Shown in pieces: positions 1 through 64,000 of a DNA stretch of 64,000 nucleotides. This DNA is from Candidatus Rokuibacteriota bacterium. GTDB taxonomy: Bacteria; Methylomirabilota; Methylomirabilia; Rokubacteriales; CSP1-6. The notes under the pieces are model-generated. The model ran no database searches. It was not told where the DNA came from and saw nothing but the letters and a program-made list of their open reading frames with translations. The position numbers were made by a program, and so were the translations under genes. Position 1 is the stretch's first letter; every line of letters begins with the position of its first letter. The stretch is taken from assembly GCA_040902305.1 (NCBI GenBank), contig JBBDXN010000145.1:3734-67733 (forward strand), in the 5' to 3' direction.

Positions 1-345
1 GGGGCGATACGTCCGCAGGAAGCCCGGCAGCCCGCCGAAATGATCCCAGTGGCCGTGGCTCAGCGCGAGCACGTCGATGGCCCGGGGATCGAGGCCGAGC
101 ACGCGGAAGTTGTGGGTGATCGCGGCCTCCGAGGGGCCGAAGTCGAAGGCGAGCCGCACCGTCTCGGCGCCCCGCGTGATCTCGACGAAGTGGGCGAGGC
201 CGTGCTCGGCGCGCAGCTCGGGCATCTGCCGCGCCACGAAGGCATTGTAGCGGCGGGCCACCTTCTCGTCCTGGCGGAGTGCGTCGATGTAGTTGTCCAC
301 CACCGTGGTGACGCGGACCCGGTCGACCGGCTCGAGCGGAGCCAT
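1..345 (-). CDS. MBL-fold metallo-hydrolase, N-terminal fragment (gene continues past the window start)
   Basis: Minus-strand translation from ATG 345-343 stays open to position 1: MAPLEPVDRVRVTTVVDNYID...VLALSHGHWDHFGGLPGFLRTYRP. TVVDN and SHGHWDHxGG are metallo-beta-lactamase-fold signatures. ATGA overlap with the upstream gene's stop. Confidence 0.75.
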   Translation of the reverse strand, partial: MAPLEPVDRVRVTTVVDNYIDALRQDEKVARRYNAFVARQMPELRAEHGLAHFVEITRGAETVRLAFDFGPSEAAITHNFRVLGLDPRAIDVLALSHGHWDHFGGLPGFLRTYRP

Positions 346-1067
346 CAGTCCACCCGGCTCTCGTCACGGTACATCACCTTGTGGCGGGTCGTCTTGACCC
401 ATTCATCGATCTCGGTGTCGGTCATGAGGTTGGCGGGATCGAACCGGTCCCAGCTCGCGATCTGGTCGAGCCGCTTCTTCCATCGCTTGTAGGAGGGCTT
501 GAGCGGCGGGCCGAAGCACATCACGTCGATGATACTCAGCTCGTCGGGCACGGAGAGAAGCGGCTTCACCTGCTTCTGGATGTCGTCCTGGCCGATCGCG
601 GTGATCCACCACACCGCGTACCCGAGCGCGGCGGCGGCCAGATGGGCCGACATGGTCGCGGCGGCCACCGACTGGAGCAGGATACGCTCCGCGTTCTGGT
701 GGTAGCGCCGGTCGAGGTCGGAGCCGTCGCCGAGCACCGGAAAGGCGCGGACGAAGCGGAAGTCGGCCGCGATGACGATAAGACCCGGCGCGGTCTTCAC
801 CCCGTTGTAGTTGGGGGTGGGAAAGCCCATGCGCAGCTTCGCGCGGTGCTGCTGCTCGTCCACGAAGCACTGCCCGATGGCCTGCTTGGCCGCCTCATCG
901 GTGACCACGATGAAATGCCAGGGCTGGGCATTGGCGCCCGACGGGGCGTGCCGCGCCGCCTCGAGGATCATCTCGACGTGCGCCCGGGGGATCTCGGCGG
1001 GGGCGAAAGCGCGATTGGTCATGCGGGAGCGGACGACGTCCATCAGGGACTCGTAGCGCGATATCAT
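345..1067 (-). CDS. nitroreductase family protein (240 aa)
   Basis: C-terminal 240 aa of track ORF 345..2033: MISRYESLMDVVRSRMTNRAF...EAARHAPSGANAQPWHFIVV, a classic nitroreductase motif. ATG 1067 overlaps (ATGA) the stop of the upstream cupin gene. The upstream 320 aa of the track ORF are Arg/Ala/Gly-rich read-through. Confidence 0.85.
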   Translation of the reverse strand: MISRYESLMDVVRSRMTNRAFAPAEIPRAHVEMILEAARHAPSGANAQPWHFIVVTDEAAKQAIGQCFVDEQQHRAKLRMGFPTPNYNGVKTAPGLIVIAADFRFVRAFPVLGDGSDLDRRYHQNAERILLQSVAAATMSAHLAAAALGYAVWWITAIGQDDIQKQVKPLLSVPDELSIIDVMCFGPPLKPSYKRWKKRLDQIASWDRFDPANLMTDTEIDEWVKTTRHKVMYRDESRVD

Positions 1068-2119
1068 TCGGCGCCGGCTTGTTCGTGCCACAGCCCCAGC
1101 GCGCGGAGCGCGGGCTCGTCGTTGAGATGGAAGAGGCCGGCGGGGGCTTGGCCCGAGCGGTTGCGATGCGTGGTCCAGTGCCACGGCGGCACCACGAAGA
1201 CGTCGCCGGCCTGCCAGTCGAGCGTCTGATCGCCGACCCGGCTCTCGCCCTGCCCCTCGATGACGTGGACCACCTCGCTGGCGGTGCGGCGTTCCGCGCG
1301 CGTCTCCTCGCCGGGGCGCAACCAGCGCGCCTCGGAGCCCATCGTCCGGAGCGGGTACTCGCCGGTGCGCGGGTTCACGTGGCGCAGCACCCCCGGGGCG
1401 CGCGGGGGGGCGGGCGCGGGCGGGGCCGCGAGCGCGGCGCGCGCGGTGCGCCACGGCCAGCGCACCTGCGGGTAACCCGTCTCCTCGTAGCGCGACTGGC
1501 GCGGCACGAGACCGGCCGCGGTGAACTCGTCCTGGGAGGAGTCGGTCTCGGTCGCCGGGGTGGACGCGGGCTTCATGGCCGAGGCCCAGTTGGCCTCCAT
1601 GTTGCGCACCAGTGGAATATCGAGCCCGTCGAGCCAGATCACCGGCTCGCGGCCCTCGTGGCCGTGGTCGTGCCAGCGCATCGGCGGGGTGATGATGAAA
1701 TCGCCCGGCTCCATCGCGCACCTGACGCCGTCCACCGTGGTGTAGGCGCCCTCGCCCTCGACGATCAGGCGGAGCGCCGCGGCGGTGTGATGGTGACTGG
1801 GCGCGGCCTCGCCGGGCAGGATGATCTGCAGGCCCGCGTAGAGCGTGGCGGTCGCCGAGAAGTTGCCGGGCAGGCCCGGATTGCAGAGCACCAGCACCCG
1901 CCGCTCCGCCTGCTCGATCGGCACCAGGCGCGCCGCCTCGAGCAGGGGCGCCCGCAGCTCGCTCCACCGCCAGCGATGCGGCACCACCCGCGTCTGCCGC
2001 TCGGGCGGCAGGAGCGCGTGGAGCGCGGTCCACAGCGGCGCGAGGGAGAGCGCCTCCAGCCGGTCGGAGTACGCGGCAGGTAGCTGCGCGTCGCGGGTCG
2101 ACAGCTCGCGCGGGTTCAT
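1064..2119 (-). CDS. gentisate 1,2-dioxygenase-like bicupin dioxygenase
   Basis: Track ORF of 351 aa: ...LAPLWTALHALLPPE...AERRVLVLCNPGLPG...SHHHTAAALRLIVEGEGAYTTVDG... and a second cupin module (VVHVIEGQGESRVGD). Confidence 0.75.
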   Translation of the reverse strand: MNPRELSTRDAQLPAAYSDRLEALSLAPLWTALHALLPPERQTRVVPHRWRWSELRAPLLEAARLVPIEQAERRVLVLCNPGLPGNFSATATLYAGLQIILPGEAAPSHHHTAAALRLIVEGEGAYTTVDGVRCAMEPGDFIITPPMRWHDHGHEGREPVIWLDGLDIPLVRNMEANWASAMKPASTPATETDSSQDEFTAAGLVPRQSRYEETGYPQVRWPWRTARAALAAPPAPAPPRAPGVLRHVNPRTGEYPLRTMGSEARWLRPGEETRAERRTASEVVHVIEGQGESRVGDQTLDWQAGDVFVVPPWHWTTHRNRSGQAPAGLFHLNDEPALRALGLWHEQAGAE

Positions 2120-2229
2120 GAATGGAGCCTCAGCATATCATCGGCCGGCCCGCCGATGCGGTGTTGAGGTCTCTCGGGTCTTCTCGGTATAGTCACCGAA
2201 CCAGTTCACGGCTGCTCCGCGGGAGGTGA

Positions 2230-2814
2230 ATGACGGTGAGTCACTTCTTCGCCTACATGGCACGGATGAAGTTCATCCGCAGGTGGGGCCTGATGCACAA
2301 CACGTATCCGGAAAACGTTCAGGAGCACAGCCTGCGGGTGGCCATGATCGCCCACGCCCTGGCTCTGATCAGGAACCGCATCCACGGAGGTGACGTCGAC
2401 CCGGAGCGAGTGGCAACCCTCGCGCTCTTCCACGACTCGAGTGAGGTGCTGACGGGCGATCTCCCGACACCGGTGAAGTACTTCAACCCCGAGATCAGGA
2501 CGGCCTACCAGGCCATCGAGAGGGTCGCCCAGCAGAAGCTACTGGACATGCTTCCCGACGTGCTGCAGGCCGAATATCGTCCCTACCTCTTCGGCGCCCC
2601 GGATGACCAGCCCCATTGGGAGCTGGTCAAGGCGGCCGACCGGCTGGCGGCCTACACCAAGTGCCTGGAGGAGCGCGCCGCGGGCAACCGGGAATTCTCG
2701 AGGGCCGAGAAGGCGCTCCGCGCAAGCGTCGACGCCCTGGAGCTGCCTGAAGTCCGATACTTCATGGACACGTTCGTCCCCAGCTTCACGCTCACCCTCG
2801 ACGAGCTCGGCTAG
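2230..2814 (+). CDS. yfbR: HD-domain 5'-deoxynucleotidase (YfbR family)
   Basis: Track ORF of 194 aa: MARMKFIRRWGLMHNTYPENVQEHSLRVAMIAH...LFHDSSEVLTGDLPTPVK, the H..HD..D pattern of YfbR-type nucleotidases. Confidence 0.85.
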   Translation: MTVSHFFAYMARMKFIRRWGLMHNTYPENVQEHSLRVAMIAHALALIRNRIHGGDVDPERVATLALFHDSSEVLTGDLPTPVKYFNPEIRTAYQAIERVAQQKLLDMLPDVLQAEYRPYLFGAPDDQPHWELVKAADRLAAYTKCLEERAAGNREFSRAEKALRASVDALELPEVRYFMDTFVPSFTLTLDELG

Positions 2815-2881
2815 GGTTCGCGGCGCGGCCGCAGCTCAAGCCCCTTCGCGGATTCTATCGCTTTGGCCTGGCGTAGTGTAT

Positions 2882-4072
2882 ATGACCCAGGTGCGCGTGG
2901 AGGTCGTGCTGACCGCGGTGGTGGGGCTCGGCGCCCTCTCCATCGACATGTTCCTGCCGGCGCTGCCCACCATCGCCGCCGTCTTCTCGGCCGAGCCCGC
3001 CACCGCGCAGCTCACGGTCACGCTGTTCCTGATGGCCTTCGCGGCCTCCCAGCTCGTGTACGGCCCCCTCTCCGACCGCTTCGGCCGTCGCTGGGTGCTC
3101 GTCGGCGGCCTCGGCCTCTACGCGATGGCCGGGCTCGGCTGCGCGCTGGCCCCCTCCATCGGCGTCCTGATCGGCGCCCGCGTGCTCCAGGCCCTGGGCG
3201 GCGGCACCGGCCCGGTGGTGGCGCGCGCGGTCATCCGGGACCTCTACGATCGCGAGCGGGCTGCTCGCGTCTTCTCCTACATGAGCATGGCCCAGTCCCT
3301 CAACCCGATGCTCGCGCCCATCGTGGGCGGCTACGTGCACGAGGCCTTCGGCTGGCGCGCGATCTTCTTCGTGCTGGCGGGCGCGGGCGCGCTCTTCGTG
3401 GCCCTGATGATCGCGGGGGTGCCCGAGACCAATATCCGCCAGGATCCCACCGCGCTGCAACCCGGGCAGATGGGCCGGAACGTGGCGGTGCTGCTCACCG
3501 ACCGGAGCTACGTGGCCTACGCGCTGGTCAACGCGCTGATGTTCGGCGGCCAGTTCGCCTTCATCTCCGGCTCGTCCTTCGTGCTGATCGGGGTGCTCGG
3601 CGTCTCGCCGAGCGGGTTCGGGCTCTGCTTCGGCTCGGTCGCGGTCGGCATCATGACCGGCACCTTCCTCTCCGGCCGCTTCGGCGCGCGCCTCGGGCTC
3701 GACCGCACGATCCTCTCCGGCACCGCGCTCGGCGCGGGGGCCGGGCTGACCCTGGCCGGGCTGGCCTGGAGCGGCATCCTGACGGTGGCTGCGGTGATCG
3801 TCCCGATGTTCGTCTTCGCGATCGGGCTCGGGCTCACCCTGCCCAACGGCATGGCCGGCGCGGTCGGCCCGTTCCCGCGCATGGCCGGGCTCGCCGCCGC
3901 GGTGGCCGGCTTCCTCCAGATGACGGGCTCGGCGCTCTACAGCGTGGCGGTGGGGCACTTCTACGACGGCACCGCGCGGCCGATGACCACCGCGATCGCG
4001 CTGGCCGGCGTCGCCGCGCTGGTCTGCTTCTGGCGCCTCCGGTGGAGGCGGGCGCCCGGCGTGCTAGCATGA
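2882..4072 (+). CDS. MFS transporter, Bcr/CflA drug-resistance subfamily
   Basis: ATG 2882 inside track ORF 2603..4072 (same frame); 396 aa, hydrophobic throughout. LPALPTIA...YGPLSDRFGRRWVL is the MFS motif A region typical of Bcr/CflA. Confidence 0.85.
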   Translation: MTQVRVEVVLTAVVGLGALSIDMFLPALPTIAAVFSAEPATAQLTVTLFLMAFAASQLVYGPLSDRFGRRWVLVGGLGLYAMAGLGCALAPSIGVLIGARVLQALGGGTGPVVARAVIRDLYDRERAARVFSYMSMAQSLNPMLAPIVGGYVHEAFGWRAIFFVLAGAGALFVALMIAGVPETNIRQDPTALQPGQMGRNVAVLLTDRSYVAYALVNALMFGGQFAFISGSSFVLIGVLGVSPSGFGLCFGSVAVGIMTGTFLSGRFGARLGLDRTILSGTALGAGAGLTLAGLAWSGILTVAAVIVPMFVFAIGLGLTLPNGMAGAVGPFPRMAGLAAAVAGFLQMTGSALYSVAVGHFYDGTARPMTTAIALAGVAALVCFWRLRWRRAPGVLA

Positions 4073-4365
4073 GCGCCATGGCCGCGCGCCGCGCGAAGAT
4101 CATCCGCTTCCCGACGCCTCCCCCGAAGGCGCCCGCGTCCGGTCGCGCCGCCGCGGAGCTGGTGGAGGCGCGGCGCTGCCGCGATCAGACGGAAGCCCTG
4201 GTGGTCCGCGGGCTGCTCGAGAGCGAGGGCATCGCGGTCGTGCCGCGGAACCGCCTCGCGCCCTCGGTCTATCCTTTCAGCGTGGGCCACCAGGCCGAGG
4301 TGGTGCTGCTGGTCGCGGCGGCGGATCTGCCGCGGGCGCTGGCCGTGCTGGCGCGGGAGAAGTAA
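4069..4365 (+). CDS. small DUF2007-like (putative signal-transducing) protein
   Basis: Tail of track ORF 2863..4365 from ATG 4069 (ATGA overlap with the MFS stop): ...AELVEARRCRDQTEALVVRGLLESEGIAVVPRN... The family assignment is weak. Confidence 0.5.
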   Translation: MSAMAARRAKIIRFPTPPPKAPASGRAAAELVEARRCRDQTEALVVRGLLESEGIAVVPRNRLAPSVYPFSVGHQAEVVLLVAAADLPRALAVLAREK

Positions 4366-4374
4366 CGAGGTAAC

Positions 4375-4397
4375 CCCGCGGGCCGGACGCCCGCGGG
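4375..4397 (+). terminator. GC-rich hairpin after the DUF2007-like gene (weak U-tract)
   Basis: CCCGCGGGC-CGGAC-GCCCGCGGG, a perfect 9-bp stem 10 nt after stop 4365. Followed by CGGTCACCGTTTCCC; lies in a convergent intergenic region. Confidence 0.35.
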
Positions 4398-4519
4398 CGG
4401 TCACCGTTTCCCTCGGTCAGGGTCGCACGCGTGCGCCGGTGGGTTGCGGTGGCCTCGCCTCCGGAGCGGCCGCCGGGGACGCATCCGCCCTGATCTCTGC
4501 CTTGGGTATTGGGATAACT

Positions 4520-5299
4520 TTACTTATAGAACTTGTCGGGGTCGGGGTCTTGCTTGCTGTTGAAGGCGCGGCCCATCTCCTTGGCTTCTTCCGTGTGGTA
4601 GTAGTTCGCGACCAGGTGGTCGATGGACACGCGCGAGAGGCCGGTCACGCCGTTGTGGCGGGCGTGGAAGGCGGCCTTGAGCGCGCCGAGGGCCTGCGGC
4701 CCGCGCTTCTTCAGCTCCTCGCACATCGCCTCGGTGCGCGCGCGCAGCTCGGCGTGGGGCGCCACTTCGTTGACGAGGCCCATCGCCTGCGCCTCTTTCG
4801 CGGAGTACTTGCGGTTGAGGTACCAGATCTCCTTGGCCCGCTTGCGGCCCACCGAATCCTCGAGGTACCAGGTGCCGAACCCGGCGTCGTAGGAGCCCAT
4901 CGAGGGGCCCACCTGCCGGAACGTGGCCTGCTCGCTCGCCACCGTGAGATCGCACATGTTGGCGAGCACGTTGCCGCCGCCCACCGAGAAGCCGTTGACC
5001 ATCGCGATCACCGGCACCGGCATCATGTCGATCAAGGTGTAGAGGTCCACCACCGGCGGCACGTTGTGGTAGTGGAGCTGCCCGTCGTTGGCCTCCTTCT
5101 CGCCGCCGATGCAGAAGAAGCGGTCGCCCGCCCCGGTGATCACCACCACCCGCACCCCCGCGTCGTTGCGCGCCTCGTTCAGCGCCTGGGTCATCTCCAG
5201 CACGGTCTGGCGCCGGAACGTGTTGCCCTTGTCGGGGCGGTTGATGGTGAGCCACGCGATCTGGTTACGGACCTCGAAGAGGATGTCCGAGTAGGCCAT
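4520..5299 (-). CDS. crotonase-superfamily enzyme (enoyl-CoA hydratase; MenB/BadI-like)
   Basis: Track ORF of 259 aa: ...WLTINRPDKGNTF...VVVITGAGDRFFCIGGE...VIAMVNGFSVGGGNVLANMCDLTVA, the oxyanion-hole pattern of the crotonase fold. Confidence 0.85.
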   Translation of the reverse strand: MAYSDILFEVRNQIAWLTINRPDKGNTFRRQTVLEMTQALNEARNDAGVRVVVITGAGDRFFCIGGEKEANDGQLHYHNVPPVVDLYTLIDMMPVPVIAMVNGFSVGGGNVLANMCDLTVASEQATFRQVGPSMGSYDAGFGTWYLEDSVGRKRAKEIWYLNRKYSAKEAQAMGLVNEVAPHAELRARTEAMCEELKKRGPQALGALKAAFHARHNGVTGLSRVSIDHLVANYYHTEEAKEMGRAFNSKQDPDPDKFYK

Positions 5300-5323
5300 G
5301 GTGCGACTCCTTCGTCGGTGGAG

Positions 5324-6103
5324 TTAACGGGTCGGGATGCGGAAGAGCCGGTGCGCGTTCTCGGTGACGGTCACGCCCAGGGCCTCGGGCGTGACGCCGC
5401 GCAGCCCGGCCACGTGCGCGGCGGTGATGGCCACCCAGGCGGGCTCGTTGCGCTGCCCGCGATGCGGATGCGGCGGCAGGTATGGGCAGTCGGTCTCCAC
5501 CACCAGCCGGTCGGCGGGCACGAAGCGGGCAACGTCGGGGAGCGCCCGGGCGTTCTTGTAGGTCACCGGCCCGGCCAGGGAGATCGCGAGACCGAGGTCG
5601 AGGCAGCGCTTGGCGATCTCGACGTCGGCCGAGAAGCAGTGCATCACCCCGCCGACCTCGGCCACCCGCTCCTCGGCCAGGATCGCGAGCACCTCGGGAT
5701 GCGCGTCGCGGCAGTGGATGACGACCGGCTTGCCGAGCCGCCGCGCGAGGGCGAGCTGGCGGCGGAAGACCGCCTCCTGCGCGTCGCGAGGCGAGAGGTT
5801 GCGGAAGAAGTCGAGCCCCATCTCCCCCAGCGCCACCACCTTGGCGGACTCGCGCGCGAGCCGCTCCAGCGCCTCGAAGTCCGCGTCGGTCGCCTCTCCC
5901 GCGTCGTGGGGATGGATGCCCACGGTGGCGTAGACGTCGGGCAGGCGCTCGGCCAGCGCCACCGCGGCGGGATTGGTCTCGCGATCGGTGCCGATCGTCA
6001 CCGTGCCGGTCACCCCGGCGGCCCGGGCGCGCTCCAGCACCGCGTCGAGGTCCGCCAGCAGCTCGGGGAAATGCAGGTGCGCGTGCGTGTCGAAGAGCGG
6101 CAT
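5324..6103 (-). CDS. tatD: TatD-family metal-dependent hydrolase
   Basis: C-terminal 259 aa of track ORF 5324..7105 from ATG 6103: MPLFDTHAHLHFPE...GIHPHDA...GEMGLDFF...VIHCRDA...ETDCPYLPP. Overlaps the upstream stop as TGATG. Confidence 0.9.
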   Translation of the reverse strand: MPLFDTHAHLHFPELLADLDAVLERARAAGVTGTVTIGTDRETNPAAVALAERLPDVYATVGIHPHDAGEATDADFEALERLARESAKVVALGEMGLDFFRNLSPRDAQEAVFRRQLALARRLGKPVVIHCRDAHPEVLAILAEERVAEVGGVMHCFSADVEIAKRCLDLGLAISLAGPVTYKNARALPDVARFVPADRLVVETDCPYLPPHPHRGQRNEPAWVAITAAHVAGLRGVTPEALGVTVTENAHRLFRIPTR

Positions 6104-7407
6104 CAGGCCCGCTCCGGCTCGGCCTTGACCTTCATGATCCGCGGCCCCTCCATGTCCACCACCGTCCAGTGATGGCCGGCCGCGTGGAGCGTCGCTCCCG
6201 GCCCGGGCACCGTGCCGAGCCGGCGCAGGATGAACCCGGCGATCGTCTGGTAGTCCGGCGAATCCTCGAGCGGCAGCCCGGCCTGCTCGCGGAGATCCCG
6301 GATCGTCGCGGTGCCGTCGATGATATAAGAGCCGTCCGGCCGCCGGGTGACGGATTCGAGCCGCGGGCTGTCGCGCTCGTCCCGGATCTCTCCCACGATC
6401 TCCTCGAGCAGATCCTCCGTGGTCACGAGGCCGCCGACCTGCCCGTACTCGTCCACCACCAGGGCCAGGTGCAGGCGGCTCCGCTGGAACTGGCGCAGCA
6501 CCTCGCTGACCCGGGCGACCTCGGGCACGAAGATCGGGGGGTGGAGGAGCCGCTCGAGCACGGGGGCCGTGCCCTCGGCCGCGCAGCGAAAGAGATCCTT
6601 GATCACCACCACGCCCACCGTGTCCTCCAGCGTGCCGCGGTACACCGGCAGCCGGGTGCGCCCCAGCTCCGCCGCCCGCTTCAGCACCTGCTCCGGCGGT
6701 GTGGCAATGTCCAGCCCGAGGATATTCGGCCGCGGCACCATGACCGAGCGCACCGCGGTGTCGGTGAACTGGAACACGCGGTGGACGAGATCGCTCTCCT
6801 GCCGCTCGAACACGCCCAGGGAGGCGCCTTCCCGGATCAGGTACTTCACCTCCTCCTCGGAGACCAGCGGCGCCGGCGGGGCGTCCCGCTGCCCGATCAG
6901 CGTGAGCACGATGCGGGTGGACCGGGTGAGGATCCGGCCGGGCCCGGCGACCGCACGCACCAGCCAGGCGATGGGCCAGGCCACGCGCGCGGCCCAGCCC
7001 TCGGGATTGCGCAGGGCCAGCGCCTTCGGCGTCAGCTCGCCCAGCACCAGGGAGGCAAAGGTGATCAGCACGATCACGATGCCGAGGGCCACCGCGCCGC
7101 TCCACCCTTGCGCGCCCGGCAGGTCGAGGCCCGCGAGCCAGGGCTGCAGCGCGTCCACCGCCGCGGCGCCGCCGACCGCCGAGGCCAGCGTGCTGACCAG
7201 GGTGATCGCGATCTGGATGGTGGCGAGAAAGCGCTCGGGTTCCCGCTTGAGCGCTTCCGCCACCGCCGCTCCGGAGACTCCCTCGTCGCGAAGCTGGGCG
7301 AGGCGGCTCGGCCGGGCGGAGACCAGCGCGATCTCGGAGCCGGCGAAGAACCCGTTGGCGACGATCGCCACGCCGATCAGGATCAGCTCGATCCAGATGC
7401 CGTCCAT
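6103..7407 (-). CDS. hemolysin/CNNM-family protein (DUF21 - CBS pair - CorC_HlyC)
   Basis: ATG 7407 within track ORF 6103..7677, preceded by GGAGGTGAT. MDGIWIELILIGVAIVANGFFAGSEIALVS (DUF21), CBS region, C-terminal ...DGSYIIDGTATIRDL...TIAGFILRRLG. Confidence 0.85.
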   Translation of the reverse strand: MDGIWIELILIGVAIVANGFFAGSEIALVSARPSRLAQLRDEGVSGAAVAEALKREPERFLATIQIAITLVSTLASAVGGAAAVDALQPWLAGLDLPGAQGWSGAVALGIVIVLITFASLVLGELTPKALALRNPEGWAARVAWPIAWLVRAVAGPGRILTRSTRIVLTLIGQRDAPPAPLVSEEEVKYLIREGASLGVFERQESDLVHRVFQFTDTAVRSVMVPRPNILGLDIATPPEQVLKRAAELGRTRLPVYRGTLEDTVGVVVIKDLFRCAAEGTAPVLERLLHPPIFVPEVARVSEVLRQFQRSRLHLALVVDEYGQVGGLVTTEDLLEEIVGEIRDERDSPRLESVTRRPDGSYIIDGTATIRDLREQAGLPLEDSPDYQTIAGFILRRLGTVPGPGATLHAAGHHWTVVDMEGPRIMKVKAEPERA

Positions 7408-7415
7408 ATCACCTC

Positions 7416-8435
7416 CTACGGTGTGACGGTGAAGTGCAGGCGGCCGATGAGCTGGCCGGACGCGGTGACCACGTCCACCCGGTAACGGCCCGAGACGGGG
7501 GGCGTGAGATCCGTGTGGCGCGAGTGGGTCCGGAAACCCTGCCGGCGACCGCCCATCACCGGGGTCGGCAGCGCCACGCGGGCGAGGGGCTCGCCGTCCC
7601 GCCACCAGACGTGGGCGATCGGCTGGCGCACGCCGGCCGGCGCGTAAACCGCGGTGTACGCGGCCAGCTCGCCCCATTCGAGCACGGTGGCCGCGGGCAC
7701 CCTGCCGCTCTCCACCGGCTCCACCGGCTCCAGGTTGGCGACGCTGCGAGCGGCCACCGCGCGGGCCAGGAACAGCGGGGCGGGGGGCACGAGCGCGCGC
7801 CCGGACCAGACCAGGATCAGCGCGACCACCGCCGCGGCCAGAGCCCGGGCGTGGGCCCGCAGCCAGCCGAACGTGCCCTCACGCCGGAAAGCGGGCGCGA
7901 GCGCGAGCGCGGCGAGCGTGGCGCTGCCGGCCAGAGCCAGGATGGGTTGGATGCCCACCAGCGGCAGCGCGACGTTGAGCGCGGCGAAGATGGAGAAGCC
8001 GAGCAGCGCGTGGTTCAGCCAGGGCCGCGGGTGCACGAGCCGGCGGTACAGGGGGTCGATCGCGGTGACGACCGCGCCGGCCGCGACCAGGGCCGGGAAG
8101 ACCACGTTCGGCGAGTCGAGGGTGGCCGCCACGTAGTAGGCGGGGAGCACGAAGAGCAGCAGGTTGTGGTAGAGCGTCTGGATCGTGTAGTCGGCGGCGG
8201 TGAGGACCAGGCGCCGGCCCCGCTCGAGCAGCGGCGCGCGGAGCTGGGTGATCAGCACGAAGAGCAGCCAGAGGAGCAGCAGGTAGCCCACGATCCAGCC
8301 GACGTGCGGCAGCCCGCGGCGGAAGACCAGGAGCGCGGCCAGGCCCAGGCCCAGCGAGACGATGGAGACCGGCCAGCCGCCGAGCCAGCCCACCACCGGC
8401 AGGCGCGGAGCGAGCGCGGCCCGGTCGTCCGTCAC
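7416..8435 (-). CDS. polytopic membrane protein with DUF2914-like C-terminal domain
   Basis: GTG 8435 (GTGA overlap with the upstream stop) in track ORF 7416..9110. Multiple TM helices, then ...HVWWRDGEPLARVALP...GRYRVDVVTASGQLIGRLHFTVTP. The upstream part of the track ORF is junk. Confidence 0.6.
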   Translation of the reverse strand: MTDDRAALAPRLPVVGWLGGWPVSIVSLGLGLAALLVFRRGLPHVGWIVGYLLLLWLLFVLITQLRAPLLERGRRLVLTAADYTIQTLYHNLLLFVLPAYYVAATLDSPNVVFPALVAAGAVVTAIDPLYRRLVHPRPWLNHALLGFSIFAALNVALPLVGIQPILALAGSATLAALALAPAFRREGTFGWLRAHARALAAAVVALILVWSGRALVPPAPLFLARAVAARSVANLEPVEPVESGRVPAATVLEWGELAAYTAVYAPAGVRQPIAHVWWRDGEPLARVALPTPVMGGRRQGFRTHSRHTDLTPPVSGRYRVDVVTASGQLIGRLHFTVTP

Positions 8436-9187
8436 GTGGCCGCGGACTGGACCGGCGCCGGGATCCCTTGCTTCCGCCAATAGAAGAGGAAGAGCGCGAT
8501 GGTGAAGAGGGACTGGGACACCGCCAGGATGCAGTCGAAGAGCACCCGGATCACGAAGTGATTCGAGCCGGGCACGCTGCGAAAAACCTGGCCGCCCGTC
8601 ACCGCGACCCCGAAGATAAGCGCGAAGAGCACCGCGGCGGTCCAGAGGATGCTCCACCGCTGGCCGGAGGTGAGCTCGGCCGCCTGCCGCCAGGCGCTGA
8701 ACGGGGAGGCCCCGCCGAGCACCACCGCCGAGTCCACGAGGGCGAAGCGGACCAGCAGCGCGAGGATGAGAACGGTCAGCCCGATCAGCACGAGGCCGCC
8801 CACGACCTGGAGCGCGGGGCCGGTCCGGTAGACCGCCAGCCAGCCGAGCGAGGGCAGCAGGAGCACCCAGATCAAGACGAAGCGCACCAGCATCAGGCGG
8901 GGCCAGGCCCTGAACCCCTCGGCGAGGGCCTGCCAGTACGTCACCGGCACACCGTGCTTGATCCGCGCCAGCGCGGACAGGAGCGCGCTCACCACGAACG
9001 GATCGAGCACGACCTGCGCGGTGAGGACGATCCGGAGCGCGCGGCCGGCCGAGTCTTCGCCCGGATCGAAGAACTCCAGGTAGTTCAGCACCACGTGGGT
9101 GGGCAGCCACACCGTCAGCGAGATCAGCGTGAAGAGGTGCAGGTGACTGCCGAGGAGGCGGAAGGTCTCCCCGAGCACGGCACGCAC
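8432..9187 (-). CDS. hypothetical integral membrane protein
   Basis: Track ORF of 251 aa with about 6 hydrophobic segments. GTG 9187 overlaps the metG stop by 1 nt. No family recognised. Confidence 0.55.
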   Translation of the reverse strand: MRAVLGETFRLLGSHLHLFTLISLTVWLPTHVVLNYLEFFDPGEDSAGRALRIVLTAQVVLDPFVVSALLSALARIKHGVPVTYWQALAEGFRAWPRLMLVRFVLIWVLLLPSLGWLAVYRTGPALQVVGGLVLIGLTVLILALLVRFALVDSAVVLGGASPFSAWRQAAELTSGQRWSILWTAAVLFALIFGVAVTGGQVFRSVPGSNHFVIRVLFDCILAVSQSLFTIALFLFYWRKQGIPAPVQSAAT

Positions 9188-11157
9188 TACTTGACCTTGG
9201 CGCCCGACGGCACGTCCTTGTCGACCGTGAGCAGCGACACCGTGCCGTCGTGCTCGGCGGCGAGCACCATCCCGTTCGATTCCACGCCCATCAAGGTGGC
9301 GGGCCGCAGATTGGCGACGATGACCACCTTCCGGCCGACCATGTCGCCGGGCTGGTAGTGCTCGGCCACCCCCGCCACCAGTGTGCGCGTCTCCTCCCCC
9401 ACCCGGATCGTGAGCTTGAGCAGCTTCCTGGATTTCGCGACTGCTTCGGCGGCCAGCACCTCCGCCACCCGCAGCTCCACCTTCTGGAAGTCGGCGATCG
9501 GGATCTTGCCGGCGGCCCCCTCACCCTGCCCTCTCCCCCGGGGGGGGAGGGTGGTCGGAGACTTCCCCTCTCCCCTCGTCTCTCTCTCCTTCGAGGCGCT
9601 CGACTCCCTCTTCCCTTTGGGGAGAGGGCCGGGGTGAGGGGCCTTCGTGTCGATCCGCGGAAACAGCCCGGAGATCTTGCTCACCCGCGGCACCGACGTG
9701 AGCCGTCCCACGACGGCGCCCTCGAGCGTGGGCGCCGCGCTCTGTCCAATCGCCTCCCGGATCTTCCGCGCCGCATCCGGCAGGAAGGGATCGAGCACGA
9801 TGCCCAGGAAGCCAAGCGAGTCTGCCAGTGTGCACAGCACCCGCTCGAGGCGCGGCCGCTTGCCGGGGTCCTTGGCGAGCGCCCACGGCGCGCTCGCGTC
9901 CACGTAGCGATTGACGCTGCCGATGAAGGACCAGATGCCGGCCAGCGCCTTCTGGAATGCGAACTCCGGCATGGCCTGCTCGACCGCGGCGCGCGCCGCG
10001 ACCGCGGCGGCCGCGATCTCGCGGTCCGCGGGCTCGGCCGGCGCGGTCACCTGCGCGACGGGGCCGGACGCGGCGATCAAGGTGGTGGCCCGGCTCGCGA
10101 GATTGCCGAGGTCGTTGGCCAGATCGGCGTTGAGCCGATCCACCAGCGCCTCCTCGCTGAAGCTGGCGTCGAGCCCGAAGCTCATCTCGCGGAGGAGAAA
10201 GTAGCGGAAGGCGTCGTGGCCGTACTTGTCGGTGAGCTGCAAGGCCTCCACCACGTTGCCGATGGACTTGGACATCTTGCTGCCGCCGAGGGACCAGTAG
10301 CCGTGGACGTGGAGCCCCTGGTAGAGCGGGATGCCCGCCGCCTTCAGCATGGTCGGCCAGTAGACCCCGTGCGGCTTCAGGATGTCCTTGGCGATCAGGT
10401 GCTCGACGTGCTCCCAGAGCCCGCGCGTCTTCTCGCCGCCGTCCGTCACCGCCGAGTAGTAGTTGAGCAGCGCGTCGAACCAGACGTAGGTCACGTACTT
10501 GTCGTCGAAGGGCAGCGGGATGCCCCACTCGAGGCGCGAGGTGGGCCGGCTGATCGACAGGTCTTGCAGGGGCTCGCGGAGGAAGCCCAGCACCTCGTTG
10601 CGGTACCGGTCCGGCTGGATGAACGCCGGGTGGTCCTCGAGGTGCTTGATCAGCCAGTCCTGGTACTTCGACATCTTGAAGAAGTAGTTCTTCTCCTTGA
10701 TGAAGGTGAGCGCGATCTGGTGATCGGGACACTTGCCGTCCACGATCTCCTTCTCGGTGTAGAAGCGCTCGCAGCCGTAGCAGTACCAGCCCCCGTACTC
10801 GCCGAAGTAGATCTCGCCCGCGTCGTACAGGCGCTGCAGGATGCCCTGCACCACCGCCTTGTGCCGCGGCTCGGTGGTGCGGATGAAGTCGTCGTTGGTG
10901 ATGCCCAGCCGTTGCCACGTCTCCCGGAAGATCGCCGCGATCTCGTCCGCGTAGGCCTGGGGGGACTTCCCGGCCTGGGCCGCCACCTGGGCGATCCGCT
11001 CCCCGTGCTCGTCGGTGCCGGTGAGGAAGTAGACGCGGTCGCCGGCCAGCCGGTGGTAGCGGCACATCGCGTCGGCCATGATGGTGGTGCACGCGTGCCC
11101 GAGGTGCGGGCGCGCGTTGACGTAGTAGATCGGGGTCGTGAGGTAGAAGGTGCTCAT
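9187..11157 (-). CDS. metG: methionine--tRNA ligase with C-terminal Trbp111/EMAP-like tRNA-binding domain
   Basis: ATG 11157 in track ORF 9187..11790: MSTFYLTTPIYYVNARPHLGH (HIGH), ...GSKMSKSIGN (KMSKS), C-terminal ...ADFQKVELRVAEVLAAE...VVIVANLRPATLMGVESNGMVLAA. Confidence 0.95.
   Translation of the reverse strand: MSTFYLTTPIYYVNARPHLGHACTTIMADAMCRYHRLAGDRVYFLTGTDEHGERIAQVAAQAGKSPQAYADEIAAIFRETWQRLGITNDDFIRTTEPRHKAVVQGILQRLYDAGEIYFGEYGGWYCYGCERFYTEKEIVDGKCPDHQIALTFIKEKNYFFKMSKYQDWLIKHLEDHPAFIQPDRYRNEVLGFLREPLQDLSISRPTSRLEWGIPLPFDDKYVTYVWFDALLNYYSAVTDGGEKTRGLWEHVEHLIAKDILKPHGVYWPTMLKAAGIPLYQGLHVHGYWSLGGSKMSKSIGNVVEALQLTDKYGHDAFRYFLLREMSFGLDASFSEEALVDRLNADLANDLGNLASRATTLIAASGPVAQVTAPAEPADREIAAAAVAARAAVEQAMPEFAFQKALAGIWSFIGSVNRYVDASAPWALAKDPGKRPRLERVLCTLADSLGFLGIVLDPFLPDAARKIREAIGQSAAPTLEGAVVGRLTSVPRVSKISGLFPRIDTKAPHPGPLPKGKRESSASKERETRGEGKSPTTLPPRGRGQGEGAAGKIPIADFQKVELRVAEVLAAEAVAKSRKLLKLTIRVGEETRTLVAGVAEHYQPGDMVGRKVVIVANLRPATLMGVESNGMVLAAEHDGTVSLLTVDKDVPSGAKVK
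9516..9641. repeat. 126-bp palindromic repeat element embedded in-frame in the metG linker
   Basis: Terminal inverted repeats CCCCTCACCCTGCCCTCTCCCC (9516-9538) and GGGGAGAGGGCCGGGGTGAGGGG (9619-9641). The same 22-mer occurs at 56882 and 61318, with a variant at 16740. Confidence 0.75.
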
Positions 11158-11174
11158 GTGCCGGCGCCGCGCGG

Positions 11175-12065
11175 TCAGGCCGGCTTGATGTGGTCGCGCC
11201 CTTCCCAGGTGAGCTGGTCGAGGGGGACTTCCGCCTCGGTCCCGTCCGGGAAGCCGACCACCACGGACTGCCGGAGCACGCGAATCGCCCGCACCTTGCC
11301 GGTCATGCACCCGCCTCCGCCGCAGGAGGCCGAGCACGCGGTGTTCACCCGCGGCAGCCGCGACCGCAGCTCCTCGTAGGTGGAGAACTCGTAGAGCAGA
11401 CAGCACTTCAGCCGCCCACAGTTGCCGAGGAGCCGGCTGTCGGTGAGCGGCATGTCCTGCGCCTTCGCCATCTTCACCGAGATCGGATCGAACTTGCGCA
11501 GGTGCGAGGAGCAGCAGAGCTGGCGGCCGCACGGGCCGATGCCGTCCAGCAGCTTGGTGGTGTCCCGCGCCCCGATCTGGCGCATCTCGATCCGCGCGTG
11601 GAACTCGCGGGCCAGGTCGCGGACGAGGTCGCGGAAGTCCACCCGCTCCTCCGAGTTGAAGAAGACGGTGACGCGCCGGCGCGAGGCCTCGATCTCCACG
11701 TCCACGATCTTCAGGGTGAGCCCGCGCCCGCGGGCCAGCCGCTGGCAGGTCTCCACGCCCCGCACCTCGCGCGCGCGCCGATCGCGCCACTCCGCCGCCT
11801 CCGCGGTGGTGGCGGCCCGGACGACCCGACGGTAGACCCGGTCGCGCTTGAAGGACGGCAGCGGGCGCTTGGGCCGCCGCACCTCGCCCACCGCGGTGCC
11901 CCCGCCCATGTCCACCACCACGAGGTCGCCGACGTGAAGGTCGGTCTCGGTGGTCAGGTGGTCCTCGGCCAGGAGCGGCTCGCGCAGCCGCACCCCGATG
12001 AGGTACTGGGGCGTCTCCTCGGCCGCGGAGGCGGCGGTCGCGGCGGGCTCGAGCGGCTCGCTCAT
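11175..12065 (-). CDS. ricT: PSP1-domain protein (YaaT/RicT family)
   Basis: ATG 12065 in track ORF 11175..12293: ...RVDFRDLVRDLAREFHARIEMRQIGARD...GPCGRQLCCSSHL...GNCGRLKCCLLYE. Conserved position after holB. Confidence 0.85.
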   Translation of the reverse strand: MSEPLEPAATAASAAEETPQYLIGVRLREPLLAEDHLTTETDLHVGDLVVVDMGGGTAVGEVRRPKRPLPSFKRDRVYRRVVRAATTAEAAEWRDRRAREVRGVETCQRLARGRGLTLKIVDVEIEASRRRVTVFFNSEERVDFRDLVRDLAREFHARIEMRQIGARDTTKLLDGIGPCGRQLCCSSHLRKFDPISVKMAKAQDMPLTDSRLLGNCGRLKCCLLYEFSTYEELRSRLPRVNTACSASCGGGGCMTGKVRAIRVLRQSVVVGFPDGTEAEVPLDQLTWEGRDHIKPA

Positions 12066-12067
12066 GA

Positions 12068-12958
12068 TCAGGCCGCCTTCCCGGTGAGGCGGCCCAGCAG
12101 CACCTCGACGCTGAGCCGGGGCGACACGCTGCCCTGCAGGGCGAGCCAGGCCTCGCGGCAGTCGCGGAGCGCGCTCAGCACCTGGTCGAGCGACCGCCCG
12201 CCGCCGGCCCCGGCCGACGCCTCGCCGAACAGGGCCAGGCGCGGAGCGCCGCCGGCCAGCCCGCAGAGGAGATCGCGGTGCCAGAGCCAGCACGCCTCGA
12301 CGAAGGTCTCCGCCGCCTGACGGTCCCGGCCGACCTGGTCGCCGAGCCGCAGGATGGCCTCGGCCCCCTGCTCCCGCGCCTCGGTCAGGAGGCGCAGGCT
12401 GCCGGCATGAGCCTCACTCCGGACATCCGGAAGCAGCGCGGGCACGCCCTCCACCAGCCGCGGACGGAAGCGCACCACCTGACAGCGGGAGAGCACGGTG
12501 GCGGGCAGGACCCGAAGCTGGGAGAGGATCAGGATGATCACGGTCCGGGCGGGCGGCTCCTCCAGCGTCTTCAGCAGCGCCTGCGGCGTCGAGACCGTCA
12601 TCTTTTCCGCCTCGTCCACGATGAAGACCTTCCACGCGGCCTCCGCGGGCTTGAGCGCGGCCAGCCGCTCCATCTCTCGAACCGTCTCGATGCGGAGGGC
12701 CGGGGCGCCCTTGGGATTGCTCGGGGGCGGCGTCGGCCCCAGCAGGTGCACGTCGGGATGGCTACCGCGATCGACGCGGGCCGCCGCGGGGCCGCCCTGC
12801 GGCGCGACCAGCGCGGAGGCGAAGGCCAGCGCGGTCGCTTTCCGGCCCGACGCCGCCGGGCGCACTAAGGCCCTGGCGTGGGCCACGCGCCCGGTGGAGA
12901 GCGCGCGGCGCAGCAGCGTCACCGCCTCGGCCTGGTCGCGGATCGCGTCAAGCGCCAC
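12068..12958 (-). CDS. holB: DNA polymerase III subunit delta' (clamp-loader AAA+)
   Basis: GTG 12958 in track ORF 12068..13021: ...KVFIVDEAEKMTVSTPQALLKTLEEPPARTVIILI...LPATVLSRCQVVRFRP. Degenerate P-loop, as is common for delta'. Start uncertain. Confidence 0.75.
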   Translation of the reverse strand: MALDAIRDQAEAVTLLRRALSTGRVAHARALVRPAASGRKATALAFASALVAPQGGPAAARVDRGSHPDVHLLGPTPPPSNPKGAPALRIETVREMERLAALKPAEAAWKVFIVDEAEKMTVSTPQALLKTLEEPPARTVIILILSQLRVLPATVLSRCQVVRFRPRLVEGVPALLPDVRSEAHAGSLRLLTEAREQGAEAILRLGDQVGRDRQAAETFVEACWLWHRDLLCGLAGGAPRLALFGEASAGAGGGRSLDQVLSALRDCREAWLALQGSVSPRLSVEVLLGRLTGKAA

Positions 12959-13586
12959 GGGCGTCTCCCCGCCGCGCCAGCAGCTCGTCCACCGCGCGGA
13001 CCACGTCGGCGTGCAGCGCATCCGGCTCGCGGTCGGCGTCGAGCACGACCACGCGATTCTTGTCGCCGCGCGCGATCTCGAGATAGCCCTCCCGCACCCG
13101 GCGATGGAACGCGAGGCCCATCTTCTCGAACGCGTCGAGGGCGCGGCCCCGGATGCGCCGCATGCCGGCGTCCGGATCGAGATCGAGCACCAGGGTGAGA
13201 TCCGGCAGGACTCCGCCGGTGGCCAGCATGTTCAGCTCGCGAATCGTCTGGACGTCCATGCCCTGCCCGTAGCCCTGGTAGGCGACCGTGGCGTCCGCGT
13301 AGCGATCGGAGATCACCACCGCGCCCCGCGCCAGCGCCGGCGCCACCACCCGCATCACGTGCTCCTGGCGGGCGGCCATGAAGAGGAAGGTCTGGGTGAG
13401 CGGCGTCGGCGTGGGGCCGGCGGCCTCGAACAGCGCGCGCACCCGCAGGCCCAGCGGGGTGCCGTCGGGCTCGCTGGTCCGCACGACCTCGTGGCCGCGC
13501 CCGCTCAGGTGCTGCGCCAGCCGCGCGCACTGGGTGGATTTTCCGGACCCCTCGACGCCCTCGACCGTGATCAGCACCGCTGGCAT
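12948..13586 (-). CDS. tmk: dTMP (thymidylate) kinase
   Basis: Track ORF of 212 aa: LITVEGVEGSGKSTQ...SDRYADATVAYQGYG... Confidence 0.9.
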   Translation of the reverse strand: MPAVLITVEGVEGSGKSTQCARLAQHLSGRGHEVVRTSEPDGTPLGLRVRALFEAAGPTPTPLTQTFLFMAARQEHVMRVVAPALARGAVVISDRYADATVAYQGYGQGMDVQTIRELNMLATGGVLPDLTLVLDLDPDAGMRRIRGRALDAFEKMGLAFHRRVREGYLEIARGDKNRVVVLDADREPDALHADVVRAVDELLARRGDARGA

Positions 13587-13592
13587 GGGCGT

Positions 13593-13601
13593 ACTCTAAC
13601 A
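13593..13601 (-). promoter_or_regulatory. extended -10 box (TGT-TAGAGT) 6 nt upstream of the tmk ATG; candidate leaderless promoter
   Basis: Minus strand reads ...cacTGTTAGAGTacgcccATG, with no SD between the box and the ATG. Confidence 0.35.
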
Positions 13602-13897
13602 CAGTGATTTGGCGGGGCGCCCATCGCCACGACCCTGCCTACTTCTGGGTAATTCCTTCCACAGTCCGTGCCCCATCGTTCTTGACGCGAAGCAGCGAAC
13701 CGAGCGAGAAACGCCGGACTAGCCGGGTTTGGCCGGGAAATCCGAATGGCGCGGCTCTTGCTGTTCTTGTGGAACGCCCGAGGCGGAGCGCGGGTTGAAG
13801 AGGCGTGGAGTCCTCGCCACACACCGGTTCTGCGCGAGGATCACCCGCCTCCGCCTCCGGGTCCATCTCGGACGTCACGCGATCGAGAGAGGAGAGC

Positions 13898-14284
13898 ATG
13901 AAGAACGTCGCACTGACGCTACAGAGTCAGGAGATGCGCGGCCGTGGTCTTGGCTGGCGGGCCGAGCGCTGCACCGACCCGCCGAGCTGCGAGCTGCATC
14001 TCTGCATCCCGGACGAGCAGGGCGCCTGCTGGCACCCCGCGGACCCGCTCGCTTTCGCGCGGTGGCGGATCCGCGCCGATCTCGACGCCATCCCCGCCCA
14101 CGTGATGGTCAAGGTGAGCCGCAGCCGGGAAGTGATCCGGCGCGGCGTGGTCCTGGGCGCCCTCGGCGTGGGCGGCACCGCGGCGGTGCTGGGCGGCATG
14201 TGGTGGGGCCGTCAGAGGATCTTCTCCATGAAGACGCTGAGCGGGTCCGGCTCGTACTCGCCGAACGCGTCCCGCTCCGCGTAG
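13898..14284 (+). CDS. hypothetical small protein with C-terminal TM segment
   Basis: ATG 13898 preceded by GAGAGGAGAG, in the frame of track ORF 13805..14284: MKNVALTLQSQEMRG...VVLGALGVGGTAAVLGGMWWG. Its 3' end overlaps the convergent GNAT gene by about 70 nt, and no homology was recognised. Confidence 0.3.
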   Translation: MKNVALTLQSQEMRGRGLGWRAERCTDPPSCELHLCIPDEQGACWHPADPLAFARWRIRADLDAIPAHVMVKVSRSREVIRRGVVLGALGVGGTAAVLGGMWWGRQRIFSMKTLSGSGSYSPNASRSA

Positions 14285-14670
14285 CCCGCGGTCCGATACA
14301 GCCCGAGCGCCTCCGGCTGATGAATGCCGGTCTCGAGGCGCAGGTAGCCGAGTCGCGCCTGCCGCGCCTCCTCCTCGATCCGGTCGAGGAGGAGGCGGCC
14401 GAGCTTGAGCCCCCGGGCCTCCGGGCGCACGAACATCCGCTTCAGCTCGCCGTACCCCGCCGCGTCGATCCGGAGCGCGGCGCAGCCCAGCGCAACCCCG
14501 TTCCGGCGCGCCACGAAGAACCGGACGTCGGGCGCGGAGAGCGCCTCCACGTCCAGGAAGTGGTTGCTCTCGGCCGGATAGAGCGCGCTCTGGTAGGCGT
14601 CGAGCGCCTCGAGCAGGCGCTCCACGTCGGCCTGGCGCGGCGACTCGATCTCGAGCGTGATCGGGCTCAT
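14212..14670 (-). CDS. GNAT-family N-acetyltransferase
   Basis: ATG 14670 (ATGA overlap with the upstream stop) in track ORF 14212..14796: ...FFVARRNGVALGCAALR...ELKRMFVRPEARGLKLGRLLLDRIEEEAR (acetyl-CoA motif A). Confidence 0.85.
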   Translation of the reverse strand: MSPITLEIESPRQADVERLLEALDAYQSALYPAESNHFLDVEALSAPDVRFFVARRNGVALGCAALRIDAAGYGELKRMFVRPEARGLKLGRLLLDRIEEEARQARLGYLRLETGIHQPEALGLYRTAGYAERDAFGEYEPDPLSVFMEKIL

Positions 14671-15503
14671 CCCCGGAGCCGCCGCTGCGCGCGCCGCGCC
14701 ACCGCCCAGTAGCGGAGCGCCGGCGGCACGAGCGGCAGGCCGCCCCTCGCCGCGGTGGCCATGATGCGCAGCAGGCGCTCGCGCCGACCGTCCCACCGCA
14801 GACCATAGGCGGCGCGAATCGCGGGCGGCAAGAGCCCGACCGCCGGCAGCGCGGCCAGCCAGACCGCGGGGCCGACCCCGCGGGGGACGGGGGGCGCGAT
14901 GATGTCGCGCGAGAGGCGCCGGGCCGTGTCGGTGACCTCGATCGCCCCGGAGGCCAGCATCGCGGCCAGGTAGTCGCGGAGCTCGGTTTCCGTCCGGGGC
15001 AGCCGTCCCGGCGGGATCCCCAGCGCGCGCTCGATGCCACTCGCCTCGGCGCAGTACCGATCGGCCTCCGCCGGCGTCACCGGCCGCACGAAGAGGCGGT
15101 AGGTCAGCAGGAACGACTCGATCAGGGTGGCGTGCACCCAGGTGAGCAGCTCCGGGTCGTGGGCGCTGTAGGAGGCGCCGGCGGCCGCGCCGCCCGCGGG
15201 CTCATCGAGCCGCCCGTGGACGCGGTCGTGGATGGCATTGATCCGCGCGACGGCGCTCGCCGATGCCTCCTCGGATTCGAAGGTCAGCGCGAGCATGGTG
15301 TGGAGCGTCCGGCGCAGGCGCCGCAGGCGCCCCCACGGCTCGGTGGCGAACCCGCTGTGCTCGGCCACCCCGCGCGCCACCTTCGGATGGGCGAGCTGGA
15401 GCAGGATGGCCCGGCCCCAGCCGGCCAGGAGGACTCGCTCCCGATGTATCCTCCAGGCCATGCCGTCGGCGACGAAGGGCTCGGCTGCCAGCCGGGCGCG
15501 CAT
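14667..15503 (-). CDS. DUF2236 / MpaB-family oxygenase-like protein
   Basis: ATG 15503 in track ORF 14667..16157: ...MAWRIHRERVLLAGWGRAILLQLAHPKVARGV...INAIHDRVHG... Confidence 0.75.
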   Translation of the reverse strand: MRARLAAEPFVADGMAWRIHRERVLLAGWGRAILLQLAHPKVARGVAEHSGFATEPWGRLRRLRRTLHTMLALTFESEEASASAVARINAIHDRVHGRLDEPAGGAAAGASYSAHDPELLTWVHATLIESFLLTYRLFVRPVTPAEADRYCAEASGIERALGIPPGRLPRTETELRDYLAAMLASGAIEVTDTARRLSRDIIAPPVPRGVGPAVWLAALPAVGLLPPAIRAAYGLRWDGRRERLLRIMATAARGGLPLVPPALRYWAVARRAQRRLRG

Positions 15504-15590
15504 GGGGACATTATGCGCGCGGCCCGGAAACTTCGGGAGCCCGTCGACCGTTGTGTGGGCGTCACCCCTCATTCTCGAAAGGAGAGCGCC

Positions 15591-16151
15591 ATGCGTCGAG
15601 CCACCCCGCTCCTGGTCGCAGCCCTGCTGCTGACCGGCCTGATCGCTTCCGGCCTGCCGTGGGCCGGGCCGGTCGCCGCCCTCGAAGTCGGCCAGAAAGC
15701 GCCCGACTTCACCCTTCCCGGCCCGGGCGGCAAGCCGGTGAAGTTGTCCGACCTGACCCCCAAGGGCCCCGTCGTCGTCTTCACCTTCATCCAGGCGTTC
15801 ACGAATACCTGAACCAAGGAGCTCCTCGGCTTCGAGGAGAGCCTGCCCAAGTTCCAGGCCGCCGGCGCCCAGGTCGTCGGCGTGAGCGCCGACCATGCGG
15901 CGACGCTGGACGCCTTCACCAAGCAGTTCAAGATCAGCTACCCCCTGCTGTCCGATTTCCGGCGCACGATGCTGCCCGGGTACGACGCGCTGGTCACCGA
16001 CGAGAAGAGCCCGATCTTCCGCTACGCCAAGCGCGCCTACTACGTCATCGACAAGACCGGCGTGGTCCGGTACATGAAGATCCAGGACAATGCCCTCGAC
16101 CTGCTGGATCCCGCCGACGTGCTGAAGGCCCTCAAGGAGTCGGGCGCGTGA
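15591..16151 (+). CDS. exported peroxiredoxin (AhpC/TSA, BCP-like) with predicted selenocysteine at codon 74 (TGA 15810-15812 read through)
   Basis: ATG 15591 after AAAGGAGAG. Track ORFs 15132..15812 and 15882..16151 share a frame. The joined product reads ...FTFIQAFTNT-U-TKELLGFEESLPKFQAAGAQVVGVSADH...ISYPLLSDF, with the TGA at the peroxidatic Cys position. Signal peptide MRRATPLLVAALLLTGLIASG. Confidence 0.8.
15821..15842 (+). promoter_or_regulatory. SECIS-like hairpin downstream of UGA 15810
   Basis: GCUCCUCG-GCUU-CGAGGAG(A)GC, a 7-bp core stem. The apical loop starts with G, 17 nt after the UGA. Confidence 0.5.
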
Positions 16152-16705
16152 GCGCATCCCGGCTGGCCGCAGCCGGGGTGATCACGGCGGCGCTCTGGGC
16201 CGGGGTCACGGCGGCGCAGCCCGCCGCCGCGCCCCCGGCCTGGGAAAAGCTGGGCGTGCAGGCCTACGAATCGCCCAAGCCCGCGCCCGCCTTCGCGCTG
16301 CCCGCGCTCGACGGCCGCACCGTGCGGCTGGAGGACCAGAAGGGCAAGGCCCTGCTGCTGTTCTTCTGGGCCACCTGGTGAACGACCTGCCGGGAGGAGT
16401 TGCCTTCCGTCAACCGGCTGTACGAGGAGTTCAAGGGACAGGGGCTCCAGGTGCTGCTGATCAGCTTCCGCGAGAGCAGGGAGGTCGTGCAGCGCGCGGT
16501 GACCGCGCGCGGCTATACCGCGCCCGTGCTGCTCGACACCTCCGGCGATCTCACCGGCCGGGTCTACGGCGTCTTCGGGCCGCCCACCGCGTATCTGGTG
16601 GACCGCGAGGGGCGCCTGATCGGCCGGATGATCGGCGGCCGGGAGTGGAGCGGCGCCGCCGCGCGCGATCTCATCCGCGACTTCGTCGCGCCCCGCCCGC
16701 GATGA
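16148..16705 (+). CDS. exported TlpA/ResA-like thioredoxin-fold protein with predicted selenocysteine (U-T-T-C motif; TGA 16379-16381 read through)
   Basis: GTG 16148 (GTGA overlap with the peroxiredoxin stop). The tail of track ORF 15263..16381 and ORF 16400..16705 share a frame. The joined product reads ...KGKALLLFFWATW-U-TTCREELPSVNRLYEEF...GPPTAYLVDREGRLIG. Confidence 0.8.
16391..16409 (+). promoter_or_regulatory. SECIS-like hairpin downstream of UGA 16379
   Basis: C-GGGAGG-AGUUG-CCUUCC-G (one G-U pair). The apical loop begins 17 nt after the UGA, with G at loop position 2. Confidence 0.45.
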
Positions 16706-16739
16706 CGCGTCGGTCCTAGCAGGTTCCAGCCGGGCGCTA

Positions 16740-16792
16740 CCCTCACCCCGACCCACTCCCTCGCCGAGGGAGAGGGGGTCAGGGTGAGGGGG
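16740..16792. repeat. palindromic repeat (variant of the CCCTCACCC...CCCTCTCCC family) in a convergent intergenic region
   Basis: CCCTCACCCCGACCCACTCCCTC-GCCG-AGGGAGAGGGGGTCAGGGTGAGGGGG, between stops 16705 (+) and 16819 (-). Could act as a bidirectional terminator. Confidence 0.7.
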
Positions 16793-16818
16793 CGGGCCGG
16801 ACGCGGGACACGCATTCG

Positions 16819-17400
16819 TCAGGGCCCGGCGGCCAGCGGGGGTGGGCCCGCCTGGTCCCGGGCGTGGCCCGCCATCGCCACGAGTGCGATCACCAGATCG
16901 TTGATCTGCGCGCGGGCGGCCGGATCGGCGAGCTTGCCGTCCTGGAAGTGGCCGGACTCGAGGTACACGCTGGTCGGCACCACCAGCGCCCCGAACCAGG
17001 CCAGCACCGCGCGGAGCTGCCAGTCCACGCCCAGGTAGTGATGAAGCGTGGCGCCCATCGCCACGATGCCCACCGGCTTGGCGCGCAGCGCCTCCAGCGG
17101 CGTGAGATCGAGCAGGTTCTTGAGCGCGCCGGTGAACGAGGCGCGATAGACGGGGCTCGCGAGCAGGACCAGGTCGGCCTCGGCGATCGCGCCGACGACG
17201 CGCGCGGTGTCGTCGGGGTAGCGATCGAGCGGGCGCCCGTCCGCGAAGGAGACCCGATGCTCGCCCAGGCTCAGCACGGTGGCGGAAATGTTCCCCCGAT
17301 CGCCAACGTGGTCGGCCGCGCGCTCCGCCGCGAAGCGCACCGCTGCGTCGAGACGCCCCGGGGGCGTCACCGCGCCCACGACGGCCAGGAGCCGCGTCAC
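16819..17400 (-). CDS. NADPH-dependent FMN reductase (SsuE/MsuE-like)
   Basis: GTG 17400 (GTGA overlap) in track ORF 16819..18408: VTRLLAVVGAVTPPGRL...DLVLLASPVYRASFTGALKNLLD... Confidence 0.75.
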   Translation of the reverse strand: MTRLLAVVGAVTPPGRLDAAVRFAAERAADHVGDRGNISATVLSLGEHRVSFADGRPLDRYPDDTARVVGAIAEADLVLLASPVYRASFTGALKNLLDLTPLEALRAKPVGIVAMGATLHHYLGVDWQLRAVLAWFGALVVPTSVYLESGHFQDGKLADPAARAQINDLVIALVAMAGHARDQAGPPPLAAGP

Positions 17401-18500
17401 CGCGAGAGCGCCGCCGCGCGATCCCGCTCGCGGCGGGCGACCTCGGCTTGTACCAGGGGGATGAGCTCGCGGCCGTACTCGATCGCGTCGTTGAGCGGAT
17501 CGAAGCCACGGATCAGTAGCGTGGTCACGCCGAGGTCGTAGTAGTCCAGCAGCGCCTCCGCCACCTGCTCGGGCGTGCCCACGAGCGCGGTGGTATTGCC
17601 CTGGCCGCCCGCCGCCGCCGCGATCGATGTCCAGAGGCGCTTGTCGTGCACGTCGGCCTGCTTCGCGAAGTCCACCAGGCGCCGGGCGCCGACCGCTTCG
17701 GGCGGGGGGGCGGCACGCTCGCCCTGCTTCGTCTGGACCTGCTCCAGGATCGTGCGCGCCTTGGCCCAGGCCTGCGCCTCGGTGGGCGCGATGATCGGTC
17801 GCAGCGACACGCTGAACCGCGGGGCGCCCGGCTCGCGGCCGGCCTCCGCCGCCGCCGCGCGCACGGTCGCGATGCGGTCGCGGATCGCGGCGAGCGGCTC
17901 GCCCCACAGCATGTAGACGTCGCAGTGCCGGACGCCGATGCGGTGCGCGGCCGCCGAGGCGCCGCCGAAGTAGAGCGGCACGCAGGGTTGCTGCACCGGC
18001 CTGACGTCCGAGTAGGCCGCGGTGACCCGGTAGAACTCCCCGGTGTGATCGAAGGGGCGCGCCTCCGTCCACGCGCGTCGCATCAGCCCGAGGTACTCGT
18101 CGGTGCGCCGGTAGCGCGTATCGTGGTCCACGAAGTCGCCGTCGCGCGCCTGGTCGGCGTCGCTGCCGCCGGTGATGATGTGGAGCGCAAGCCGGCCACC
18201 CGAGAGCTGGTCGAGCGTGGCCGCCTTGCGCGCGGCCAGCGTGGGCGCGACGAAGCCGGGGCGGTGGGCGAGCAGGTAGCCGAGGCGCTCGGTGTGGGCG
18301 GCGGCATACGCCGAGACCAGGAAGCCGTCCGCGGAGGTGGACATGTAGCCCACCAGCACCTTGTCGAAGCCCGCGCGCTCGTGGGCCCGGGAGAACTCCC
18401 GGACCCATGCCATGTCGATCTCGCCGCCGATCACGTGCACCGCGGCGCCGTCGGCCCCCTCGGGCCGCACTCCGATCATGCCGATGAACTCGATGGCCAT
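17397..18500 (-). CDS. LLM-class flavin-dependent monooxygenase (SsuD/SfnG-like)
   Basis: ATG 18500 in track ORF 17397..18557: MAIEFIGMIG...LSGGRLALHIITGG...RYRRTDEYLGLMRRAWTE...GTPEQVAEALLDYYDLGVTTLLIRGF. Confidence 0.85.
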   Translation of the reverse strand: MAIEFIGMIGVRPEGADGAAVHVIGGEIDMAWVREFSRAHERAGFDKVLVGYMSTSADGFLVSAYAAAHTERLGYLLAHRPGFVAPTLAARKAATLDQLSGGRLALHIITGGSDADQARDGDFVDHDTRYRRTDEYLGLMRRAWTEARPFDHTGEFYRVTAAYSDVRPVQQPCVPLYFGGASAAAHRIGVRHCDVYMLWGEPLAAIRDRIATVRAAAAEAGREPGAPRFSVSLRPIIAPTEAQAWAKARTILEQVQTKQGERAAPPPEAVGARRLVDFAKQADVHDKRLWTSIAAAAGGQGNTTALVGTPEQVAEALLDYYDLGVTTLLIRGFDPLNDAIEYGRELIPLVQAEVARRERDRAAALSR

Positions 18501-18513
18501 CACGCCCTCCCGA

Positions 18514-19773
18514 TCAATCCCGGCCGGACGCGCGTGGCGCCCGCGGCAACCGTGCACCGGTCAAATCGTATGCTATGTGGTCGGCGAGATGGGCGGCGTC
18601 GTCCCCGACCCCGCACAGCACCGATGACTTGAGCTTGTGGAGCCACGGCAGCCCCAGGAAGTAGAGGCCCTCGCAGCCGGTGACGCCACGCCGGTGGATC
18701 GGCTCGCCCCGCTCGTCGAAGACCGGCGCGTCGACCCATCCGAAGTCGCGCCGGAAGCCGGTGGCCCAGACCACCGACGCGATACCAGCCGCTGCGAGAT
18801 CGAGCTCGCGGATCGACGAAGGCGGCGCGGCTCGAGGCGACGCGACCGCCTCCGCCGGGGTCGGCAGCCCGGACCGGCCGACGTAGGCGTCGACCGCGCG
18901 CGTGAACACGGCGACGCTTTCGTCGCCCGCGGCCAGGAGCGCCGAGAGGTCGTCGGCCAGAAGGAGCCGCGCGCCCGGGACGTCGAGGAGACGCCCCAGC
19001 AAGGTCACGCCGGCGGCCGCGTAGTCGCGCAGGTCGATGTCGTGGCCGCCGCCGACCCCCGTGACGAGCGGGTTCGGCCGCTCCCGCACCTCGCCCCGCT
19101 CCTCGAGCGTCTGGTCCAGCGCGCCGATCCGCTCCATCCACCAGAACATGTCGCGGCCACGGTAGCGGCGCGGATAGCGCCGGTGCCGGCCCACCGAGAA
19201 GTACACGGTCCGGCCCGCGGCGAGCAGGTCCTCCACGATCTGGCAGCCGGAGGCGCCGGACCCGACGACGAGCACCGCGCCCGGCGGGAGCTGGGCCGGA
19301 TTGCGGTAGCCGTTCGAATGCATCTGGACGACACCCGGCGGAAAGGCCTGGCGGATGGCCGGCAGGATCGGCTCCTGGTACGGGCCGGTAGCCACGACCA
19401 CGTTGACCGCTTCGACCAGGCCCTCCGTGGTCTCGAGCTGGAAGCCGCCGTCGATCGGGCGGACCCGGGCGACGCGCACCCCGGTCCTCACGGGCGCGTC
19501 GATCAGCTCGCGGTAGCGCTCGATGAAGGCGATCACCTCGTCGCGCGTGGCGAAGCCGTCGGGCCGGGTCCCGCCGTACTCCTGACCGGGCAGCCGGAGG
19601 CTCCAGTTCGGGAACTGGAACATCAGCGAATCCCAGCGCTCGCTCCGCCACCGCTCGGCCAGCCGCCCGCGCTCGAGGATCACGTGTGGGCGTCCGAGCC
19701 GGCCCAGGTGATAGCTGAGCGCGAGCCCGGCGTGCCCGCCGCCCACGATCACGGTCTCGTACCGGTTCGCCAT
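18514..19773 (-). CDS. flavin-containing monooxygenase / NAD(P)-binding oxidoreductase
   Basis: Track ORF of 419 aa: YETVIVGGGHAGLALSYHL (FAD GxGxxG) and VLVVGSGASGCQIVEDL (second dinucleotide motif). Confidence 0.8.
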   Translation of the reverse strand: MANRYETVIVGGGHAGLALSYHLGRLGRPHVILERGRLAERWRSERWDSLMFQFPNWSLRLPGQEYGGTRPDGFATRDEVIAFIERYRELIDAPVRTGVRVARVRPIDGGFQLETTEGLVEAVNVVVATGPYQEPILPAIRQAFPPGVVQMHSNGYRNPAQLPPGAVLVVGSGASGCQIVEDLLAAGRTVYFSVGRHRRYPRRYRGRDMFWWMERIGALDQTLEERGEVRERPNPLVTGVGGGHDIDLRDYAAAGVTLLGRLLDVPGARLLLADDLSALLAAGDESVAVFTRAVDAYVGRSGLPTPAEAVASPRAAPPSSIRELDLAAAGIASVVWATGFRRDFGWVDAPVFDERGEPIHRRGVTGCEGLYFLGLPWLHKLKSSVLCGVGDDAAHLADHIAYDLTGARLPRAPRASGRD

Positions 19774-19817
19774 AACGCGACAAGGCTACGGAGGCCCGAG
19801 GGACTAGTCAATCCGAC

Positions 19818-19823
19818 TATACT
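19818..19823 (+). promoter_or_regulatory. -10-like TATACT 6 nt upstream of the lhr ATG (candidate leaderless promoter)
   Basis: ...ccgacTATACTggggcgATG. No convincing -35 seen. Confidence 0.3.
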
Positions 19824-19829
19824 GGGGCG

Positions 19830-22800
19830 ATGTTTCACCCCGTCGTCGACGCTTGGTTCCGCGCGCGCTACTCCGAGCCCACCCCGGTCCAGGCCGGCGC
19901 CTGGCCCCTGATCGCGGCCGGGCAGGACGTGCTGCTGACCGCGCCCACCGGCTCCGGCAAGACGCTCGCGGCCTTCCTGGCCTGCCTCGACCGCCTCTTC
20001 CGGCAGGCGGTCGAGGGCCGGCTCGAGGACCGGACCGCCATCCTCTACATCTCGCCCCTCAAGGCGCTCTCCAACGACGTGCGGCGCAACGTGGACGAGC
20101 CCCTCGCCGAGCTGGCCGCGGCCGCGGTGGCGGCGGGGCTGCCCCGGCCGGAGATCCGCACCGCGGTGCGCACCGGCGACACTCCCGCGCACGAGCGGCG
20201 GCTCACCGGCCGCCGGCCGCCGCACGTGATGGTGACCACGCCCGAATCGCTCTTCATCCTGCTCACCGCCGAGTCGAGCCGGCGCTGGCTCGCCGACGTG
20301 CGCACCGTGATCGTGGACGAGATCCACGCGGTGGCCGGCGACAAGCGCGGCGCGCATCTCGCGCTCTCGCTCGAGCGGCTCGCCGAGCTGGTGGCCGCCC
20401 CCGGCGGCGCCGCACGGCTGCAGCGCATCGGCCTCTCCGCCACCGTGCGCCCGATCCAGACCGCGGCCCGGCTCCTGGTCGGCGCCGAGCGGCCGCTGCC
20501 CGAGATCGTCAACGTGGGCCAGCGGCGCGACATGGACCTGGCCATCGAGGTGCTCGGCGACGAGCTGGGCGCGGTGTGCACCAACGAGCAGTGGGAGGAG
20601 ATCTACGATCGGGTGGCCGCGCTGGCCCGGGGCCATCGCTCGACGCTCGTGTTCGTCAATACGCGGCGGCTCGTCGAACGGGTGACCCGCCACCTGGCCG
20701 ACCGGCTGGGGGCGGAGCGGGTGGCCGCGCACCACAGCAGCTTGAGCCGGCATCGGCGCTTCGACGCCGAGCAGCGGCTCAAGTCCGGCGAGCTGTCGCT
20801 GGTGGTGGCCACCGCCTCGCTCGAGCTGGGCATCGACGTGGGCACGGTGGACCTCACCTGCCTGATCGGATCGCCCCGGTCGATCGCCACCGCGCTCCAG
20901 CGGGTGGGCCGCTCGGGCCACGCGCTGCTCGCGACGCCGAAAGGCCGGCTCTTCCCGCTGACCCGCGACCAGCTCGTGGAGTGCGCGGCGCTCGTGCGCG
21001 CGGCGCGCCGCGGCGAGATCGACCGGCTCGGTCTTCGCCGCGCGCCTCTGGACGTCCTGGCCCAGCAGATCGTGGCGATGTGCGCCTGCGAGGAGCAGGA
21101 CGAGGACCGGCTCTTCGAGGCGTGCCGGCGCGCGGCCCCGTACGCCGGGCTCACCCGCGAGGACTTCGATCAGGTCGTGGACATGCTCGCCGAGGGCATC
21201 GCGACGCGGCGGGGGCGCCACGCGGCGCGGCTGCACCGCGACGCGGTGGGCCGGCGGCTCACCGCGCGGCGGGGGGCGCGGCTGGCCGCGCTCACCTCCG
21301 GCGGAGCCATCCCCGACAACGCGAGCTACGAGGTCGTGCTGGAGCCCGACGAGACCACGATCGGCTCGCTCGACGAGGACTTCGCGATCGAGTCCATGGC
21401 GGGCGACGTCATCCTGCTCGGCAATAGCTCGTGGCGCATCCGCCGCATCGAGAGCGGCCGCGTGCGCGTCGAGGACGCGGGCGGAGCGCCGTCGACCATT
21501 CCGTTCTGGCTCGGGGAGGGCCCGGCGCGCACGCTCGAGCTGTCCGCCGAGCTCTCGGCGGTGCGGCAGGGCGTGGCCGATCGCCTGGACGATCCGGAGC
21601 GGGCGGCGGCCTGGCTGGAGCAGGAGACCGGCCTCGACCGCCGCGGCGCGCTGCTCGCGCGCGACTACATCGCGGCGGCCCAGGCCGCGCTCGGCGCGGT
21701 GCCCACCCGCGACACGGTGGTGGTGGAGCGCTTCTTCGACGAGGCGGGCGGCATGCAGCTCGTCGTCCACGCCCCGTTCGGCGGCCGCATCAACCGCGCC
21801 TGGGGCATGGCGCTGCGCAAGCGCCTCTGTCACAGCTTCAACTTCGAGCTGCAGGCCGCGGCCACCGACGACGGGGTGCTGCTGTCCCTGGGCCCGCAGC
21901 ACAGCTTCCCGCTCGAGGCGGTCTTCGAGATGCTGCACCCGAGCGGGATCGAGGAGCTCCTGACCCAGGCCGCGCTGCAGGCGCCGATGTTCAATACCCG
22001 CTGGCGCTGGAACGCCAACCGCGCGCTCGCCCTGCTGCGCTGGCAGAACGGGCGGAAGGTCCCGCCGTACCTGCAGCGCATGCGCGCGGAGGATCTGCTC
22101 GTCGCGGTCTTCCCGGCCCAGCTCGCCTGCCAGGACAACATGGAGGCCGGGCCCATCGAGGTGCCCGACCACCCGCTGGTGCGGGAGACCCTGCGCGACT
22201 GCCTCACCGAGGCGATGGACATCGACGGCCTGCGCGCCACGCTCACCGCGCTCCACGATGGGCAGATCAGGCGGGTGACCCGCGAGACGCCCGAGCCGTC
22301 CGTGTTCGCCCACGAGATCCTGAACGCCAACCCCTATGCCTTCCTCGACGACGCGCCGCTCGAGGAGCGCCGCGCCCGCGCGGTCACGCTCCGCCGTGGG
22401 CTGCCCGCCGCGGTGGCCGACGACGTGGGGCGGCTCGATCCCGCCGCGATCACCGCGGTGGTCGAGGAGGCGTGGCCCGATCTGCGGAACGCGGACGAGC
22501 TACACGATCTCCTGCTCGACCTGGGCGCCCTGCCCGAGGGCGACGCCGGCGCGTGGGCCGGCTATCTCGACGAGCTGATCGCGGCCGGGCGCGCGGCGCG
22601 TCTCCGCCACGCGGGCCGCGTGTTCTGGGTCCCGGCGGAGCGGCGCGCGCTGGCCGCCACCGTGTGGCCGCACTACCGCTTCGAGCCGGACGTGGTCGAG
22701 CCGCCCGCGCGCCGCGCGCCCGGCTGGGCCGACCGCGCCGGCGCGCTGGTGGAGATCGTGCGGGCCCGGCTCGGCCTCGTGGGGCCCACCACCGCGGCGG

Positions 22801-24110
22801 CGCTCGCGGCGGCGCTCGACGTCGGACCGGGCGAGGTGGACGCGGCGCTGGCCGCCATCGAGGCGGAAGGCGGCGTGCTGCGCGGGCGCTTCACGCCCGA
22901 CTCGATCGCCGCGGAGGCGAGCCGGAACGGCAAGGAGCCGCAGCTCGAATGGTGCGAGCGCCGGCTGCTGGCGCGCATCCACCGGCGGACCCTCGACGGC
23001 CTGCGCCGCTTGATCGAGCCGGTGTCGCCCGCGGTGCTCCTGCGCTTCCTCCTGTCCTGGCAGCACGCGCGGCCGGCGACCCAGCCGCACGGGCGCGACG
23101 GCCTCCTGCGCGTGATCGAGCGGCTGCAGGGCTTCGAGGCCGCGGCCGGCGTGTGGGAGCGGGATCTGCTGCCCGCGCGGGTGGCGGGCTATCAGCCCGC
23201 CTGGCTCGACGAGCTCTGCCTGTCCGGCGAGGTGACGTGGGGGCGGCTCGCGCGGCACGAGAGCGCGCGCCACGCCGGCCGGCGCCTCTCCGCCACGGTG
23301 CCCGTGGCCCTCTTGCTGCGGCGCGAGCTCGCCTGGCTGCTCGAGCCGCGGCCCGCGCCGGCCGCCGCGCCCGCGGACCCGGCGCCCGCCGGGGCGATCT
23401 CGCCGATCCAGCCCTCGGGCCCCGCGCGCGACGTGCTGGCGCATCTGGAGCGCGTCGGCGCCTCCTTCGTGGACGACATCGCCGCCGGCGTGCGGCGGCT
23501 CCGCATCGAGGTGGAAGAAGCGCTCTGCGAGCTCGTGACCGCCGGGCTCGTCACCGGTGACGGCTTCGCGGGACTGCGCAGCCTGCTCCATGGGGAGAAG
23601 CGGCGCCGGGTGCGCCCCGGCCGGCCGGTCGCGGCGCGGCCCTCGCCCGGCACCGGGCGCTGGGCTCGCCTGATGCCGCCCGCCACCCCGGCGGCCGACG
23701 ACGTCGTCGAGGCCAAGGCCCGCCAGTACGTCAAGCGCTACGGCGTGGTCTTCCGCGATCTCCTGCAGCGCGAGCCGGGCGTTCCGGCCTGGCGGGATCT
23801 CCTGCGGGTCTACCGGCGGCTCGAGATGCGCGGCGACCTGCGGGGCGGGCGCATCGTGGGCGGCTTCGTCGGCGAGCAGTTCGCGGCCCCCGAGGCGCTC
23901 TCCGCCCTGCGGGCGATCCGGCGCGAAGAACCCTCCGGCCAGACCGTCAGGCTCTCGGCCTGCGACCCGCTCAATCTGGTGGGCATCATCACGCCGGGCC
24001 CGCGGGTGCCCGCCACGCCCGGCCACCACGTGGCCTACCGTGACGGCGTTCCCGTGCTGGAGGAGCCGCGCCCCCACCGCGCCCGCGCATCCGCCCGCAA
24101 GCGCCGCTAG
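19830..24110 (+). CDS. lhr: Lhr-family ATP-dependent DNA/RNA helicase (large helicase-related protein)
   Basis: Track ORF of 1426 aa: ...[34 protein letters not shown]...VIVDEIHA...SATV...HHSSLS...VATASLELGIDVG..., with the long Lhr-type C-terminal extension. Confidence 0.95.
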   Translation: MFHPVVDAWFRARYSEPTPVQAGAWPLIAAGQDVLLTAPTGSGKTLAAFLACLDRLFRQAVEGRLEDRTAILYISPLKALSNDVRRNVDEPLAELAAAAVAAGLPRPEIRTAVRTGDTPAHERRLTGRRPPHVMVTTPESLFILLTAESSRRWLADVRTVIVDEIHAVAGDKRGAHLALSLERLAELVAAPGGAARLQRIGLSATVRPIQTAARLLVGAERPLPEIVNVGQRRDMDLAIEVLGDELGAVCTNEQWEEIYDRVAALARGHRSTLVFVNTRRLVERVTRHLADRLGAERVAAHHSSLSRHRRFDAEQRLKSGELSLVVATASLELGIDVGTVDLTCLIGSPRSIATALQRVGRSGHALLATPKGRLFPLTRDQLVECAALVRAARRGEIDRLGLRRAPLDVLAQQIVAMCACEEQDEDRLFEACRRAAPYAGLTREDFDQVVDMLAEGIATRRGRHAARLHRDAVGRRLTARRGARLAALTSGGAIPDNASYEVVLEPDETTIGSLDEDFAIESMAGDVILLGNSSWRIRRIESGRVRVEDAGGAPSTIPFWLGEGPARTLELSAELSAVRQGVADRLDDPERAAAWLEQETGLDRRGALLARDYIAAAQAALGAVPTRDTVVVERFFDEAGGMQLVVHAPFGGRINRAWGMALRKRLCHSFNFELQAAATDDGVLLSLGPQHSFPLEAVFEMLHPSGIEELLTQAALQAPMFNTRWRWNANRALALLRWQNGRKVPPYLQRMRAEDLLVAVFPAQLACQDNMEAGPIEVPDHPLVRETLRDCLTEAMDIDGLRATLTALHDGQIRRVTRETPEPSVFAHEILNANPYAFLDDAPLEERRARAVTLRRGLPAAVADDVGRLDPAAITAVVEEAWPDLRNADELHDLLLDLGALPEGDAGAWAGYLDELIAAGRAARLRHAGRVFWVPAERRALAATVWPHYRFEPDVVEPPARRAPGWADRAGALVEIVRARLGLVGPTTAAALAAALDVGPGEVDAALAAIEAEGGVLRGRFTPDSIAAEASRNGKEPQLEWCERRLLARIHRRTLDGLRRLIEPVSPAVLLRFLLSWQHARPATQPHGRDGLLRVIERLQGFEAAAGVWERDLLPARVAGYQPAWLDELCLSGEVTWGRLARHESARHAGRRLSATVPVALLLRRELAWLLEPRPAPAAAPADPAPAGAISPIQPSGPARDVLAHLERVGASFVDDIAAGVRRLRIEVEEALCELVTAGLVTGDGFAGLRSLLHGEKRRRVRPGRPVAARPSPGTGRWARLMPPATPAADDVVEAKARQYVKRYGVVFRDLLQREPGVPAWRDLLRVYRRLEMRGDLRGGRIVGGFVGEQFAAPEALSALRAIRREEPSGQTVRLSACDPLNLVGIITPGPRVPATPGHHVAYRDGVPVLEEPRPHRARASARKRR

Positions 24111-24142
24111 CCGGTCGAATCAGCCGAATTGGCAAGCGGAAG

Positions 24143-24372
24143 CCTCGGGCGCCGAGAAGGGTCCAGCTGCGAGGCGGCGCCCGAAGGCCGCACGCGAAGC
24201 GTACTTTCTGTACGTTGAGCACCCCGACCCAGGGCGCCAATGAAGTAATCGAGCCTCGATCGGCCGGCCTCGGGCGCCGAGAAGGGTCCAGCTACGAGGC
24301 GGCGCCCGAAGGTCGGGCGCGAGGCGTACTCTCTGTACGTTGAGCGCCCCGACCGAGGGCGCCAACGAAGTA
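24143..24372. repeat. tandem direct repeat, 2 x 105 bp units (about 90% identical), period 125 bp, each with internal hairpins
   Basis: Unit A 24143-24247, unit B 24268-24372. Both begin CCTCGGGCGCCGAGAAGGGTCCAGCT and end GGGCGCCAA(T/C)GAAGTA. The units fall in different reading frames. Confidence 0.8.
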
Positions 24373-24381
24373 GATGGGCCC

Positions 24382-24669
24382 TTATCGGCGCCCGAGGCCG
24401 CGGGACTGGATGCCTTGGGTGATGTCCCGGTCGAGGTCCGGCCGGCGTGCGGCACCCGGCTGGACGTCGCGCAGCATGCGGTCGGTGCGCTGGCGATCGA
24501 GCTCGCGCGCGGCCTGGTTGGTGTCCTCCTCGACCTTCCGCGGCGGCACCGGCCGGAGCGCCGGAGTGCGCGGCTTGTACTCCAGATCGAGCGGGCCCGA
24601 CTTCGTCTGGGCCGCCACGATCGCAGCACTCCCCAGCAACAGCAGCAAGGCCAGCGACAGCGTCCTCAT
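24382..24669 (-). CDS. small secreted hypothetical protein (95 aa)
   Basis: ATG 24669 preceded by GGAGGGAGCC, in track ORF 24382..24813: signal peptide MRTLSLALLLLLGSAAIVAAQ, then a charged Arg/Asp/Pro-rich region. Lies 20 nt downstream of cobA. Confidence 0.5.
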   Translation of the reverse strand: MRTLSLALLLLLGSAAIVAAQTKSGPLDLEYKPRTPALRPVPPRKVEEDTNQAARELDRQRTDRMLRDVQPGAARRPDLDRDITQGIQSRGLGRR

Positions 24670-24689
24670 GGCTCCCTCCGTGCTAGAGC

Positions 24690-25547
24690 CTAGGCGCCGC
24701 CGGGGCGCGGAGTCAAATTTTGCCGCGCTGCTCCATGCCAGGCGCCGAAGACCACCCGGGTACCCGTGGAGGGCCCCAGTGCCTCCTGTCGCCGGCCCCG
24801 CGTCCCGAGCCACTCGAGGCGCTCCCTCAGTCTCACGACCTCTCCGATGACCGCCACGACCGGCGGCGGGAGGCGCGCCGCGCGCGCCCCGGTGACGATG
24901 TCGCGAAGCGTGCCGACGACCGTCTCCTGCGCCTCGGTCGTGCCCCAGCGGATCAGGGCCACCGGCGTATCGGGAGAGCGGCCGTGGCCGATCAGCTCCG
25001 CCGCGATGCGCGGCAGGCTCTGCGCGCCCATGAGGACGACGATCGTGCCCACCGACGTGGCGAGCCGGCCCCAGTCCACCGCGGCTCGGTCCTTGCCGGG
25101 GTCCTCGTGGCCGGTCACCACCGCGAACGAGGAGGCGAGGCCCCGGTGCGTCACCGGGATGCCGGCATAGGCCGGCACCGCGACCGCGGCGCTGACGCCG
25201 GGCACGACCTCGAAGGCGATGCCCGCCTCGGCGAGGGCCAGCGCTTCTTCGCCGCCGCGGCCGAAGACGAACGGATCGCCACCCTTCAGGCGGACCACGA
25301 GGCGCCCGCGGCGCGCCTGCTCGACCAGCAGCGCGTTGATCCGCTCCTGCGGCAGGCAGTGACCGCCGCTGCGCTTGCCCGCGAAGCGCCGGAGCGCGGT
25401 GGGGGGCGCCTCATCGAGCAGAGCCGGGTTGACGAGCCGATCGTAGACGACCACCTCGGCCCGGCGCAGGACCGCGAGCCCCCGCACCGTCATGAGCCCG
25501 GGATCGCCCGGGCCCGCGCCGACGAGATAGACGCGACCGTCGCCCAT
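24690..25547 (-). CDS. cobA: uroporphyrinogen-III C-methyltransferase (SUMT)
   Basis: Track ORF 24690..25550: VYLVGAGPGDPGLMTVRG...VVRLKGGDPFVFGRGGEE...VVPGVSAA...VLMG. The ATG at 25547 is preferred (TGATG overlap with the sirC stop). Confidence 0.9.
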   Translation of the reverse strand: MGDGRVYLVGAGPGDPGLMTVRGLAVLRRAEVVVYDRLVNPALLDEAPPTALRRFAGKRSGGHCLPQERINALLVEQARRGRLVVRLKGGDPFVFGRGGEEALALAEAGIAFEVVPGVSAAVAVPAYAGIPVTHRGLASSFAVVTGHEDPGKDRAAVDWGRLATSVGTIVVLMGAQSLPRIAAELIGHGRSPDTPVALIRWGTTEAQETVVGTLRDIVTGARAARLPPPVVAVIGEVVRLRERLEWLGTRGRRQEALGPSTGTRVVFGAWHGAARQNLTPRPGGA

Positions 25548-26176
25548 CACGCGGACCCGAGGCTCCGGGCCAGCCGGGCGCGCGCCTGGCGATAGCGCTT
25601 GGCCGCGATGAGCCGGCGCAGCGTGCCGTCAAGCGCGCCGCGCCAGCGCGCCGGGCTCGGGGTCACCAGCCGCCCGCGCAGCTCCCGCCGCACGTCCGCC
25701 GCCACCTCGACCAGCCCCGCGTGATCGTCGGTGAGGTAGCCCTCCAGCTCCTCCCGGATCGCCCGCGCCGCCGCCGGGCTCGCCCCGCCGGTGGACACCG
25801 CCACCACGAGCCGCCCACGACGGATCACCGCGGGCAGGATGAAGTCGCAGCGCGCGGGCTCGTCGGCCGCGTTGACCCACACGCCGCGCTCCCGTCCCTC
25901 CGCCGCCACCGCCGCGCTGACCGTCTCGTCGCCGGCCGCGACGAGGGCGAGCCGCCGGCCCTCCAGATCGCCGGGACGATACGCGCGCGGCACGTGCTGG
26001 ATCCGCCCGGCCTCGGCCCAGGCCGCGAGGCGCGGCGTGGTGGTGAGACTCACCACCGTGACGCGCGCGCCCGCGGCCAGCAGGCCCTCGACCTTCCCCT
26101 CGGCCACCGGACCGCCCCCGATCACGAGGCAGGGACGGTCCGCGAGGTCGAGGAAGGCGGGGTAGTAGGTGCTCAC
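25547..26176 (-). CDS. sirC: precorrin-2 dehydrogenase / sirohydrochlorin ferrochelatase (CysG N-terminal / SirC / Met8-like)
   Basis: Track ORF of 209 aa (GTG start): YYPAFLDLADRPCLVIGGGPVAEGKVEGLLAAGARVTVV...NAADEPARCDFILPAV... Confidence 0.8.
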   Translation of the reverse strand: MSTYYPAFLDLADRPCLVIGGGPVAEGKVEGLLAAGARVTVVSLTTTPRLAAWAEAGRIQHVPRAYRPGDLEGRRLALVAAGDETVSAAVAAEGRERGVWVNAADEPARCDFILPAVIRRGRLVVAVSTGGASPAAARAIREELEGYLTDDHAGLVEVAADVRRELRGRLVTPSPARWRGALDGTLRRLIAAKRYRQARARLARSLGSA

Positions 26177-26177
26177 C

Positions 26178-26276
26178 TCAACGATCGGGCTGGATGCGAG
26201 GCCACCGGGTCGATCGAGGGCCGGCGGTCGTCTCGGCCTGGAAGTCGGGAGCGGTGTCGCCCAGTCGTAGCGTCAT
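26178..26276 (-). pseudogene. 32-codon ORF resembling the N-terminus of a 1-Cys peroxiredoxin (probable gene relic)
   Basis: GAGGAGAG-6 nt-ATG 26276: MTLRLGDTAPDFQAETTAGP then unrelated RSTRWPRIQPDR-stop. The first 20 aa match the conserved start of Prx6/LsfA-type peroxiredoxins as I recall them. Confidence 0.4.
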
Positions 26277-26310
26277 GGTCGTCTCTCCTCGTGATAGGTG
26301 TGGCCGGTCG

Positions 26311-28011
26311 TCAGCCGTCGAGCCCCTGCGGAACCGGGCCCGGTGATGCGTCGCGGGTCACCGCCGCGACCTCGGCGCCGGCCAGGAAGGTTCGGATCTC
26401 TTCGTCGGTGCGATCGGCGCAGAAGGCGCGGAACGTCTGGCCCTCGCGGCGCTCGGCCACGTAGGCGCGCAGCAGGCGCTCCACCGCCTCCGGCACCTCG
26501 GGGGCGGGGATCCGATAGCCGATGGGCCGCGCCACCGCCTGCTGCCGGCCCACCGCGCCGCCCACGCAAAAGTAGTAGGCGTCCACCAGGCGGCCGTCCA
26601 CCTTGACCTTCTTGCCTTCGATGCCGATGTCGGCGATCCAGTGCTGGCCGCAGCTATTGGGGCAGCCGGTGACGTTGATCCGCACGTGCTCCTGGAAGCC
26701 GGGCAGCCGGTCCTCGAGCTGCTCGACGAGCCAGCCGGCGAAGCCCTTGGTCTCGGTCAGCGCGAGCTTGCAGAACTCGCTGCCCGTGCAGGCCACGGTG
26801 CCGCGACGGAACGGCGAGCCGTCCAGCCGGAAGCCCTTGCGGTCGACCTCGCGCTCGAGCTCGCCCGCGCGGGCGCGCGGCACGTTGACGATCACGAGGT
26901 TCTGCATGGTGGTGGCCCGCAGCTCCCCGGTGCCGAAGCGGTCCGCGAGGGCGGCGAGGCCCCGCATCTCCGGCGGGGTGAGCCGCCCACGGAGAATCGG
27001 CAGGCCCGCGTAGACGAGACCGGCCTGCTTCTGCGGATGGATCCCCACGTGATCGCGATAGGCTTCGTCGGGCAGGGTCTCGGCCACCGCGGGATCCAGC
27101 CGGAAGCCCAGCCGCGTTTCGAGCTCGTGGAGGAACCGGTCGGAGGTCCACCCGTGGTCGAGGAAGAGGAACTTCAGCCGCGCCTTCTCGCGGTTCTGGC
27201 GGAGCACGTCGCTGTCCCGGAAGATCTCCGAGACGCCCTTGACCACCGCGAGCACCTGATCCGGCCGCACGAAGGCGTCGAGCCGGGACGCGAGACGCGG
27301 CTGGGTGGAGAGCCCACCGCCCACGCGCAGCGAGTAGCCCACGTGCCCGCGGTAGCCGTCGCGCACCGCGCTGAGCCCCACGTCGTTGATCTCGGGATAG
27401 CTGCACCAGACGCGGCAGCCGGTGATCGAGACCTTGTACTTGCGCGGCAGGTTGTAGAACTCCGGGCTGCCGTTGACCATGGCGGTGACCGCGTGCACCA
27501 GGGGCGAGGCATCCACGATCTCGTCGGCGTCGAGCCCGGCCAGCGCGCAGCCCGTGACGTTACGCGTGACGTCGCCGCAGGTGCCGAGGCTGCTGAGCCC
27601 GCACCCCCCCAGGGCCGAGAAGATCGTCGGCAGATCCTCGATCCGCACCCAGTGGAGCTGGACGTTCTGGCGCACCGTGAGGTCCGCGACCCCCCGGGCG
27701 TGGCGCTCGGCCAGATCGGCCAGGACGCGGAGCTGGGCGGCGGTCATGATGCCGTTCGGGATGCGGATGCGCAGCATGAAATACGGCACCGCCCGGCCCT
27801 CGCCGCCCTTGCCGCCGACGGCCCCCGCCCCGTCGCCCTGGGTATAGATGCCCCACCAGCGGAAATAGGTGCCGAGCCACTCCGCGGGAATCGCCTCGAA
27901 GCCCTCGCGGGCGAAGCGCTCGATCTCCGAGTAGGCGGCCCACGGGTTCAGCTCCCGCTTGAGCCGCTCCACCCGCTGCGCCTTGGTCTCTCTCACCACG
28001 GTTTCGCTCAC
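26311..28011 (-). CDS. sir: ferredoxin-dependent sulfite (or nitrite) reductase, siroheme/4Fe-4S hemoprotein
   Basis: GTG 28011 preceded by GGAAGGAG, in track ORF 26311..28062: ...GTCGDVTRNVTGC...TGCRVWCS... and ...VACTGSEFCKLALTETK...NVTGCPNSCGQH (siroheme-cluster Cys motifs). Sulfite versus nitrite specificity cannot be resolved by eye; the context (siroheme genes, Cys leader) favours sulfite. Confidence 0.9.
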   Translation of the reverse strand: MSETVVRETKAQRVERLKRELNPWAAYSEIERFAREGFEAIPAEWLGTYFRWWGIYTQGDGAGAVGGKGGEGRAVPYFMLRIRIPNGIMTAAQLRVLADLAERHARGVADLTVRQNVQLHWVRIEDLPTIFSALGGCGLSSLGTCGDVTRNVTGCALAGLDADEIVDASPLVHAVTAMVNGSPEFYNLPRKYKVSITGCRVWCSYPEINDVGLSAVRDGYRGHVGYSLRVGGGLSTQPRLASRLDAFVRPDQVLAVVKGVSEIFRDSDVLRQNREKARLKFLFLDHGWTSDRFLHELETRLGFRLDPAVAETLPDEAYRDHVGIHPQKQAGLVYAGLPILRGRLTPPEMRGLAALADRFGTGELRATTMQNLVIVNVPRARAGELEREVDRKGFRLDGSPFRRGTVACTGSEFCKLALTETKGFAGWLVEQLEDRLPGFQEHVRINVTGCPNSCGQHWIADIGIEGKKVKVDGRLVDAYYFCVGGAVGRQQAVARPIGYRIPAPEVPEAVERLLRAYVAERREGQTFRAFCADRTDEEIRTFLAGAEVAAVTRDASPGPVPQGLDG

Positions 28012-28026
28012 GCGCGCTCCTTCCCC

Positions 28027-28078
28027 TAAAACACGAAAGCCGAGCGGCGGCCGCCTCTTCACGGCCCCCGCTCGGCTT
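28027..28078 (-). terminator. intrinsic terminator / attenuator hairpin immediately upstream of the sir SD
   Basis: Minus strand: AAGCCGAGCGGGGGCC-GUGAAGAGGC-GGCCGCCGCUCGGCUU (16 bp, 1 mismatch), followed by UCGUGUUUUAGG, then GGAAGGAG and GTG 28011. Confidence 0.7.
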
Positions 28079-28105
28079 GCGTCTCGGTGCGACGACGTTC
28101 GGCTG

Positions 28106-28177
28106 CTAGAAGGCCCCCCGGTCCCCTGCTGGACAACAACAGAAGTGCTGGGCGACGCTGATCATGACCTGCTTCAT
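28106..28177 (-). CDS. poly-Cys leader sORF, 23 aa (MKQVMISVAQHFCCCPAGDRGAF)
   Basis: ATG 28177 ... TGT TGT TGT (28141-28133) ... TAG 28108-28106. No SD; a -10 box lies 7 nt upstream (leaderless geometry). Sits between the promoter and the terminator upstream of sulfite reductase. Confidence 0.5.
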   Translation of the reverse strand: MKQVMISVAQHFCCCPAGDRGAF

Positions 28178-28184
28178 GCCGCGA

Positions 28185-28214
28185 ATACTAGTCTAACTCG
28201 AGTGATATTGTCAA
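28185..28214 (-). promoter_or_regulatory. sigma70-like promoter: TTGACA - 18 nt - TAGTAT
   Basis: -35 TTGACA at 28214-28209 (contains the mscS-like stop TGA), -10 TAGTAT at 28190-28185. Locally AT-rich in a 70% GC genome. Confidence 0.45.
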
Positions 28215-29011
28215 GAACTCATAAGTACCCGAACTTCTTGCTTCGGAAGCGGCGTCGGGACGCCGGACGCGGCGAACCGGTCGGCCAGGCTCTTGTAGAT
28301 CTCGGCTTCGCCGGGGACGACGTCCGGCACCCGCACCCAGGGGTTCACGCCCACCCGGACCCCGACCAGCTCGAGCTGCGCCACGCCCACCACCGGAGCC
28401 GGGTCGACGAGCACGCGGGGGTTGGCGGTGACGACCTCGCGGATCATGGCCAGCACCGCGGCGAGGTCCGAGCCGTGCGGCACCATCACGCTCAGGTGGA
28501 TCTGCCGGGTGTGGCCGAAGTTGTGGAGGATCTCGCCCACGATCTTGCGGTTGGGAATGATGATGCGGGAGCGGTCGGGATGCAGCAGGGTGGTGGAGAA
28601 CAGCTCGACGGTGTGCACGTCCCCCTTCTCCCCGACCACCTCGATGTGCTCGCCCACCCGGAACGGCTTGGTGAAGATGATGGTGAGCCCCGCGATGACG
28701 TTGCCGAGCACCCCCTGCAGCGCGATGCCGATGCCGATGCCCGCGACGCCGATGCCCGCGACGAGCGGGGCGATCTGGAAGCCGAACTTGTCGAGCGCGA
28801 TCACCAGCGCGAACAGGACGACGACGATTCTCACGACTCGGACCATCAGCCGGCGCATCGGCGGCTCGAGCGCCATCCGGGTGAGCGGCCGCTCCACCGC
28901 CTTGCCCACCCACCAGGCGGCCATGAAGCCGGCCGCGAGGATCACGAGCGCGCCGAGGACCTGAAACCCGTAGCGGATCGCGAGATCCAGGACCAGATCC
29001 GGGATGGGCAT
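28211..29011 (-). CDS. mechanosensitive ion channel family protein (MscS-like)
   Basis: ATG 29011 preceded by GGGAGG, in track ORF 28211..29029: ...LQGVLGNVIAGLTIIFTKPFRVGEHIEV...GDVHTVELFSTTLLHPDRSRIIIPN... Confidence 0.85.
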   Translation of the reverse strand: MPIPDLVLDLAIRYGFQVLGALVILAAGFMAAWWVGKAVERPLTRMALEPPMRRLMVRVVRIVVVLFALVIALDKFGFQIAPLVAGIGVAGIGIGIALQGVLGNVIAGLTIIFTKPFRVGEHIEVVGEKGDVHTVELFSTTLLHPDRSRIIIPNRKIVGEILHNFGHTRQIHLSVMVPHGSDLAAVLAMIREVVTANPRVLVDPAPVVGVAQLELVGVRVGVNPWVRVPDVVPGEAEIYKSLADRFAASGVPTPLPKQEVRVLMSS

Positions 29012-29069
29012 GGTCGCCTCCCTGCTCATGACCGCGAGCCGTGAGCGTGCATCAGTCTCTCCGCCCGCC

Positions 29070-29657
29070 TCACCGCTCCTTGGTCAGGAAGGTGTCGTTG
29101 CGGTTCTTCGACCAGCACGCCTCGTTCTTCTCGCTGCAGCCGGGCCGCTCCTCGCCGTAGGAGATCGTCGTGATGCGGGAGGCCTCGATCCCCTGGGAGA
29201 CGAGGTAGTTCATGGCCGCCTTGGCCCGCCGCTCGCCCAGGGCGAGGTTGTACTCGGAGGTGCCGCGCTCGTCGCAGTGCCCCTCGATCAGCACGAGCTG
29301 ATTGGAATTGGCCTTGAGGTAGGCCGCGCCGGCGTCGAGCGTCTTGGCGTCCTCGGGCCGCACGTCCGACTTGTCGAACGAGAAGAAGATCGGCTTGAGC
29401 GCGGAGTTGGCCCGGTACTCCTTGGGCGGCGCCGGCGCAGGAGCCGGTGCGGCGGTCGGCGGCGCGACTGGAGCCGGCGCCACCGGGGCGGGCGCCGGGG
29501 CCGGCGCGGCGGGAGTGGGCGGCGCGGCCGCGGGGGGCGGCACGGGCGGCGGCGCGGTGGCCGCGGTCATGGCAGGGCGCTTGGGACAGCCCGCGAGAAG
29601 GAGGGTGAGGGAGACGATCGGCAGCAGCGCGGCGACGGTTCGCACGTGTCCATTCAT
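29070..29657 (-). CDS. pal: peptidoglycan-associated lipoprotein (OmpA-family C-terminal domain)
   Basis: ATG 29657 (AGGAGG 8 nt upstream) in track ORF 29070..29663. Lipobox LLLAGC, Pro/Ala linker, then ...IFFSFDKSDVRPE...LVLIEGHCDERGTSEYNLALGERRA... Confidence 0.9.
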   Translation of the reverse strand: MNGHVRTVAALLPIVSLTLLLAGCPKRPAMTAATAPPPVPPPAAAPPTPAAPAPAPAPVAPAPVAPPTAAPAPAPAPPKEYRANSALKPIFFSFDKSDVRPEDAKTLDAGAAYLKANSNQLVLIEGHCDERGTSEYNLALGERRAKAAMNYLVSQGIEASRITTISYGEERPGCSEKNEACWSKNRNDTFLTKER

Positions 29658-29690
29658 GGTCAAGTCCTCCTAATTGGTCTCCATGTTTGA

Positions 29691-30863
29691 CTACTTTTTC
29701 ATGCGCTGTTCGAGACCGCGCAGCAGCCTCTCCGCCTGGTCGATGTTGCGGCGGGCATTGGCGTTCCCCGGGTCCATCTCGAGCACCACGCGCCACTCCG
29801 CGATGGCTTCCCGGAGCTTCTCCTCGCGGTAGTAGCGTACGCCCCGCGTGTAGTGCTGCTCGATGAAGCGAGTGCGGGCCTGCCGGAGCAGGGCCGGCGT
29901 ATCCTCGTAGTCGGGCTGCAGCCGCGCGAGCTGAGTCAGGCTCTGGATGGACTCGCCGTACTGCCGCGCGGTCATCTGGCCCTTGGCCTGGCCGTAGAGG
30001 GCCTGCTTCTTCAGCGTCAGCCCGTCGCGGTCACCCGGTTTGCCGGCCAGGAACTTGTCCACCGTCGTGATGGCGTCCGGATAGTCGTTGCGCTCGAGCG
30101 CCTCCCGGGCCTCCGCGAGCAACGGATTGACCTCGGGCGTGAACTCGTCCTTGGTCGCGGGCGCGCCGGGCGCCGCGGGCCCGGGGGCCGGGCCGGGCCG
30201 CGGCACGTCGGGGGTGGGGACGGCCGCCACCGCGGGCGCGGGCCGGCGCGCCTCCGGATGGATGAACGGGACGCCCGGGATCTCGGGAATCTTCAGCGTG
30301 GTGCCGGCGGCCAGGCGTGGATTGGGCGGCAGCTGATTGGTCTCCCAGATCACCTCCGACCGCGAGCGGTCGCCGTAGTACCGCTGGGCGAGGGCGGTCA
30401 GGGTATCCCCCGCCCGCACGGTGTGGGTGATGGACTCGACCTCGCGCGTGTCGCTCTGCAGCGCCTCGAAGGCGGCGCGGTTCGACGGGTCGAGGGCGAG
30501 CGCGGCCAGGAACTGCCGCCGCGCCTCCACGTGCACCCCCCGGCCAAGGGCCTTGCGCCCCTCGTCGAGCCGCTCCGCCCCCGCCTGGGCGATTCGCGCC
30601 TGCAGGGCGCGCAGGGACTCGCGCGCCCTGGCATCGCCCGGCGTGATCGCGAGCGCGATCTTCCATTCCTCGGCGGCGCGCCGGAGCTGGCCGTCGCGCT
30701 CCAGCACCTCCGCCTGCTCGCGGTGCCGGGCCGCGAGCGGATCCCGCGCGATGGGGGCGGCCCCCGCGGCGGGCTCGCTCGGTGCGCCGGTCAGCATCGC
30801 GCAGCCGCCGAGCGCCAGGGCGAGCGCCGCGGCGGCGAGCCATCCTCGCTCGGTGGGCTTCAC
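29691..30863 (-). CDS. lipoprotein with TPR repeats and a LysM domain
   Basis: GTG 30863 (GTGA overlap) in track ORF 29691..31838. Lipobox LALGGC; LysM HTVRAGDTLTALAQRYYGDRSRSEVIWETNQL...GTTLKIP; TPR-like helices on both sides. Confidence 0.75.
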   Translation of the reverse strand: MKPTERGWLAAAALALALGGCAMLTGAPSEPAAGAAPIARDPLAARHREQAEVLERDGQLRRAAEEWKIALAITPGDARARESLRALQARIAQAGAERLDEGRKALGRGVHVEARRQFLAALALDPSNRAAFEALQSDTREVESITHTVRAGDTLTALAQRYYGDRSRSEVIWETNQLPPNPRLAAGTTLKIPEIPGVPFIHPEARRPAPAVAAVPTPDVPRPGPAPGPAAPGAPATKDEFTPEVNPLLAEAREALERNDYPDAITTVDKFLAGKPGDRDGLTLKKQALYGQAKGQMTARQYGESIQSLTQLARLQPDYEDTPALLRQARTRFIEQHYTRGVRYYREEKLREAIAEWRVVLEMDPGNANARRNIDQAERLLRGLEQRMKK

Positions 30864-31897
30864 CGCAGATTCTCCTCCTGGAAGACGTTCAGGTTCTTGA
30901 CGAAGTCGTCGAGCGTCATCTCGGAATAGATCTGGCTCCGGTGCCCGGCGAGCGGCCGCACGAAGGAGGCATTGCCCTGGCGCCGGACCGAGAACGCGGC
31001 GACATAGCCGTGCTCCTTCACCTTCGACAGCAGTCCCTCCTCCCAGCGCCCGTAAGGGTAGGCCAGGACCTGGCTCCGCCGCCCGAGGTTGCGATTGAAC
31101 AGGTCCTGCGGCTGCTCCAGCTCCGCCTGCATCCGGCGCGCGTACTGCGCCTCGGTCTCGCCCGCCGCGCGGCGCAGGTCGGCGTGGGTCTTGGTGTGGG
31201 CCTGGATGTCGAAGCCCGCGGCGGCCAGCTCCCGCAGGTCGTTCCAGGACAGCGCGCCGCGCCCCGCCCCCACCCAGTCCGTATAGATGAAGAGGGTGGC
31301 GGTGAAACCCAGCTCCTTGAGGACCGGATAGGCGTGGTCCTTGAAGGCGCGATAGCCGTCGTCGAAGGTGAGCACGACCGCTCGCTGCGGGAGCTGGCGG
31401 TCGAGGCGGGTGAACTCGACGAAGTCGGCGAGGCTCACCACCCGGTAGCCGTTGGTCTTGAGATACCGCATCTGCTCGCGGAAGCTCGCGGCGGCCAGCA
31501 CGAGACGGCCCTTCGCCTGCTCGGCCAGGTTGTGATAGGTGAGGATCGGCACGATCTGGTAGCCGCCCGGCGTCACCCCGCCCGGGTTCCACGGCCGGCG
31601 CGGGATCACGACCTCCTGGCCCGGCGCGAAGGCGCTGCGTCCGGTGTAGTCCTCGATCATCCACGCGCGGTCGCCGCCGCCCAGGTATCGCGCCGCGAGG
31701 GTCTCGGGCGTGTCGCCGGGCTGGGCGAAGGTGACGATGAAATCTTCCGACTCGTAGGCGGCGGGACGCGGCGCCGGCGCGGCGGCCGGCGTCGGGCCGG
31801 ACGCGGGCGGCGTCGCGGTGGCGCAGCCGACGAGCCACAGCGCGGCGACACTTGAAGCCAGAACCCGCCCTCGGACACGCCGCCCGATCATCCCCAT
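30860..31897 (-). CDS. polysaccharide deacetylase family lipoprotein (NodB homology domain)
   Basis: Track ORF of 345 aa. Lipobox LVGC; ...VVLTFDDGYRAF...TLFIYTDW...HTKTH...AYPYG... Confidence 0.85.
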   Translation of the reverse strand: MGMIGRRVRGRVLASSVAALWLVGCATATPPASGPTPAAAPAPRPAAYESEDFIVTFAQPGDTPETLAARYLGGGDRAWMIEDYTGRSAFAPGQEVVIPRRPWNPGGVTPGGYQIVPILTYHNLAEQAKGRLVLAAASFREQMRYLKTNGYRVVSLADFVEFTRLDRQLPQRAVVLTFDDGYRAFKDHAYPVLKELGFTATLFIYTDWVGAGRGALSWNDLRELAAAGFDIQAHTKTHADLRRAAGETEAQYARRMQAELEQPQDLFNRNLGRRSQVLAYPYGRWEEGLLSKVKEHGYVAAFSVRRQGNASFVRPLAGHRSQIYSEMTLDDFVKNLNVFQEENLR

Positions 31898-31925
31898 ATC
31901 CTACGCGACCCGGTCGAGAACGCGC

Positions 31926-33380
31926 TCAAACTACGGCCGCCAACCCCAGCACCTCGTAGACCTCGACTTCCTCTTCCTTGCCCTTGACCCGAATGCGTCC
32001 CAGCGGCCGCGCGTCCACGAGGTCGCGCACGCGCTCGTAGGTGCGGTGGCTGATCAGGATCTGGCCGGGCTTGGCGTTGGACTCGAGCCGCGCCGCGAGG
32101 TTGACGCTGTCGCCGATGACGGTGTACTCCATCCGGTCCTCGGTGCCCACCGTGCCGGCCACCGCCTCGCCGGCGCTGACCCCGATGCCCACCGCGATGG
32201 GCTCCTTGCCGTCGCGCTGCCGGCGCGCGTTGAGGCCGGTGATGCCCTCCTGCATGGCGAGCGCGGTGCGGATGGCGCGCGCGGAGTGATCGGGATGCGC
32301 CATCGGGGCACCGAACACCGCCATCACCGCGTCGCCCAGGAACTTGTCGAGGGTGCCGTCGAACTTGAAGGTGGTCTCGATCATGAGGGTGTAGAAGTCG
32401 TTGAGCAGCAGCACGACCTCCTCCGGGCTCAGGCGCTCCGAGAGCGGGGTGAACCCCCGCACGTCGCAGAAGAGGACGGTCACCTGGCGCCGCTCGCCGG
32501 AGAGGACCAGGTTCTCCGGATCTTTCAGGATCTCCTCCACGACCTCGCGCGCCACGTAGCGGGTGAAGGCGCGCTTGATCATCTCCTTCTCGCGCAGGCT
32601 GCGCGCCATCCGGTTGAAGGAGTCGGTCAGCACGCCCAGCTCGTCGCGCGAGGCCACCGGCAGCGCGATGTTGAAGTTGCCGGAGGCGATCGCGCGGGTC
32701 GCCTGCACCAGGCGGAAGATCGGGCGCGAGAGCAGCGCGGCCAGGCCGACCGCGCCGCCGAGCCCGGCCAGGACCATGAGCAGGGTGATCAGCAGGGCCT
32801 GGTTGCGCGCGCTCACGAGCGCGGCGGTGATCGCCTCCTCGCTGAAGCCCAGGTAGAGCGCGCCGACCGGCACCCCGCTGTACACCAGCGGCACCGCGAA
32901 GTCGATGATGCGGCCCTGCGGCGTCTTGTAGGTCTGGACCAGGAGCCGGTTCTCGAGCGGCTCCAGCTCCTTCGGCCGCACCACCGCGCTCTTCACCGCC
33001 CGCGCGTCGGAGTGGGCGAGCACCTTGCCGTCGTGGTCGGACACGATCACGTAGGCCACGTCCTTGTCCTTCATGGCGTCGGTGACCAGCACCCCGAGGG
33101 TCAGCTCGTCGTTCGTGAGCAGCGGGGTCTTGGCGCCGGCCGCGAAGTTCTCGGCCATGGTGAGCCCGCGCTTGGTCATCTCCGCGGTCAGGCTCTGCTG
33201 CTGTTGCCGGAGCAGGAAGAAGCCCACCAGCGCCACCGCGAGCACCACGAGCGCGGTGATGAGGAGGCTGAGCTTGATCTTGAGCGGCACGCGGATCGCG
33301 GTCGAATCCGGCGCCTCGCCCGCTCCGACCACGTCCGTCGCCACCGGGGAAGCCGCCATCGAGCCGGTCGGGGTGTCCAC
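31926..33380 (-). CDS. membrane-anchored class III adenylate/guanylate cyclase with HAMP domain
   Basis: Track ORF of 484 aa: TM - periplasmic domain - TM - HAMP (LVQATRAIASGNFNIALPV...LTDSFNRMARSL), then cyclase VTVLFCDVRGFTPL...KFLGDAVMAVFGAP...YTVIGDSVNLAARLE. The start could instead be the internal Met. Confidence 0.9.
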   Translation of the reverse strand: MDTPTGSMAASPVATDVVGAGEAPDSTAIRVPLKIKLSLLITALVVLAVALVGFFLLRQQQQSLTAEMTKRGLTMAENFAAGAKTPLLTNDELTLGVLVTDAMKDKDVAYVIVSDHDGKVLAHSDARAVKSAVVRPKELEPLENRLLVQTYKTPQGRIIDFAVPLVYSGVPVGALYLGFSEEAITAALVSARNQALLITLLMVLAGLGGAVGLAALLSRPIFRLVQATRAIASGNFNIALPVASRDELGVLTDSFNRMARSLREKEMIKRAFTRYVAREVVEEILKDPENLVLSGERRQVTVLFCDVRGFTPLSERLSPEEVVLLLNDFYTLMIETTFKFDGTLDKFLGDAVMAVFGAPMAHPDHSARAIRTALAMQEGITGLNARRQRDGKEPIAVGIGVSAGEAVAGTVGTEDRMEYTVIGDSVNLAARLESNAKPGQILISHRTYERVRDLVDARPLGRIRVKGKEEEVEVYEVLGLAAVV

Positions 33381-33389
33381 CCCCCGATT

Positions 33390-34517
33390 CTACAGCCCGT
33401 GCAGCGGGAATATCTTCTCCTGGATCTCCCCCACCTGCCGGCGCGCGTACTCCTCGGCCCAGCGGCGGGTGTCCGGCGGCAGTACCTCGGGCGGATCGGC
33501 CAGGGACAGGATCCCCAGCCCGAGCCGCTGCATGTCCTGGTGACTCTCGCGCGGCAGGGCCAGGGGCAGCTCCACGTCGTTCATGGCCGCCCACGCCGCG
33601 GTCCAGGCCCGGGCCACGTTGGTCAGGTCATAGCCCCCGCCGCCCAGGGCCACGACCCGGGGCGCCAGCGGCAGGAGGCGTTTCACCGCGCGGGTGAAGC
33701 CCTGGACGGTCAGGCTCAAGTGGGTCAGCGGGTCGGTGCGGTGCGAATCGATGCCGAGCTGGATGACCAGCGCGTCGGGCTTGAAGGCGGTCACCAGTGG
33801 AGGGACCACCGCCTCGAACGCCTCGTGGTAGACCGCGTCGTCGGTGAGCGGCTGGAGCGGCACGTTCACCGAATACCCGAGGCCGGCCCCCTCCCCCATC
33901 TCCACCACGAAGCCGGTGCCCGGGAAGAGCCGGTCGCCGCGCTCGTGGGTGGACACCGTGAGCACGTTGGGATCGTCGTAGAAGGCGAACTGGACCCCGT
34001 CGCCGTGGTGCGCGTCGATGTCCACGTAGGCCACCCGGAGGCCGCGCTCGCGCAGGCGCATGATGGCCAGCACCGCGTCGTTGATGTAGCAGAAGCCCGA
34101 GGCCCGCCCGGGCATGGCGTGATGCAGCCCGCCCGCGAAGTGGAAGGCGCGCGTCGCTTCCCCGTCGGCCACCAGCCGCGCCGCCAGCAGGGAGCCGCCC
34201 GCCCCGAGCTGGGCGGCCTCCCAGAGCCCCGGGAAGATCGGGTTGTCGCCCGGGCCGAGCCCGTAGCGGGCGGCGTGCGGCACCCAGTCCCCCGCGCTCA
34301 CCGCGCGCAGGACCTCGATGTATTCGCGCGAGTGGAAGCGGGCGATCTCGTCGAGCTCGGCGGCCTCGGGTGCCAGCACCTTGGCGCGCGGCAGCGTGGT
34401 GAGGCCGTAGGCCTCCATCAACCGCCAGGTGAGCCCGAGCCGCTCCATGCGGAGCGGGTGCTCCGGCCCGTAGTCGAACTGGCGCCACTCGTCGGAGTAG
34501 ATGATCGCGGTGGTCAT
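33390..34517 (-). CDS. histone deacetylase-family enzyme (AcuC / acetylpolyamine amidohydrolase-like)
   Basis: Track ORF of 375 aa: ...AGGLHHAMPGRASGFCYINDAV...VDIDAHHGDGVQ...GGGGY... Confidence 0.85.
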   Translation of the reverse strand: MTTAIIYSDEWRQFDYGPEHPLRMERLGLTWRLMEAYGLTTLPRAKVLAPEAAELDEIARFHSREYIEVLRAVSAGDWVPHAARYGLGPGDNPIFPGLWEAAQLGAGGSLLAARLVADGEATRAFHFAGGLHHAMPGRASGFCYINDAVLAIMRLRERGLRVAYVDIDAHHGDGVQFAFYDDPNVLTVSTHERGDRLFPGTGFVVEMGEGAGLGYSVNVPLQPLTDDAVYHEAFEAVVPPLVTAFKPDALVIQLGIDSHRTDPLTHLSLTVQGFTRAVKRLLPLAPRVVALGGGGYDLTNVARAWTAAWAAMNDVELPLALPRESHQDMQRLGLGILSLADPPEVLPPDTRRWAEEYARRQVGEIQEKIFPLHGL

Positions 34518-34523
34518 GCGCGG

Positions 34524-35051
34524 TCAGGGTCCGTTGCGGTGACTTGGCCCACTGCGGCGCCAGGTGCCGGATTTGCCTCCGGACTTCTCGACGAGGCAGA
34601 GGTTCGTCAAGACGACGCCCTTGTCGATGGCCTTCACCATGTCGTACACGGTGAGGCCCGCCACCGCGGCCGCGATCAGCGCTTCCATCTCCACGCCGGT
34701 CTTGTCCACCGTGCGCACGCGGGCGTGCACCGTGATGGTGGAGCGGCGCGAGTCCAGCGCGAACTCGACGTCCACCCCCGTGATGCGCAGCGGATGGCAG
34801 AGCGGGATCAGGTCGGGCGTGCGCTTGGCCGCCATGATGCCCGCGGTGCGGGCGACCCCGAGCACGTCGCCCTTGGCGAGCTGGCCGGCGCGGACCGCGG
34901 CCAGGGTCGCCGCCTTCATCTTGAGGGTGACGCGGGCCGCCGCCGCCCGGACGGTCTCCGCCTTGGCGGAGACATCCACCATCCGCGCCTCACCGGCAGG
35001 GGTCAGGTGGGAGAGGCCACGAAAGCCCGGCATCTCCCGGGACGGGGACAT
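34524..35051 (-). CDS. moaC: cyclic pyranopterin monophosphate synthase MoaC
   Basis: ATG 35051 in track ORF 34524..35165: ...[18 protein letters not shown]...[30 protein letters not shown]...[23 protein letters not shown]. The exact start is uncertain. Confidence 0.9.
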
Positions 35052-35071
35052 CGGTCGGGTGGGAACCCGAC

Positions 35072-35302
35072 TCAGGCGTGAGTCGCGGCGCGCGCGTGCC
35101 GGAGAAGCGCTTCCATCCGGTCCTTCGCGATGAGCTTGAGCTTCTTCAGCTCGCTCACGCGCCACTGCTGATCGGAGGAGAGGAAGCCGCGTCCGGTCAG
35201 CGCGCCCAGCTCCTCCTCGTAGCGGGTGTGCTCCTCGCGGAGCGTGCGGAAATCGTGATTCTCGGCGGTGAGTCGCTCGATGAACGCTTCCGTATCGGGC
35301 AT
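35072..35302 (-). CDS. DUF465 (YdcH-like) small coiled-coil protein
   Basis: Track ORF of 76 aa, preceded by AAGGAGG: ...[15 protein letters not shown]...[23 protein letters not shown]... Confidence 0.7.
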
Positions 35303-35355
35303 GCGGACCTCCTTGCGAGGCGGTTGACCCTGCCCCAGCCAGCGTCAGTACCCGC

Positions 35356-35385
35356 GTTATACTCCCCGGCTCTTCGACGTGTCAA
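35356..35385 (-). promoter_or_regulatory. sigma70-like promoter: TTGACA - 18 nt - TATAAC, upstream of DUF465-moaC
   Basis: -35 at 35385-35380 (contains the TGA stop of the upstream ATPase gene), -10 at 35361-35356. Confidence 0.4.
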
Positions 35386-36479
35386 GGCTTGGCGTGGCGC
35401 AGGAGATGGGGCGCCGTCGCCTTGAAGTGCGCGGTCACCGGACTGCCCGGCGCGAAGCCCAACTCCTCCACGGAGCGCTGCGTCACGAGGGCCACCAGCG
35501 GGAATCCGCAGTCAATGATCACACGTACATGTGGACCATTCGGCACCAGGCGCTGGACCCGCCCGCCGAGCCGGTTGAACTCCCGCGTCCCGCCCGGCTT
35601 GGGGCCGCCGGGAAAGACCGCCACGTCCTCCGGTCTCACGCAGAGGCGCACGCGCTCGCCCGGCGCGGCCCGCTGCGCCACCTCGACCATCTGTCCCCCG
35701 ACGTCCACCAGGGCCCGATCCTGATTCCACTCCACGACCCGCCCGTCGAGAATGGTCTCCACCCCCACGAATCGCGCCACGTCCTCCGACGCGGGGGCCC
35801 GGAAGACCTGGGCCGCGTCGTCGAGCTGGACCAGGCGGCCGCCCATGAGGACGCCGACCCGATCGCCCAGCGTCATGGCCTCGGCGCGATCGTGCGTCAC
35901 CAGCACGGTGGTCGTGCGCTCCTGGCGCAGGATCCCGGCGAAATCCTCGAGGAGCGCCTCGCGGGTGGGCGGGTCGAGGGAGGAGAACGGCTCGTCCAGC
36001 AACAGCAGCTCGGGCTCGAGCACGAGCGCGCGGGCGAGCGCGGTCCGCTGGGCTTCGCCCCCCGAGAGCGTCCGGGCCTGGCGGGAGGCCAGATGCGCGA
36101 TGCCGAGCCGGGTGAGCCACGCGTCCACCTGGGGCGCGGTCCGCCCGGCGGCCACCCCGCGAAAGCGGAGCCCGAGGGCGACGTTGTCCCGGACGGTGGT
36201 GTCGGCGAGCAACGGCTCCTGGAAGACGCTGGCCATGCGCCGCCTCACCGCGAGGCCATCGGACCGGCTCACCGGCTCGCCCTGGAATCGCACGCTGCCC
36301 ACGGTCGGCACCTCGAGCAGGCCCAGCAGGCGGAGCAGGGTGGACTTGCCCGCGCCGTTCGGGCCGATGACCGCGAGCACCTGGCCCGCGTCCACCGCCA
36401 GCTCGGGGATCTCCAGCACGGTTCCGCCGGCGCGGATGACCTGGACGGCATGGAGCGCGACGACGGGCGGCGGCGTCAT
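35382..36479 (-). CDS. tupC: ABC transporter ATP-binding protein with C-terminal TOBE domain; probable tungstate TupC partner of TupAB
   Basis: ATG 36479 (ATGA overlap with the modC stop) in track ORF 35382..37691: ...GPNGAGKSTLLRLL...LSGGEAQRTALARAL...LLLLDEPFSSLD...; TOBE-like tail ...NRLGGRVQRLVPNGPHVRVIIDCG. The TupC assignment is by context. Confidence 0.7.
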   Translation of the reverse strand: MTPPPVVALHAVQVIRAGGTVLEIPELAVDAGQVLAVIGPNGAGKSTLLRLLGLLEVPTVGSVRFQGEPVSRSDGLAVRRRMASVFQEPLLADTTVRDNVALGLRFRGVAAGRTAPQVDAWLTRLGIAHLASRQARTLSGGEAQRTALARALVLEPELLLLDEPFSSLDPPTREALLEDFAGILRQERTTTVLVTHDRAEAMTLGDRVGVLMGGRLVQLDDAAQVFRAPASEDVARFVGVETILDGRVVEWNQDRALVDVGGQMVEVAQRAAPGERVRLCVRPEDVAVFPGGPKPGGTREFNRLGGRVQRLVPNGPHVRVIIDCGFPLVALVTQRSVEELGFAPGSPVTAHFKATAPHLLRHAKP

Positions 36480-37606
36480 GCCGACGGCAGGACGTGGATC
36501 GAGCCGCGATGCAGCGAGAATCGCCAGTGGCGGTCGCGGTCGATCTCGAGAATCTCGTAGACGAGCCGGGGCACCTCGACCTCCAGATCGTAGTCGCCCT
36601 GCGCGGGCGGCCCGGGCTCGTCGAGCCGGAAGTAGAGCGTCCAGATCGTGCCGAAGTCCACCTCGCGCACGATGGTGCCGGACATGAGATTCATGTGGTG
36701 GGCGGAGTCCACCCCGTCGCGGTCCTTCCGGATCAGGCGGACGTACTCCGGACGGATGAAGAAGGCGAGCGGGCTGTCCGGCGCGGGCAGGTACGAGCGG
36801 ATCGGCGAGTTCACGGCCTCGAGCGTCTGGCCACGCCAGCGGAACTGGATGCGGTCCGGCGTGGCCTTGAGCGTCACACCCTGGAGCAGGTTGCGCAGCC
36901 CCATGATGCGGGCCACGCTGCGCGAGGACGGCTGCCAGAGCAGCTCCGAACGCGGCGCGGCCTGGATCACGCGGCCGTCCTCGTACACCACGATGCGGTC
37001 GCCGAGCCGGTAGGCCTCGGTGAGGTCGTGGGTGACCAGCACCGCCGCGGTGCCCCAGCCGGTGAGGATGCTCCGCAGCTCGTCGCGGAGCGCCTGGCGG
37101 AGCGGCAGGTCGAGCGCGGACAGCGGCTCGTCCAGCAGGAGCAGCGAGGGGTCCGTGGCGAGGGCGCGCCCGAGCGCCACCCGCTGGCGCTGGCCACCCG
37201 ATAAGTCGCGCGGGTAGCGGTCCGCGTGCGCTTCGATCGAGAGCCGGGCCAGCACGTCGTTCACCCGCTGCCCGCGCTCCGCGCGGCTCCGGTCGCGAAG
37301 GCCGAAGCCCACGTTCTGGCGGACGGTGAGATGCGGGAACAGCGCATAGCCCTGGAAAACGTAGCCCACCCGCCGCCGCTGGGGCCGTAGGTCGATCCCG
37401 GCCGCCGCGTCGAAGAGGACCTGGTCGTTCACCACGATACGACCCGCATCGGGACGAACGAGCCCGGCCAGGCATTGCAGGGTGAGGGTCTTGCCGGATC
37501 CGGACGGGCCGAAGAGCACCGCGACGCCGTCGCCCGCGTGCCACTCCACGTCCAGGGTGAACCCGGGCAAGGATTTGCGCACGCTGACCTCGAGCCGGCT
37601 CGTCAT
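36476..37606 (-). CDS. modC: molybdate ABC transporter ATP-binding protein
   Basis: Track ORF of 376 aa: ...VAVLFGPSGSGKTLTLQCLAGLVRPDAGRIVVNDQVLFDAAAGIDLRPQRRRVGYVFQGYALFPHLTV..., close to E. coli ModC over the N-terminal half. C-terminal Mop/TOBE-like domain. Confidence 0.9.
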   Translation of the reverse strand: MTSRLEVSVRKSLPGFTLDVEWHAGDGVAVLFGPSGSGKTLTLQCLAGLVRPDAGRIVVNDQVLFDAAAGIDLRPQRRRVGYVFQGYALFPHLTVRQNVGFGLRDRSRAERGQRVNDVLARLSIEAHADRYPRDLSGGQRQRVALGRALATDPSLLLLDEPLSALDLPLRQALRDELRSILTGWGTAAVLVTHDLTEAYRLGDRIVVYEDGRVIQAAPRSELLWQPSSRSVARIMGLRNLLQGVTLKATPDRIQFRWRGQTLEAVNSPIRSYLPAPDSPLAFFIRPEYVRLIRKDRDGVDSAHHMNLMSGTIVREVDFGTIWTLYFRLDEPGPPAQGDYDLEVEVPRLVYEILEIDRDRHWRFSLHRGSIHVLPSA

Positions 37607-38268
37607 GCCGCCCGCGCTCCGAGGCGATTGGCGACGACGAGCACGAGGCAGGAGAGGACCGTGAGCACCGCCACCAGCCCCAGCGCCTCACCGCTCTCCC
37701 CGGTCTGCACCGCGGTGTAGATGGAGAGCGGCACGGTCGCGGTGCGGCCGGGAATGTTCCCGGCGAGCATCAGGGTCGCGCCGAACTCGCCCAGCGCCCG
37801 CGCGAAGGCGAGCACGACCCCGGCCAGGATGCCGTTGCGGGCGAGCGGCAGCGTGACCTCGAGCACGGTGCGCAGCTCCGAGCGGCCGAGGGTGTAGGCG
37901 GCGCGCTCGAGGTCGCGGTCCACCGACTCGATGGCGGCGCGCACCGTGCGGACCAGCAGCGGCAGCGCCATCACGGTGGCGGCGATCACCGCCGCGTACC
38001 AGGTGAAGGCCACCGTGAAGCCCGACAGCTCGTACAGTGGCGCGCCCAGCACGCCGCGCCGGCCCAGCAGCACGATCAGGTAGTAGCCGACCACGGTGGG
38101 CGGCAGCACCAGCGGCAGCGTCACCAGCAGGTCCACGACGCTCTTGCCCCAGAAGCGTCGACGCGCCAGCACGTAGGCGATCGGAATGCCCACGAGCGCG
38201 TTGAGGGCCGTGGCGGCCACCGCGACCTGGAGCGACAACCGGAGAGCGGAGAGATTGTCCGGGCTCAT
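37603..38268 (-). CDS. modB: molybdate ABC transporter permease
   Basis: Track ORF of 221 aa: ...LPLVLPPTVVGYYLIVLLG...EAAYTLG...ARALGEFGATLMLAGNIPGRT... (EAA loop). Confidence 0.9.
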   Translation of the reverse strand: MSPDNLSALRLSLQVAVAATALNALVGIPIAYVLARRRFWGKSVVDLLVTLPLVLPPTVVGYYLIVLLGRRGVLGAPLYELSGFTVAFTWYAAVIAATVMALPLLVRTVRAAIESVDRDLERAAYTLGRSELRTVLEVTLPLARNGILAGVVLAFARALGEFGATLMLAGNIPGRTATVPLSIYTAVQTGESGEALGLVAVLTVLSCLVLVVANRLGARAA

Positions 38269-38386
38269 GACGGATCCACATGACGCCCCGGTAGTATGCC
38301 ATGCCCGAATGCGCGGGCGATCTCCAGCACCGCCACGAGCGCGAGCGGGCGCCGGAGCGCGGCCGGCCTGAGCCGCAACGCGCGTG

Positions 38387-39157
38387 CTATCGCAGGCCCG
38401 CCGGCGGCGGCTGGAAGCCGAAGCACGCGAGGGTCGCCTGGCCCTCGCGGCTCACGAGCACACCGATCAAGGCCCGGGCGAGCGCGGGCTGGCGCGTTCC
38501 CGCCATGACGGCCACCGGGTATACCACCGGTCGATAGGTGTCCTCCGCCGGCCGGAAGGCCTCCTTCACCGCCTGGCCGCGGACCGCCGCGTCGGTGGTG
38601 TAGACGAACCCCGCGTCCACCTCGCCCCGGGTGACGTAGTCCAGCGCCTGGCGCACGTTCTCCGCGAAGATCAGCTTGGACCGCACCCGATCCCAGAGCC
38701 CGAGCGCCCGGAGGCTCTCCTCCGCGTACTGGCCCGCGGGCACAGTCCTGGGGTTGCCCACCACGATCCGGGTGATCCGCGCCTCGGCGAGATCGGCGGC
38801 CTTGGTGATGTCCACCCGTGAATCGGCGGGCTTGATCACGGTGAGCAGGTTCCGCGCGAAGGCCCGGCGGGTGCCGGGCACGATGAGCTGGCGCTTCTCG
38901 AGCTCGTCCATCTGGACCACCGACGCTGAGATGAACAGGTCAGAAGGCGCTCCCGCCTCGATCTGCTTCTGCAGCGCGCCCGAGGAGCCCCAGTTGTAGA
39001 GCACGGTCACGCCGGGTCGGGCCGCCGCGAAACCCTTGCCGACCTCGGTGACCGCGTCCTTCATGCTGATCGCCGCCGACACCGTCAGCGACTGGGCATC
39101 CGCGGCGGGAGCCACGCCCACCAGGACCGAGAGCGCCAGCGTGATCCACCGCATCAT
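38387..39157 (-). CDS. modA: molybdate ABC transporter substrate-binding protein
   Basis: Track ORF of 256 aa: signal peptide, ...LTVSAAISMKDAV...SSGALQKQIEAGAPSDLFISAS...VPAGQYA...VDAGFVYTTDA... Confidence 0.9.
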   Translation of the reverse strand: MMRWITLALSVLVGVAPAADAQSLTVSAAISMKDAVTEVGKGFAAARPGVTVLYNWGSSGALQKQIEAGAPSDLFISASVVQMDELEKRQLIVPGTRRAFARNLLTVIKPADSRVDITKAADLAEARITRIVVGNPRTVPAGQYAEESLRALGLWDRVRSKLIFAENVRQALDYVTRGEVDAGFVYTTDAAVRGQAVKEAFRPAEDTYRPVVYPVAVMAGTRQPALARALIGVLVSREGQATLACFGFQPPPAGLR

Positions 39158-39213
39158 GGCCGTGAGTGCCTCCAGGCCCCATGGTACCGCCGCCGGCTCC
39201 TCTGGGCAGGCGC

Positions 39214-39909
39214 TCAGGCGCGGCGGCGCTGCTGGATGACGCTCAGCGCCCAGTTCACCAGGAAGGTGATCAGCAGCAGGATCAGCGAGAGCGCGATCGC
39301 GATGTCGAAGTTGCCCTTGCCGGTCTCGAGTACGGTGGCGGTGGTGAGCACGCGGGTGGAGCCGCGGATATTGCCGCCCAGCATCATGGAGGCGCCCACC
39401 TCGGAGATCACGCCGCCGAAGCCCGCCATCACCGCGGCCAGCATCGGCAGCCGCGCTTCCTTGAGCAACACCCAGATCATCTGGAGGCGCGAGGCGCCCA
39501 GCCCGAGCATCTGCAGCCGGAACCGGTCCGGCACCTGCTGCACCGCGGCCAGCGTGAGGCCGGTGACAATGGGCACCGCGATCACGAACTGACCCGCCAC
39601 CATCGCCGACGGGGTGTAGAGCAGCTCGAGGAAGCCGAGCGCGCCGTTGCGCCAGAGGAGGATGGTCACGAACAGGCCCACCACCACCGGCGGCAGCCCC
39701 ATGCCGGTGTTCACGAGGCTGACCGCGAGGGCGCGGCCGGGGAAGCGCGAGAGCGCGAGCAGCGCGCCCAGCGGGATCCCGGCCAGGAGTGACAGGGCGG
39801 TCGCTCCCGCCGAGATCTGCAGCGACAGCCAGGTGATCTGCCAGACTTCGGGATCACCCGCCAGCAGCAGGCGGAACGCTTCGAGAACGCCCTGCCCGAA
39901 CAGTCCCAC
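39214..39909 (-). CDS. tupB: tungstate ABC transporter permease
   Basis: Track ORF of 231 aa: ...LLLAGDPEVWQITWLSLQIS...NTGMGLPPVVVGL...GFGGVISEVGASMMLGGNIRGSTRVLTTATVLETGKGNF... Confidence 0.85.
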   Translation of the reverse strand: MGLFGQGVLEAFRLLLAGDPEVWQITWLSLQISAGATALSLLAGIPLGALLALSRFPGRALAVSLVNTGMGLPPVVVGLFVTILLWRNGALGFLELLYTPSAMVAGQFVIAVPIVTGLTLAAVQQVPDRFRLQMLGLGASRLQMIWVLLKEARLPMLAAVMAGFGGVISEVGASMMLGGNIRGSTRVLTTATVLETGKGNFDIAIALSLILLLITFLVNWALSVIQQRRRA

Positions 39910-39924
39910 CGCGGACCGGGCCGG

Positions 39925-40767
39925 CTAGAGGTCTTCGTCCTTCTTGCCGGCCACCGGGACGAAGAGCGGCTGGCCGTACTTGTCCACCCCGAAGGTCTTG
40001 ATGACCGCCTGCGTCTCGGGCGTCAGCATGAAGTCGGCGAAGGCTTTCCCGCCCTTGGGGTTGACGCGCGGGCCGTTGGCCGGGTTCACCTCCATCACCG
40101 AGTAGATGTTGAGCAGCGGGCGGTCCTTCTCGACGAGGATCGGCAGGTCCACCCGCTTTTGGAACGCGAGAAACGTCGCCCGGTCGGTCAGGGTGTAGGC
40201 GCGCCGATCGTTGGCGATGCCGAGGGTCTGCCCCATGCCCTGCCCCGACTCGATGTACCACGCGCCCTTGGGCGCGATGCCCGCCTGCTTCCACAGGGCC
40301 AGCTCGAGGGTGTGGGTGCCCGACTTGTCACCACGCGAGGCGAAGCGCGACTGGCTCTGCGCGATGCGCTTGAGCGCGTCCACCGCCTTGGGCAGCCCCT
40401 TGATCTTCGCGGGATCGTCCGGCGGCCCGATGACGACGAAGTCGTTGTACATGACGAGGCGCCGGTTGGACATCTTGCCCTCGTCCACGTACTTCTTCTC
40501 GAGGCCTGGGGCGTGCGCGAGCGTGACGTCGGCCTCGCCGCGGGCGGCCAGGGCGAGCGCCTGGCCGGTGCCGACCGAGATGGTCTTCACGGTGAGCCCG
40601 CTGTTCTTCTCGAACATGGGCACCAGGACGTCGAGCAGCTCGGAGTCTTGGGTGCTCGTGGTGGTGGAGAGGATGACGATGTTCGATTGGGCGACTGCCG
40701 GCCCCGTCATGGACGGGAGCAGACCGACCGGCACCAGCCACAGAACCGCGGCGAGTCGAGCCATCAC
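39925..40767 (-). CDS. tupA: tungstate ABC transporter substrate-binding protein
   Basis: Track ORF of 280 aa: signal peptide, ...ILSTTTSTQDSELLDVLVPMFEK...VGTGQALALAARGEADVTLAHAP...MYNDFVVIGPPDDPA...SRGDKSGTH...GQGMGQTL... Confidence 0.85.
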   Translation of the reverse strand: MMARLAAVLWLVPVGLLPSMTGPAVAQSNIVILSTTTSTQDSELLDVLVPMFEKNSGLTVKTISVGTGQALALAARGEADVTLAHAPGLEKKYVDEGKMSNRRLVMYNDFVVIGPPDDPAKIKGLPKAVDALKRIAQSQSRFASRGDKSGTHTLELALWKQAGIAPKGAWYIESGQGMGQTLGIANDRRAYTLTDRATFLAFQKRVDLPILVEKDRPLLNIYSVMEVNPANGPRVNPKGGKAFADFMLTPETQAVIKTFGVDKYGQPLFVPVAGKKDEDL

Positions 40768-40904
40768 GAGGGTGCGCCTCCCAGGCTATATGCGGCTCGG
40801 AGCATACAGGCTCTCCGGAGCATAGTCAATGCGGTAGACTCGCCGCCGACCCGTCGCGACTCGGTGTATCATGGCCAGCGCGCGCCAAACCCCTGGGAGA
40901 CCAC

Positions 40905-41757
40905 ATGCGACGATTCGATCTCGTTCTGCCGAGTAGCCTCGAAGACTGCCTGAAGATCCTCGCGGAGCACGGAGGCCGGGCCAAGCTGCTGGCCGGAGGC
41001 ACCGATCTCCTGCCCCAGATGAAGAACGGCGCGCTGCATCCCGCCCTGGTGGTGGACCTCTCGGGTATCGCCCGGGTTCGCCAGGTCCAGAACGGCAACG
41101 GCCTCCGCATCGGCGCCGCGGTCACCGCGCGCGAGCTCGAGGTGAGCCCGGCGCTGCGCGGCGCCTATCTCGCGATCGCGGAGAGCGCGGCCATGGTCGG
41201 CTCGCTCCAGGTCCGCAACCTGGCCACGGTGGGCGGCAACCTCTGCAACGCCGCGCCCTCGGCCGACATGGCCCCGCCGCTGGTGGCGCTGGAGGCCCAG
41301 GCGGTCATCGCGGGGCCGGGCGGCGAGCGGCGCGTGCCGGTGGCCGATTTTTTCACCGGGGTCCGCACGACCGTGCTGGCGCCGAACGAGCTGCTGGTCG
41401 AGCTGGTGGTGCCGGCGCCCGGGGCCCACTGCGGGGGCCAGTACCTGCGGCACACCCCGCGGCGCGAGCTCGACATTGCCGTCGTAGGGGTGGCTTCTCA
41501 GCTCACCATGGCCGCCGGCCGCTGCACCAAGGCGCGCATCGCGCTCGCGTCGGTGGCCCCGACGCCGATCCGCGCCACCGCGGTCGCTCGAGGGCCAGGC
41601 GGTGACGCCCGAGGCCATCGAGCGCGCGGCCGCGCTGGCGATCGAGGCGGCCAAGCCCATCGACGACCAGCGCGGCTCCATCGAGTTCCGCAAGCACCTG
41701 GTCCGCGTCCTCACCCGTCGCACGCTCACGACCGCGCTCGCCCGCGCGAGCGCCTGA
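40905..41757 (+). CDS. FAD-binding medium subunit of an XDH/CODH-family molybdenum hydroxylase (CoxM-like), with an apparent +1 frameshift near 41585
   Basis: Track ORF 40905..41792 is CoxM-like up to ...APTPIRATAV, then turns to Arg/Pro/His junk. The next frame reads LEGQAVTPEAIERAAALAIEAAKPIDDQRGSIEFRKHLVRVLTRRTLTTALARASA-stop (TGA 41755-41757), the expected CoxM C-terminus, 17 nt before the next gene. Confidence 0.75.
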
Positions 41758-41773
41758 TCCGGAGGCAGATCCC

Positions 41774-42265
41774 GTGGCCAAGCACATCCTGAGCTGTACC
41801 GTCAACGGCGAGCCGGTCGAGGTGCTCGTCCAGCCGTACGTCACCCTCCTCGACGCCCTGCGCGAGGACATCGGGCTCACCGGCCCCAAGGAAGGCTGCG
41901 GCACGGGCGACTGCGGCGCCTGCACCGTCCACGTGGACGGCAAGGTGGTGGCGAGCTGCCTGATGCTGGCCATGCAGGCCCGCGGCCGGAAGATTCGCAC
42001 CATCGAGGGCCTGGCATCCGCGGACACCACCCTGCACCCGCTGCAGGACGCCTTCGTCCGCCACGGGGTGCCCCAGTGCGGCTTCTGCATCCCGGGCGTC
42101 CTGATGGCGGCGGCCGCGCTGCTCGAGGAGAACCCGCGGCCCTCCGAGGAGGAGATCCGCTACGGCATCGCCGGCAATCTCTGCCGCTGCACCGGCTACA
42201 CCAAGATGGTAACCGCGATCAGCGAGGCGGCGGGCGCCCTCGCCTCGCAGAGGAGCGCTCGATGA
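41774..42265 (+). CDS. [2Fe-2S]-binding small subunit of the molybdenum hydroxylase (CoxS-like)
   Basis: Track ORF of 163 aa: ...GCGTGDCGACTV...CLMLA... and ...QCGFCIPG...CRCTGY... Confidence 0.9.
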   Translation: MAKHILSCTVNGEPVEVLVQPYVTLLDALREDIGLTGPKEGCGTGDCGACTVHVDGKVVASCLMLAMQARGRKIRTIEGLASADTTLHPLQDAFVRHGVPQCGFCIPGVLMAAAALLEENPRPSEEEIRYGIAGNLCRCTGYTKMVTAISEAAGALASQRSAR

Positions 42266-44574
42266 GCACGATGAAGACCACGCGCGACGTCAAGGGAGTG
42301 GGGGTCTCGATCCCGCGGCCGGACGGCCCCGAGAAGGTCACCGGCCGGGTGCAGTACGTGGCCGACATCCAGCCCAAGGGCCTGCTGCACGCCAAGCTGC
42401 TGCGCAGCCCCCACGCGCACGCCAAGATCGTCTCGATCGACACCAGCGCGGCCCGAGCGCTGCCGGGCGTCCGCGCGGTCCTCACCGCCAAGGACATCCC
42501 GCATCTGAAGAAGAAGGCCCCGACGCGCGCCCACGCCGTCCTCGCGATCGACCGCGCGGTGTTCATGGGCCAGCCGGTGGCCGCGGTGGCCGCCGACGAG
42601 CTGGCCATCGCCGAGGAGGCCCTCGATCTCATCAAGGTCGAGTACCAGGTGCTGCCCGCCTCGATCGATCCGCTCAAGGCCATGCTGCCCGGCGCGCCGC
42701 CGGTGGCCGACGCGGGCACCGAGGCCGACACCAGCGAGGCGCTCGCCCACTCCGCGGTGGCCATCGCCAAGAGCGAGGCGCCCGCCAAGGCGGTGAACAT
42801 CTCCCAGCAGGCCCGCCTGCAGCGCGGCGATCCCGCCAAGGGCTTCGCCGAGTCCGATCACGTGCTCGAGAAGACCTACCGCGTGCCGATGGTGCACCAG
42901 GGCTATCTCGAGGCGCACGCGGTGCTGGCGGAGTGGGACCGCAACGGGCTGCTGACGCTGTGGGCCAGCACCCAGGGCTCGTTCAACACGCGCTCCGAGG
43001 TGGCGGACGTGCTCGGCATCCCCGAGAACCAGATCCGGGTGATTCCGGTGGAGTGCGGCGGCGGCTTCGGGGGCAAGATCCGCGCGCTCTGCGAGCCCAT
43101 CACCGCGGTGCTGGCGCAGGTCACCCGGCGGCCGGTCCGCTACGTCATGACACGGAGAGAAGAGCTGCAGGCGGGCATGCCCGCCCCGCAGGTCATCATC
43201 AAGCTCAAGACCGGCGTCAAGCGCGACGGCACCCTCATGGCCCTCGACGCGGAGACCGTCATCGATTCCGGCGCGTTCTCCGGCGCGGTGCTGGCAGTGA
43301 GCGCGGTCTTCCTCGGCAGCATGTACAAGTGGCCGTCGTTCGACATCCGCGGCTTCGAGGTGCTGACCCACAAGCCGAGCGTGGCCGCGTATCGCGCCCC
43401 GGTGGCGCCGCAGACCATCTTCGCGATCGAGTCGCACATGGAGCAGATCGCCCGGGATCTCGATCTCGATTCCGTCGAGTTCCGGATGCGCCACCTGATC
43501 CAGGAAGGCGATCCGATGGTGAACGGCCAGCCCTGGCAGTCCAACGGGGCCAAGCAGGTCCTGAGTCGCATCGCGGAACATCCCCACTGGAAGACCCGCA
43601 AGCAGTGGGTGGCCGCAGCGGGCAAGAACGGCAAGCGCCGCGGCGTGGGCCTGGCCCTCGGCGGCTGGCTCGGGGGGCTCCAGCCCACCGGGGCGACCGT
43701 CCGCTTGAACCCCGATGGATCCCTCGCCGTGCTCACCGGCCAGGTGGACATCGCGGGCACCAACATCTCGCTGGCCCAGATCGCGGCGTCCGCCTACGGG
43801 GTGGACACCGACCTGGTGCGCATCACCACCGGCGACACCGACGTCGCGCCGATGACCGGGCTCAGCGCGGGCAGCAAGACGATCTACACCGTGGGCGCGG
43901 CGGTGCTGCAGGCCGCGGAGGATGCCCGGCGGCAGACGTTCGAGATCGCCGCGAAGGAGCTCGAGGCCTCCATCCACGACCTCGAGCTGGTGGACGGCAA
44001 GGTCACGGTGCGCGGCATGCCGGACAAGGGCATCACGCTGGCCGCCATCGGCAAGAAGGGCAACCTCTACATGTCGAAGACCCCGCCGGTGCTCGGCAAG
44101 GCCAACCCGGCGTTCACCCAGCAGGCGCCGGGCTTCGCGGCCCAGCTCGCCCGGCTCGAGGTGGATCCGGACACCGGCGAGGTGACCCTCCAGGACTTCG
44201 TGATCGTCCAGGACGTGGGGAAGGCGATCAACCCGCTCGGGGTGGAAGGCCAGATGCAGGGCGGCGCGGTGCAGAGCCTCGGGATGGCGCTCACCGAAGG
44301 GCTCCTGTTCGACGACAGCGGGCGGCTCACCAACCCGAGTCTGCTCGACTATCGCAAGCTCACCGCGGCCGACCTGCCCAACCTCGAGACCATCATCGTG
44401 GAGGTGCCCGCGCCCGCCGGTCCCTTCGGCGCCCGCGGGGTGGGCGAGCCGCCCATCATCCCGGCGCCCGCCGCGATCGCCAACGCGATCCAGAACGCGA
44501 CTGGGGCGCGCCTGACCGAGCTGCCGATGAGCCCGGAGCGGATCGCGCTGGCCCTGGTCAACGGCAAGCACTGA
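42262..44574 (+). CDS. molybdopterin-binding large subunit, xanthine dehydrogenase / aldehyde oxidoreductase family
   Basis: ATG 42262 (ATGA overlap with the small-subunit stop) in track ORF 42076..44574; 770 aa: ...KVTGRVQYVADI...VECGGGFGGK...RGVGEPPIIPAPAAIANAI. It has AAYRAPVAP rather than the CODH AYRCSFR loop, so it is not a form I CO dehydrogenase. Confidence 0.9.
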   Translation: MSTMKTTRDVKGVGVSIPRPDGPEKVTGRVQYVADIQPKGLLHAKLLRSPHAHAKIVSIDTSAARALPGVRAVLTAKDIPHLKKKAPTRAHAVLAIDRAVFMGQPVAAVAADELAIAEEALDLIKVEYQVLPASIDPLKAMLPGAPPVADAGTEADTSEALAHSAVAIAKSEAPAKAVNISQQARLQRGDPAKGFAESDHVLEKTYRVPMVHQGYLEAHAVLAEWDRNGLLTLWASTQGSFNTRSEVADVLGIPENQIRVIPVECGGGFGGKIRALCEPITAVLAQVTRRPVRYVMTRREELQAGMPAPQVIIKLKTGVKRDGTLMALDAETVIDSGAFSGAVLAVSAVFLGSMYKWPSFDIRGFEVLTHKPSVAAYRAPVAPQTIFAIESHMEQIARDLDLDSVEFRMRHLIQEGDPMVNGQPWQSNGAKQVLSRIAEHPHWKTRKQWVAAAGKNGKRRGVGLALGGWLGGLQPTGATVRLNPDGSLAVLTGQVDIAGTNISLAQIAASAYGVDTDLVRITTGDTDVAPMTGLSAGSKTIYTVGAAVLQAAEDARRQTFEIAAKELEASIHDLELVDGKVTVRGMPDKGITLAAIGKKGNLYMSKTPPVLGKANPAFTQQAPGFAAQLARLEVDPDTGEVTLQDFVIVQDVGKAINPLGVEGQMQGGAVQSLGMALTEGLLFDDSGRLTNPSLLDYRKLTAADLPNLETIIVEVPAPAGPFGARGVGEPPIIPAPAAIANAIQNATGARLTELPMSPERIALALVNGKH

Positions 44575-44587
44575 GCAGGAGGCGGGC

Positions 44588-46033
44588 ATGAAGGCAGGCG
44601 AGATCTTCGTCGCGGGGAAGTGGCAGGCGACGCGGTCGGGTGAGACCTACCAGCCGATCAACCCGGCCAACGAGGAGCCGATCTCGGCGGTCGGCAAGGG
44701 CGACGAGCGCGACATCGATCTGGCGGTGACGGCGGCCCGCAAGGCCTTCGACGAGGGCCCGTGGCCGAAGATGTCGCCCCACGAGCGCGGCCGCATCGTC
44801 TGGCGCCTCGGCGACCTGATCCAGCAGAACCTCGACGAGATGGCCCGGCTCGAGAGCCTCTGCACCGGCAAGACCATGTTCGACTCGGGCAAGGTCGAGA
44901 TCCCGTTCGCGGCCGAGGTCTTCCGCTACTACGCGGGCTGGGCCACCAAGATCCACGGCGAGACGCTCGGCCTGCGCGACAACGCGTTCACCTTCACGCT
45001 GCGCCAGCCGGTGGGGGTGGTCGGGGCGATCGTGCCCTGGAACTTCCCCTTCCTGCTCTCGTCCTGGAAGATCGCCCCCGCGCTGGCCGCGGGCAACACG
45101 ATGGTGATCAAGCCCGCGTCGCAGACCCCGCTCACCGCGCTGCGCTTCGCCGAGATCTGCCAGGAGGCGGGGGTGCCGGAGGGCGTGTTCAACGTGGTGA
45201 CCGGGCCGGGCGGCAAGGTGGGCATGGCCCTGGTGCGGGATCCGCGCGTCGACAAGATCGCCTTCACCGGCTCCACCGAGGTCGGCCGGCAGATCATGCG
45301 CGAGGCGGCGGGCACGCTCAAGCGCCTCTCGCTCGAGCTGGGCGGCAAGTCGCCCAACATCGTGTTCGCGGACGCGGACATGGACGCGGCGGTGCGCGGC
45401 GCGCTCACCGGCATCTTCTACAACAAGGGCGAGGTGTGCGCGGCCGGCTCGCGGCTCTTCCTGGAAGACTCGATCCACGACCAGTTCATGTCCAAGCTCA
45501 CCGACCGGGTCAAGAGCCTGAAGGTCGGCGACCCGATGGACAAGACCACCCGCATGGGGCCGGTGGTGTCGAAGGGCCAGATGGAGACCGTGCTGTCCTA
45601 CATCGAGTCCGGCAAGCAGGAAGGGGCGCGGGTGGTGGCGGGCGGCGGCCGGGCCGACGTCGGCACCGGCAAGGGCTACTTCATTCAGCCCACCATCTTC
45701 GACGGGGTCACCAACGAGATGAAGATCGCCCGCGAGGAGATCTTCGGGCCGGTGCTCTCGGTGATCCCGTTCCGCTCGGTCGAGGACGGCATCGCCCAGG
45801 GCAACCACACCTCCTACGGCCTGGCCGCCGCGGTGTGGACGCGAGACGTCTCCAAGGCGCTGAAGGCGGCGAAGGCGATCCGGGCGGGCACGGTGTGGGT
45901 CAACGCCTACAACCTCTTCGACGCGGCGCTGCCGTTCGGCGGCTTCAAGGAGTCGGGCTTCGGCCGCGAGATGGGGTCGGTGGGGCTCGACAACTACACC
46001 GAGGTCAAGACCGTCTGGGTCGACCTGTCGTAG
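44588..46033 (+). CDS. NAD(P)-dependent aldehyde dehydrogenase
   Basis: Track ORF of 481 aa, preceded by AGGAGG: ...VPWNFPFLL...FTGSTEVGR...LELGGKSP...NKGEVCAAGSR...EEIFGPV... Confidence 0.95.
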   Translation: MKAGEIFVAGKWQATRSGETYQPINPANEEPISAVGKGDERDIDLAVTAARKAFDEGPWPKMSPHERGRIVWRLGDLIQQNLDEMARLESLCTGKTMFDSGKVEIPFAAEVFRYYAGWATKIHGETLGLRDNAFTFTLRQPVGVVGAIVPWNFPFLLSSWKIAPALAAGNTMVIKPASQTPLTALRFAEICQEAGVPEGVFNVVTGPGGKVGMALVRDPRVDKIAFTGSTEVGRQIMREAAGTLKRLSLELGGKSPNIVFADADMDAAVRGALTGIFYNKGEVCAAGSRLFLEDSIHDQFMSKLTDRVKSLKVGDPMDKTTRMGPVVSKGQMETVLSYIESGKQEGARVVAGGGRADVGTGKGYFIQPTIFDGVTNEMKIAREEIFGPVLSVIPFRSVEDGIAQGNHTSYGLAAAVWTRDVSKALKAAKAIRAGTVWVNAYNLFDAALPFGGFKESGFGREMGSVGLDNYTEVKTVWVDLS

Positions 46034-46053
46034 CCGCTCCACCGCGGACGGGC

Positions 46054-48288
46054 ATGCGCTCGCCGTCCGCCGCTGACATCCGGCACGACCTGGTCCTGGT
46101 GGGCGGCGGTCACACCCACATCCAGGTGCTCAAGCGGTGGGCCATGGGCCCCGTGCCGGGGGCGCGCCTGACCCTCGTCGTGGACCGGCCGATCGCGGTG
46201 TACTCCGGCATGGTGCCGGGCTTCGTGGCCGGCCAGTACTCCCGGGAAGACCTCGAGATCGACGTGCGGCCCCTCGCGCTCCGCGCGGGGGCGCGCTGCA
46301 TCGTGGCCGCCGCCTCCGGGCTCGACACGGCCGCGCGGCGCCTCGCGCTCCGTGGCCGCCCGCCGATCGCCTACGACACGGTCTCCTTCGACGTGGGCTC
46401 CACGGTGGCCGGGCTCGAAGTGCCCGGCGTCCGCGAGCACGCGCTCCCCACCCGCCCCATCGGCGATTTCGTCCGTCGCGTGGACGAGGTGCCGGCCACG
46501 GCGCGGGGTCGCGACCTCTTTCGGGTCGTCGTGGTCGGCGCGGGCGCCGGAGGCGTCGAGGTCGCCTTCGCCCTCGCCGCGCGACTGGGCCGCGAGCGTG
46601 CCGGCCGCGTCGAGGTGCTGCTCCTCGAGTCCGGTCCGCGGGTGCTGCCCGGCTACGCGGCGAGCGCGGCCGGGCGCGTCGAGGCCGCCGCGGCGGCGCG
46701 GGGGATCGCGATCCGCGTGGGCGCGCGCGTCGCCCAGGTCGAGGGCGATGCGGTGCGCCTGGAAGGCGGCGAGCGGCTGCCCGCCGACGGGGTGGTCTGG
46801 GTGGCCGGCGCCGCCGCGCTCCCGATCTTCGACGGCTCCGGGCTCGAGACGGACGAGGCCGGCTTCGCGCGGATCCGCCCCACGCTCCACTGCGTGGGGC
46901 ACGACGACACGAGAACGGTGGGCGACTGCGCGGCGTGGACCGCGGGCCCGGGCCTGGCCAAGGCCGGCGTGTACGCGGTCCGCCAGGGCCCGGTGCTCGC
47001 GCACAACCTGATCGCGCGCCTCCGCGGCCGGCGGCTCCGCGCCTACCGCCCGCAGCGCGACTTCCTCTCGCTCCTGAACCTGGGCGACGGCCACGCGATC
47101 GGAACCAAGTGGGGCGTCTCGGTCCAGGGCCGTCGCGTGTTCGCGCTCAAGAACTGGATCGACCGCCGCTTCGTGCGCCGCTTCCAGGTGCTCGATCAGG
47201 ACGGCGCGGTCACGCCCGACTTCGCGGCCGCGCCCATGCCCGGCGGGGACATGCTCTGCGGCGGCTGCGCGGCCAAGGTGGGCGAGTCCTCGCTCACCCG
47301 CGCGCTCGAGCGGCTCGGCGTCCCGAGCTGCCCCGCCGTCGTCCTGGGCCTGGCCCAGCCCGACGACGCGGCCGCGGTGGAGAGCGAGCGCGGCGAGATC
47401 GTCGCCGCCACCGTCGACTCCTTCCGCGCCTTCGCCGACGATCCCTACCTGGTCGGCCGCGTCGCGGCGGTGAACGCGGTCAGCGATCTCTGGGCCAAGG
47501 GCGTGGCGCCGCGGTTCGCGCTGGCCCAGGTGAGCGTGCCGGACACCGAGCCCGCGCGGGCGGAGGAGACGCTCTACCAGGTGATGGCGGGCGCCCGCGC
47601 GGCGCTGGACGCCGACGGCGTCACCCTCGTGGGCGGCCACACCACGACGGGGCCGGAGCTGGTGGTGGGCTTCGCGGTCTGGGGCTTCGCGGCCTCGGCG
47701 GATGCGCTGATCCGCATCGGGGGCGTCGCGCCGGGGGATCAGCTCATCCTGACCAAGCCGCTCGGCACCGGTGTGATCCTCCAGGCCGACATGCGCGGGC
47801 TGGCGCGGGGCGAGTGGGTGGAGGCGGCCGACGCGTCCATGCTCCGCTCCAATGGATCGGCCGCGCGGGCGATGGCCGCGCGGCGGCCGACCGCCGCCAC
47901 CGACGTCACCGGCTTCGGACTGGCCGGGCACCTGGGCGGGATGCTGCGCGCGAGCAAATGCTCCGCGGTGCTCGACCTCGCCGCGCTGCCCGCCCTGCCC
48001 GGCGCGGTGGCCCTGCTGACCCGGGGCGTGCGGAGCACCGCCCACCCCGAGAACGCCCGGGCCCGGCGCGCCATCCTCGTGGAGCCGGAGGCCGGGACGC
48101 ATCCGGCGCTGGATCTGCTCTTCGACCCGCAAACCTCGGGCGGGTTGCTGCTCGGAGTCTCGCGAGATCGGAGCATGGCGATGCTGGCGGCGCTGCGCGA
48201 GGCCGGCGACGAGCGCGCCGCCATCATCGGCGAGGTCACGCCGCCGCGACCCGACGGGGCGCTGATCCGGGTGGTTGCAACCGCCTAG
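46054..48288 (+). CDS. selD: fusion protein: FAD-dependent pyridine nucleotide-disulfide oxidoreductase (NDH-2-like) + selenide, water dikinase SelD
   Basis: ATG 46054 in track ORF 44761..48288; 744 aa. N-terminal part: LVLVGGGHTHIQVL...VVVVGAGAGGVEVAFAL. C-terminal part: ...GDMLCGGCAAKVGES...DDAAVV...VNAVSDLWAKG...LVGGHTT...LILTKPLGTG...ATDVTGFGLAGHL (AIR-synthase-like SelD fold, Cys form). Confidence 0.9.
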   Translation: MRSPSAADIRHDLVLVGGGHTHIQVLKRWAMGPVPGARLTLVVDRPIAVYSGMVPGFVAGQYSREDLEIDVRPLALRAGARCIVAAASGLDTAARRLALRGRPPIAYDTVSFDVGSTVAGLEVPGVREHALPTRPIGDFVRRVDEVPATARGRDLFRVVVVGAGAGGVEVAFALAARLGRERAGRVEVLLLESGPRVLPGYAASAAGRVEAAAAARGIAIRVGARVAQVEGDAVRLEGGERLPADGVVWVAGAAALPIFDGSGLETDEAGFARIRPTLHCVGHDDTRTVGDCAAWTAGPGLAKAGVYAVRQGPVLAHNLIARLRGRRLRAYRPQRDFLSLLNLGDGHAIGTKWGVSVQGRRVFALKNWIDRRFVRRFQVLDQDGAVTPDFAAAPMPGGDMLCGGCAAKVGESSLTRALERLGVPSCPAVVLGLAQPDDAAAVESERGEIVAATVDSFRAFADDPYLVGRVAAVNAVSDLWAKGVAPRFALAQVSVPDTEPARAEETLYQVMAGARAALDADGVTLVGGHTTTGPELVVGFAVWGFAASADALIRIGGVAPGDQLILTKPLGTGVILQADMRGLARGEWVEAADASMLRSNGSAARAMAARRPTAATDVTGFGLAGHLGGMLRASKCSAVLDLAALPALPGAVALLTRGVRSTAHPENARARRAILVEPEAGTHPALDLLFDPQTSGGLLLGVSRDRSMAMLAALREAGDERAAIIGEVTPPRPDGALIRVVATA

Positions 48289-48299
48289 ATCAACGGAGG

Positions 48300-48638
48300 C
48301 TACTGGGCCGCGCGCCGGCGGGCGGCCGGGGCGATCTCGACGACCAGCCCGCCGCCCCAGCCGTACTTGGCTTCGGAGAGTCGGCGGATCGTGGACACCA
48401 GATCCCGCTCGCCCCGAGCATCGACCACGCGGGCGCGCCCGCGGAAGGTCCGGCGGCCGACGCGCGCCCGCACCGCGGGCTCCGCGAGGAGATTCTGCAC
48501 CCAGTGCGCCTTCCGGCCGTGCTCGGCGACCAGGTAGTAGCGGCCCTGTTGGCGGGTGAACCAGATCTCGATCCGCCGGGCAAGCCCGCTGCGCCGCCCG
48601 GTCGTGGTCAGATAGAGGTATTTCAGCTCGGGGCTCAC
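48300..48638 (-). CDS. DUF385 / deazaflavin-dependent nitroreductase-family protein
   Basis: Track ORF of 112 aa: ...LYLTTTGRRSGLARRIEIWFTRQQGRYYLVAEHGRKAHWVQNLLAEPAVRARVG... Confidence 0.7.
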   Translation of the reverse strand: MSPELKYLYLTTTGRRSGLARRIEIWFTRQQGRYYLVAEHGRKAHWVQNLLAEPAVRARVGRRTFRGRARVVDARGERDLVSTIRRLSEAKYGWGGGLVVEIAPAARRRAAQ

Positions 48639-48970
48639 GCGCCGAAGGCGCGCTCGAACTGCCGCCTGGCCGCGTCGTCGAGGCCGTTACGGAACTTCTT
48701 GTAGCGCTCGAGGAAGCGCTTGCCCGCCTTGGTGAGGCGCATGCCGCTCGCGGGGCCGCCGCCGGGCACACGCTCCACGAACTTGAAGCCGGCCGCCTCC
48801 TCGAGGTCGCGGAGGTAGCCCCACGCGTTGCGGTAGGACATCTCGAGCTCCTGGGCCGCCTTCTTGAGCGACCCGCGCTCCTCGATCAGCTCGAAGAGCC
48901 GGGCCCGCCCGTCTCCGAACTTGAGCTGGTCACCGAACATCACCCAGACGCGCAGCTTGGGCTTCATCAC
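48635..48970 (-). CDS. ModE-N-terminal-like winged-helix regulator (molybdate-responsive family, no Mop domains)
   Basis: Track ORF of 111 aa: ...GRARLFELIEERGSLKKAAQELEMSYRNAWGYLRDLEEAAGFKFVER...GMRLTKAGKRFL... ATGA overlap with the downstream DUF385 gene. Confidence 0.7.
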   Translation of the reverse strand: MMKPKLRVWVMFGDQLKFGDGRARLFELIEERGSLKKAAQELEMSYRNAWGYLRDLEEAAGFKFVERVPGGGPASGMRLTKAGKRFLERYKKFRNGLDDAARRQFERAFGA

Positions 48971-49577
48971 CGCGCATCTTACTCAAGGGAGAGGGCTTCG
49001 GCCAGTCGCGGGGAGGGGCCGCGCTCAAGCGTCGGCGGCGGTGGACTCGGCGGTGAAGCGTCCCGATCCGTCGCGCCGATCCCAGCGGGCGCGCGGGGTC
49101 CGCTGGATCTCCCGGCGCGTCATCGCCCGCCGCGGGTCCCAGATTCCCCGCCCGTAGGCGTCGAGAAGCCGTTACGATCCGCCTGAGATGCCCCTCTCCA
49201 GCCTCCAGCTCGCGTGCCTGGTCCAAGCCTATGTGGCCGAGCCCGGCGGCTCCCTCGAGGAGAAGGCGAGCCGGGCCGGGGTCCGCCGGAGCGTGCTCCT
49301 GCGAGCCGGGCGGGGCACGATCTCCCGCACCACCAGGCTGCGCCTGCTTGCTTTCTTCGCCGCGGCCGGCGCGCGCCGGGGTCGACGGCCTCGTCGCCAG
49401 CCGAAACGGGGGGTTACATGAGCCCCGCCTCGGCCGGGCGGCGCCCGGCGCAGGAGGCAGTCCCGACGACGGGGCCGGCGCCCCACCCCGGGGCCGGCTG
49501 TGGTACCCTAGCCGCCGCTCGCTGAATCGCGCGAGCCAAGCACGCCGCGCTCAAACCACCTCGAGGAGGAGAAACCC

Positions 49578-50084
49578 ATGCCGATCAAAGTTGGTGATCG
49601 CGTGCCGGACGGCACGCTCACGGAGTTCATCGAGCAGGAAACCCCGGGCTGCACCGTCGGCCCCAACGCGTTCCAGGTGGCCGACCTGACCAAGGGCAAG
49701 AAGATCGTCGTCTTCGGCCTGCCCGGCGCCTTCACCCCCACCTGCTCGGCCAAGCACGTGCCGGGCTACGTGGCGAACGTCGACAAGCTCAAGGGCAAGG
49801 GCATCGACGAGGTCTGGTGCGTGTCCGTCAACGACGCCTTCGTTATGGGCGCGTGGGCCAAGGACCAGAAGAGTGCCGGCAAGGTCCGCTTGATGGCCGA
49901 CGGCAGCGCCGCGCTCACCAAGGCGATGGGCCTCGAGATGGATCTCACCGCTCGCGGGATGGGGGTGCGCTCCCAGCGCTACTCGATGCTGGTGGACAAC
50001 GGCGTGGTCAAGTCGCTGAACGTGGAGCAGCCCGGCAAGTTCGAGGTGAGCGACGCCGATTCGATGCTGAAACAGATCGGCTAA
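49578..50084 (+). CDS. peroxiredoxin, Prx5 subfamily (Cys form)
   Basis: Track ORF of 168 aa, preceded by GGAGGAG: ...KKIVVFGLPGAFTPTCSAKHVPGY...VWCVSVNDAFVMGAW... Confidence 0.9.
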   Translation: MPIKVGDRVPDGTLTEFIEQETPGCTVGPNAFQVADLTKGKKIVVFGLPGAFTPTCSAKHVPGYVANVDKLKGKGIDEVWCVSVNDAFVMGAWAKDQKSAGKVRLMADGSAALTKAMGLEMDLTARGMGVRSQRYSMLVDNGVVKSLNVEQPGKFEVSDADSMLKQIG

Positions 50085-50090
50085 CGATCG

Positions 50091-50303
50091 GTGCCGGCCG
50101 CCGGGCCCGCGCCGGACGCCGAATGGGATGCGGGCGACATGGGCGGTGGCGAGCTGGCGCTGGAGCTGCGATCACGCCTCGGCGTCTTGAGGCCCGGGCA
50201 AGTCCTGAAGCTGACGGCGCGGGATCCCGGCGCGCCGGCCGATATCCCGGCGTGGTGCCGGCTGACCGGCCAGACCCTGGTCGGCCGGCACCACCCGGTC
50301 TAG
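50091..50303 (+). CDS. TusA/SirA-like domain protein lacking the catalytic Cys; possibly truncated
   Basis: Track ORF of 70 aa: ...WDAGDMGGGELALELRSRLGVLRPGQVLKLTARDPGAPADIPAWCRLTGQTLV... aligns with the TusA pattern (LDxxGLxCPxP...GxxLxxxxDDPxxxxDIPxWC), but GGG replaces C-P, and the TAG falls about 10 residues before the expected domain end. Confidence 0.45.
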   Translation: MPAAGPAPDAEWDAGDMGGGELALELRSRLGVLRPGQVLKLTARDPGAPADIPAWCRLTGQTLVGRHHPV

Positions 50304-50493
50304 GAGACGCTGGTCTTTCTCAGCATCGAGGGCGTCCGCCTCGCCCAGAAGGGTACGCCGACGATATCCGTGAAGAGGGCTTTGCGCCGCTCAAGGAGCG
50401 CAAGCTCGACGAGAGCAGCCTGGTGGCCGGCGCCGTCATCGCGGGCGGGGTCAAGCTCGTCGAGTTCCTCGCCGACGGCAGCCCCTGCGTGAG

Positions 50494-52092
50494 CTACTGA
50501 GGCGTCAGCACCCTGCCGGCGGGCACCGCGTGGTAGCGGGCGCCGTCCACCACCACCTGGCCGTTGACGATGACGTAGGGAATGCCGACCGGGTGGCGGT
50601 GCGGATCCGGGAAGGTGGCCTGGTCGCGCACCGTGGCCGGATCGAAGACCGTGAGATCGGCGGCGCGGCCGCCCTGCACCAGCCCGCGGTCCTTGAGGCC
50701 GAGCTTGGTCGCGGCCATCCCAGTCATCTTATGCACCGCGGTCTCCCACGAGAAGAGCCGCTTCTCTCGGCAGTAGACGCCGAGCACGCGGGGGAACGTC
50801 CCATAGCTGCGCGGGTGGGGCTTGCCCGGATGCGGGCCGGTCCCCGCGTGGAGGGAGAGCGAGTCCGAGCCCACCATGGTGTGGGCGTAGCCCAGTGCTA
50901 CGCCCACGTTCTCCTCGCTCTGGGAGAACACCACCATCGAGACGCCGGCGCGCTCCTCCATCACCAGGTCCATCATGGCCTGGGCCGGCTCCTTGCCGGT
51001 GCGCCGCGCCAGCTCCGCGATGTGGATGCCGGCCAGCTCCGGCTTCGAGCAGGTGGCGATCATGATCTCGTCCCAGCCCATGCCGCCCGAGCCGGTGCGC
51101 CAGCGCTCGCCGTCCACCAGGCAGTCCGCGATCGCGCGCTGCCGCGCCTTCGGGTCGGTCAGGCGCTCGAGCAGCTTCGAGATGCCACCGTCGTGCATCC
51201 ACGCGGGGAGCAGGTTGTCCATCTTGGTGCTGCCGGCCGGATACGGATAGACGTCGCCGGTCACGTCCACCCCGCGGGCCCGAGCGCCGTCGATCATGCG
51301 CAGGACGCGGTCCATCTTGCCCCAGTTCTCGCGTCCCGAGGCTTTCACGTGGGCGATCTGCACCGGCACGCCGCCCTGCTCGCCGATCCGGATCGCCTCC
51401 TCGGCGGCCTGCTCGAGCGTGGCCGCCTCGCCGCGGATGTGTGAAAAGTAGAGTCCGCGCCGGCTCGCCATGCTGCGGGCCAGCCCCACCAGCTCCTCGG
51501 TGTTGCCGTAGACGCTGGGGGCGTAGACGAGGCCGGTGGAGAAGCCGAAGGCGCCCGCGTCGAGCGCCTCCGCGAGGAGCCGCTCCATGCCCTGCTGTTC
51601 CTCGGGCGTGGCCGGGCGCGCGGAGGGCCCGACCGCGGCCAGACGCAGCGCGCCGTGACCGACGAACTGCACGATGTTCACCGAGGGCCCGAGCCCGCGG
51701 AGGTGATCGAGGTACTCGCCGAAGGTGTTCCAGGTGATCGGCAGCTTGCCGCCGATGCCGCCCGCCCACTCCTGCACCAGATCCGCGCGGCCCGGGGCGA
51801 CGGGCGCCGGGGAGAAGCTGCACATGCCGACGACCTCGGTGGTCACGCCCTGGCGCACCTTGGACTCGGCGGACGGGCACTTGTCGTAGACCAGGTCCGA
51901 GTGCGAGTGGATGTCGATGAACCCGGGCGCGACCATCAGACCCTTGGCCTCGATCACCCGCGCGGCCTCGCCGGCCAGGCCCGGCCCCACCGCGGCGATG
52001 CGATCGCCCTCCACCGCCACGTCGGCGGCGCGCGCGGGCGCGCCGCTGCCGTCCACCACCGTGCCGTTCCGAATCAGGAGCGACCAGGCCAT
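50494..52092 (-). CDS. N-acyl-D-amino-acid deacylase (D-aminoacylase) family amidohydrolase
   Basis: Track ORF of 532 aa: [13 protein letters not shown]...[13 protein letters not shown]... Confidence 0.85.
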
Positions 52093-52096
52093 GGCG

Positions 52097-52723
52097 CTAC
52101 TGGGCGGCCTCGTTGATCTTCACCGACTTCATCTTGTCGCCGACCTTGATCTTGTCCACCACCTCCATGCCGGAGGTGACCCGGCCGAAGACGGTGTACT
52201 GCCCGTCCAGGAAGTGGGCGGGGGCCAGCGTGAAGTAGAACTGGCTGCCCGCCGAGTTCGGGGCCTGGGTGCGCGCCATCGCGACCACGCCGCGGACGTG
52301 CTTCTGCTTGTTGAACTCGTCCTTGATGGTGTAGCCGGGACCGCCGGTGCCGTTGCCCTTGGGGTCGCCGCCCTGGACGACGAAGCCCGGCTCCACCCGA
52401 TGGAAGGTGACCCCGTCGTAGTAGCCCTTCTTGGCCAGCGTGACGAAGTTCTCCACCGTCTTGGGGGCGTCCTCCGGGAAGAACTCGATGGCGATCTCGC
52501 CGCCCTTCTCCATGGTGATGACGGCCGTCTGTCTCACCTTCTTGCCTCCCTTGGGTGCCGCGTTGGTGGGTGCCGCTTTGGTGGGTGCCGCCTTGGCGGG
52601 CGCCTCTTTGGGCGCGGGGGTCGTGGGCGACTGCGCCCCGGCCGGATGGATCGGGCCGGGCGCGGGCAGGACGACTGCGGCGAGCAGCGCGACGAGCGCG
52701 ATGATGGCGATGCGAGCCTTCAC
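52097..52723 (-). CDS. secreted cyclophilin-type peptidyl-prolyl cis-trans isomerase
   Basis: Track ORF of 208 aa: signal peptide, Ala/Pro/Lys linker, ...[21 protein letters not shown]...GVVAMAR...[11 protein letters not shown]...GQYTVFGRV... Confidence 0.9.
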
Positions 52724-52803
52724 GAAAGAGCCTCCTTCACGTGGAATGCCGGGTTGGACGCGTCATTATGCCCCACCGCCCCGCTGGTTCGCCACTCCAT
52801 CCG

Positions 52804-52812
52804 TGGTACAGT
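52804..52812 (+). promoter_or_regulatory. extended -10 box (TGG-TACAGT) 7 nt upstream of the typA ATG; candidate leaderless promoter
   Basis: ...ccgTGGTACAGTgagaaccATG. Confidence 0.35.
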
Positions 52813-52819
52813 GAGAACC

Positions 52820-54619
52820 ATGCCGCAGCGCCCCGATGTCCGTAACGTTGCCATCATCGCGCACGTCGACCACGGCAAGACCACTCTGGTCGACGCCATG
52901 CTCTGGCAGTCCGGCATCTTCCGCGCCAACGAGCACGTGGCCGAGCGAGTCATGGATTCGATCGACCTGGAGCGGGAGAAGGGCATCACGATCATGGCCA
53001 AGAACACCGCCATCTACTACCAGGGCGTGAAGATCAATATCGTGGACACGCCCGGCCACGCCGACTTCGGGGGCGAGGTGGAGCGGACGCTGACGCTGGT
53101 GGACGGCGTGCTCCTCCTGGTGGACGCCGCGGAGGGCCCCCTGCCCCAGACGCGCTTCGTGCTGAAGAAGGCGCTGGAAGCGAACCTGACCCCGGTGGTG
53201 GTCATCAACAAGATCGACCGGCAGGACGCCCGCGCGGCCGAAGTGCTCGACGAGGTCTACGACCTCTTCATCGACCTGGACGCGGCGGTGGAACAGCTCG
53301 AGTTCCCGGTGCTCTACACCGACGCCCGCAAAGGCATCGCCAAGCGGGCGCTCACCGACGACGGGAAGACCCTCGCCCCGCTCTTCGACACCCTGATCGA
53401 GATGATCCCCGCGCCCCATTTCGAGGAGGGGCACGGGCTGCAGCTCCGGGCCGCCTCGCTGGACTGGGACGACTACGTGGGCCGCCTCATCATCGGCCGT
53501 ATCGTCAACGGCCGGGTCCGCCAGTACGACCGGGTGGCGGTGGTGCATCGCGACGGCGCAGTCGACCACGCCAAGATCACCGTGCTCTACGGCTACGAGG
53601 GCCTCAAGCGCGTGGAGATTCCCGAGGCCTCCGCGGGCGACATCGTGGCGGTGGCGGGCATCGAGGCCATGGAGATCGGCGAGACCATCGCGGACCCCGA
53701 CAAGCCGGTGGCCCTGCCCGTGATGCACATCGACGAGCCCACCGTGTCCATGCTGTTCTCCTCCAACATCTCGCCGTTCGCGGGCAAGGAGGGCAAGTTC
53801 GTCACCTCCACCCAGCTCCGCGAGCGGCTCTGGCGGGAGAAGCGCAGCAACGTGGCCCTGCGGGTGGAGGAGACCGACTCGCCCGACACCTTCAACGTGG
53901 CCGGGCGCGGCGAGCTGCAGCTCGCGATCCTCATCGAGATGATGCGGCGCGAGGGCTTCGAGATGGAGGTCTCCAAGCCCCAGATCATCACCCACGAGGA
54001 GGACGGCAAGACGCTCGAGCCGATGGAGCACCTGGTGGTGGACGTGCCCGACGACTTCATCGGCGCGGTCACCCAGAAGCTCGGGCCGCGCAAGGGCCAG
54101 ATGGTGAAGATGATCAACCACGGCACCGGCCGGGTGCGGCTCGAGTACCGCATCCCGTCCCGCGGGTTGATCGGCTATCGGTCGGAGTTCCTCACCGATA
54201 CGCGCGGCACCGGCCTGCTGAACCATCTCTTCGACGGCTGGGCGGAGTGGCAGGGCGACATCCCCCACCGGGCCAACGGGGCCCTGGTGGCCGACCGCAC
54301 CGGCAAGACCACGGCGTACGCGATCGATCACCTGCAGCCGCGCGGGGTGCTGTTCCTGGGTCCGGGCGAGCCGGTCTACGAGGGCCAGGTGGTGGGCGAG
54401 AACGCGCGCGACAACGATCTCGACGTCAACATCACCAAGGAGAAGAAGCTCACCAACGTGCGCTCGTCCACCTCGGACGAGGCGGTGCGCCTCACTCCCC
54501 CGCGCCTCATGAACCTCGAGCAGTCGCTCGAGTGGATTCGCGAGGACGAGCTGATCGAGATCACCCCGAAGTCGATCCGCCTCCGCAAGAAGTCCCTCAC
54601 CGGCCGCCGCCGCTTCTAG
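52820..54619 (+). CDS. typA: translational GTPase TypA/BipA
   Basis: ATG 52820 in track ORF 51911..54619; 599 aa: [22 protein letters not shown]...[14 protein letters not shown]...NKIDR... Confidence 0.95.
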
Positions 54620-54623
54620 GCCC

Positions 54624-55597
54624 GGGGTCAGGTCTTACATTCCGACATTTTCGATGGCGTGATGTGCGTCCGCTTCAGCCAGGGCACGGCTCACCGTGAT
54701 GTAGTGGCGGCCCAAGAAGTCTCCGACCTCTCTCATGGTGTATCCGTGGTCTCGAACGGCCACGACGGCACGGGCATTCCGGTCGGCCCGGGAGGTCACG
54801 CCCGCAAAGACCTCTCCGAGCGGTGGCCTCGAGGCGAACCGTTGAGCGCGCGGAAACTCCGCGCACTGCATCGCCTCGCGGCACTGGTCAGCGAGACCCT
54901 CGCTCATCACCGGCTTTGACCTGAATCGGTCCAGGGAGGACTCGGGCTCTCCGATGCCCGCCTCCACGAACGACGTGTAGCGCTTCACACCCTCGCCACG
55001 AGTCCTCGCTCCAGCGAGGGCCCGCACCCAGTCCACCGTCAAGAATCCAGGCACGACCGCTCCGCCGGCGGTAGCGCGGAAGCTGCTCCATCTCCAATCG
55101 GCTGGATGCGCGACGAGACCGGCTCGCACCGGATTGAGCACGATGTAGCGGCACACCTCGCGCAGGTAGGCCTCGCCATCCACGAGCTGGGCGCCGAACC
55201 GCCCTTGCAGGAGATGGCCGCATCGCTCGTGCCGGCGATTGAAGCGCTGCGTGTACACACCGTTGAGCTGTCGCATCGTGGTAGAAAGGTTCGCTTCGGG
55301 CGTTTGGAGCAACACGTGATAGTGATTGCCCATGAGGCAGTAGGCGTGACAGACCACGCGATAGCGGGCGACAGTGGCTGCGAGCACGACGAGAAAGCGA
55401 GCGCGGTCGTCGTCGTCTTCAAAGATCGGGCGTCGGTCATTCCCACGCGCGGTGACGTGGTAGATCCCGCCCGGAAACTGGAGGCGGAGCGGTCGGGCCA
55501 TGCGCCCACGCTACCGCTCCGACCTCCACGCGCTCAAGTGTGACGGTTAGGACACACCCGGGAACCGAGAAAATGTCGGGATGTAAGACCTGACCCC
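54624..55597. mobile_element. RAYT-type Y1 transposase unit bounded by 29-bp inverted repeats
   Basis: IR-L GGGGTCAGGTCTTACATTCCGACATTTTC (54624-54652). The reverse complement of IR-R (55569-55597) is GGGGTCAGGTCTTACATCCCGACATTTTC (28/29). The unit sits exactly between the typA stop (54619) and the stop of the VOC gene (55597). Confidence 0.7.
54635..55501 (-). CDS. REP-associated tyrosine transposase-like protein (IS200/IS605 Y1 HUH domain + C-terminal DnaA-type HTH)
   Basis: Track ORF of 288 aa: ...GGIYHVTARGN...GNHYHVLLQTP (HUH)...CRYIVLNPVRAGL (catalytic Tyr)...; C-terminal ...RDHGYTMREVGDFLGRHYITVSRAL. Confidence 0.85.
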   Translation of the reverse strand: MARPLRLQFPGGIYHVTARGNDRRPIFEDDDDRARFLVVLAATVARYRVVCHAYCLMGNHYHVLLQTPEANLSTTMRQLNGVYTQRFNRRHERCGHLLQGRFGAQLVDGEAYLREVCRYIVLNPVRAGLVAHPADWRWSSFRATAGGAVVPGFLTVDWVRALAGARTRGEGVKRYTSFVEAGIGEPESSLDRFRSKPVMSEGLADQCREAMQCAEFPRAQRFASRPPLGEVFAGVTSRADRNARAVVAVRDHGYTMREVGDFLGRHYITVSRALAEADAHHAIENVGM

Positions 55598-56082
55598 TAT
55601 TTCTTCATCGCGGCCATGCGGCGGTTCATCTCCTCCATGCTCACGTCTTCTTTGTGGGTGGAGAGGTGCCAGCTATGGCCGAAGGGGTCCTTGAGGGTGC
55701 CGGAGCGGTCGCCGTAGAACTGGTCGGTCAGCGGGCGCACCTCGGTGCCGCCGGCCGCGATGGCCTGCTTGAACTGCTTATCCACGTCCTCCAAATAGAT
55801 CATGATGCTGATCGGCGAGCCCCCGTAGTGCTTCGGGCTCCGCGCGTCCATCTCGGGGTGCTCGTCGGCCAGCATGATCACGGAATTGCCGATCTTGATC
55901 TCGGCGTGGCCGATCTTGTCGCCGGGCGATGGAATGCGCATCAGCTCCTTCGCGTCGAAGGCCCGCTTGTAATACTCGATGGCGCGGGCGGCGCCGTCGA
56001 TGATCAGGTACGGGGTGGCCGAGTGGTAGCCATCCGGGATCGCCTTCACCTTGGCCGGCTTGCTCGTCGTCTTGGTCGTCAT
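55597..56082 (-). CDS. VOC (glyoxalase/bleomycin-resistance) family protein, PhnB-like
   Basis: ATG 56082 preceded by GGAGGGAGCC, in track ORF 55597..56625; 161 aa: ...SATPYLIIDGAARAIEYYKRAFDA...GHAEIKIGNSVIMLADE...GDRSGTLKDPFGHSWHLSTH. Confidence 0.85.
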   Translation of the reverse strand: MTTKTTSKPAKVKAIPDGYHSATPYLIIDGAARAIEYYKRAFDAKELMRIPSPGDKIGHAEIKIGNSVIMLADEHPEMDARSPKHYGGSPISIMIYLEDVDKQFKQAIAAGGTEVRPLTDQFYGDRSGTLKDPFGHSWHLSTHKEDVSMEEMNRRMAAMKK

Positions 56083-56113
56083 GGCTCCCTCCTTGTCGAG
56101 TAGGGCGTTTCGG

Positions 56114-56833
56114 TCACCGTACACCTCCCCGGCCGAGCGTGCCACTGGTCCGGACCGGAAGCAGCTCCACGGTGAGATCGAGATCGGCGGGCCATTCGCC
56201 GTAGCCCAGCAGCTCGCGCACCGTCGCGCCGGGCGCCCCCGGCGCCGCCGGATCGAGCAGGGTACGGTAGAGGCCGGGCCCGGGCACGAAGAGCGCGGCG
56301 TCCGGCGAGTCCGCCACGCTGAGAAGCAGGCACGCGCCGCCGGCGCCGGCGGTGACCGCGATGCCGCGATCCGCTTCCCAGGAATACTCCCCGTGCCGGC
56401 CCCGCTCCCGAAGCACGCGCACGTCGTGAACCCGTCCGAGCCGGTCCCCGAGCGGCGGCCCGTCATAGCGCCAGTCCGGCCGTGCCGGGGCGCGGGCCGC
56501 GCCGCCCGAGCGGTCGGGCGTGAACGCGTACACGGTGCCGGCGCGCGACGGCTTGAAGAAGGAGCCGAAGGTCTCGGGCCGATAGTGATCGAGCGGCTCG
56601 AGGCGAAGACGGCAGAGCTCGCCACCGAAGGCCGGCGTGACGAGGGACGACAGACGCACGGCGGCGCCCTCGACGGGCACGATCACGAAGCTCGACCGGT
56701 AGGCTCCCGGATCGAGGGGCGAGGTGAAGCCGGGACCGGGAGCATAGAGCACGTCGCGCCACGCACCGGCCAGTCCGGCCGCGAGCCGACGCTCGCCGGC
56801 GGGGAGGTGGAGGTCGACACTGGGAACGACCAT
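56114..56833 (-). CDS. hypothetical protein (239 aa)
   Basis: ATG 56833 in track ORF 56114..56980: MVVPSVDLHLPAGERRLAAG... No family recognised. The upstream part of the track ORF is the translated repeat element. Confidence 0.5.
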   Translation of the reverse strand: MVVPSVDLHLPAGERRLAAGLAGAWRDVLYAPGPGFTSPLDPGAYRSSFVIVPVEGAAVRLSSLVTPAFGGELCRLRLEPLDHYRPETFGSFFKPSRAGTVYAFTPDRSGGAARAPARPDWRYDGPPLGDRLGRVHDVRVLRERGRHGEYSWEADRGIAVTAGAGGACLLLSVADSPDAALFVPGPGLYRTLLDPAAPGAPGATVRELLGYGEWPADLDLTVELLPVRTSGTLGRGGVR

Positions 56834-56866
56834 CGGATGAGCCCCTTGCCCTCCTCGCCCCCCCGG

Positions 56867-56928
56867 CCCCTCACCCTCCAGCCCCTCACCCTGCCCTCTC
56901 CCCAAAGGGAGAGGGGTTTGGGGGGTGG
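56867..56928. repeat. palindromic repeat copy (CCCCTCACCC half-unit + full 22-mer + hairpin)
   Basis: CCCCTCACCCTCCAG-CCCCTCACCCTGCCCTCTCCCC-AAA-GGGAGAGGGGTTTGGGGGGTGG, between the hypothetical gene start (56833) and the helicase stop (56931). Confidence 0.7.
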
Positions 56929-56930
56929 AC

Positions 56931-58226
56931 CTAGCGGCGGGGACCCCGGCCGGGGCTACGGCCGTCGCGACGGCCGCCACCCGCGCCGCCGCGCCCGCCG
57001 CGGGCGGCCATGCGCTGCCGCTTCTCCTCGGCGTAGCGGCGCCGCTCCTCGCTGGTCGGCTTGATCTCGGGCAGGTACAGCGCGTCCTCGGCCCAGTCCA
57101 CCTGGATCTTCTGGCTGATGAACTTTTCGATGGGCTCGAGCGCGAGCGCCCCCGCCTCGTCCACGAGGCTGATCGCCTTGCCGGCGGCGCCCGCGCGCGC
57201 GGTGCGCCCGATCCGGTGCACGTAGTCCTCGGCGTCCTGCGGCATGTCCCAGTTGACCACGTGACTCACGCCCTCGATGTGCAGCCCCCGCGAGGCCACG
57301 TCGGTCGCGACGAGGATCGGAAGTTGCCCGTCCTTGAAGTCGTTGAGGATCTTGAGCCGCTTCTTCTGGTCCACGTCGCCGGTGAGGGCGCGCGCCTGCC
57401 AGCCGTTGCGCCCCAGCCGATCCTCGAGGCGCCGCGCCTCCTCGCGCGTGTTCGAGAAGATCAGGATGCGGCTACCGCCCTCGCGCTTCAGCAGTCCCAG
57501 CAGGAGATTGAACTTCTCCTCGCGGCCGACGTGATAGAGCACCTGCTCCGCCTTCTCCACCGTCTTCTGTTGCGGGGTGATGCTGATCTGGGTCGGATTG
57601 TTCATGAACTCCCAGGTCAGCTCCAGCACCCGGAACGACAGCGTGGCCGAAAACAGGAAGGACTGGCGCTTCTCCGGCTTGGGCAGCCGGCGCAGGATGA
57701 AGCGCAGGTCGGCGATGAAGCCCATGTCGAACATCCGGTCGGCCTCGTCGATGACCAGCACCTCGACCCGCCCGGGCGACCACACGTGCTGCTTCAGGTA
57801 GTCGATGAGCCGGCCCGGCGTGCCGACCAGCACGTCGCAGCCCTCGCGCAGCTCCTCGCGCTGCTTGTTGTAGTCGATGCCGCCGTAGACCGAGAGGATG
57901 CGCAGGCCGGTGTGCGCGCCGAGGAGGTGCGCGTCGGCTTCGATCTGCACCACCAGCTCGCGGGTGGGGGCGATGATGAGCACGCGGGGCGCGGTCGGCC
58001 CGCTGCGCGCGGGTGCGGGGTGGGTCAGGCAGCGGGTGAAGGCCGCGATGAGGAAGGCGGCGGTCTTGCCGGTGCCGGTCTGCGACTGCCCGGCCACGTC
58101 CTTGCCCCGGAGGGCGAGCGGCAGCGCCGCCTCCTGGATGGCGGTAGTGGCGGCGAAGCCCGCGTCCTCGATCCCGCGGCGCACCGGCCCGGGCAGGTCG
58201 AGCGAGGTGAACTCGAGCGGGCTCAC
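56931..58226 (-). CDS. DEAD-box ATP-dependent RNA helicase with Arg/Gly-rich tail
   Basis: GTG 58226 (GTGA overlap with the tatC stop) in track ORF 56931..58712: ...[31 protein letters not shown]...VIDEADRM...SAT...[10 protein letters not shown]... Confidence 0.9.
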
Positions 58227-59008
58227 TTCACGGCCTCCTCGGTGGCGACCGGCTTCGCCTTCTTCCGGCCGAACACTCGCGCGCAGATGATGCCCACCTC
58301 GTACAGGATGATGAGCGGGCCCGCCATCAGCAACTGGTTCACGATGTCGGGCGTCGGCGTCAGCATGGCCGCGATGACGAAGTTGATCAGGATCGCGTAC
58401 TTGCGGTTCTTGGACAGGAACTGCGGCGTCACGATCCCGAGCAGGGACAGCAGCGTGATCACCACCGGCATCTCGAACACCAGCCCGAAGGCCAGCGTGA
58501 ACTTCAGGATGAAGTCGATGTAGCTCGAGATCGTGATCATGGGGCGAAGCCCCTGGTCCTGCCCGAAGCTCACCAGGAAGCTGATCGCGAAGGGCACGAC
58601 GACGAAGAGGGCAAAGGCCCCGCCGCCGAGAAAGAGCAGCGAGCCGACGATGACGAAGGGCGCCGCGTACTTGCGCTCGCGCTTGTGCAGGCCCGGGGCC
58701 ACGAAGGCCCACACGTTCCAGAGGATGATCGGCATCGCGATGAAGAGGCCCATGATCATGGCCACCTTCATGTAGGTCCAGAACGCCTCGGTGGGGGTGG
58801 TGAAGACGAGCTCGGTCTTGAGATGACCGGACAGCGCGCGCATCACGCTGCTGGTGAAGTACAGCGAGACGAGGAGACCGACGCCGGCGGGGACGAGGCT
58901 CCAGACGATACGGGTGCGCAGCTCGGTCAGGTGATCGAAGAACGACATCTTGCCGGGCTCATCGAGCCCCGCCGCGTCGGGGCTGGCGTTCGGCTCGGGC
59001 TCGCTCAT
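58223..59008 (-). CDS. tatC: twin-arginine translocase subunit TatC
   Basis: ATG 59008 (TGATG overlap with the thiD stop) in track ORF 58223..59566: ...[18 protein letters not shown]...[15 protein letters not shown]...[13 protein letters not shown]... Confidence 0.9.
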
Positions 59009-59802
59009 CACCAGTCCGGAATGAAGTGGCGGAGCTGGCCCACGCCCCGGCCCGCCGCGAAGCCCTCGCGGATCGCCCGCGTCACGTACGCCTTGGCCGC
59101 CCGGATCGCGTCGCCGAGCGCCTGGCCACGGGCCAGCTCCGCCGCGATGGCGGCGGAGAACGTGCAGCCGGTGCCGTGGGTGTTCCCCGAGTCTATTCGA
59201 GCGGTCGAGAATCGGGTGAAGTCGCGCCCGTTCCAGAGCAGATCGGTGGCGTCGCCCTTCAGGTGCCCGCCCTTCACCAGCACGTATCGCGGCCCCATGG
59301 TGTGGATGCGCCGCGCCGCTTCCTCCATGTCCTCGGGTTCGCTGATCTGCATCCCGGCCAGCACCTCCGCCTCCGGCAGGTTGGGGGTGACGACCAGGGC
59401 GAGCGGCAGGATACGATCGGCGAGTGCCGCGCGGGCCGCGGGCTCGAGCAGCCGGTCGCCGGACTTCGCCACCATGACCGGGTCCACCACCAGCTTCTCG
59501 ACCCGGCGCTCGGCCAGCGTCGCGGCCACCGCTTCGATGATCGGCGCGGTGGAGAGCATCCCGCACTTGGCCGCGTCGGCGCCGAAGTCGTCCAGGACGG
59601 AGCGGAGCTGCTGCGCCACGAAGGCGGGCGGCAGGTTCTCCACACCCTGGACCCCGAGGGAATTCTGCGCCGTCACCGCGGTGATCACCGACATGCCGAA
59701 CACCCGGAACGCCGAGAACGTCTTGAGATCAGCCTGGATACCCGCCCCGCCGCCGGAATCGGAGCCGGCGATGGTCAGGGCCTTGGGGATCAACATGGCC
59801 AC
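59008..59802 (-). CDS. thiD: hydroxymethylpyrimidine / phosphomethylpyrimidine kinase
   Basis: Track ORF of 264 aa: [22 protein letters not shown]...[10 protein letters not shown]...[12 protein letters not shown]... Confidence 0.9.
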
Positions 59803-59860
59803 TTAGTATACGGGATACGTCCGAGACGGCGGGAAGAACCTGCCCGCCCCGGCCTCGCGG

Positions 59861-60595
59861 CTACCAGCGCGCGGAGATGCCGAGGAGGGCCGAATGGGTG
59901 TCGAGCTCGGTCCGCAGCGTGGTCTTGCGGTTGGAGGCGTCGCGCAGCTCCACTTCCGGCGAGACGTGGGTGAACCGGTACTCGCCGAACAGCGACAGGT
60001 TGCTGAAGATCTGGACCGCGACCCCGCCCGCGAGCTTGTAGCCGAAGGAGAACTCGGTGTCGGACTCGTGGTTCCGGAAATTCCGCGTATGCCGCGGCGT
60101 GATGGTGGTCATGAAGAGCGGCGGGCCCACCGCCACGTAGGGCTGCACCCGACCGTGCGGCGCGTCGGCCGTCTTCAAGAGCGGCAGGCGGAGCATCAGG
60201 TCCACCGACACCGCGGTGGTCTCCACGTCGAAGGAGCCGGTGCCTCCGCGCCCGCTGCCGCAGCCGCCGGGGTAGAAGCAGCCCCGGAGATTGACGGACT
60301 GCGGGCCGATGTACGGGGAGAACCGGAAGAAGTCGAGCCCGAGCCCGAGGAAGGGCAGCGAGTCGAAGTAACGGCCGGCGCGGCCGCCCCAGGCCAGGGC
60401 CTTGTCGAACTCCACGCCCTCGAAGGTCCCCGGCCCGATGCCCTGATCGTTGAGCTTGAGATCGCTGTTCTGCGTGAAGCTCGAGCCGGCGTAGAGGTCG
60501 GCGAACCACTCCGCGGAGGCGGGACGGCTGCCGAACCCCGCACTCGCCAGCCCCGCGACCAGCAGCGTCCACCCGAGCACCGAGCGCCTGATCAT
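59861..60595 (-). CDS. outer-membrane beta-barrel protein (OmpW/OmpA-beta-barrel-like)
   Basis: Track ORF of 244 aa: signal peptide, alternating-hydrophobic strands, C-terminal ...ALLGISARW (terminal aromatic residue). Confidence 0.65.
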   Translation of the reverse strand: MIRRSVLGWTLLVAGLASAGFGSRPASAEWFADLYAGSSFTQNSDLKLNDQGIGPGTFEGVEFDKALAWGGRAGRYFDSLPFLGLGLDFFRFSPYIGPQSVNLRGCFYPGGCGSGRGGTGSFDVETTAVSVDLMLRLPLLKTADAPHGRVQPYVAVGPPLFMTTITPRHTRNFRNHESDTEFSFGYKLAGGVAVQIFSNLSLFGEYRFTHVSPEVELRDASNRKTTLRTELDTHSALLGISARW

Positions 60596-60626
60596 GGCGT
60601 CACTCTACCACCGCGTCCGGCCCGCG

Positions 60627-61307
60627 CTACTCGAAACGCGGCGAGGGAATGATCACGGTGAACTCGCCCCGCGCGGTCCCCGCGCCGAAGCGCTCCCGGA
60701 GGGCCGCCGCGGAGCCGCGGACGATCTCCTCGAACTGCTTGGTCATCTCGCGGGCCACCACGATCTCGCGCTCGCCGAACACCTGGGCGATCGCCTCCAG
60801 CGCGCCCAGGATGCGATGCGGGGACTCGTAGCAGACCACCGTCATCTCGAGGTCGCGCAGCGCCTCCAGGCGGTGGACGCGCCGGCCCGGCTTCACGGGC
60901 AGGAAGCCGTCGAAGACGAAGCGGTCGGCCGGCACGCCCGCCGCGGACACGGCCGCTGCCACCGCCGAGGGCCCCGGCACCGGCACCACCGCGACGCCGG
61001 CTTCCCGCGCCTGCTTGACCAGCAGGAAGCCCGGGTCCGAGATGCCGGGAGTACCCGCGTCGGTGACCAGGGCCACGGCCTGGCCGGCCTGGAGCGTCGC
61101 GAGCAGGCGGGTCCCCTTGCGCAGCTTGTTGTGCTCGAAGTAGCTCGTGACCGGGACGTGGATGCCGAAATGGGTGAGGAGGATGCGGGTGCGCCGCGTG
61201 TCCTCGCAGGCGACGAGGGCCACCTCCTTCAGGACGCGGAGCGCGCGCAGCGTGATGTCCTCGAGGTTGCCGAGGGGGGTCGCGACCACGTAGAGGGTGC
61301 CGGACAT
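60627..61307 (-). CDS. rsmI: 16S rRNA (cytidine1402-2'-O)-methyltransferase
   Basis: ATG 61307 in track ORF 60627..61325: GTLYVVATPLGNLEDITLRALRVLKEV..IACEDTR...TDAGTPGISDPG... Confidence 0.9.
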   Translation of the reverse strand: MSGTLYVVATPLGNLEDITLRALRVLKEVALVACEDTRRTRILLTHFGIHVPVTSYFEHNKLRKGTRLLATLQAGQAVALVTDAGTPGISDPGFLLVKQAREAGVAVVPVPGPSAVAAAVSAAGVPADRFVFDGFLPVKPGRRVHRLEALRDLEMTVVCYESPHRILGALEAIAQVFGEREIVVAREMTKQFEEIVRGSAAALRERFGAGTARGEFTVIIPSPRFE

Positions 61308-61317
61308 GGGAGGGGGA

Positions 61318-61359
61318 CCCCTCACCCTGCCCTCTCCCCGACGGGAAGAGGGTGAAGAG
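61318..61359. repeat. palindromic repeat copy between the rsmI start and the clpX stop
   Basis: CCCCTCACCCTGCCCTCTCCCC-GAC-GGGAAGAGGGTGAAGAG. The same 22-mer occurs at 9516 and 56882. Confidence 0.7.
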
Positions 61360-61361
61360 AC

Positions 61362-62609
<1,248 letters not shown>

Positions 62610-62617
62610 GTCCAGTC

Positions 62618-63241
<624 letters not shown>

Positions 63242-63273
63242 CGGGCGCCTCCTTGCCATGCTGGTAGTGTACC

Positions 63274-64000
63274 TCAGGCGGTGTTTGCCTGATTCTTTTC
63301 GATGAGGAAATCGATGGTCCGGCGCTCGCCCAGGGAGTGACGGATCCCCCCCAGGTCCCCGCTCTGCTCGAGCATCCGGCGGACGGCGGGCGCCGGCCGC
63401 TGGCTGGCCTGGGCCACGCGCTCCACCTCGGCGTCCACGTCCGCGTCGGCCGCGGCCAGGCCCTCCTTCTCGGCGATGGCCTCGATCAACAACGCGCGCT
63501 TGACCGCCTTCTCGGCCCCCGGGCGGAGGTCTTCCAGGAGCTTCTTGTAGTCCCACGGCACGCGGTCGGGGTCCACGCCCTGCCGCCGCATGTGCTCCCG
63601 GGCGTGCTCGATCTGGTGACCCACCTGGCGCAGGATGAGCGCCTCCGGGACCTCGAAGGCGTGCCCGGCCATCACCGCGTCGAGCACCGCGGTCTCCAGC
63701 GCGCGGCGGTTGTCCGCGTCGCGCCGCGCCGCGAGCCCGGTGCGAACCTCGCCCTTGAGGGCCTCCAGCGTCTCGAAGGTGCCGCCCACGCTCTTGGCGA
63801 ACTCGTCGTCGAGCGCGGGCAGGATCTTCTCCTTCACCTCGGACACCGTGACGGAGGCCTCGGCCGACTTGCCCCGCAGCGCCTCGTTGCGATGGTCGTC
63901 GCCGAAGCGCACCCGGGTCTGGCGCGAGCCGCCCGCGGCCAACCCGATCACCGCTTCTTCCATCTCGGGCAGCACGCTGCCGCCCCCGATGACGAACCCG
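63274..64000 (-). CDS. tig: trigger factor, C-terminal part (gene continues past the window end)
   Basis: Track ORF 63274..63975 stays open to the window end. PPIase-to-C-terminal-arm region ...[14 protein letters not shown]...; conserved tig-clpP-clpX order. Confidence 0.9.

Follow-up and report, generated by a model that had tools for sequence, protein, structure and literature searches.

A gene interrupted at its active-site codon

The locus lies in a 64,000-nucleotide stretch of DNA, hereafter the window, all of which was analysed. It consists of two overlapping genes on the forward strand, one for a peroxiredoxin (Prx) and one for a TlpA/ResA-like protein, each with an in-frame TGA followed by a hairpin. 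The features referred to below are these:

15591-16151, forward strand: predicted exported BCP/PrxQ-like Prx with an in-frame UGA at 15810-15812 (FTNT-U-TKE), from profile matches and conservation
15822-15839, forward strand: the Prx gene's own hairpin, CUCCUCG-GCUU-CGAGGAG
16134-16150, forward strand: Shine-Dalgarno AAGGAG (16134-16139), 8-nt spacer and GTG start (16148-16150), read from the sequence
16148-16705, forward strand: predicted TlpA/ResA-like thioredoxin-fold selenoprotein gene, 185 codons, redox motif U78-T-T-C81, stop TGA at 16703-16705
16148-16216, forward strand: probable signal peptide or anchor, VSASRLAAAGVITAALWAGVTAA, followed by QP, as judged by eye
16379-16381, forward strand: predicted UGA selenocysteine (Sec) codon for residue 78, in the place of the first CxxC Cys, from conservation and alignment to Cys
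16391-16409, forward strand: SECIS-type hairpin C-GGGAGG-AGUUG-CCUUCC-G, from the bSECIS model, covariation and codon usage
16580-16588, forward strand: P145-P146-T147, with P146 at the cis-proline position of ResA-type folds in a phmmer alignment to ResA chains
46054-48288, forward strand: gene for a fusion protein that joins a pyridine-nucleotide-disulfide oxidoreductase to SelD (selenophosphate synthetase), CGGC motif, from tblastn and TIGR models

The initial annotation had proposed that a protein of 185 residues starts at GTG 16148 and reads through the TGA at 16379-16381, joining ORF 16400-16705 to the tail of ORF 15263-16381, and the start, the TGA, the shared frame and the length were all confirmed from the sequence. 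The read-through product carries the motif FFWATW-U-TTC-REELPSVN and contains exactly one Cys, as do all 84 sequences compared. Its Pfam matches to AhpC-TSA (5.4e-26, 91.4 bits against a cutoff of 26, residues 44-157, with C placed at the U position), Redoxin (6e-20, 72 bits) and Thioredoxin_8 (37.1 bits) all span the TGA, which cuts the domain exactly at the active site and leaves a thioredoxin fold in neither half alone. In the phmmer alignment, P146-T147 further downstream falls on the P-T pair of the ResA chains. Judged by eye, the N-terminus combines a basic n-region with a hydrophobic core and contains a TAA motif; it has AxA-like sites, and relatives carry classical signal peptides of the AxA type; the protein is thus probably exported.

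Besides the Prx gene, the neighbours in the window encode an MpaB-like oxygenase, a GNAT protein, an FMN reductase, a luciferase-like monooxygenase and Lhr. The TlpA-like and FMN-reductase genes converge, and the space between them holds an imperfect 19-nt inverted repeat (16740-16790) without a T-run. It may be a terminator hairpin; the terminator consensus scan did not call it, and the promoter and terminator consensus scans found nothing.

Conservation of the UGA codon and of the hairpin behind it

To establish whether relatives of the gene truly end at the TGA, as the initial annotation had suggested checking, we compared the codon-78 column across related loci. It is TGA in all 83 that carry the codon (84 of 84 counting the window), which come from independent assemblies and belong almost entirely to Methylomirabilota/Rokubacteria MAGs. 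Every sequence continues in frame beyond it, to true stops that in the relatives are mixed (TGA 38, TAG 37, TAA 8). Variability at codon positions 1, 2 and 3 is 0.13, 0.12 and 0.33 upstream of the TGA and 0.18, 0.16 and 0.33 downstream, and this likeness indicates purifying selection in one frame on both sides. A window-wide scan for in-frame TGA flanked by coding-type GC3 returned three sites only: this TGA, that of the Prx gene (15810) and one ordinary gene junction.

The proposal that U occupies the attacking-Cys position of a TlpA/ResA/DsbE-like protein is borne out by alignment. U78 falls on the N-terminal Cys of CxxC in the Cys-type relatives P0004, P0006, P0007, P0023, P0112 and P0119, and on the first CxxC Cys in solved structures (ResA/TlpA/DsbE and 3kcm). 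Four "full-length" database proteins show other residues in this column: W in P0003, where the underlying codon is TGA; L in P0008; S in P0043; and G in P0002, where a GGA codon in a contig of 1.9x coverage, next to an intact hairpin, reflects an error or else a mutation of very recent date. Two loci, L086 and L087, are natural Cys forms that differ by the one-base change TGA to TGC. A genome-wide reassignment of UGA is rejected, as TGA ends both genes of the operon.

The hairpin consists of C16391, GGGAGG (16392-16397), the loop AGUUG (16398-16402), CCUUCC (16403-16408) and G16409. Published bSECIS limits (PMC13188914) are an apical loop of 3-9 nt with G within its first two positions, a stem of 4-16 bp, a UGA-to-loop distance of 16-37 nt and an MFE of at most -7.5 kcal/mol. 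The hairpin, which had been noted for its SECIS-like spacing, falls within them, with a 5-nt loop, a stem of 6-7 bp, 16 nt from UGA to loop and an energy of -9.5 to -10.5 kcal/mol; its loop has G at position 2, then U, as bSECIS requires. The 6-bp core is paired in all 78 distinct sequences, pair 3 occurring as GU, AU, GC or UA and pair 4 as AU, GC or CG, and none of 500 shuffles reached the observed covariation. Compensatory changes are exemplified by the stems GGAGGG/CCCUCC (L035) and GGUCGG/CCGACC (L081). The hairpin is built with the rare codons TTG and CCT (2.0% of Leu codons in the window, counted as TTR, and 2.3% of Pro codons), and its third codon positions vary less than those of the flanks (0.125 against 0.33), a conservation that is in part protein-level, because the hairpin encodes the conserved residues REELPSV. 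In the two Cys-type relatives examined for it, the hairpin is absent from one (L087, which has CTG CCG GCG in this region) and weakened in the other (L086).

What validates the hairpin is its covariation and codon usage; folding energy by itself would not have sufficed. The single-sequence MFE of the region is no better than that of shuffles (z about 0.1-0.3), and in the MFE fold of a longer context four of the hairpin pairs are left, nested in another helix. Rfam gave no SECIS or other meaningful family, either for the whole window at the gathering threshold or for 15750-16480 at E<=10.

The search for Sec machinery, also called for by the initial annotation, succeeded in part. The window encodes SelD, as a fusion with 34% identity to E. 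coli SelD (tblastn, E 2e-40) that scores 386.6 bits with TIGR03169 (cutoff 310) and 272.9 bits with TIGR00476 selD (cutoff 125). SelD could also, or instead, serve a labile-Se-cofactor trait, since the fusion gene adjoins a gene for a molybdoenzyme of the xanthine-dehydrogenase family. In the window and in all the related loci, the latter about 1.16 Mb of genome fragments, tblastn with E. coli SelA gave no match and with E. coli SelB matched only TypA/BipA; ARAGORN recovered no tRNA-Sec in the window and the fragments of 60 loci. Calls of a 97-98-nt "tRNA-Ala(cgc)" in two loci (L015 and L020) are taken to be false positives, antisense inside the conserved MpaB-like gene.

How, then, is the UGA read? 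Public gene callers treat it as a stop, and about 105 of the 120 database matches listed are C-terminal fragments of 101-109 residues, as a pseudogene, a pair of small ORFs or a sequencing error would leave them. Against such a reading stand the identical TGA in 83 independent assemblies, the in-frame selection on either side of it, the use of all three codons as real stops while codon 78 is always TGA, and the division of a Pfam domain at its active site; we regard it as effectively refuted, with next to no probability left to it. Very improbable, too, is a product with an ordinary CxxC or WxxC motif, in which the UGA would be decoded as Cys by a tRNA of the ReC/SelC* type, acting with SECIS-like elements, or as Trp by a near-cognate tRNA. 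That tRNA-ReC can read a SECIS-associated UGA as Cys is an inherent limit of prediction from sequence alone (PMC13582414), and the missing tRNA-Sec would suit either form of decoding. However, SelD is encoded in the window, and Methylomirabilota are reported to have large predicted selenoproteomes, with Sec use predicted for the phylum (PMC13188914), and Sec-type hydrogenases (PMC13188914, PMC13582414). Moreover, tRNA-ReC is reported mainly from other phyla (PMC13582414), and for Cys a costly UGA with its hairpin would be pointless in 84 of 84 sequences when a single-base change to TGC suffices, as has happened in the two Cys forms. Positions 16148-16705 thus very probably form a single gene of 185 codons for an exported TlpA/ResA-like enzyme in which UGA-78 is read as Sec, giving a U-x-x-C active site, and the earlier selenocysteine interpretation is supported.

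The peroxiredoxin partner and a possible peroxide relay

The GTG start of the TlpA-like gene overlaps the Prx stop TGA at 16149-16151 by 4 nt (GTGA), an arrangement that implies probable translational coupling, and equivalent overlaps occur in relatives (ATGA in L001, TGATG in L015). Prx is the only conserved neighbour: it adjoins the TlpA-like gene in 76 of the 83 loci and is lacking in seven. Of the 76 adjacent Prx genes, 70 have TGA at the aligned position, and the mature protein has no Cys in 69 of those 70. Its best NCBIfam profile matches are Bcp/PrxQ, below cutoff. RNAalifold found no consensus in the SECIS region of the Prx gene, where the hairpin can be drawn by eye in at least two registers (CUCCUCG-GCUU-CGAGGAG and CCGCG-GCUUCGA-CGCGG). 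Because the mature Prx has no Cys, the TlpA-like protein would be a plausible reductant for it.

On this basis a mechanism can be outlined. SelB carrying Sec-tRNA(Sec) would bind the in-CDS hairpin at 16391-16409 while the ribosome stands at the UGA, with selenophosphate presumably supplied by the SelD fusion, whose gene lies 30 kb further downstream. The first cistron would provide an exported PrxQ-like Prx with Sec as its only redox residue, the second the TlpA-like protein. The Prx selenolate would reduce peroxide and become a selenenic acid, which the Sec of the TlpA-like protein would attack to form an intermolecular Se-Se (or Se-S) bond; C81 would then resolve the bond, so that the TlpA-like protein ends up with an intramolecular selenenylsulfide, and a membrane electron transporter of the CcdA/DsbD type, encoded elsewhere, would re-reduce it. 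Sec insertion, the relay between the two proteins and the membrane donor are all steps that we infer from the genes and their arrangement. Tentatively, and with rather less confidence than doubt, we propose that the operon encodes an "all-selenium" relay devoted to peroxide reduction outside the cytoplasm, in which a one-Sec Prx without resolving Cys would react with a UxxC TlpA-like reductase by way of a diselenide (or selenenylsulfide) between the two proteins, and that this pair is conserved as a unit across the soil phylum Methylomirabilota/Rokubacteria and unseen in current annotation, where the two genes appear as four ORFs, two for each.

The two functional alternatives keep the Sec and place the protein elsewhere. 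In one, the selenoprotein would have a classical TlpA/ResA/CcmG role, reducing apocytochrome c or Cu-site proteins (Sco, CoxB) rather than recycling Prx. The best family matches are indeed ResA, TlpA, StoA and DsbE, seven loci do without Prx, and in L034, the only locus with an adjacent CcdA/DsbD-type donor gene, the TlpA-like gene is preceded by a CcdA-like gene and a gene with a heavy-metal-associated (HMA) domain. The scores, however, all lie below the NCBIfam equivalog or subfamily cutoffs (ResA 97.3 against 170 bits, TlpA 76.1 against 230, StoA 72.9 against 210, DsbE 54.4 against 123), which marks the protein as no orthologue of ResA, TlpA or CcmG/DsbE. Nor do the genes nearby in the window point to the maturation of cytochrome c or the assembly of Cu centres (no ccm, cytochrome or Sco genes), and the sole conserved neighbour, joined by the 4-nt overlap, is a Prx without a resolving Cys of its own. 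We consider the classical role unlikely, while giving it some weight. In the other alternative the protein would itself be a peroxidase ("Prx-like"), working in parallel with Prx and not in series, as its strongest Pfam match, AhpC-TSA, and the historical name "Prx-like" for the family (PMC2398784) might suggest. This we hold to be improbable, given the thioredoxin-type WxxW-UxxC motif and cis-Pro, the absence of the peroxidatic PxxxTxxC/Arg signature, and solved relatives that are reductases. The reading that we prefer, if tentatively, remains a TlpA-like reductase acting in series with Prx.

Relation to known selenoproteins and thioredoxin-fold systems

In a collection of 5.8 billion proteins the family appears mostly as 101-residue fragments named "hypothetical", "peroxiredoxin" or "partial TlpA"; one relative is called "TlpA disulfide reductase family protein, partial" by NCBI, and in some entries, translated with genetic code 4, the Sec residue is given as W. 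The present gene therefore corrects a systematic annotation error, in that gene callers routinely halve such genes. A well-supported SECIS with natural compensatory variants, together with natural Sec-to-Cys revertants, should be useful for training Sec predictors and for working out what SelB recognises in a phylum without cultured members. The Sec-Prx/Sec-TlpA pair, in turn, suggests that abundant soil bacteria have a conserved antioxidant module in the envelope, and so touches on the question why soil lineages that are largely aerobic retain large selenoproteomes. The concept of bacterial selenoproteins is left unchanged.

Selenoproteins with a UxxC motif that match PF00578 or cd02966 are known in bacteria as "Prx-like thiol:disulfide oxidoreductase", "Prx-like 1" or "thiol-disulfide isomerase-like" (Kryukov & Gladyshev 2004; Zhang & Gladyshev 2008, PMC2398784; reviewed in PMC13188914). 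Both these UxxC TlpA/Prx-like selenoproteins and the selenoprotein-rich Methylomirabilota are already published, and the window gene is a new member of this class, one that is for the most part mis-annotated. Compared by description, it shares with the known class the TlpA-like thioredoxin fold, the PF00578/PF08534 match, Sec first in UxxC, a SECIS hairpin directly after the UGA and many Cys homologues. It differs in belonging to a Methylomirabilota/Rokubacteria subfamily of soil and groundwater with the signature FFWATW-U-xx-C-REELPSVN, almost always second after a Sec-peroxiredoxin gene, and in reaching no NCBIfam cutoff; the curated Sec-redoxin models gave 54.7 against 300 (WAxxUGC ResA-like), 17.7 against 100 (TUGYCR redoxin), 34.1 against 120 (SelL-related) and 27.7 against 270 (PrxU).

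The hairpin, like the SECIS of the E. coli fdhF type, is an in-ORF stem-loop immediately 3' of the UGA with a stable upper stem, and shares with it and the bSECIS consensus (PMC13188914, Fig. 2) a small apical loop whose first bases include G followed by U. It has no sequence similarity to the fdhF element, and its 16-nt spacing is the lower limit of the bSECIS range.

Among solved structures, phmmer matched 3kcm, ResA, DsbE and TlpA with E-values from 2e-28 to 1e-10. With ResA of Bacillus, TlpA of Bradyrhizobium and CcmG/DsbE (1st9, 4nmu, 1jfu, 3kcm) the protein shares, as placed by alignment, the fold and the active-site architecture, with W-C-x-x-C on helix 1 and the cis-Pro loop, and probably also the N-terminal export signal. 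Unlike them, it has Sec in place of the nucleophilic Cys and, in the window, no gene context of cytochrome c or Cu maturation. As to mechanism, the operon is best modelled on the envelope peroxide-reduction pathway of Caulobacter crescentus, which runs from ScsB through TlpA to PprX and whose route from TlpA to PprX is experimentally established (PMC3322552). There an exported TlpA-like reductase serves an exported PrxQ-type peroxiredoxin, a pairing that our genes suggest by their arrangement. The operon described here differs from that pathway in its predicted Sec in both partners, in a Prx without resolving Cys, in the overlap of the two genes within one operon, and in having no ScsB/DsbD/CcdA gene adjacent to it.

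Reading frame and conservation of the internal TGA

The TlpA-like gene very probably encodes a real selenoprotein, and its SECIS element is well supported. The features on which the argument turns are the following:

15591-16151 (+): BCP/PrxQ-like peroxiredoxin gene (Prx) with an N-terminal signal-like sequence and an in-frame TGA at 15810-15812 (FTNT-U-TKE)
15822-15839 (+): Prx hairpin CUCCUCG-GCUU-CGAGGAG, likewise 16 nt from its UGA
16148-16705 (+): TlpA-like gene, 185 codons, with TGA 16379-16381 as codon 78
16391-16409 (+): hairpin C-GGGAGG-AGUUG-CCUUCC-G, the candidate SECIS of the TlpA-like gene

The frame proposed in the initial annotation was borne out: it starts at GTG 16148, with AAGGAG (16134-16139) ahead of it and a GTGA overlap with the stop of the upstream gene, joins the tail of the listed ORF 15263..16381 to ORF 16400..16705, and ends at TGA 16703-16705. 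With C substituted for the TGA, the Pfam AhpC-TSA match (5.4e-26, residues 44-157) spans the site, as do those to Redoxin, Thioredoxin_8 and Thioredoxin. Solved TlpA-like thioredoxin-fold proteins are also matched (3kcm, 2e-28; ResA, 1e-24 to 1e-19; DsbE; TlpA 1jfu, 3e-17), and alignment to these chains places the TGA, as had been suggested, at the first Cys of W-C-x-x-C in ResA/TlpA-type proteins and P146-T147 at the cis-Pro loop. A whole-window scan for in-frame TGAs with coding-type GC3 on both sides returned three sites only: this one, that of Prx (15810) and a normal junction between two genes.

To follow the codon across relatives, we assembled 83 loci, 80 by scanning a single genome for each GTDB species (nearly all Methylomirabilota/Rokubacteria MAGs) and three via protein look-up. 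All 83 keep TGA at the same column, inside FFWATW-U-xx-C-R(E/K)ELP, and the only Cys of the protein is the C of UxxC in 84/84 sequences. The genuine stops of the same genes serve as a control: these are TGA in 38, TAG in 37 and TAA in 8, whereas the internal position is never anything but TGA (84/84, the window included). Over the 36 codons that precede the TGA, variability at codon positions 1/2/3 is 0.13/0.12/0.33; beyond the TGA it is 0.18/0.16/0.33, a likeness which indicates one frame under purifying selection on both sides and speaks against the possibility, raised at the outset, that related genes truly end here.

Searching 5.8 billion proteins (E<=1e-5) gave 410 matches; the majority among the 120 listed are fragments of 101-109 aa starting right behind the TGA, which are mis-called gene halves, and one relative is named 'TlpA disulfide reductase family protein, partial' by NCBI. 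The few full-length database relatives have C or an odd residue in the U column. P0002, a protein with G at this site, is encoded with GGA there, on a contig of 1.9x coverage in which the hairpin is preserved. The loci of the stored W and G proteins are L084 (464-997) and L085 (235-765). On a 573-nt ENA contig (P0001), a 131-aa ORF joins a C-terminal half to an N-terminal half and ends at FFWATW, which points to tandem copies or else to a faulty assembly. Operon contigs of 69-72% G+C also occur in MAGs labelled Nitrosotalea, Nitrosocosmicus, Verrucomicrobiia, Acidoferrum and Dormiibacterota (L017, L065, L021, L066, L004, L013 and others); most likely these are mis-binned Methylomirabilota contigs rather than cases of horizontal transfer.

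The hairpin behind the UGA

The bacterial SECIS model specifies a loop of 3-9 nt, a stem of 4-16 bp, a spacing of 16-37 nt and an MFE <= -7.5 kcal/mol, and it expects a G within the first two loop positions, most often with G or U next to it (PMC13188914). The hairpin begins 10 nt past the UGA, has a UGA-to-apical-loop spacing of 16 nt, folds alone with -9.5 kcal/mol and fits this model, in agreement with its first description as SECIS-like. An Rfam search for a SECIS or other family gave zero matches, and single-sequence thermodynamics of the region showed no significance.

Across 78 distinct sequences the six core pairs are never broken, even as their identity changes (pair 3: G-U 46, A-U 21, G-C 10, U-A 1; pair 4: A-U 74, G-C 3, C-G 1). 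None of 500 column shuffles scored as high in pairing or covariation as the real alignment, and sliding the register lowered the pairing to 53-67%. The compensatory variants alter the peptide, from REELPS to RRELPS (L035, L052, L061) or RSELPT (L081), which indicates that RNA pairing is kept at some peptide cost. Third-position variability falls to 0.125 within the hairpin. The hairpin uses TTG/TTA and CCT; among the confident genes of the window, which is 71% G+C, these account for 2.0% of Leu and 2.3% of Pro codons. Two loci with TGC at the site are natural Sec-to-Cys conversions of one partner only, and thus natural controls for the hairpin: in L087 (2804-3331) REELPAI is coded with GAG CTG CCG GCG and there is no hairpin, while in L086 (3088-3627) CCT -> GCT removes the top pair and weakens it. 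In both loci, Prx upstream remains interrupted by its own TGA.

Decoding of the UGA

A W stored at the Sec site of the full-length protein P0003 apparently stems from translation with a TGA=Trp code: its DNA has TGA, and the stored protein is not obtained under table 11. Genome-wide reassignment of UGA is ruled out here, since the Prx and TlpA-like genes both use TGA as their ordinary stop. Decoding as Cys is a caveat, as tRNA-ReC can read UGA plus SECIS in this way (PMC13582414). For selenocysteine, the reading we favour, the machinery called for in the initial annotation was found in part:

46054-48288 (+): pyridine-nucleotide-disulfide oxidoreductase-SelD fusion, above the TIGR03169 and TIGR00476 cutoffs

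Two further genes lie past the fusion:

48638-48982 (-): LysR-type regulator, divergent from the next gene
49512-50081 (+): second Redoxin-family gene, presumed Cys-type, adjoining the regulator (48638-50081 region)

E. coli SelD finds the fusion by tblastn (47263-48273, 34% identity, E 2e-40); it is Cys-type, with the CxxC motif (CGGC) described for Ndh-SelD fusions (PMC2398784). It lies directly behind a xanthine-dehydrogenase-family molybdoenzyme (41758-44571) and an aldehyde dehydrogenase (44531-46030), so that SelD alone is no proof of the Sec trait and may also serve a Se-cofactor trait. Neither selA nor selB nor tRNA-Sec turned up in the window or across 1.16 Mb from the related loci, a search uninformative at ~20 kb per genome. 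In published work, selABCD was recovered from about 90% of all Sec-type genomes, Sec-type [NiFeSe] hydrogenases are present in Methylomirabilota (PMC13582414), and one MAG of this phylum has 63 predicted selenoprotein genes (PMC13188914). ARAGORN called no tRNA in the window and a 97-98-nt 'tRNA-Ala(cgc)' in L015 (8741-8838) and L020 (8768-8864), probably a false positive, since a conserved MpaB/Lcp-like oxygenase gene, encoded on the other strand, encloses it.

Proposed operon partnership and relation to known systems

Prx is the sole conserved neighbour, directly upstream in 76/83 loci. Its aligned codon is TGA in 70 of these 76, and in the other six local translation shows the alignment offset to be wrong. 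Residue -7 is Ile, versus the canonical Pro of PxxxTxxC, and the mature protein lacks any Cys in 69/70 sequences. Lacking a resolving residue, such a peroxiredoxin depends on a thiol or selenol from outside, and the UxxC protein, whose translation is coupled to that of Prx, is the candidate that suggests itself; we infer that the two are plausibly paired in function, with about even confidence. Seven loci have the TlpA-like gene without Prx. In one (L034, 826-2484), the only locus with this arrangement, the Sec gene follows thioredoxin-like, CcdA/DsbD-family membrane (1043-1903) and heavy-metal-associated-domain genes, which fits a CcdA-type donor but is compatible with a classical TlpA role too.

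Further neighbours (among them MpaB-like oxygenase, GNAT, FMN reductase, luciferase-like monooxygenase, Lhr) are common to about 15 close relatives only. The intergenic region between the divergent MpaB-like and Prx genes (15500-15590) is nearly identical to L015 9110-9195 (cattatgcgcgcggcccggaaacttcgggagccc). It may act as a promoter or operator common to both; a search for a sigma-70 consensus came up empty. The TlpA-like and FMN-reductase genes converge on an imperfect 19-nt inverted repeat (CCCTCACCCCGACCCACTC / GAGGGGGTCAGGGTGAGGG; 16740-16790), which is single-copy in the window and lacks a T-run.

The case is backed by unusually clean evidence and exposes a large gap in annotation, but its biology would not surprise a selenoprotein specialist. 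The pair would mirror the experimentally established Caulobacter envelope pathway ScsB -> TlpA -> PprX (PMC3322552). Established UxxC TlpA/Prx-like selenoprotein families include 'Prx-like thiol:disulfide oxidoreductase', 'Prx-like 1' and 'thiol-disulfide isomerase-like, cd02966' (PMC13188914, PMC2398784), with which the present protein shares fold, motif, cis-Pro and SECIS. It scores under the NCBIfam cutoffs for ResA, TlpA, StoA and DsbE, as it does for four curated models of Sec-redoxins (WAxxUGC, TUGYCR, SelL-related and PrxU), and is thus a separate, uncurated subfamily within this known UxxC selenoprotein type.

Follow-up and report, generated by a model that had tools for sequence, protein, structure and literature searches.

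How is a sulfite reductase gene controlled when the DNA in front of it carries a short reading frame with three consecutive cysteine codons and, beyond that, an intrinsic terminator? The question arises at the sir gene on the minus strand of a 64,000-nucleotide (64-kb) stretch of Rokubacterial DNA, here called the window, for which a first-pass annotation had proposed a cysteine-sensing transcription attenuator. A similar answer is reached here. The leader is probably a ribosome-mediated attenuator of sir-sirC-cobA transcription that senses cysteinyl-tRNA and would turn the operon on when cysteine is scarce. It most likely represents a known kind of device, exemplified by the cysteine-sensing leaders of mycobacteria, to which it would add a further member.

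Layout of the sir leader

The layout (Table 1) was found on the minus strand as first noted, and chance controls place it beyond coincidence. The promoter boxes, with their spacer and distance to the ATG, have the letters claimed for them, and a promoter scan of positions 27500-28800 returned exactly this site (10 of 12 matches; 0.0 expected from shuffles). No second promoter-like site was found in that interval, the gap between terminator and sir included. Since the sole promoter-like site lies upstream of the terminator, which stands between the leader ORF and sir, transcription of sir must cross the terminator. The MscS-like gene ends within the -35 box, its TGA stop being at 28213-28211, and the region is locally AT-rich as described, with a GC fraction of 0.48 at 28150-28249 against 0.71 for the window. 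Between the -10 box and the ATG of the short open reading frame (sORF) there is no Shine-Dalgarno (SD)-like motif, and at this distance the sORF is apparently leaderless, as the first-pass annotation held.

Table 1. Features of the sir leader and its surroundings, in window positions
Feature	Position	Strand	Basis or remark
MscS-like gene, upstream neighbour	28211-29029	(-)	domain match
-35 box TTGACA	28209..28214	(-)	sequence and promoter scan
-10 box TAGTAT	28185..28190	(-)	18-nt spacer after -35; 7 nt (TCGCGGC) before ATG
Leader sORF, 23 codons and stop, MKQVMISVAQHFCCCPAGDRGAF	28106..28177	(-)	ATG 28177, TAG 28108-28106
Segment 1 (transcript nt 5-12), AGCAGGUC in the window, AGAAGGCC in most relatives	28166..28173	(-)	RNAalifold
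Cys codons TGT TGT TGT (codons 13-15), presumed sensing codons	28133..28141	(-)	sequence
Segment 2, GGCCUUCU, overlapping the sORF stop	28108..28115	(-)	invariant in 9/9 loci
Small hairpin CGUC-GUCGCACCGA-GACG, between segment 2 and terminator	28080..28097	(-)	4 invariant pairs, RNAalifold
Intrinsic terminator hairpin (segments 3 and 4)	28037..28078	(-)	11 + 6 bp flanking one G/G mismatch, 6-nt loop; extended stem folds at -42.6 kcal/mol
U tract UUUCGUGUUUU	28028..28038	(-)	ends 17 nt before sir GTG
sir Shine-Dalgarno GGAAGGAG	28017..28024	(-)	sequence
sir, SirA/NirA-type ferredoxin-dependent sulfite reductase	26311..28011	(-)	GTG start 28011; Pfam NIR_SIR and NIR_SIR_ferr
sirC, siroheme synthase N-terminal domain	25547-26176	(-)	domain match
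cobA, uroporphyrinogen-III methyltransferase	24690-25550	(-)	domain match

The sORF reads identically to the earlier description from ATG to TAG and also stands in the list of open reading frames. A tandem-Cys leader ORF is thus present upstream of a biosynthetic gene, and its Cys run is rare in the window. Counting both strands, the window contains 288 ORFs of 10-60 aa, and of these the leader sORF alone has three consecutive cysteines (CCC); TGTTGTTGT occurs only once. The 64 kb hold no further poly-Cys sORF and no further copy of the promoter motif; a TGYTGYTGY match at 24647 was rejected as a Cys run, being a CTG-rich, signal-peptide-like stretch. The codon choice is also unusual, as had been remarked: in the 37 long, high-GC3 ORFs of the window, 6 of the 133 Cys codons are TGT (4.5%) and 127 are TGC.

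The GC-rich hairpin claimed for the leader folds at the energy given in Table 1 and is followed by the U tract; a terminator scan detected the hairpin's top alone. Rfam gave no relevant match at E <= 1 for positions 27000-29500 (spurious eukaryotic matches only) and none at gathering thresholds in 10 sampled loci of relatives. Domain matches uphold the downstream gene order that had been described, and sir would be the first gene of a putative regulated operon, sir-sirC-cobA. The best match of the sir product among solved structures is M. tuberculosis NirA (1zj8, E = 1.4e-89), its scores fall under the NCBIfam cutoffs for NirA family models, and relatives are fused or adjacent to ATP sulfurylase. 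For this NirA-like enzyme, the leader supports the name sulfite reductase over nitrite reductase.

Conservation and a zinc-ribbon reading frame in other Rokubacteria

A comparative search, which the first-pass annotation had proposed as a check, found Cys-rich sORFs upstream of sir in eight relatives and in Acidobacteria. The relatives were gathered through sir homology (sir 86-90% identical) and with the window form a shallow clade of nine sequences. All eight share the promoter-sORF-terminator module directly upstream of sir. Seven of them (L001-L003, L161, L163, L164, L168) have the sORF, and the eighth, L162, has it with the frame shifted by +1, which eliminates the Cys codons. The gene upstream of the block is MscS or of the OmpA family, depending on the relative, and the block stays before sir. 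TAGTAT and its 7-nt distance to the ATG are invariant in the nine sequences, all of which lack an SD at this point, while GTTCTTGACA in the -35 region is kept in all nine and across Rokubacterial sir loci with differing upstream genes.

Identity to the window is graded along the locus. It is 48-65% in the sORF codons before the Cys run, 73-78% at third positions of sir and 86-89% over sir as a whole, and it rises to 92-96% in the RNA from segment 2 through the stop to the terminator. The frame before the Cys run is intact in eight of the nine sequences, and indels within the sORF are multiples of 3. The Cys run is likewise retained in eight of nine, kept or enlarged in the relatives to between two and five Cys (CCCPGCCPG, CSCPGCCPG, CCCC); L161 has two Cys only, and L002 and L003 gained Cys codons through a 12-nt duplication. 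The position of the stop differs between relatives, and the peptide outside the Cys run is unconserved. On the sequences compared, this is the pattern of a leader peptide, in which regulatory codons and RNA segments are kept and the peptide is not. One terminator pair shows a compensatory series, C-G in the window, U-G in L001 and U-A in L002. The U tract is kept with minor changes, and purine-rich SDs stand at the equivalent place upstream of sir.

The closest outgroup, Rokubacteria with sir 82-86% identical, has a different ORF in the same place. A zinc-ribbon ORF of 66-79 aa replaces the poly-Cys sORF there, and a CxxC...CxxC ORF of 60-80 aa with a homologous terminator is found in these relatives and in most other Rokubacteria. 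The TGT TGT TGT of the window aligns with the second CxxC knuckle, TGT CCN CGC TGT, and the last Cys codon of the zinc-ribbon ORF is TGT-biased. The ORF is degenerate in L020, L031 and L043. The upper stem of the terminator has been rebuilt in the zinc-ribbon clade, and a Pfam search of the zinc-ribbon ORF gave sub-threshold matches to generic zinc ribbons only. A pre-terminator motif, GUCG...GAC...AAGCCGRG, which includes the small hairpin of Table 1, was found at 33 Rokubacterial loci. The outgroup's possession of both zinc-ribbon ORF and terminator indicates that the terminator module is older than the Cys run and may be otherwise controlled.

These findings give the best surviving alternative its ground. 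The sORF could be a remnant of the zinc-ribbon leader ORF that senses nothing. The terminator would then be constitutive or leaky, or would answer to something else: a protein or ligand that recognises the pre-terminator motif, for instance, or a repressor binding the promoter. The wide occurrence of the zinc-ribbon ORF with its terminator, the alignment of the Cys run to the knuckle, the existence of degenerate zinc-ribbon ORFs and the conservation of the pre-terminator motif far outside the poly-Cys clade all fit such a history, as does an antiterminator that lacks statistical support in the shuffle and cognate tests described below. Decay predicts loss of the frame and of the Cys codons, yet eight of nine sequences hold the ATG-to-Cys frame at codon identities of 48-65%, indels come in multiples of 3, and Cys codons have multiplied. 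The exclusive use of the rare TGT, together with the Acidobacterial and mycobacterial parallels, points to selection for Cys codons. A mere remnant is, on balance, rather unlikely.

Pairing segments and a proposed mechanism

Segment 2 is invariant across the nine loci, whether coding or non-coding, and has three possible partners: segment 1, the GGGGGCC of the terminator 5' arm and the sir SD (GAAGG). The first of these is new relative to the first-pass annotation, GGCCUUCU being the exact complement of nt 5-12 in most relatives. Because GGCCUUCU is complementary both to nt 5-12 and to the terminator 5' arm, four pairing segments are suggested. Five of the eight sequences tested have a perfect 8-bp helix of segments 1 and 2 (AGAAGGCC:GGCCUUCU), at -14.9 kcal/mol, an energy that no more than 0.4% of shuffles attain; the window's own version is degenerate, at -7.7 kcal/mol and within chance. 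Segment 1 occupies the very 5' end of the transcript, 25 nt ahead of the sensing codons, which it does not overlap.

The pairing of GGCCUUC with GGGGGCC that had been suggested as a weak antiterminator does exist, with 7 bp including 2 G-U and an energy of -13.1 kcal/mol. Of 92 leader 8-mers, segment 2 pairs best with the 5' arm, at an energy matched by only 2% of permutations. Shuffles of the whole upstream region gave duplexes with the 5' arm equal to or better than the native one (z +0.9 to +2.7). Across 29 Rokubacterial leaders, cognate pairs of post-stop segment and 5' arm averaged -13.3 kcal/mol against -12.5 kcal/mol for non-cognate pairs, which is no convincing co-evolution. Alternative-structure folding was another check proposed at the outset. 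In partial folds, the segment 2:3 structure reaches -17.6 to -22.8 kcal/mol with a ribosome at the Cys codons and -6 to -9.5 with the ribosome at the stop; at equilibrium, the terminator dominates in every ribosome-mask state. Thermodynamics alone therefore cannot demonstrate a switch, and a kinetic treatment is needed. With 7 bp, 2 of them G-U, set against a terminator of -42 kcal/mol, the candidate antiterminator is weakly supported and forms the weakest link of the attenuator reading.

The events that this reading predicts from the sequence begin with a transcript whose first nucleotide is the A of the ATG (28177) or a neighbour of it, in which case the sORF would be translated as a leaderless mRNA. 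With cysteinyl-tRNA plentiful, the ribosome would cross the three UGU codons to the stop and cover segment 2; after its release, segment 2 may pair with segment 1 at the 5' end. Either way, the 5' arm of the terminator would be free, the hairpin would form and RNA polymerase would halt at the U tract. With cysteinyl-tRNA scarce, the ribosome would stall at codons 13-15 and cover about nt 22-57, and the next ribosome, waiting in a queue, would mask the 5' end with segment 1. Segment 2, thus freed, would pair with GGGGGCC of the 5' arm and delay the terminator long enough for read-through into sir. Since segment 1 lies outside the cover of a single stalled ribosome, either the queued second ribosome is needed or the 1:2 pairing serves otherwise. 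Layout, conservation, codon bias and synteny are read directly from the sequences; we infer where transcription starts, that the sORF is translated, what the ribosomes cover, which pairing forms and that the operon responds to cysteine.

The leader could instead act on translation, as the sole experimentally dissected mycobacterial poly-Cys sORF, Ms5788A, does (10.1101/834739). The anti-SD-like GGCCUUCU would pair with the sir SD across a hairpin that is chiefly structural or stabilising, and the sORF ribosome would decide between open and closed states. The minimum free energy fold of the full leader does pair CCUUC with the GAAGG of the SD, flanking the hairpin, and every clade member can form a duplex of segment 2 with the SD, at -5 to -7.9 kcal/mol. 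Only this CCUUC, which lies 24 nt beyond the Cys tract, can pair with the GAAGG. This pairing is nevertheless short and trivial for any purine-rich SD, and the Cys tract itself is unpaired with the SD, unlike that of Ms5788A. A ribosome at codons 13-15 falls short of GGCCUUCU, so stalling would leave the SD unfreed, and a U tract directly after a GC-rich hairpin is what a canonical intrinsic terminator looks like. Control at translation thus appears improbable.

The remaining alternative, already disfavoured and very improbable, is a chance ORF, with the promoter-like site and the hairpin as no more than the 3' end of MscS and sir expressed by read-through or from elsewhere, or else a functional Cys-rich micropeptide: the hairpin does lie downstream of the MscS stop, where it could end that transcript too, and GC-rich DNA abounds in short ORFs, yet the block also stands behind an unrelated OmpA-family gene, CCC is unique among the 288 short ORFs, and the unconserved peptide outside the Cys run, with its variable stop, argues against a micropeptide. 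The first-pass annotation had named a hairpin that serves only MscS, and the lack of the sORF in relatives, as outcomes that would count against it. The former is disfavoured by the OmpA-family loci and by the single promoter-like site, the latter is not borne out at eight further loci (one frameshifted), and on each such point that sequence can address the outcome favours the attenuator reading.

Comparison with other leaders

The classical attenuators trpL, hisL, leuL, pheL, thrL and ilvL of Proteobacteria use tandem codons for the end product, four segments and a terminator. The Rokubacterial leader shares their order of promoter, tandem-codon short ORF, four potential pairing segments, terminator and biosynthetic operon. 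It differs in that cysteine would be sensed, that initiation is apparently leaderless rather than SD-led, that segment 1 is found right at the 5' end instead of over the sensing codons, and that the antiterminator is short and statistically unsupported. The rare CUA codons with which leuL senses offer a parallel to the rare synonymous TGT. To our knowledge, cysteine was long the amino acid without a described leader-peptide attenuator.

The nearest relatives in kind are the mycobacterial leaderless poly-Cys sORFs of the 'Cys ribulon', which respond to cysteine and include the Ms4527 locus (Canestrari et al. 2020, bioRxiv 10.1101/834739, Mol Microbiol 114:93). Likenesses to these are an ATG at what appears to be leaderless distance from the -10 box, an unannotated sORF with two or more Cys codons in a row towards its end (here three, before sir-sirC-cobA) and the place of the sORF as first cistron of a sulfur/cysteine assimilation operon. 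Ms4527 we take to be a SirA/NirA-type sulfite reductase, the enzyme type found here. Rokubacteria (Methylomirabilota) belong to another phylum, sequence homology is absent, and their leader, unlike the mycobacterial ones, has a canonical intrinsic terminator with a U tract before the gene. Ms5788A is controlled at the level of translation, by a Cys tract that pairs with the SD, whereas the Rokubacterial Cys tract has no such pairing; the Ms5788A mechanism was rejected here on finding that UGUUGUUGU is without a complement at the sir SD. SD pairing defines the mechanism of Ms5788A and not the whole class, and in the literature searched Ms5788A is the only poly-Cys locus dissected experimentally (10.1101/834739).

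Two further groups of cysteine leaders have been predicted. One, in Rhodobacterales, is the uORFC-8-2 motif found ahead of cysS, a candidate for attenuation by the ribosome (Brewer et al. 2021, PMC8632094). Its tandem Cys codons are numbers 14-15, compared with 13-15 in the window, and a terminator stem with a U run comes after them. It differs in regulating a cysteinyl-tRNA synthetase gene rather than a biosynthetic operon, in its dominant UGC (here UGU) and in having its Cys codons within the first stem, and this Alphaproteobacterial motif has no sequence similarity to the window leader. The other group comprises candidate leader peptides of Actinobacteria, whose short ORFs precede cys or cbs operons and likewise carry runs of Cys codons close to their stops (Seliverstov et al. 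2005, PMC1262725). Terminator hairpins are absent from these and Rho dependence was proposed, in contrast to the strong intrinsic terminator found here.

An independent parallel comes from about 73 Acidobacterial sir loci. Their poly-Cys leader precedes the same enzyme (sir about 64% identical), is unrelated in sequence to the Rokubacterial one, and is leaderless or nearly so: in 60 of the 73 loci the ATG follows a -10 box by 5-11 nt, and there is no SD. The sORF encodes 28-31 aa with 6-10 Cys, ends in SGAGRLLT and is enriched in TGT (65% against 11.5%). The terminator, followed by a U tract, shows covariation that scores above every one of 500 shuffles. A stretch inside the sORF, UCUGGCGCGGGG, mimics the terminator 3' arm and would act as antiterminator: 79.6% of cells are paired, against 30-49% when the segment is slid, and the duplex test used for the window clade is positive, with a median z of -2.3. 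The predicted antiterminator is clear in Acidobacteria and weak in the shorter Rokubacterial version. Literature searches found no cysteine leader from either phylum, and no name, Rfam family or paper for the Acidobacterial sir leader.

A wider reading can be assembled from these comparisons, and as a whole it is doubtful. Poly-Cys leaderless attenuators would have arisen independently before SirA-type sulfite reductase in Actinobacteria, Acidobacteria and Rokubacteria. The attenuator of the window lineage would be recent, an older leaderless zinc-ribbon ORF having collapsed onto its second CxxC knuckle. A two-ribosome queue would gate the Rokubacterial version and release GGCCUUCU for antitermination, since segment 1, at the extreme 5' end of a leaderless start, could be masked only by a stalled and a queued ribosome together. 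Finally, the zinc-ribbon ORF, whose last Cys codon is biased to TGT, might form an undescribed regulatory device together with the conserved pre-terminator motif.

If the attenuator reading is true, tandem-Cys sensing on a leaderless mini-ORF reaches beyond Actinobacteria into uncultured soil phyla (Rokubacteria, Acidobacteria), can couple to a classical intrinsic terminator and has been repeatedly recruited to the sulfite-reduction step. The leader also offers a compact, testable candidate for a cysteine-responsive part. For metagenomes, it suggests an annotation rule, since gene-finding programs invariably miss poly-Cys sORFs, and several of these programs erroneously lengthen sir across the terminator, to 580 aa. 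A DNA pattern for finding further poly-Cys members of the clade would be GGCCTTCTAGCNGCCGAACGTCG.

Layout and conservation of the leader

The leader ahead of sir–sirC–cobA in this uncultured phylum is, on balance, probably a cysteine-responsive transcription attenuator of the poly-Cys leader-peptide type. This reading draws on the layout, the conservation pattern, codon bias, synteny with sir, and the lack of a promoter after the terminator, and it bears out the attenuator proposed in the first-pass annotation as far as sequence analysis reaches. The promoter, sORF, terminator, and sir start described there are all present on the minus strand.

Features of the sir leader, its operon, and the CxxC ORF of other Rokubacteria (window coordinates unless a locus is named)
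Feature	Position	Strand	Remarks
-35 box TTGACA	28214-28209	minus	overlaps TGA stop of MscS-like gene
Promoter spacer		minus	18 nt between TTGACA and TAGTAT, read from sequence
-10 box TAGTAT	28190-28185	minus	read from sequence
Gap between -10 box and ATG		minus	7 nt, without Shine-Dalgarno (SD) motif
sORF start ATG	28177	minus	sORF sequence MKQVMISVAQHFCCCPAGDRGAF; stop 28108-28106
Purine-rich pre-terminator motif	28080-28105	minus	directly 5' of terminator
Terminator hairpin	28078-28037	minus	27 nt past sORF stop; 11 + 6 bp, one G/G mismatch
U tract UUUCGUGUUUU		minus	downstream of hairpin; then GGAAGGAG, then GTG of sir at 28011
sir	26311-28011	minus	NIR_SIR-domain protein (Pfam nitrite/sulfite reductase family), downstream of leader
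sirC	25547-26176	minus	siroheme synthase N-terminal-domain protein, downstream of sir
cobA	24690-25550	minus	uroporphyrinogen-III methyltransferase, downstream of sirC
ORF past cobA	24120-24668	minus	no Pfam or NCBIfam match
CxxC ORF, locus L014	2688-2888		example
CxxC ORF, locus L083	1177-1380		example

A consensus scan of 27500-28800 returned the sORF promoter as the sole promoter-like site (0.0 in shuffles) and no promoter between the terminator and sir. GC falls to 0.48 at the leader versus 0.71 for the whole window, and folding gives the terminator hairpin plus its extended base -42.6 kcal/mol. In the 64 kb, counting both strands, 288 ORFs are 10-60 aa long, and the leader sORF is the only one of them with CCC; TGTTGTTGT occurs once in the window. 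Because Cys is encoded by TGC 127 times and by TGT 6 times in 37 long high-GC3 window ORFs, three consecutive TGT codons are very unusual. A chance origin of the sORF is unlikely.

A comparative search for Cys-rich sORFs ahead of sir found the module kept in eight relatives gathered by sir homology (L001-L003, L161-L164, and L168; sir 86-90% identical). Together with the window, all nine sequences share GTTCTTGACA, TAGTAT, and the 7-nt gap to ATG and, at the DNA level, the Cys run, GGCCTTCT, segment CGAACGTCGTNGCACCGAGACGC, the terminator, and the U tract. The sORF peptides read MKKATGRALEHRCCCPGAA in L001, MKKAVVSRRAHRCCCPGCCPGAPQAF in L002, MQKAGGRAHRCSCPGCCPGAA in L003, MKKATGRALEHRYCCPGAA in L161, MKKVGGAGLAHRCCCPGAA in L163 and L168, and MKKAAVSAPRHCCCCPGAPQAF in L164. 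L162 (~505-560) has the same DNA with an extra T at sORF nt 12, so that TGTTGTTGT no longer lies in the sORF frame. The contig name is of long-read-assembler style, and the extra T may therefore be an indel error; if real, it would be a natural loss-of-sensor variant.

Compared with the window, sORF codons preceding the Cys run are 48-65% identical, sir third codon positions 73-78%, sir as a whole 86-89%, and the stretch from GGCCTTCT through the terminator end 92-96%. At the sequence level this gradation is what a leader peptide would be expected to give, and it suggests constraint on the frame, the Cys codons, and the downstream RNA but not on the peptide sequence. The sORF stop varies in position among clade loci, so that GGCCTTCT, which is invariant in all of them, falls inside the reading frame at some loci and beyond it at others. 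One terminator pair shows a compensatory series (C-G, U-G, U-A). An MscS-like gene lies upstream of the module in the window, L002, L162, and L164, and an OmpA-like one in L161, L163, and L168; the upstream flank of L001 and L003 aligns with the flank of the loci that have the OmpA-like gene. The first-pass annotation had allowed that the hairpin might serve only the MscS-like gene, which is ruled out since the block goes with sir behind either upstream gene.

A zinc-ribbon ORF at the same site

In Rokubacteria with sir 82-86% identical (L082-L085, L165-L167), and in most others, the poly-Cys site is taken by another ORF (L005, L006, L009, L011, L013-L015, L030, L042, L050, L062, L072, L077, L082-L086, L094-L110, L120-L149, L165-L167). 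Its product, of 60-80 aa, has two CxxC pairs (...RCPVCRAKVV...NAILKVD..TGRV.AKC.RCKAWV.VPLRY), and no Pfam family scores above threshold on it. The conserved promoter is the same as that of the poly-Cys sORF, the start lies at or near leaderless distance, and a homologous pre-terminator motif and terminator follow ahead of sir. Cys codons 1 and 2 are TGC; codon 3 is TGT in 16/34 and codon 4 in 29/34. Degenerate copies occur in L020, L031, and L043. Because TGT TGT TGT aligns with the second knuckle, TGT CCN CGC TGT (MAFFT), the poly-Cys sORF is probably a recent derivative of this ORF. Such descent would also suit a non-sensing remnant with the terminator under other control, which we consider unlikely; the codon bias and conservation pattern of the sORF point to a sensing role.

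The pre-terminator motif, AAGGC..A.GUCG....RAGAC..AAGCCGRG, is kept in 33 Rokubacterial loci, including those with sir only 65-70% identical. It forms a 3-4 bp GUC/GAC hairpin at most and might serve for pausing or for binding a protein or ligand. In the sir promoter, 13 loci (L014, L030, L050, L062, L072, L077, L094, L100, L120, L127, L129, L137, L149) carry, in the spacer that separates the -35 and -10 boxes, a palindrome-like (A)ATCTCGATCGA(G/C)AAT, which looks like a candidate operator of a dimeric regulator. The window clade does not retain it, the window having CACTCGAGTT there.

Pairings within the leader and the proposed switch

RNAalifold, applied to leaders cut ahead of the terminator 3' arm, pairs nt 5-12 of the transcript (AGAAGGCC, segment 1) with GGCCUUCU at the sORF stop (segment 2). 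Segment 1 consists of conserved 'MKKA' codons and is the exact reverse complement of segment 2; the duplex reaches -14.9 kcal/mol, with <=0.4% of shuffles as good in 5/8 leaders. Segment 1 of the window carries two substitutions (AGCAGGUC), and its duplex of only -7.7 kcal/mol is within chance. Segment 2 also pairs with GGGGGCC of the terminator 5' arm (segment 3) at -12.9 to -13.7 kcal/mol; it is the best 5'-arm partner among 92 window-leader 8-mers, and 2% of its own permutations match it. The leader thus runs from segment 1 at its 5' end through the sensing codons to segment 2, which lies at the stop; a small conserved hairpin comes next, and then segments 3 and 4, the two terminator arms. 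The candidate antiterminator pairing noted in the first-pass annotation is present in the sequence; the segment 1:2 helix had been missed.

The weak antiterminator suggested there gains from partial folds, in which segments 2 and 3 form a structure of -17.6 to -22.8 kcal/mol when a ribosome sits at the Cys codons, and the competing structure falls to only -6 to -9.5 kcal/mol when it sits at the stop. It gains nothing from whole-upstream-region shuffles, which match or beat the native duplex with the G-rich 5' arm (z +0.9 to +2.7), or from 29 Rokubacterial leaders in which the post-stop segment pairs barely better with its cognate 5' arm than with non-cognate ones (-13.3 vs -12.5 kcal/mol). On these models an antiterminator in the window clade is plausible but unproven. 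The terminator prevails at equilibrium in every case folded, so any switch must be kinetic.

We infer the transcription start, sORF translation, ribosome positions, pairing choice, and Cys-tRNA response of the attenuator as follows. Transcription would start at the ATG, and the sORF would be translated. With enough Cys-tRNA, the ribosome would reach the stop and cover segment 2, or segment 1:2 pairing would form afterwards, and the terminator would form either way. With limiting Cys-tRNA, the ribosome would stall at the wobble-read UGU codons 13-15, covering about nt 22-57, and segment 1 would be masked by another ribosome waiting behind it at the leaderless start. Segment 2 would then pair with the 5' arm, and the polymerase would read through into sir–sirC–cobA. 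Segment 2 pairs weakly with the sir SD too, as a translational attenuator acting via CCUUC:GAAGG might use; beside a conserved terminator and U tract, we regard this as quite improbable. With the TGT run so unusual and the peptide sequence so variable, it is very hard to credit that the sORF arose by chance or encodes a functional micropeptide.

Other cysteine leaders and the sir operon

At least 73 distinct Acidobacterial (Terriglobales-type) sir loci have a leader unrelated to that of the window (alignment A2; loci within L012-L080 and L103-L160, e.g., L022:2807-2941 and L026:2853-2987). Of these, 58 have a TTGAC-like -35 box, and in 60/73 a TANNNT box lies 5-11 nt ahead of an in-frame ATG, versus 2.7% of random positions. 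An SD precedes none of the 73 sORFs, which are predicted to be (near-)leaderless. They encode 28-31 aa with 6-10 Cys (...CxCxCCCCxCxCSGAGRLLT), and TGT accounts for 65% of leader Cys codons versus 11.5% of those in long ORFs at these loci. Within the sORF, the codons UCUGGCGCGGGG resemble UCUGGCGGUGGG, the terminator 3' arm, and therefore pair in its stead with CCCACCGCCAGA, the 5' arm. Covariation is seen in the terminator (observed score reached by 0/500 shuffles), and the antiterminator has 79.6% of cells paired versus 30-49% when slid and beats shuffled sequence (median z -2.3). Judged by its sequence, this leader is a classical cysteine attenuator of textbook form, much clearer than the window element, and the architecture first proposed for the window thus exists in nature ahead of this enzyme.

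Neither the window leader nor the Acidobacterial leader (the latter checked on 5 loci) gave a match to an Rfam family, and literature searches found no paper describing a Rokubacterial or Acidobacterial sir leader. Cys leader peptides without terminators have been predicted in Actinobacteria (Seliverstov et al. 2005, PMC1262725). Mycobacterial leaderless poly-Cys sORFs give cysteine-responsive control, Ms5788A via SD sequestration, with other loci including Ms4527 mechanistically open (Canestrari et al. 2020, 10.1101/834739). In Rhodobacterales, uORFC-8-2, with two Cys codons and a terminator, lies upstream of cysS (Brewer et al. 2021, PMC8632094). In its layout the window element agrees with what defines these systems, but there is no homology between it and any of them. 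Its distinctive traits would be predicted leaderless initiation together with an intrinsic terminator, the placing of segment 1 right at the 5' terminus, and probable descent from a zinc-ribbon leader ORF.

The closest solved structure to the sir product is M. tuberculosis NirA (1zj8, E = 1.4e-89), which is the sulfite reductase SirA; the identical protein on record is from a Candidatus Rokuibacteriota MAG. In a Rokubacterial set that lacks the leader module, ATP sulfurylase (PF14306 + PF01747) directly precedes or is fused to sir (L004, L007, L008, L088-L093, L098, L102, L115; sir homologues P0115 and P0120, 961 aa, belong here), which supports a predicted sulfate-assimilation role of sir. 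Relatives carry a peroxiredoxin gene (AhpC-TSA/1-cysPrx_C) between sir and sirC (L162-L167 and L081 compared); in the window only 134 nt separate the two genes (26177-26310), with no peroxiredoxin gene. Gene callers often place the sir start further upstream, at a GTG that lies in the loop of the terminator hairpin (window 28062-28060). The resulting 580-583 aa versions (580-aa examples: P0006, P0007, P0010, P0011, P0013, P0015, P0018) span the terminator 3' arm and U tract (window 28012-28062, minus) and are probably start-site mis-annotations.

The ORF past cobA would open with the signal-peptide-like MRTLSLALLLLLGSAAIVAAQ from the in-frame ATG at 24668; a shorter call starts at the GTG at 24629 (169 aa). 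A TGYTGYTGY match within it was rejected as a Cys run, being Leu-rich CTG. Window 29400-29600 is very GC-rich (up to 0.92 per 100-nt window), with strong positive GC skew, and adjoins an AT-rich local dip at 29600-29750.
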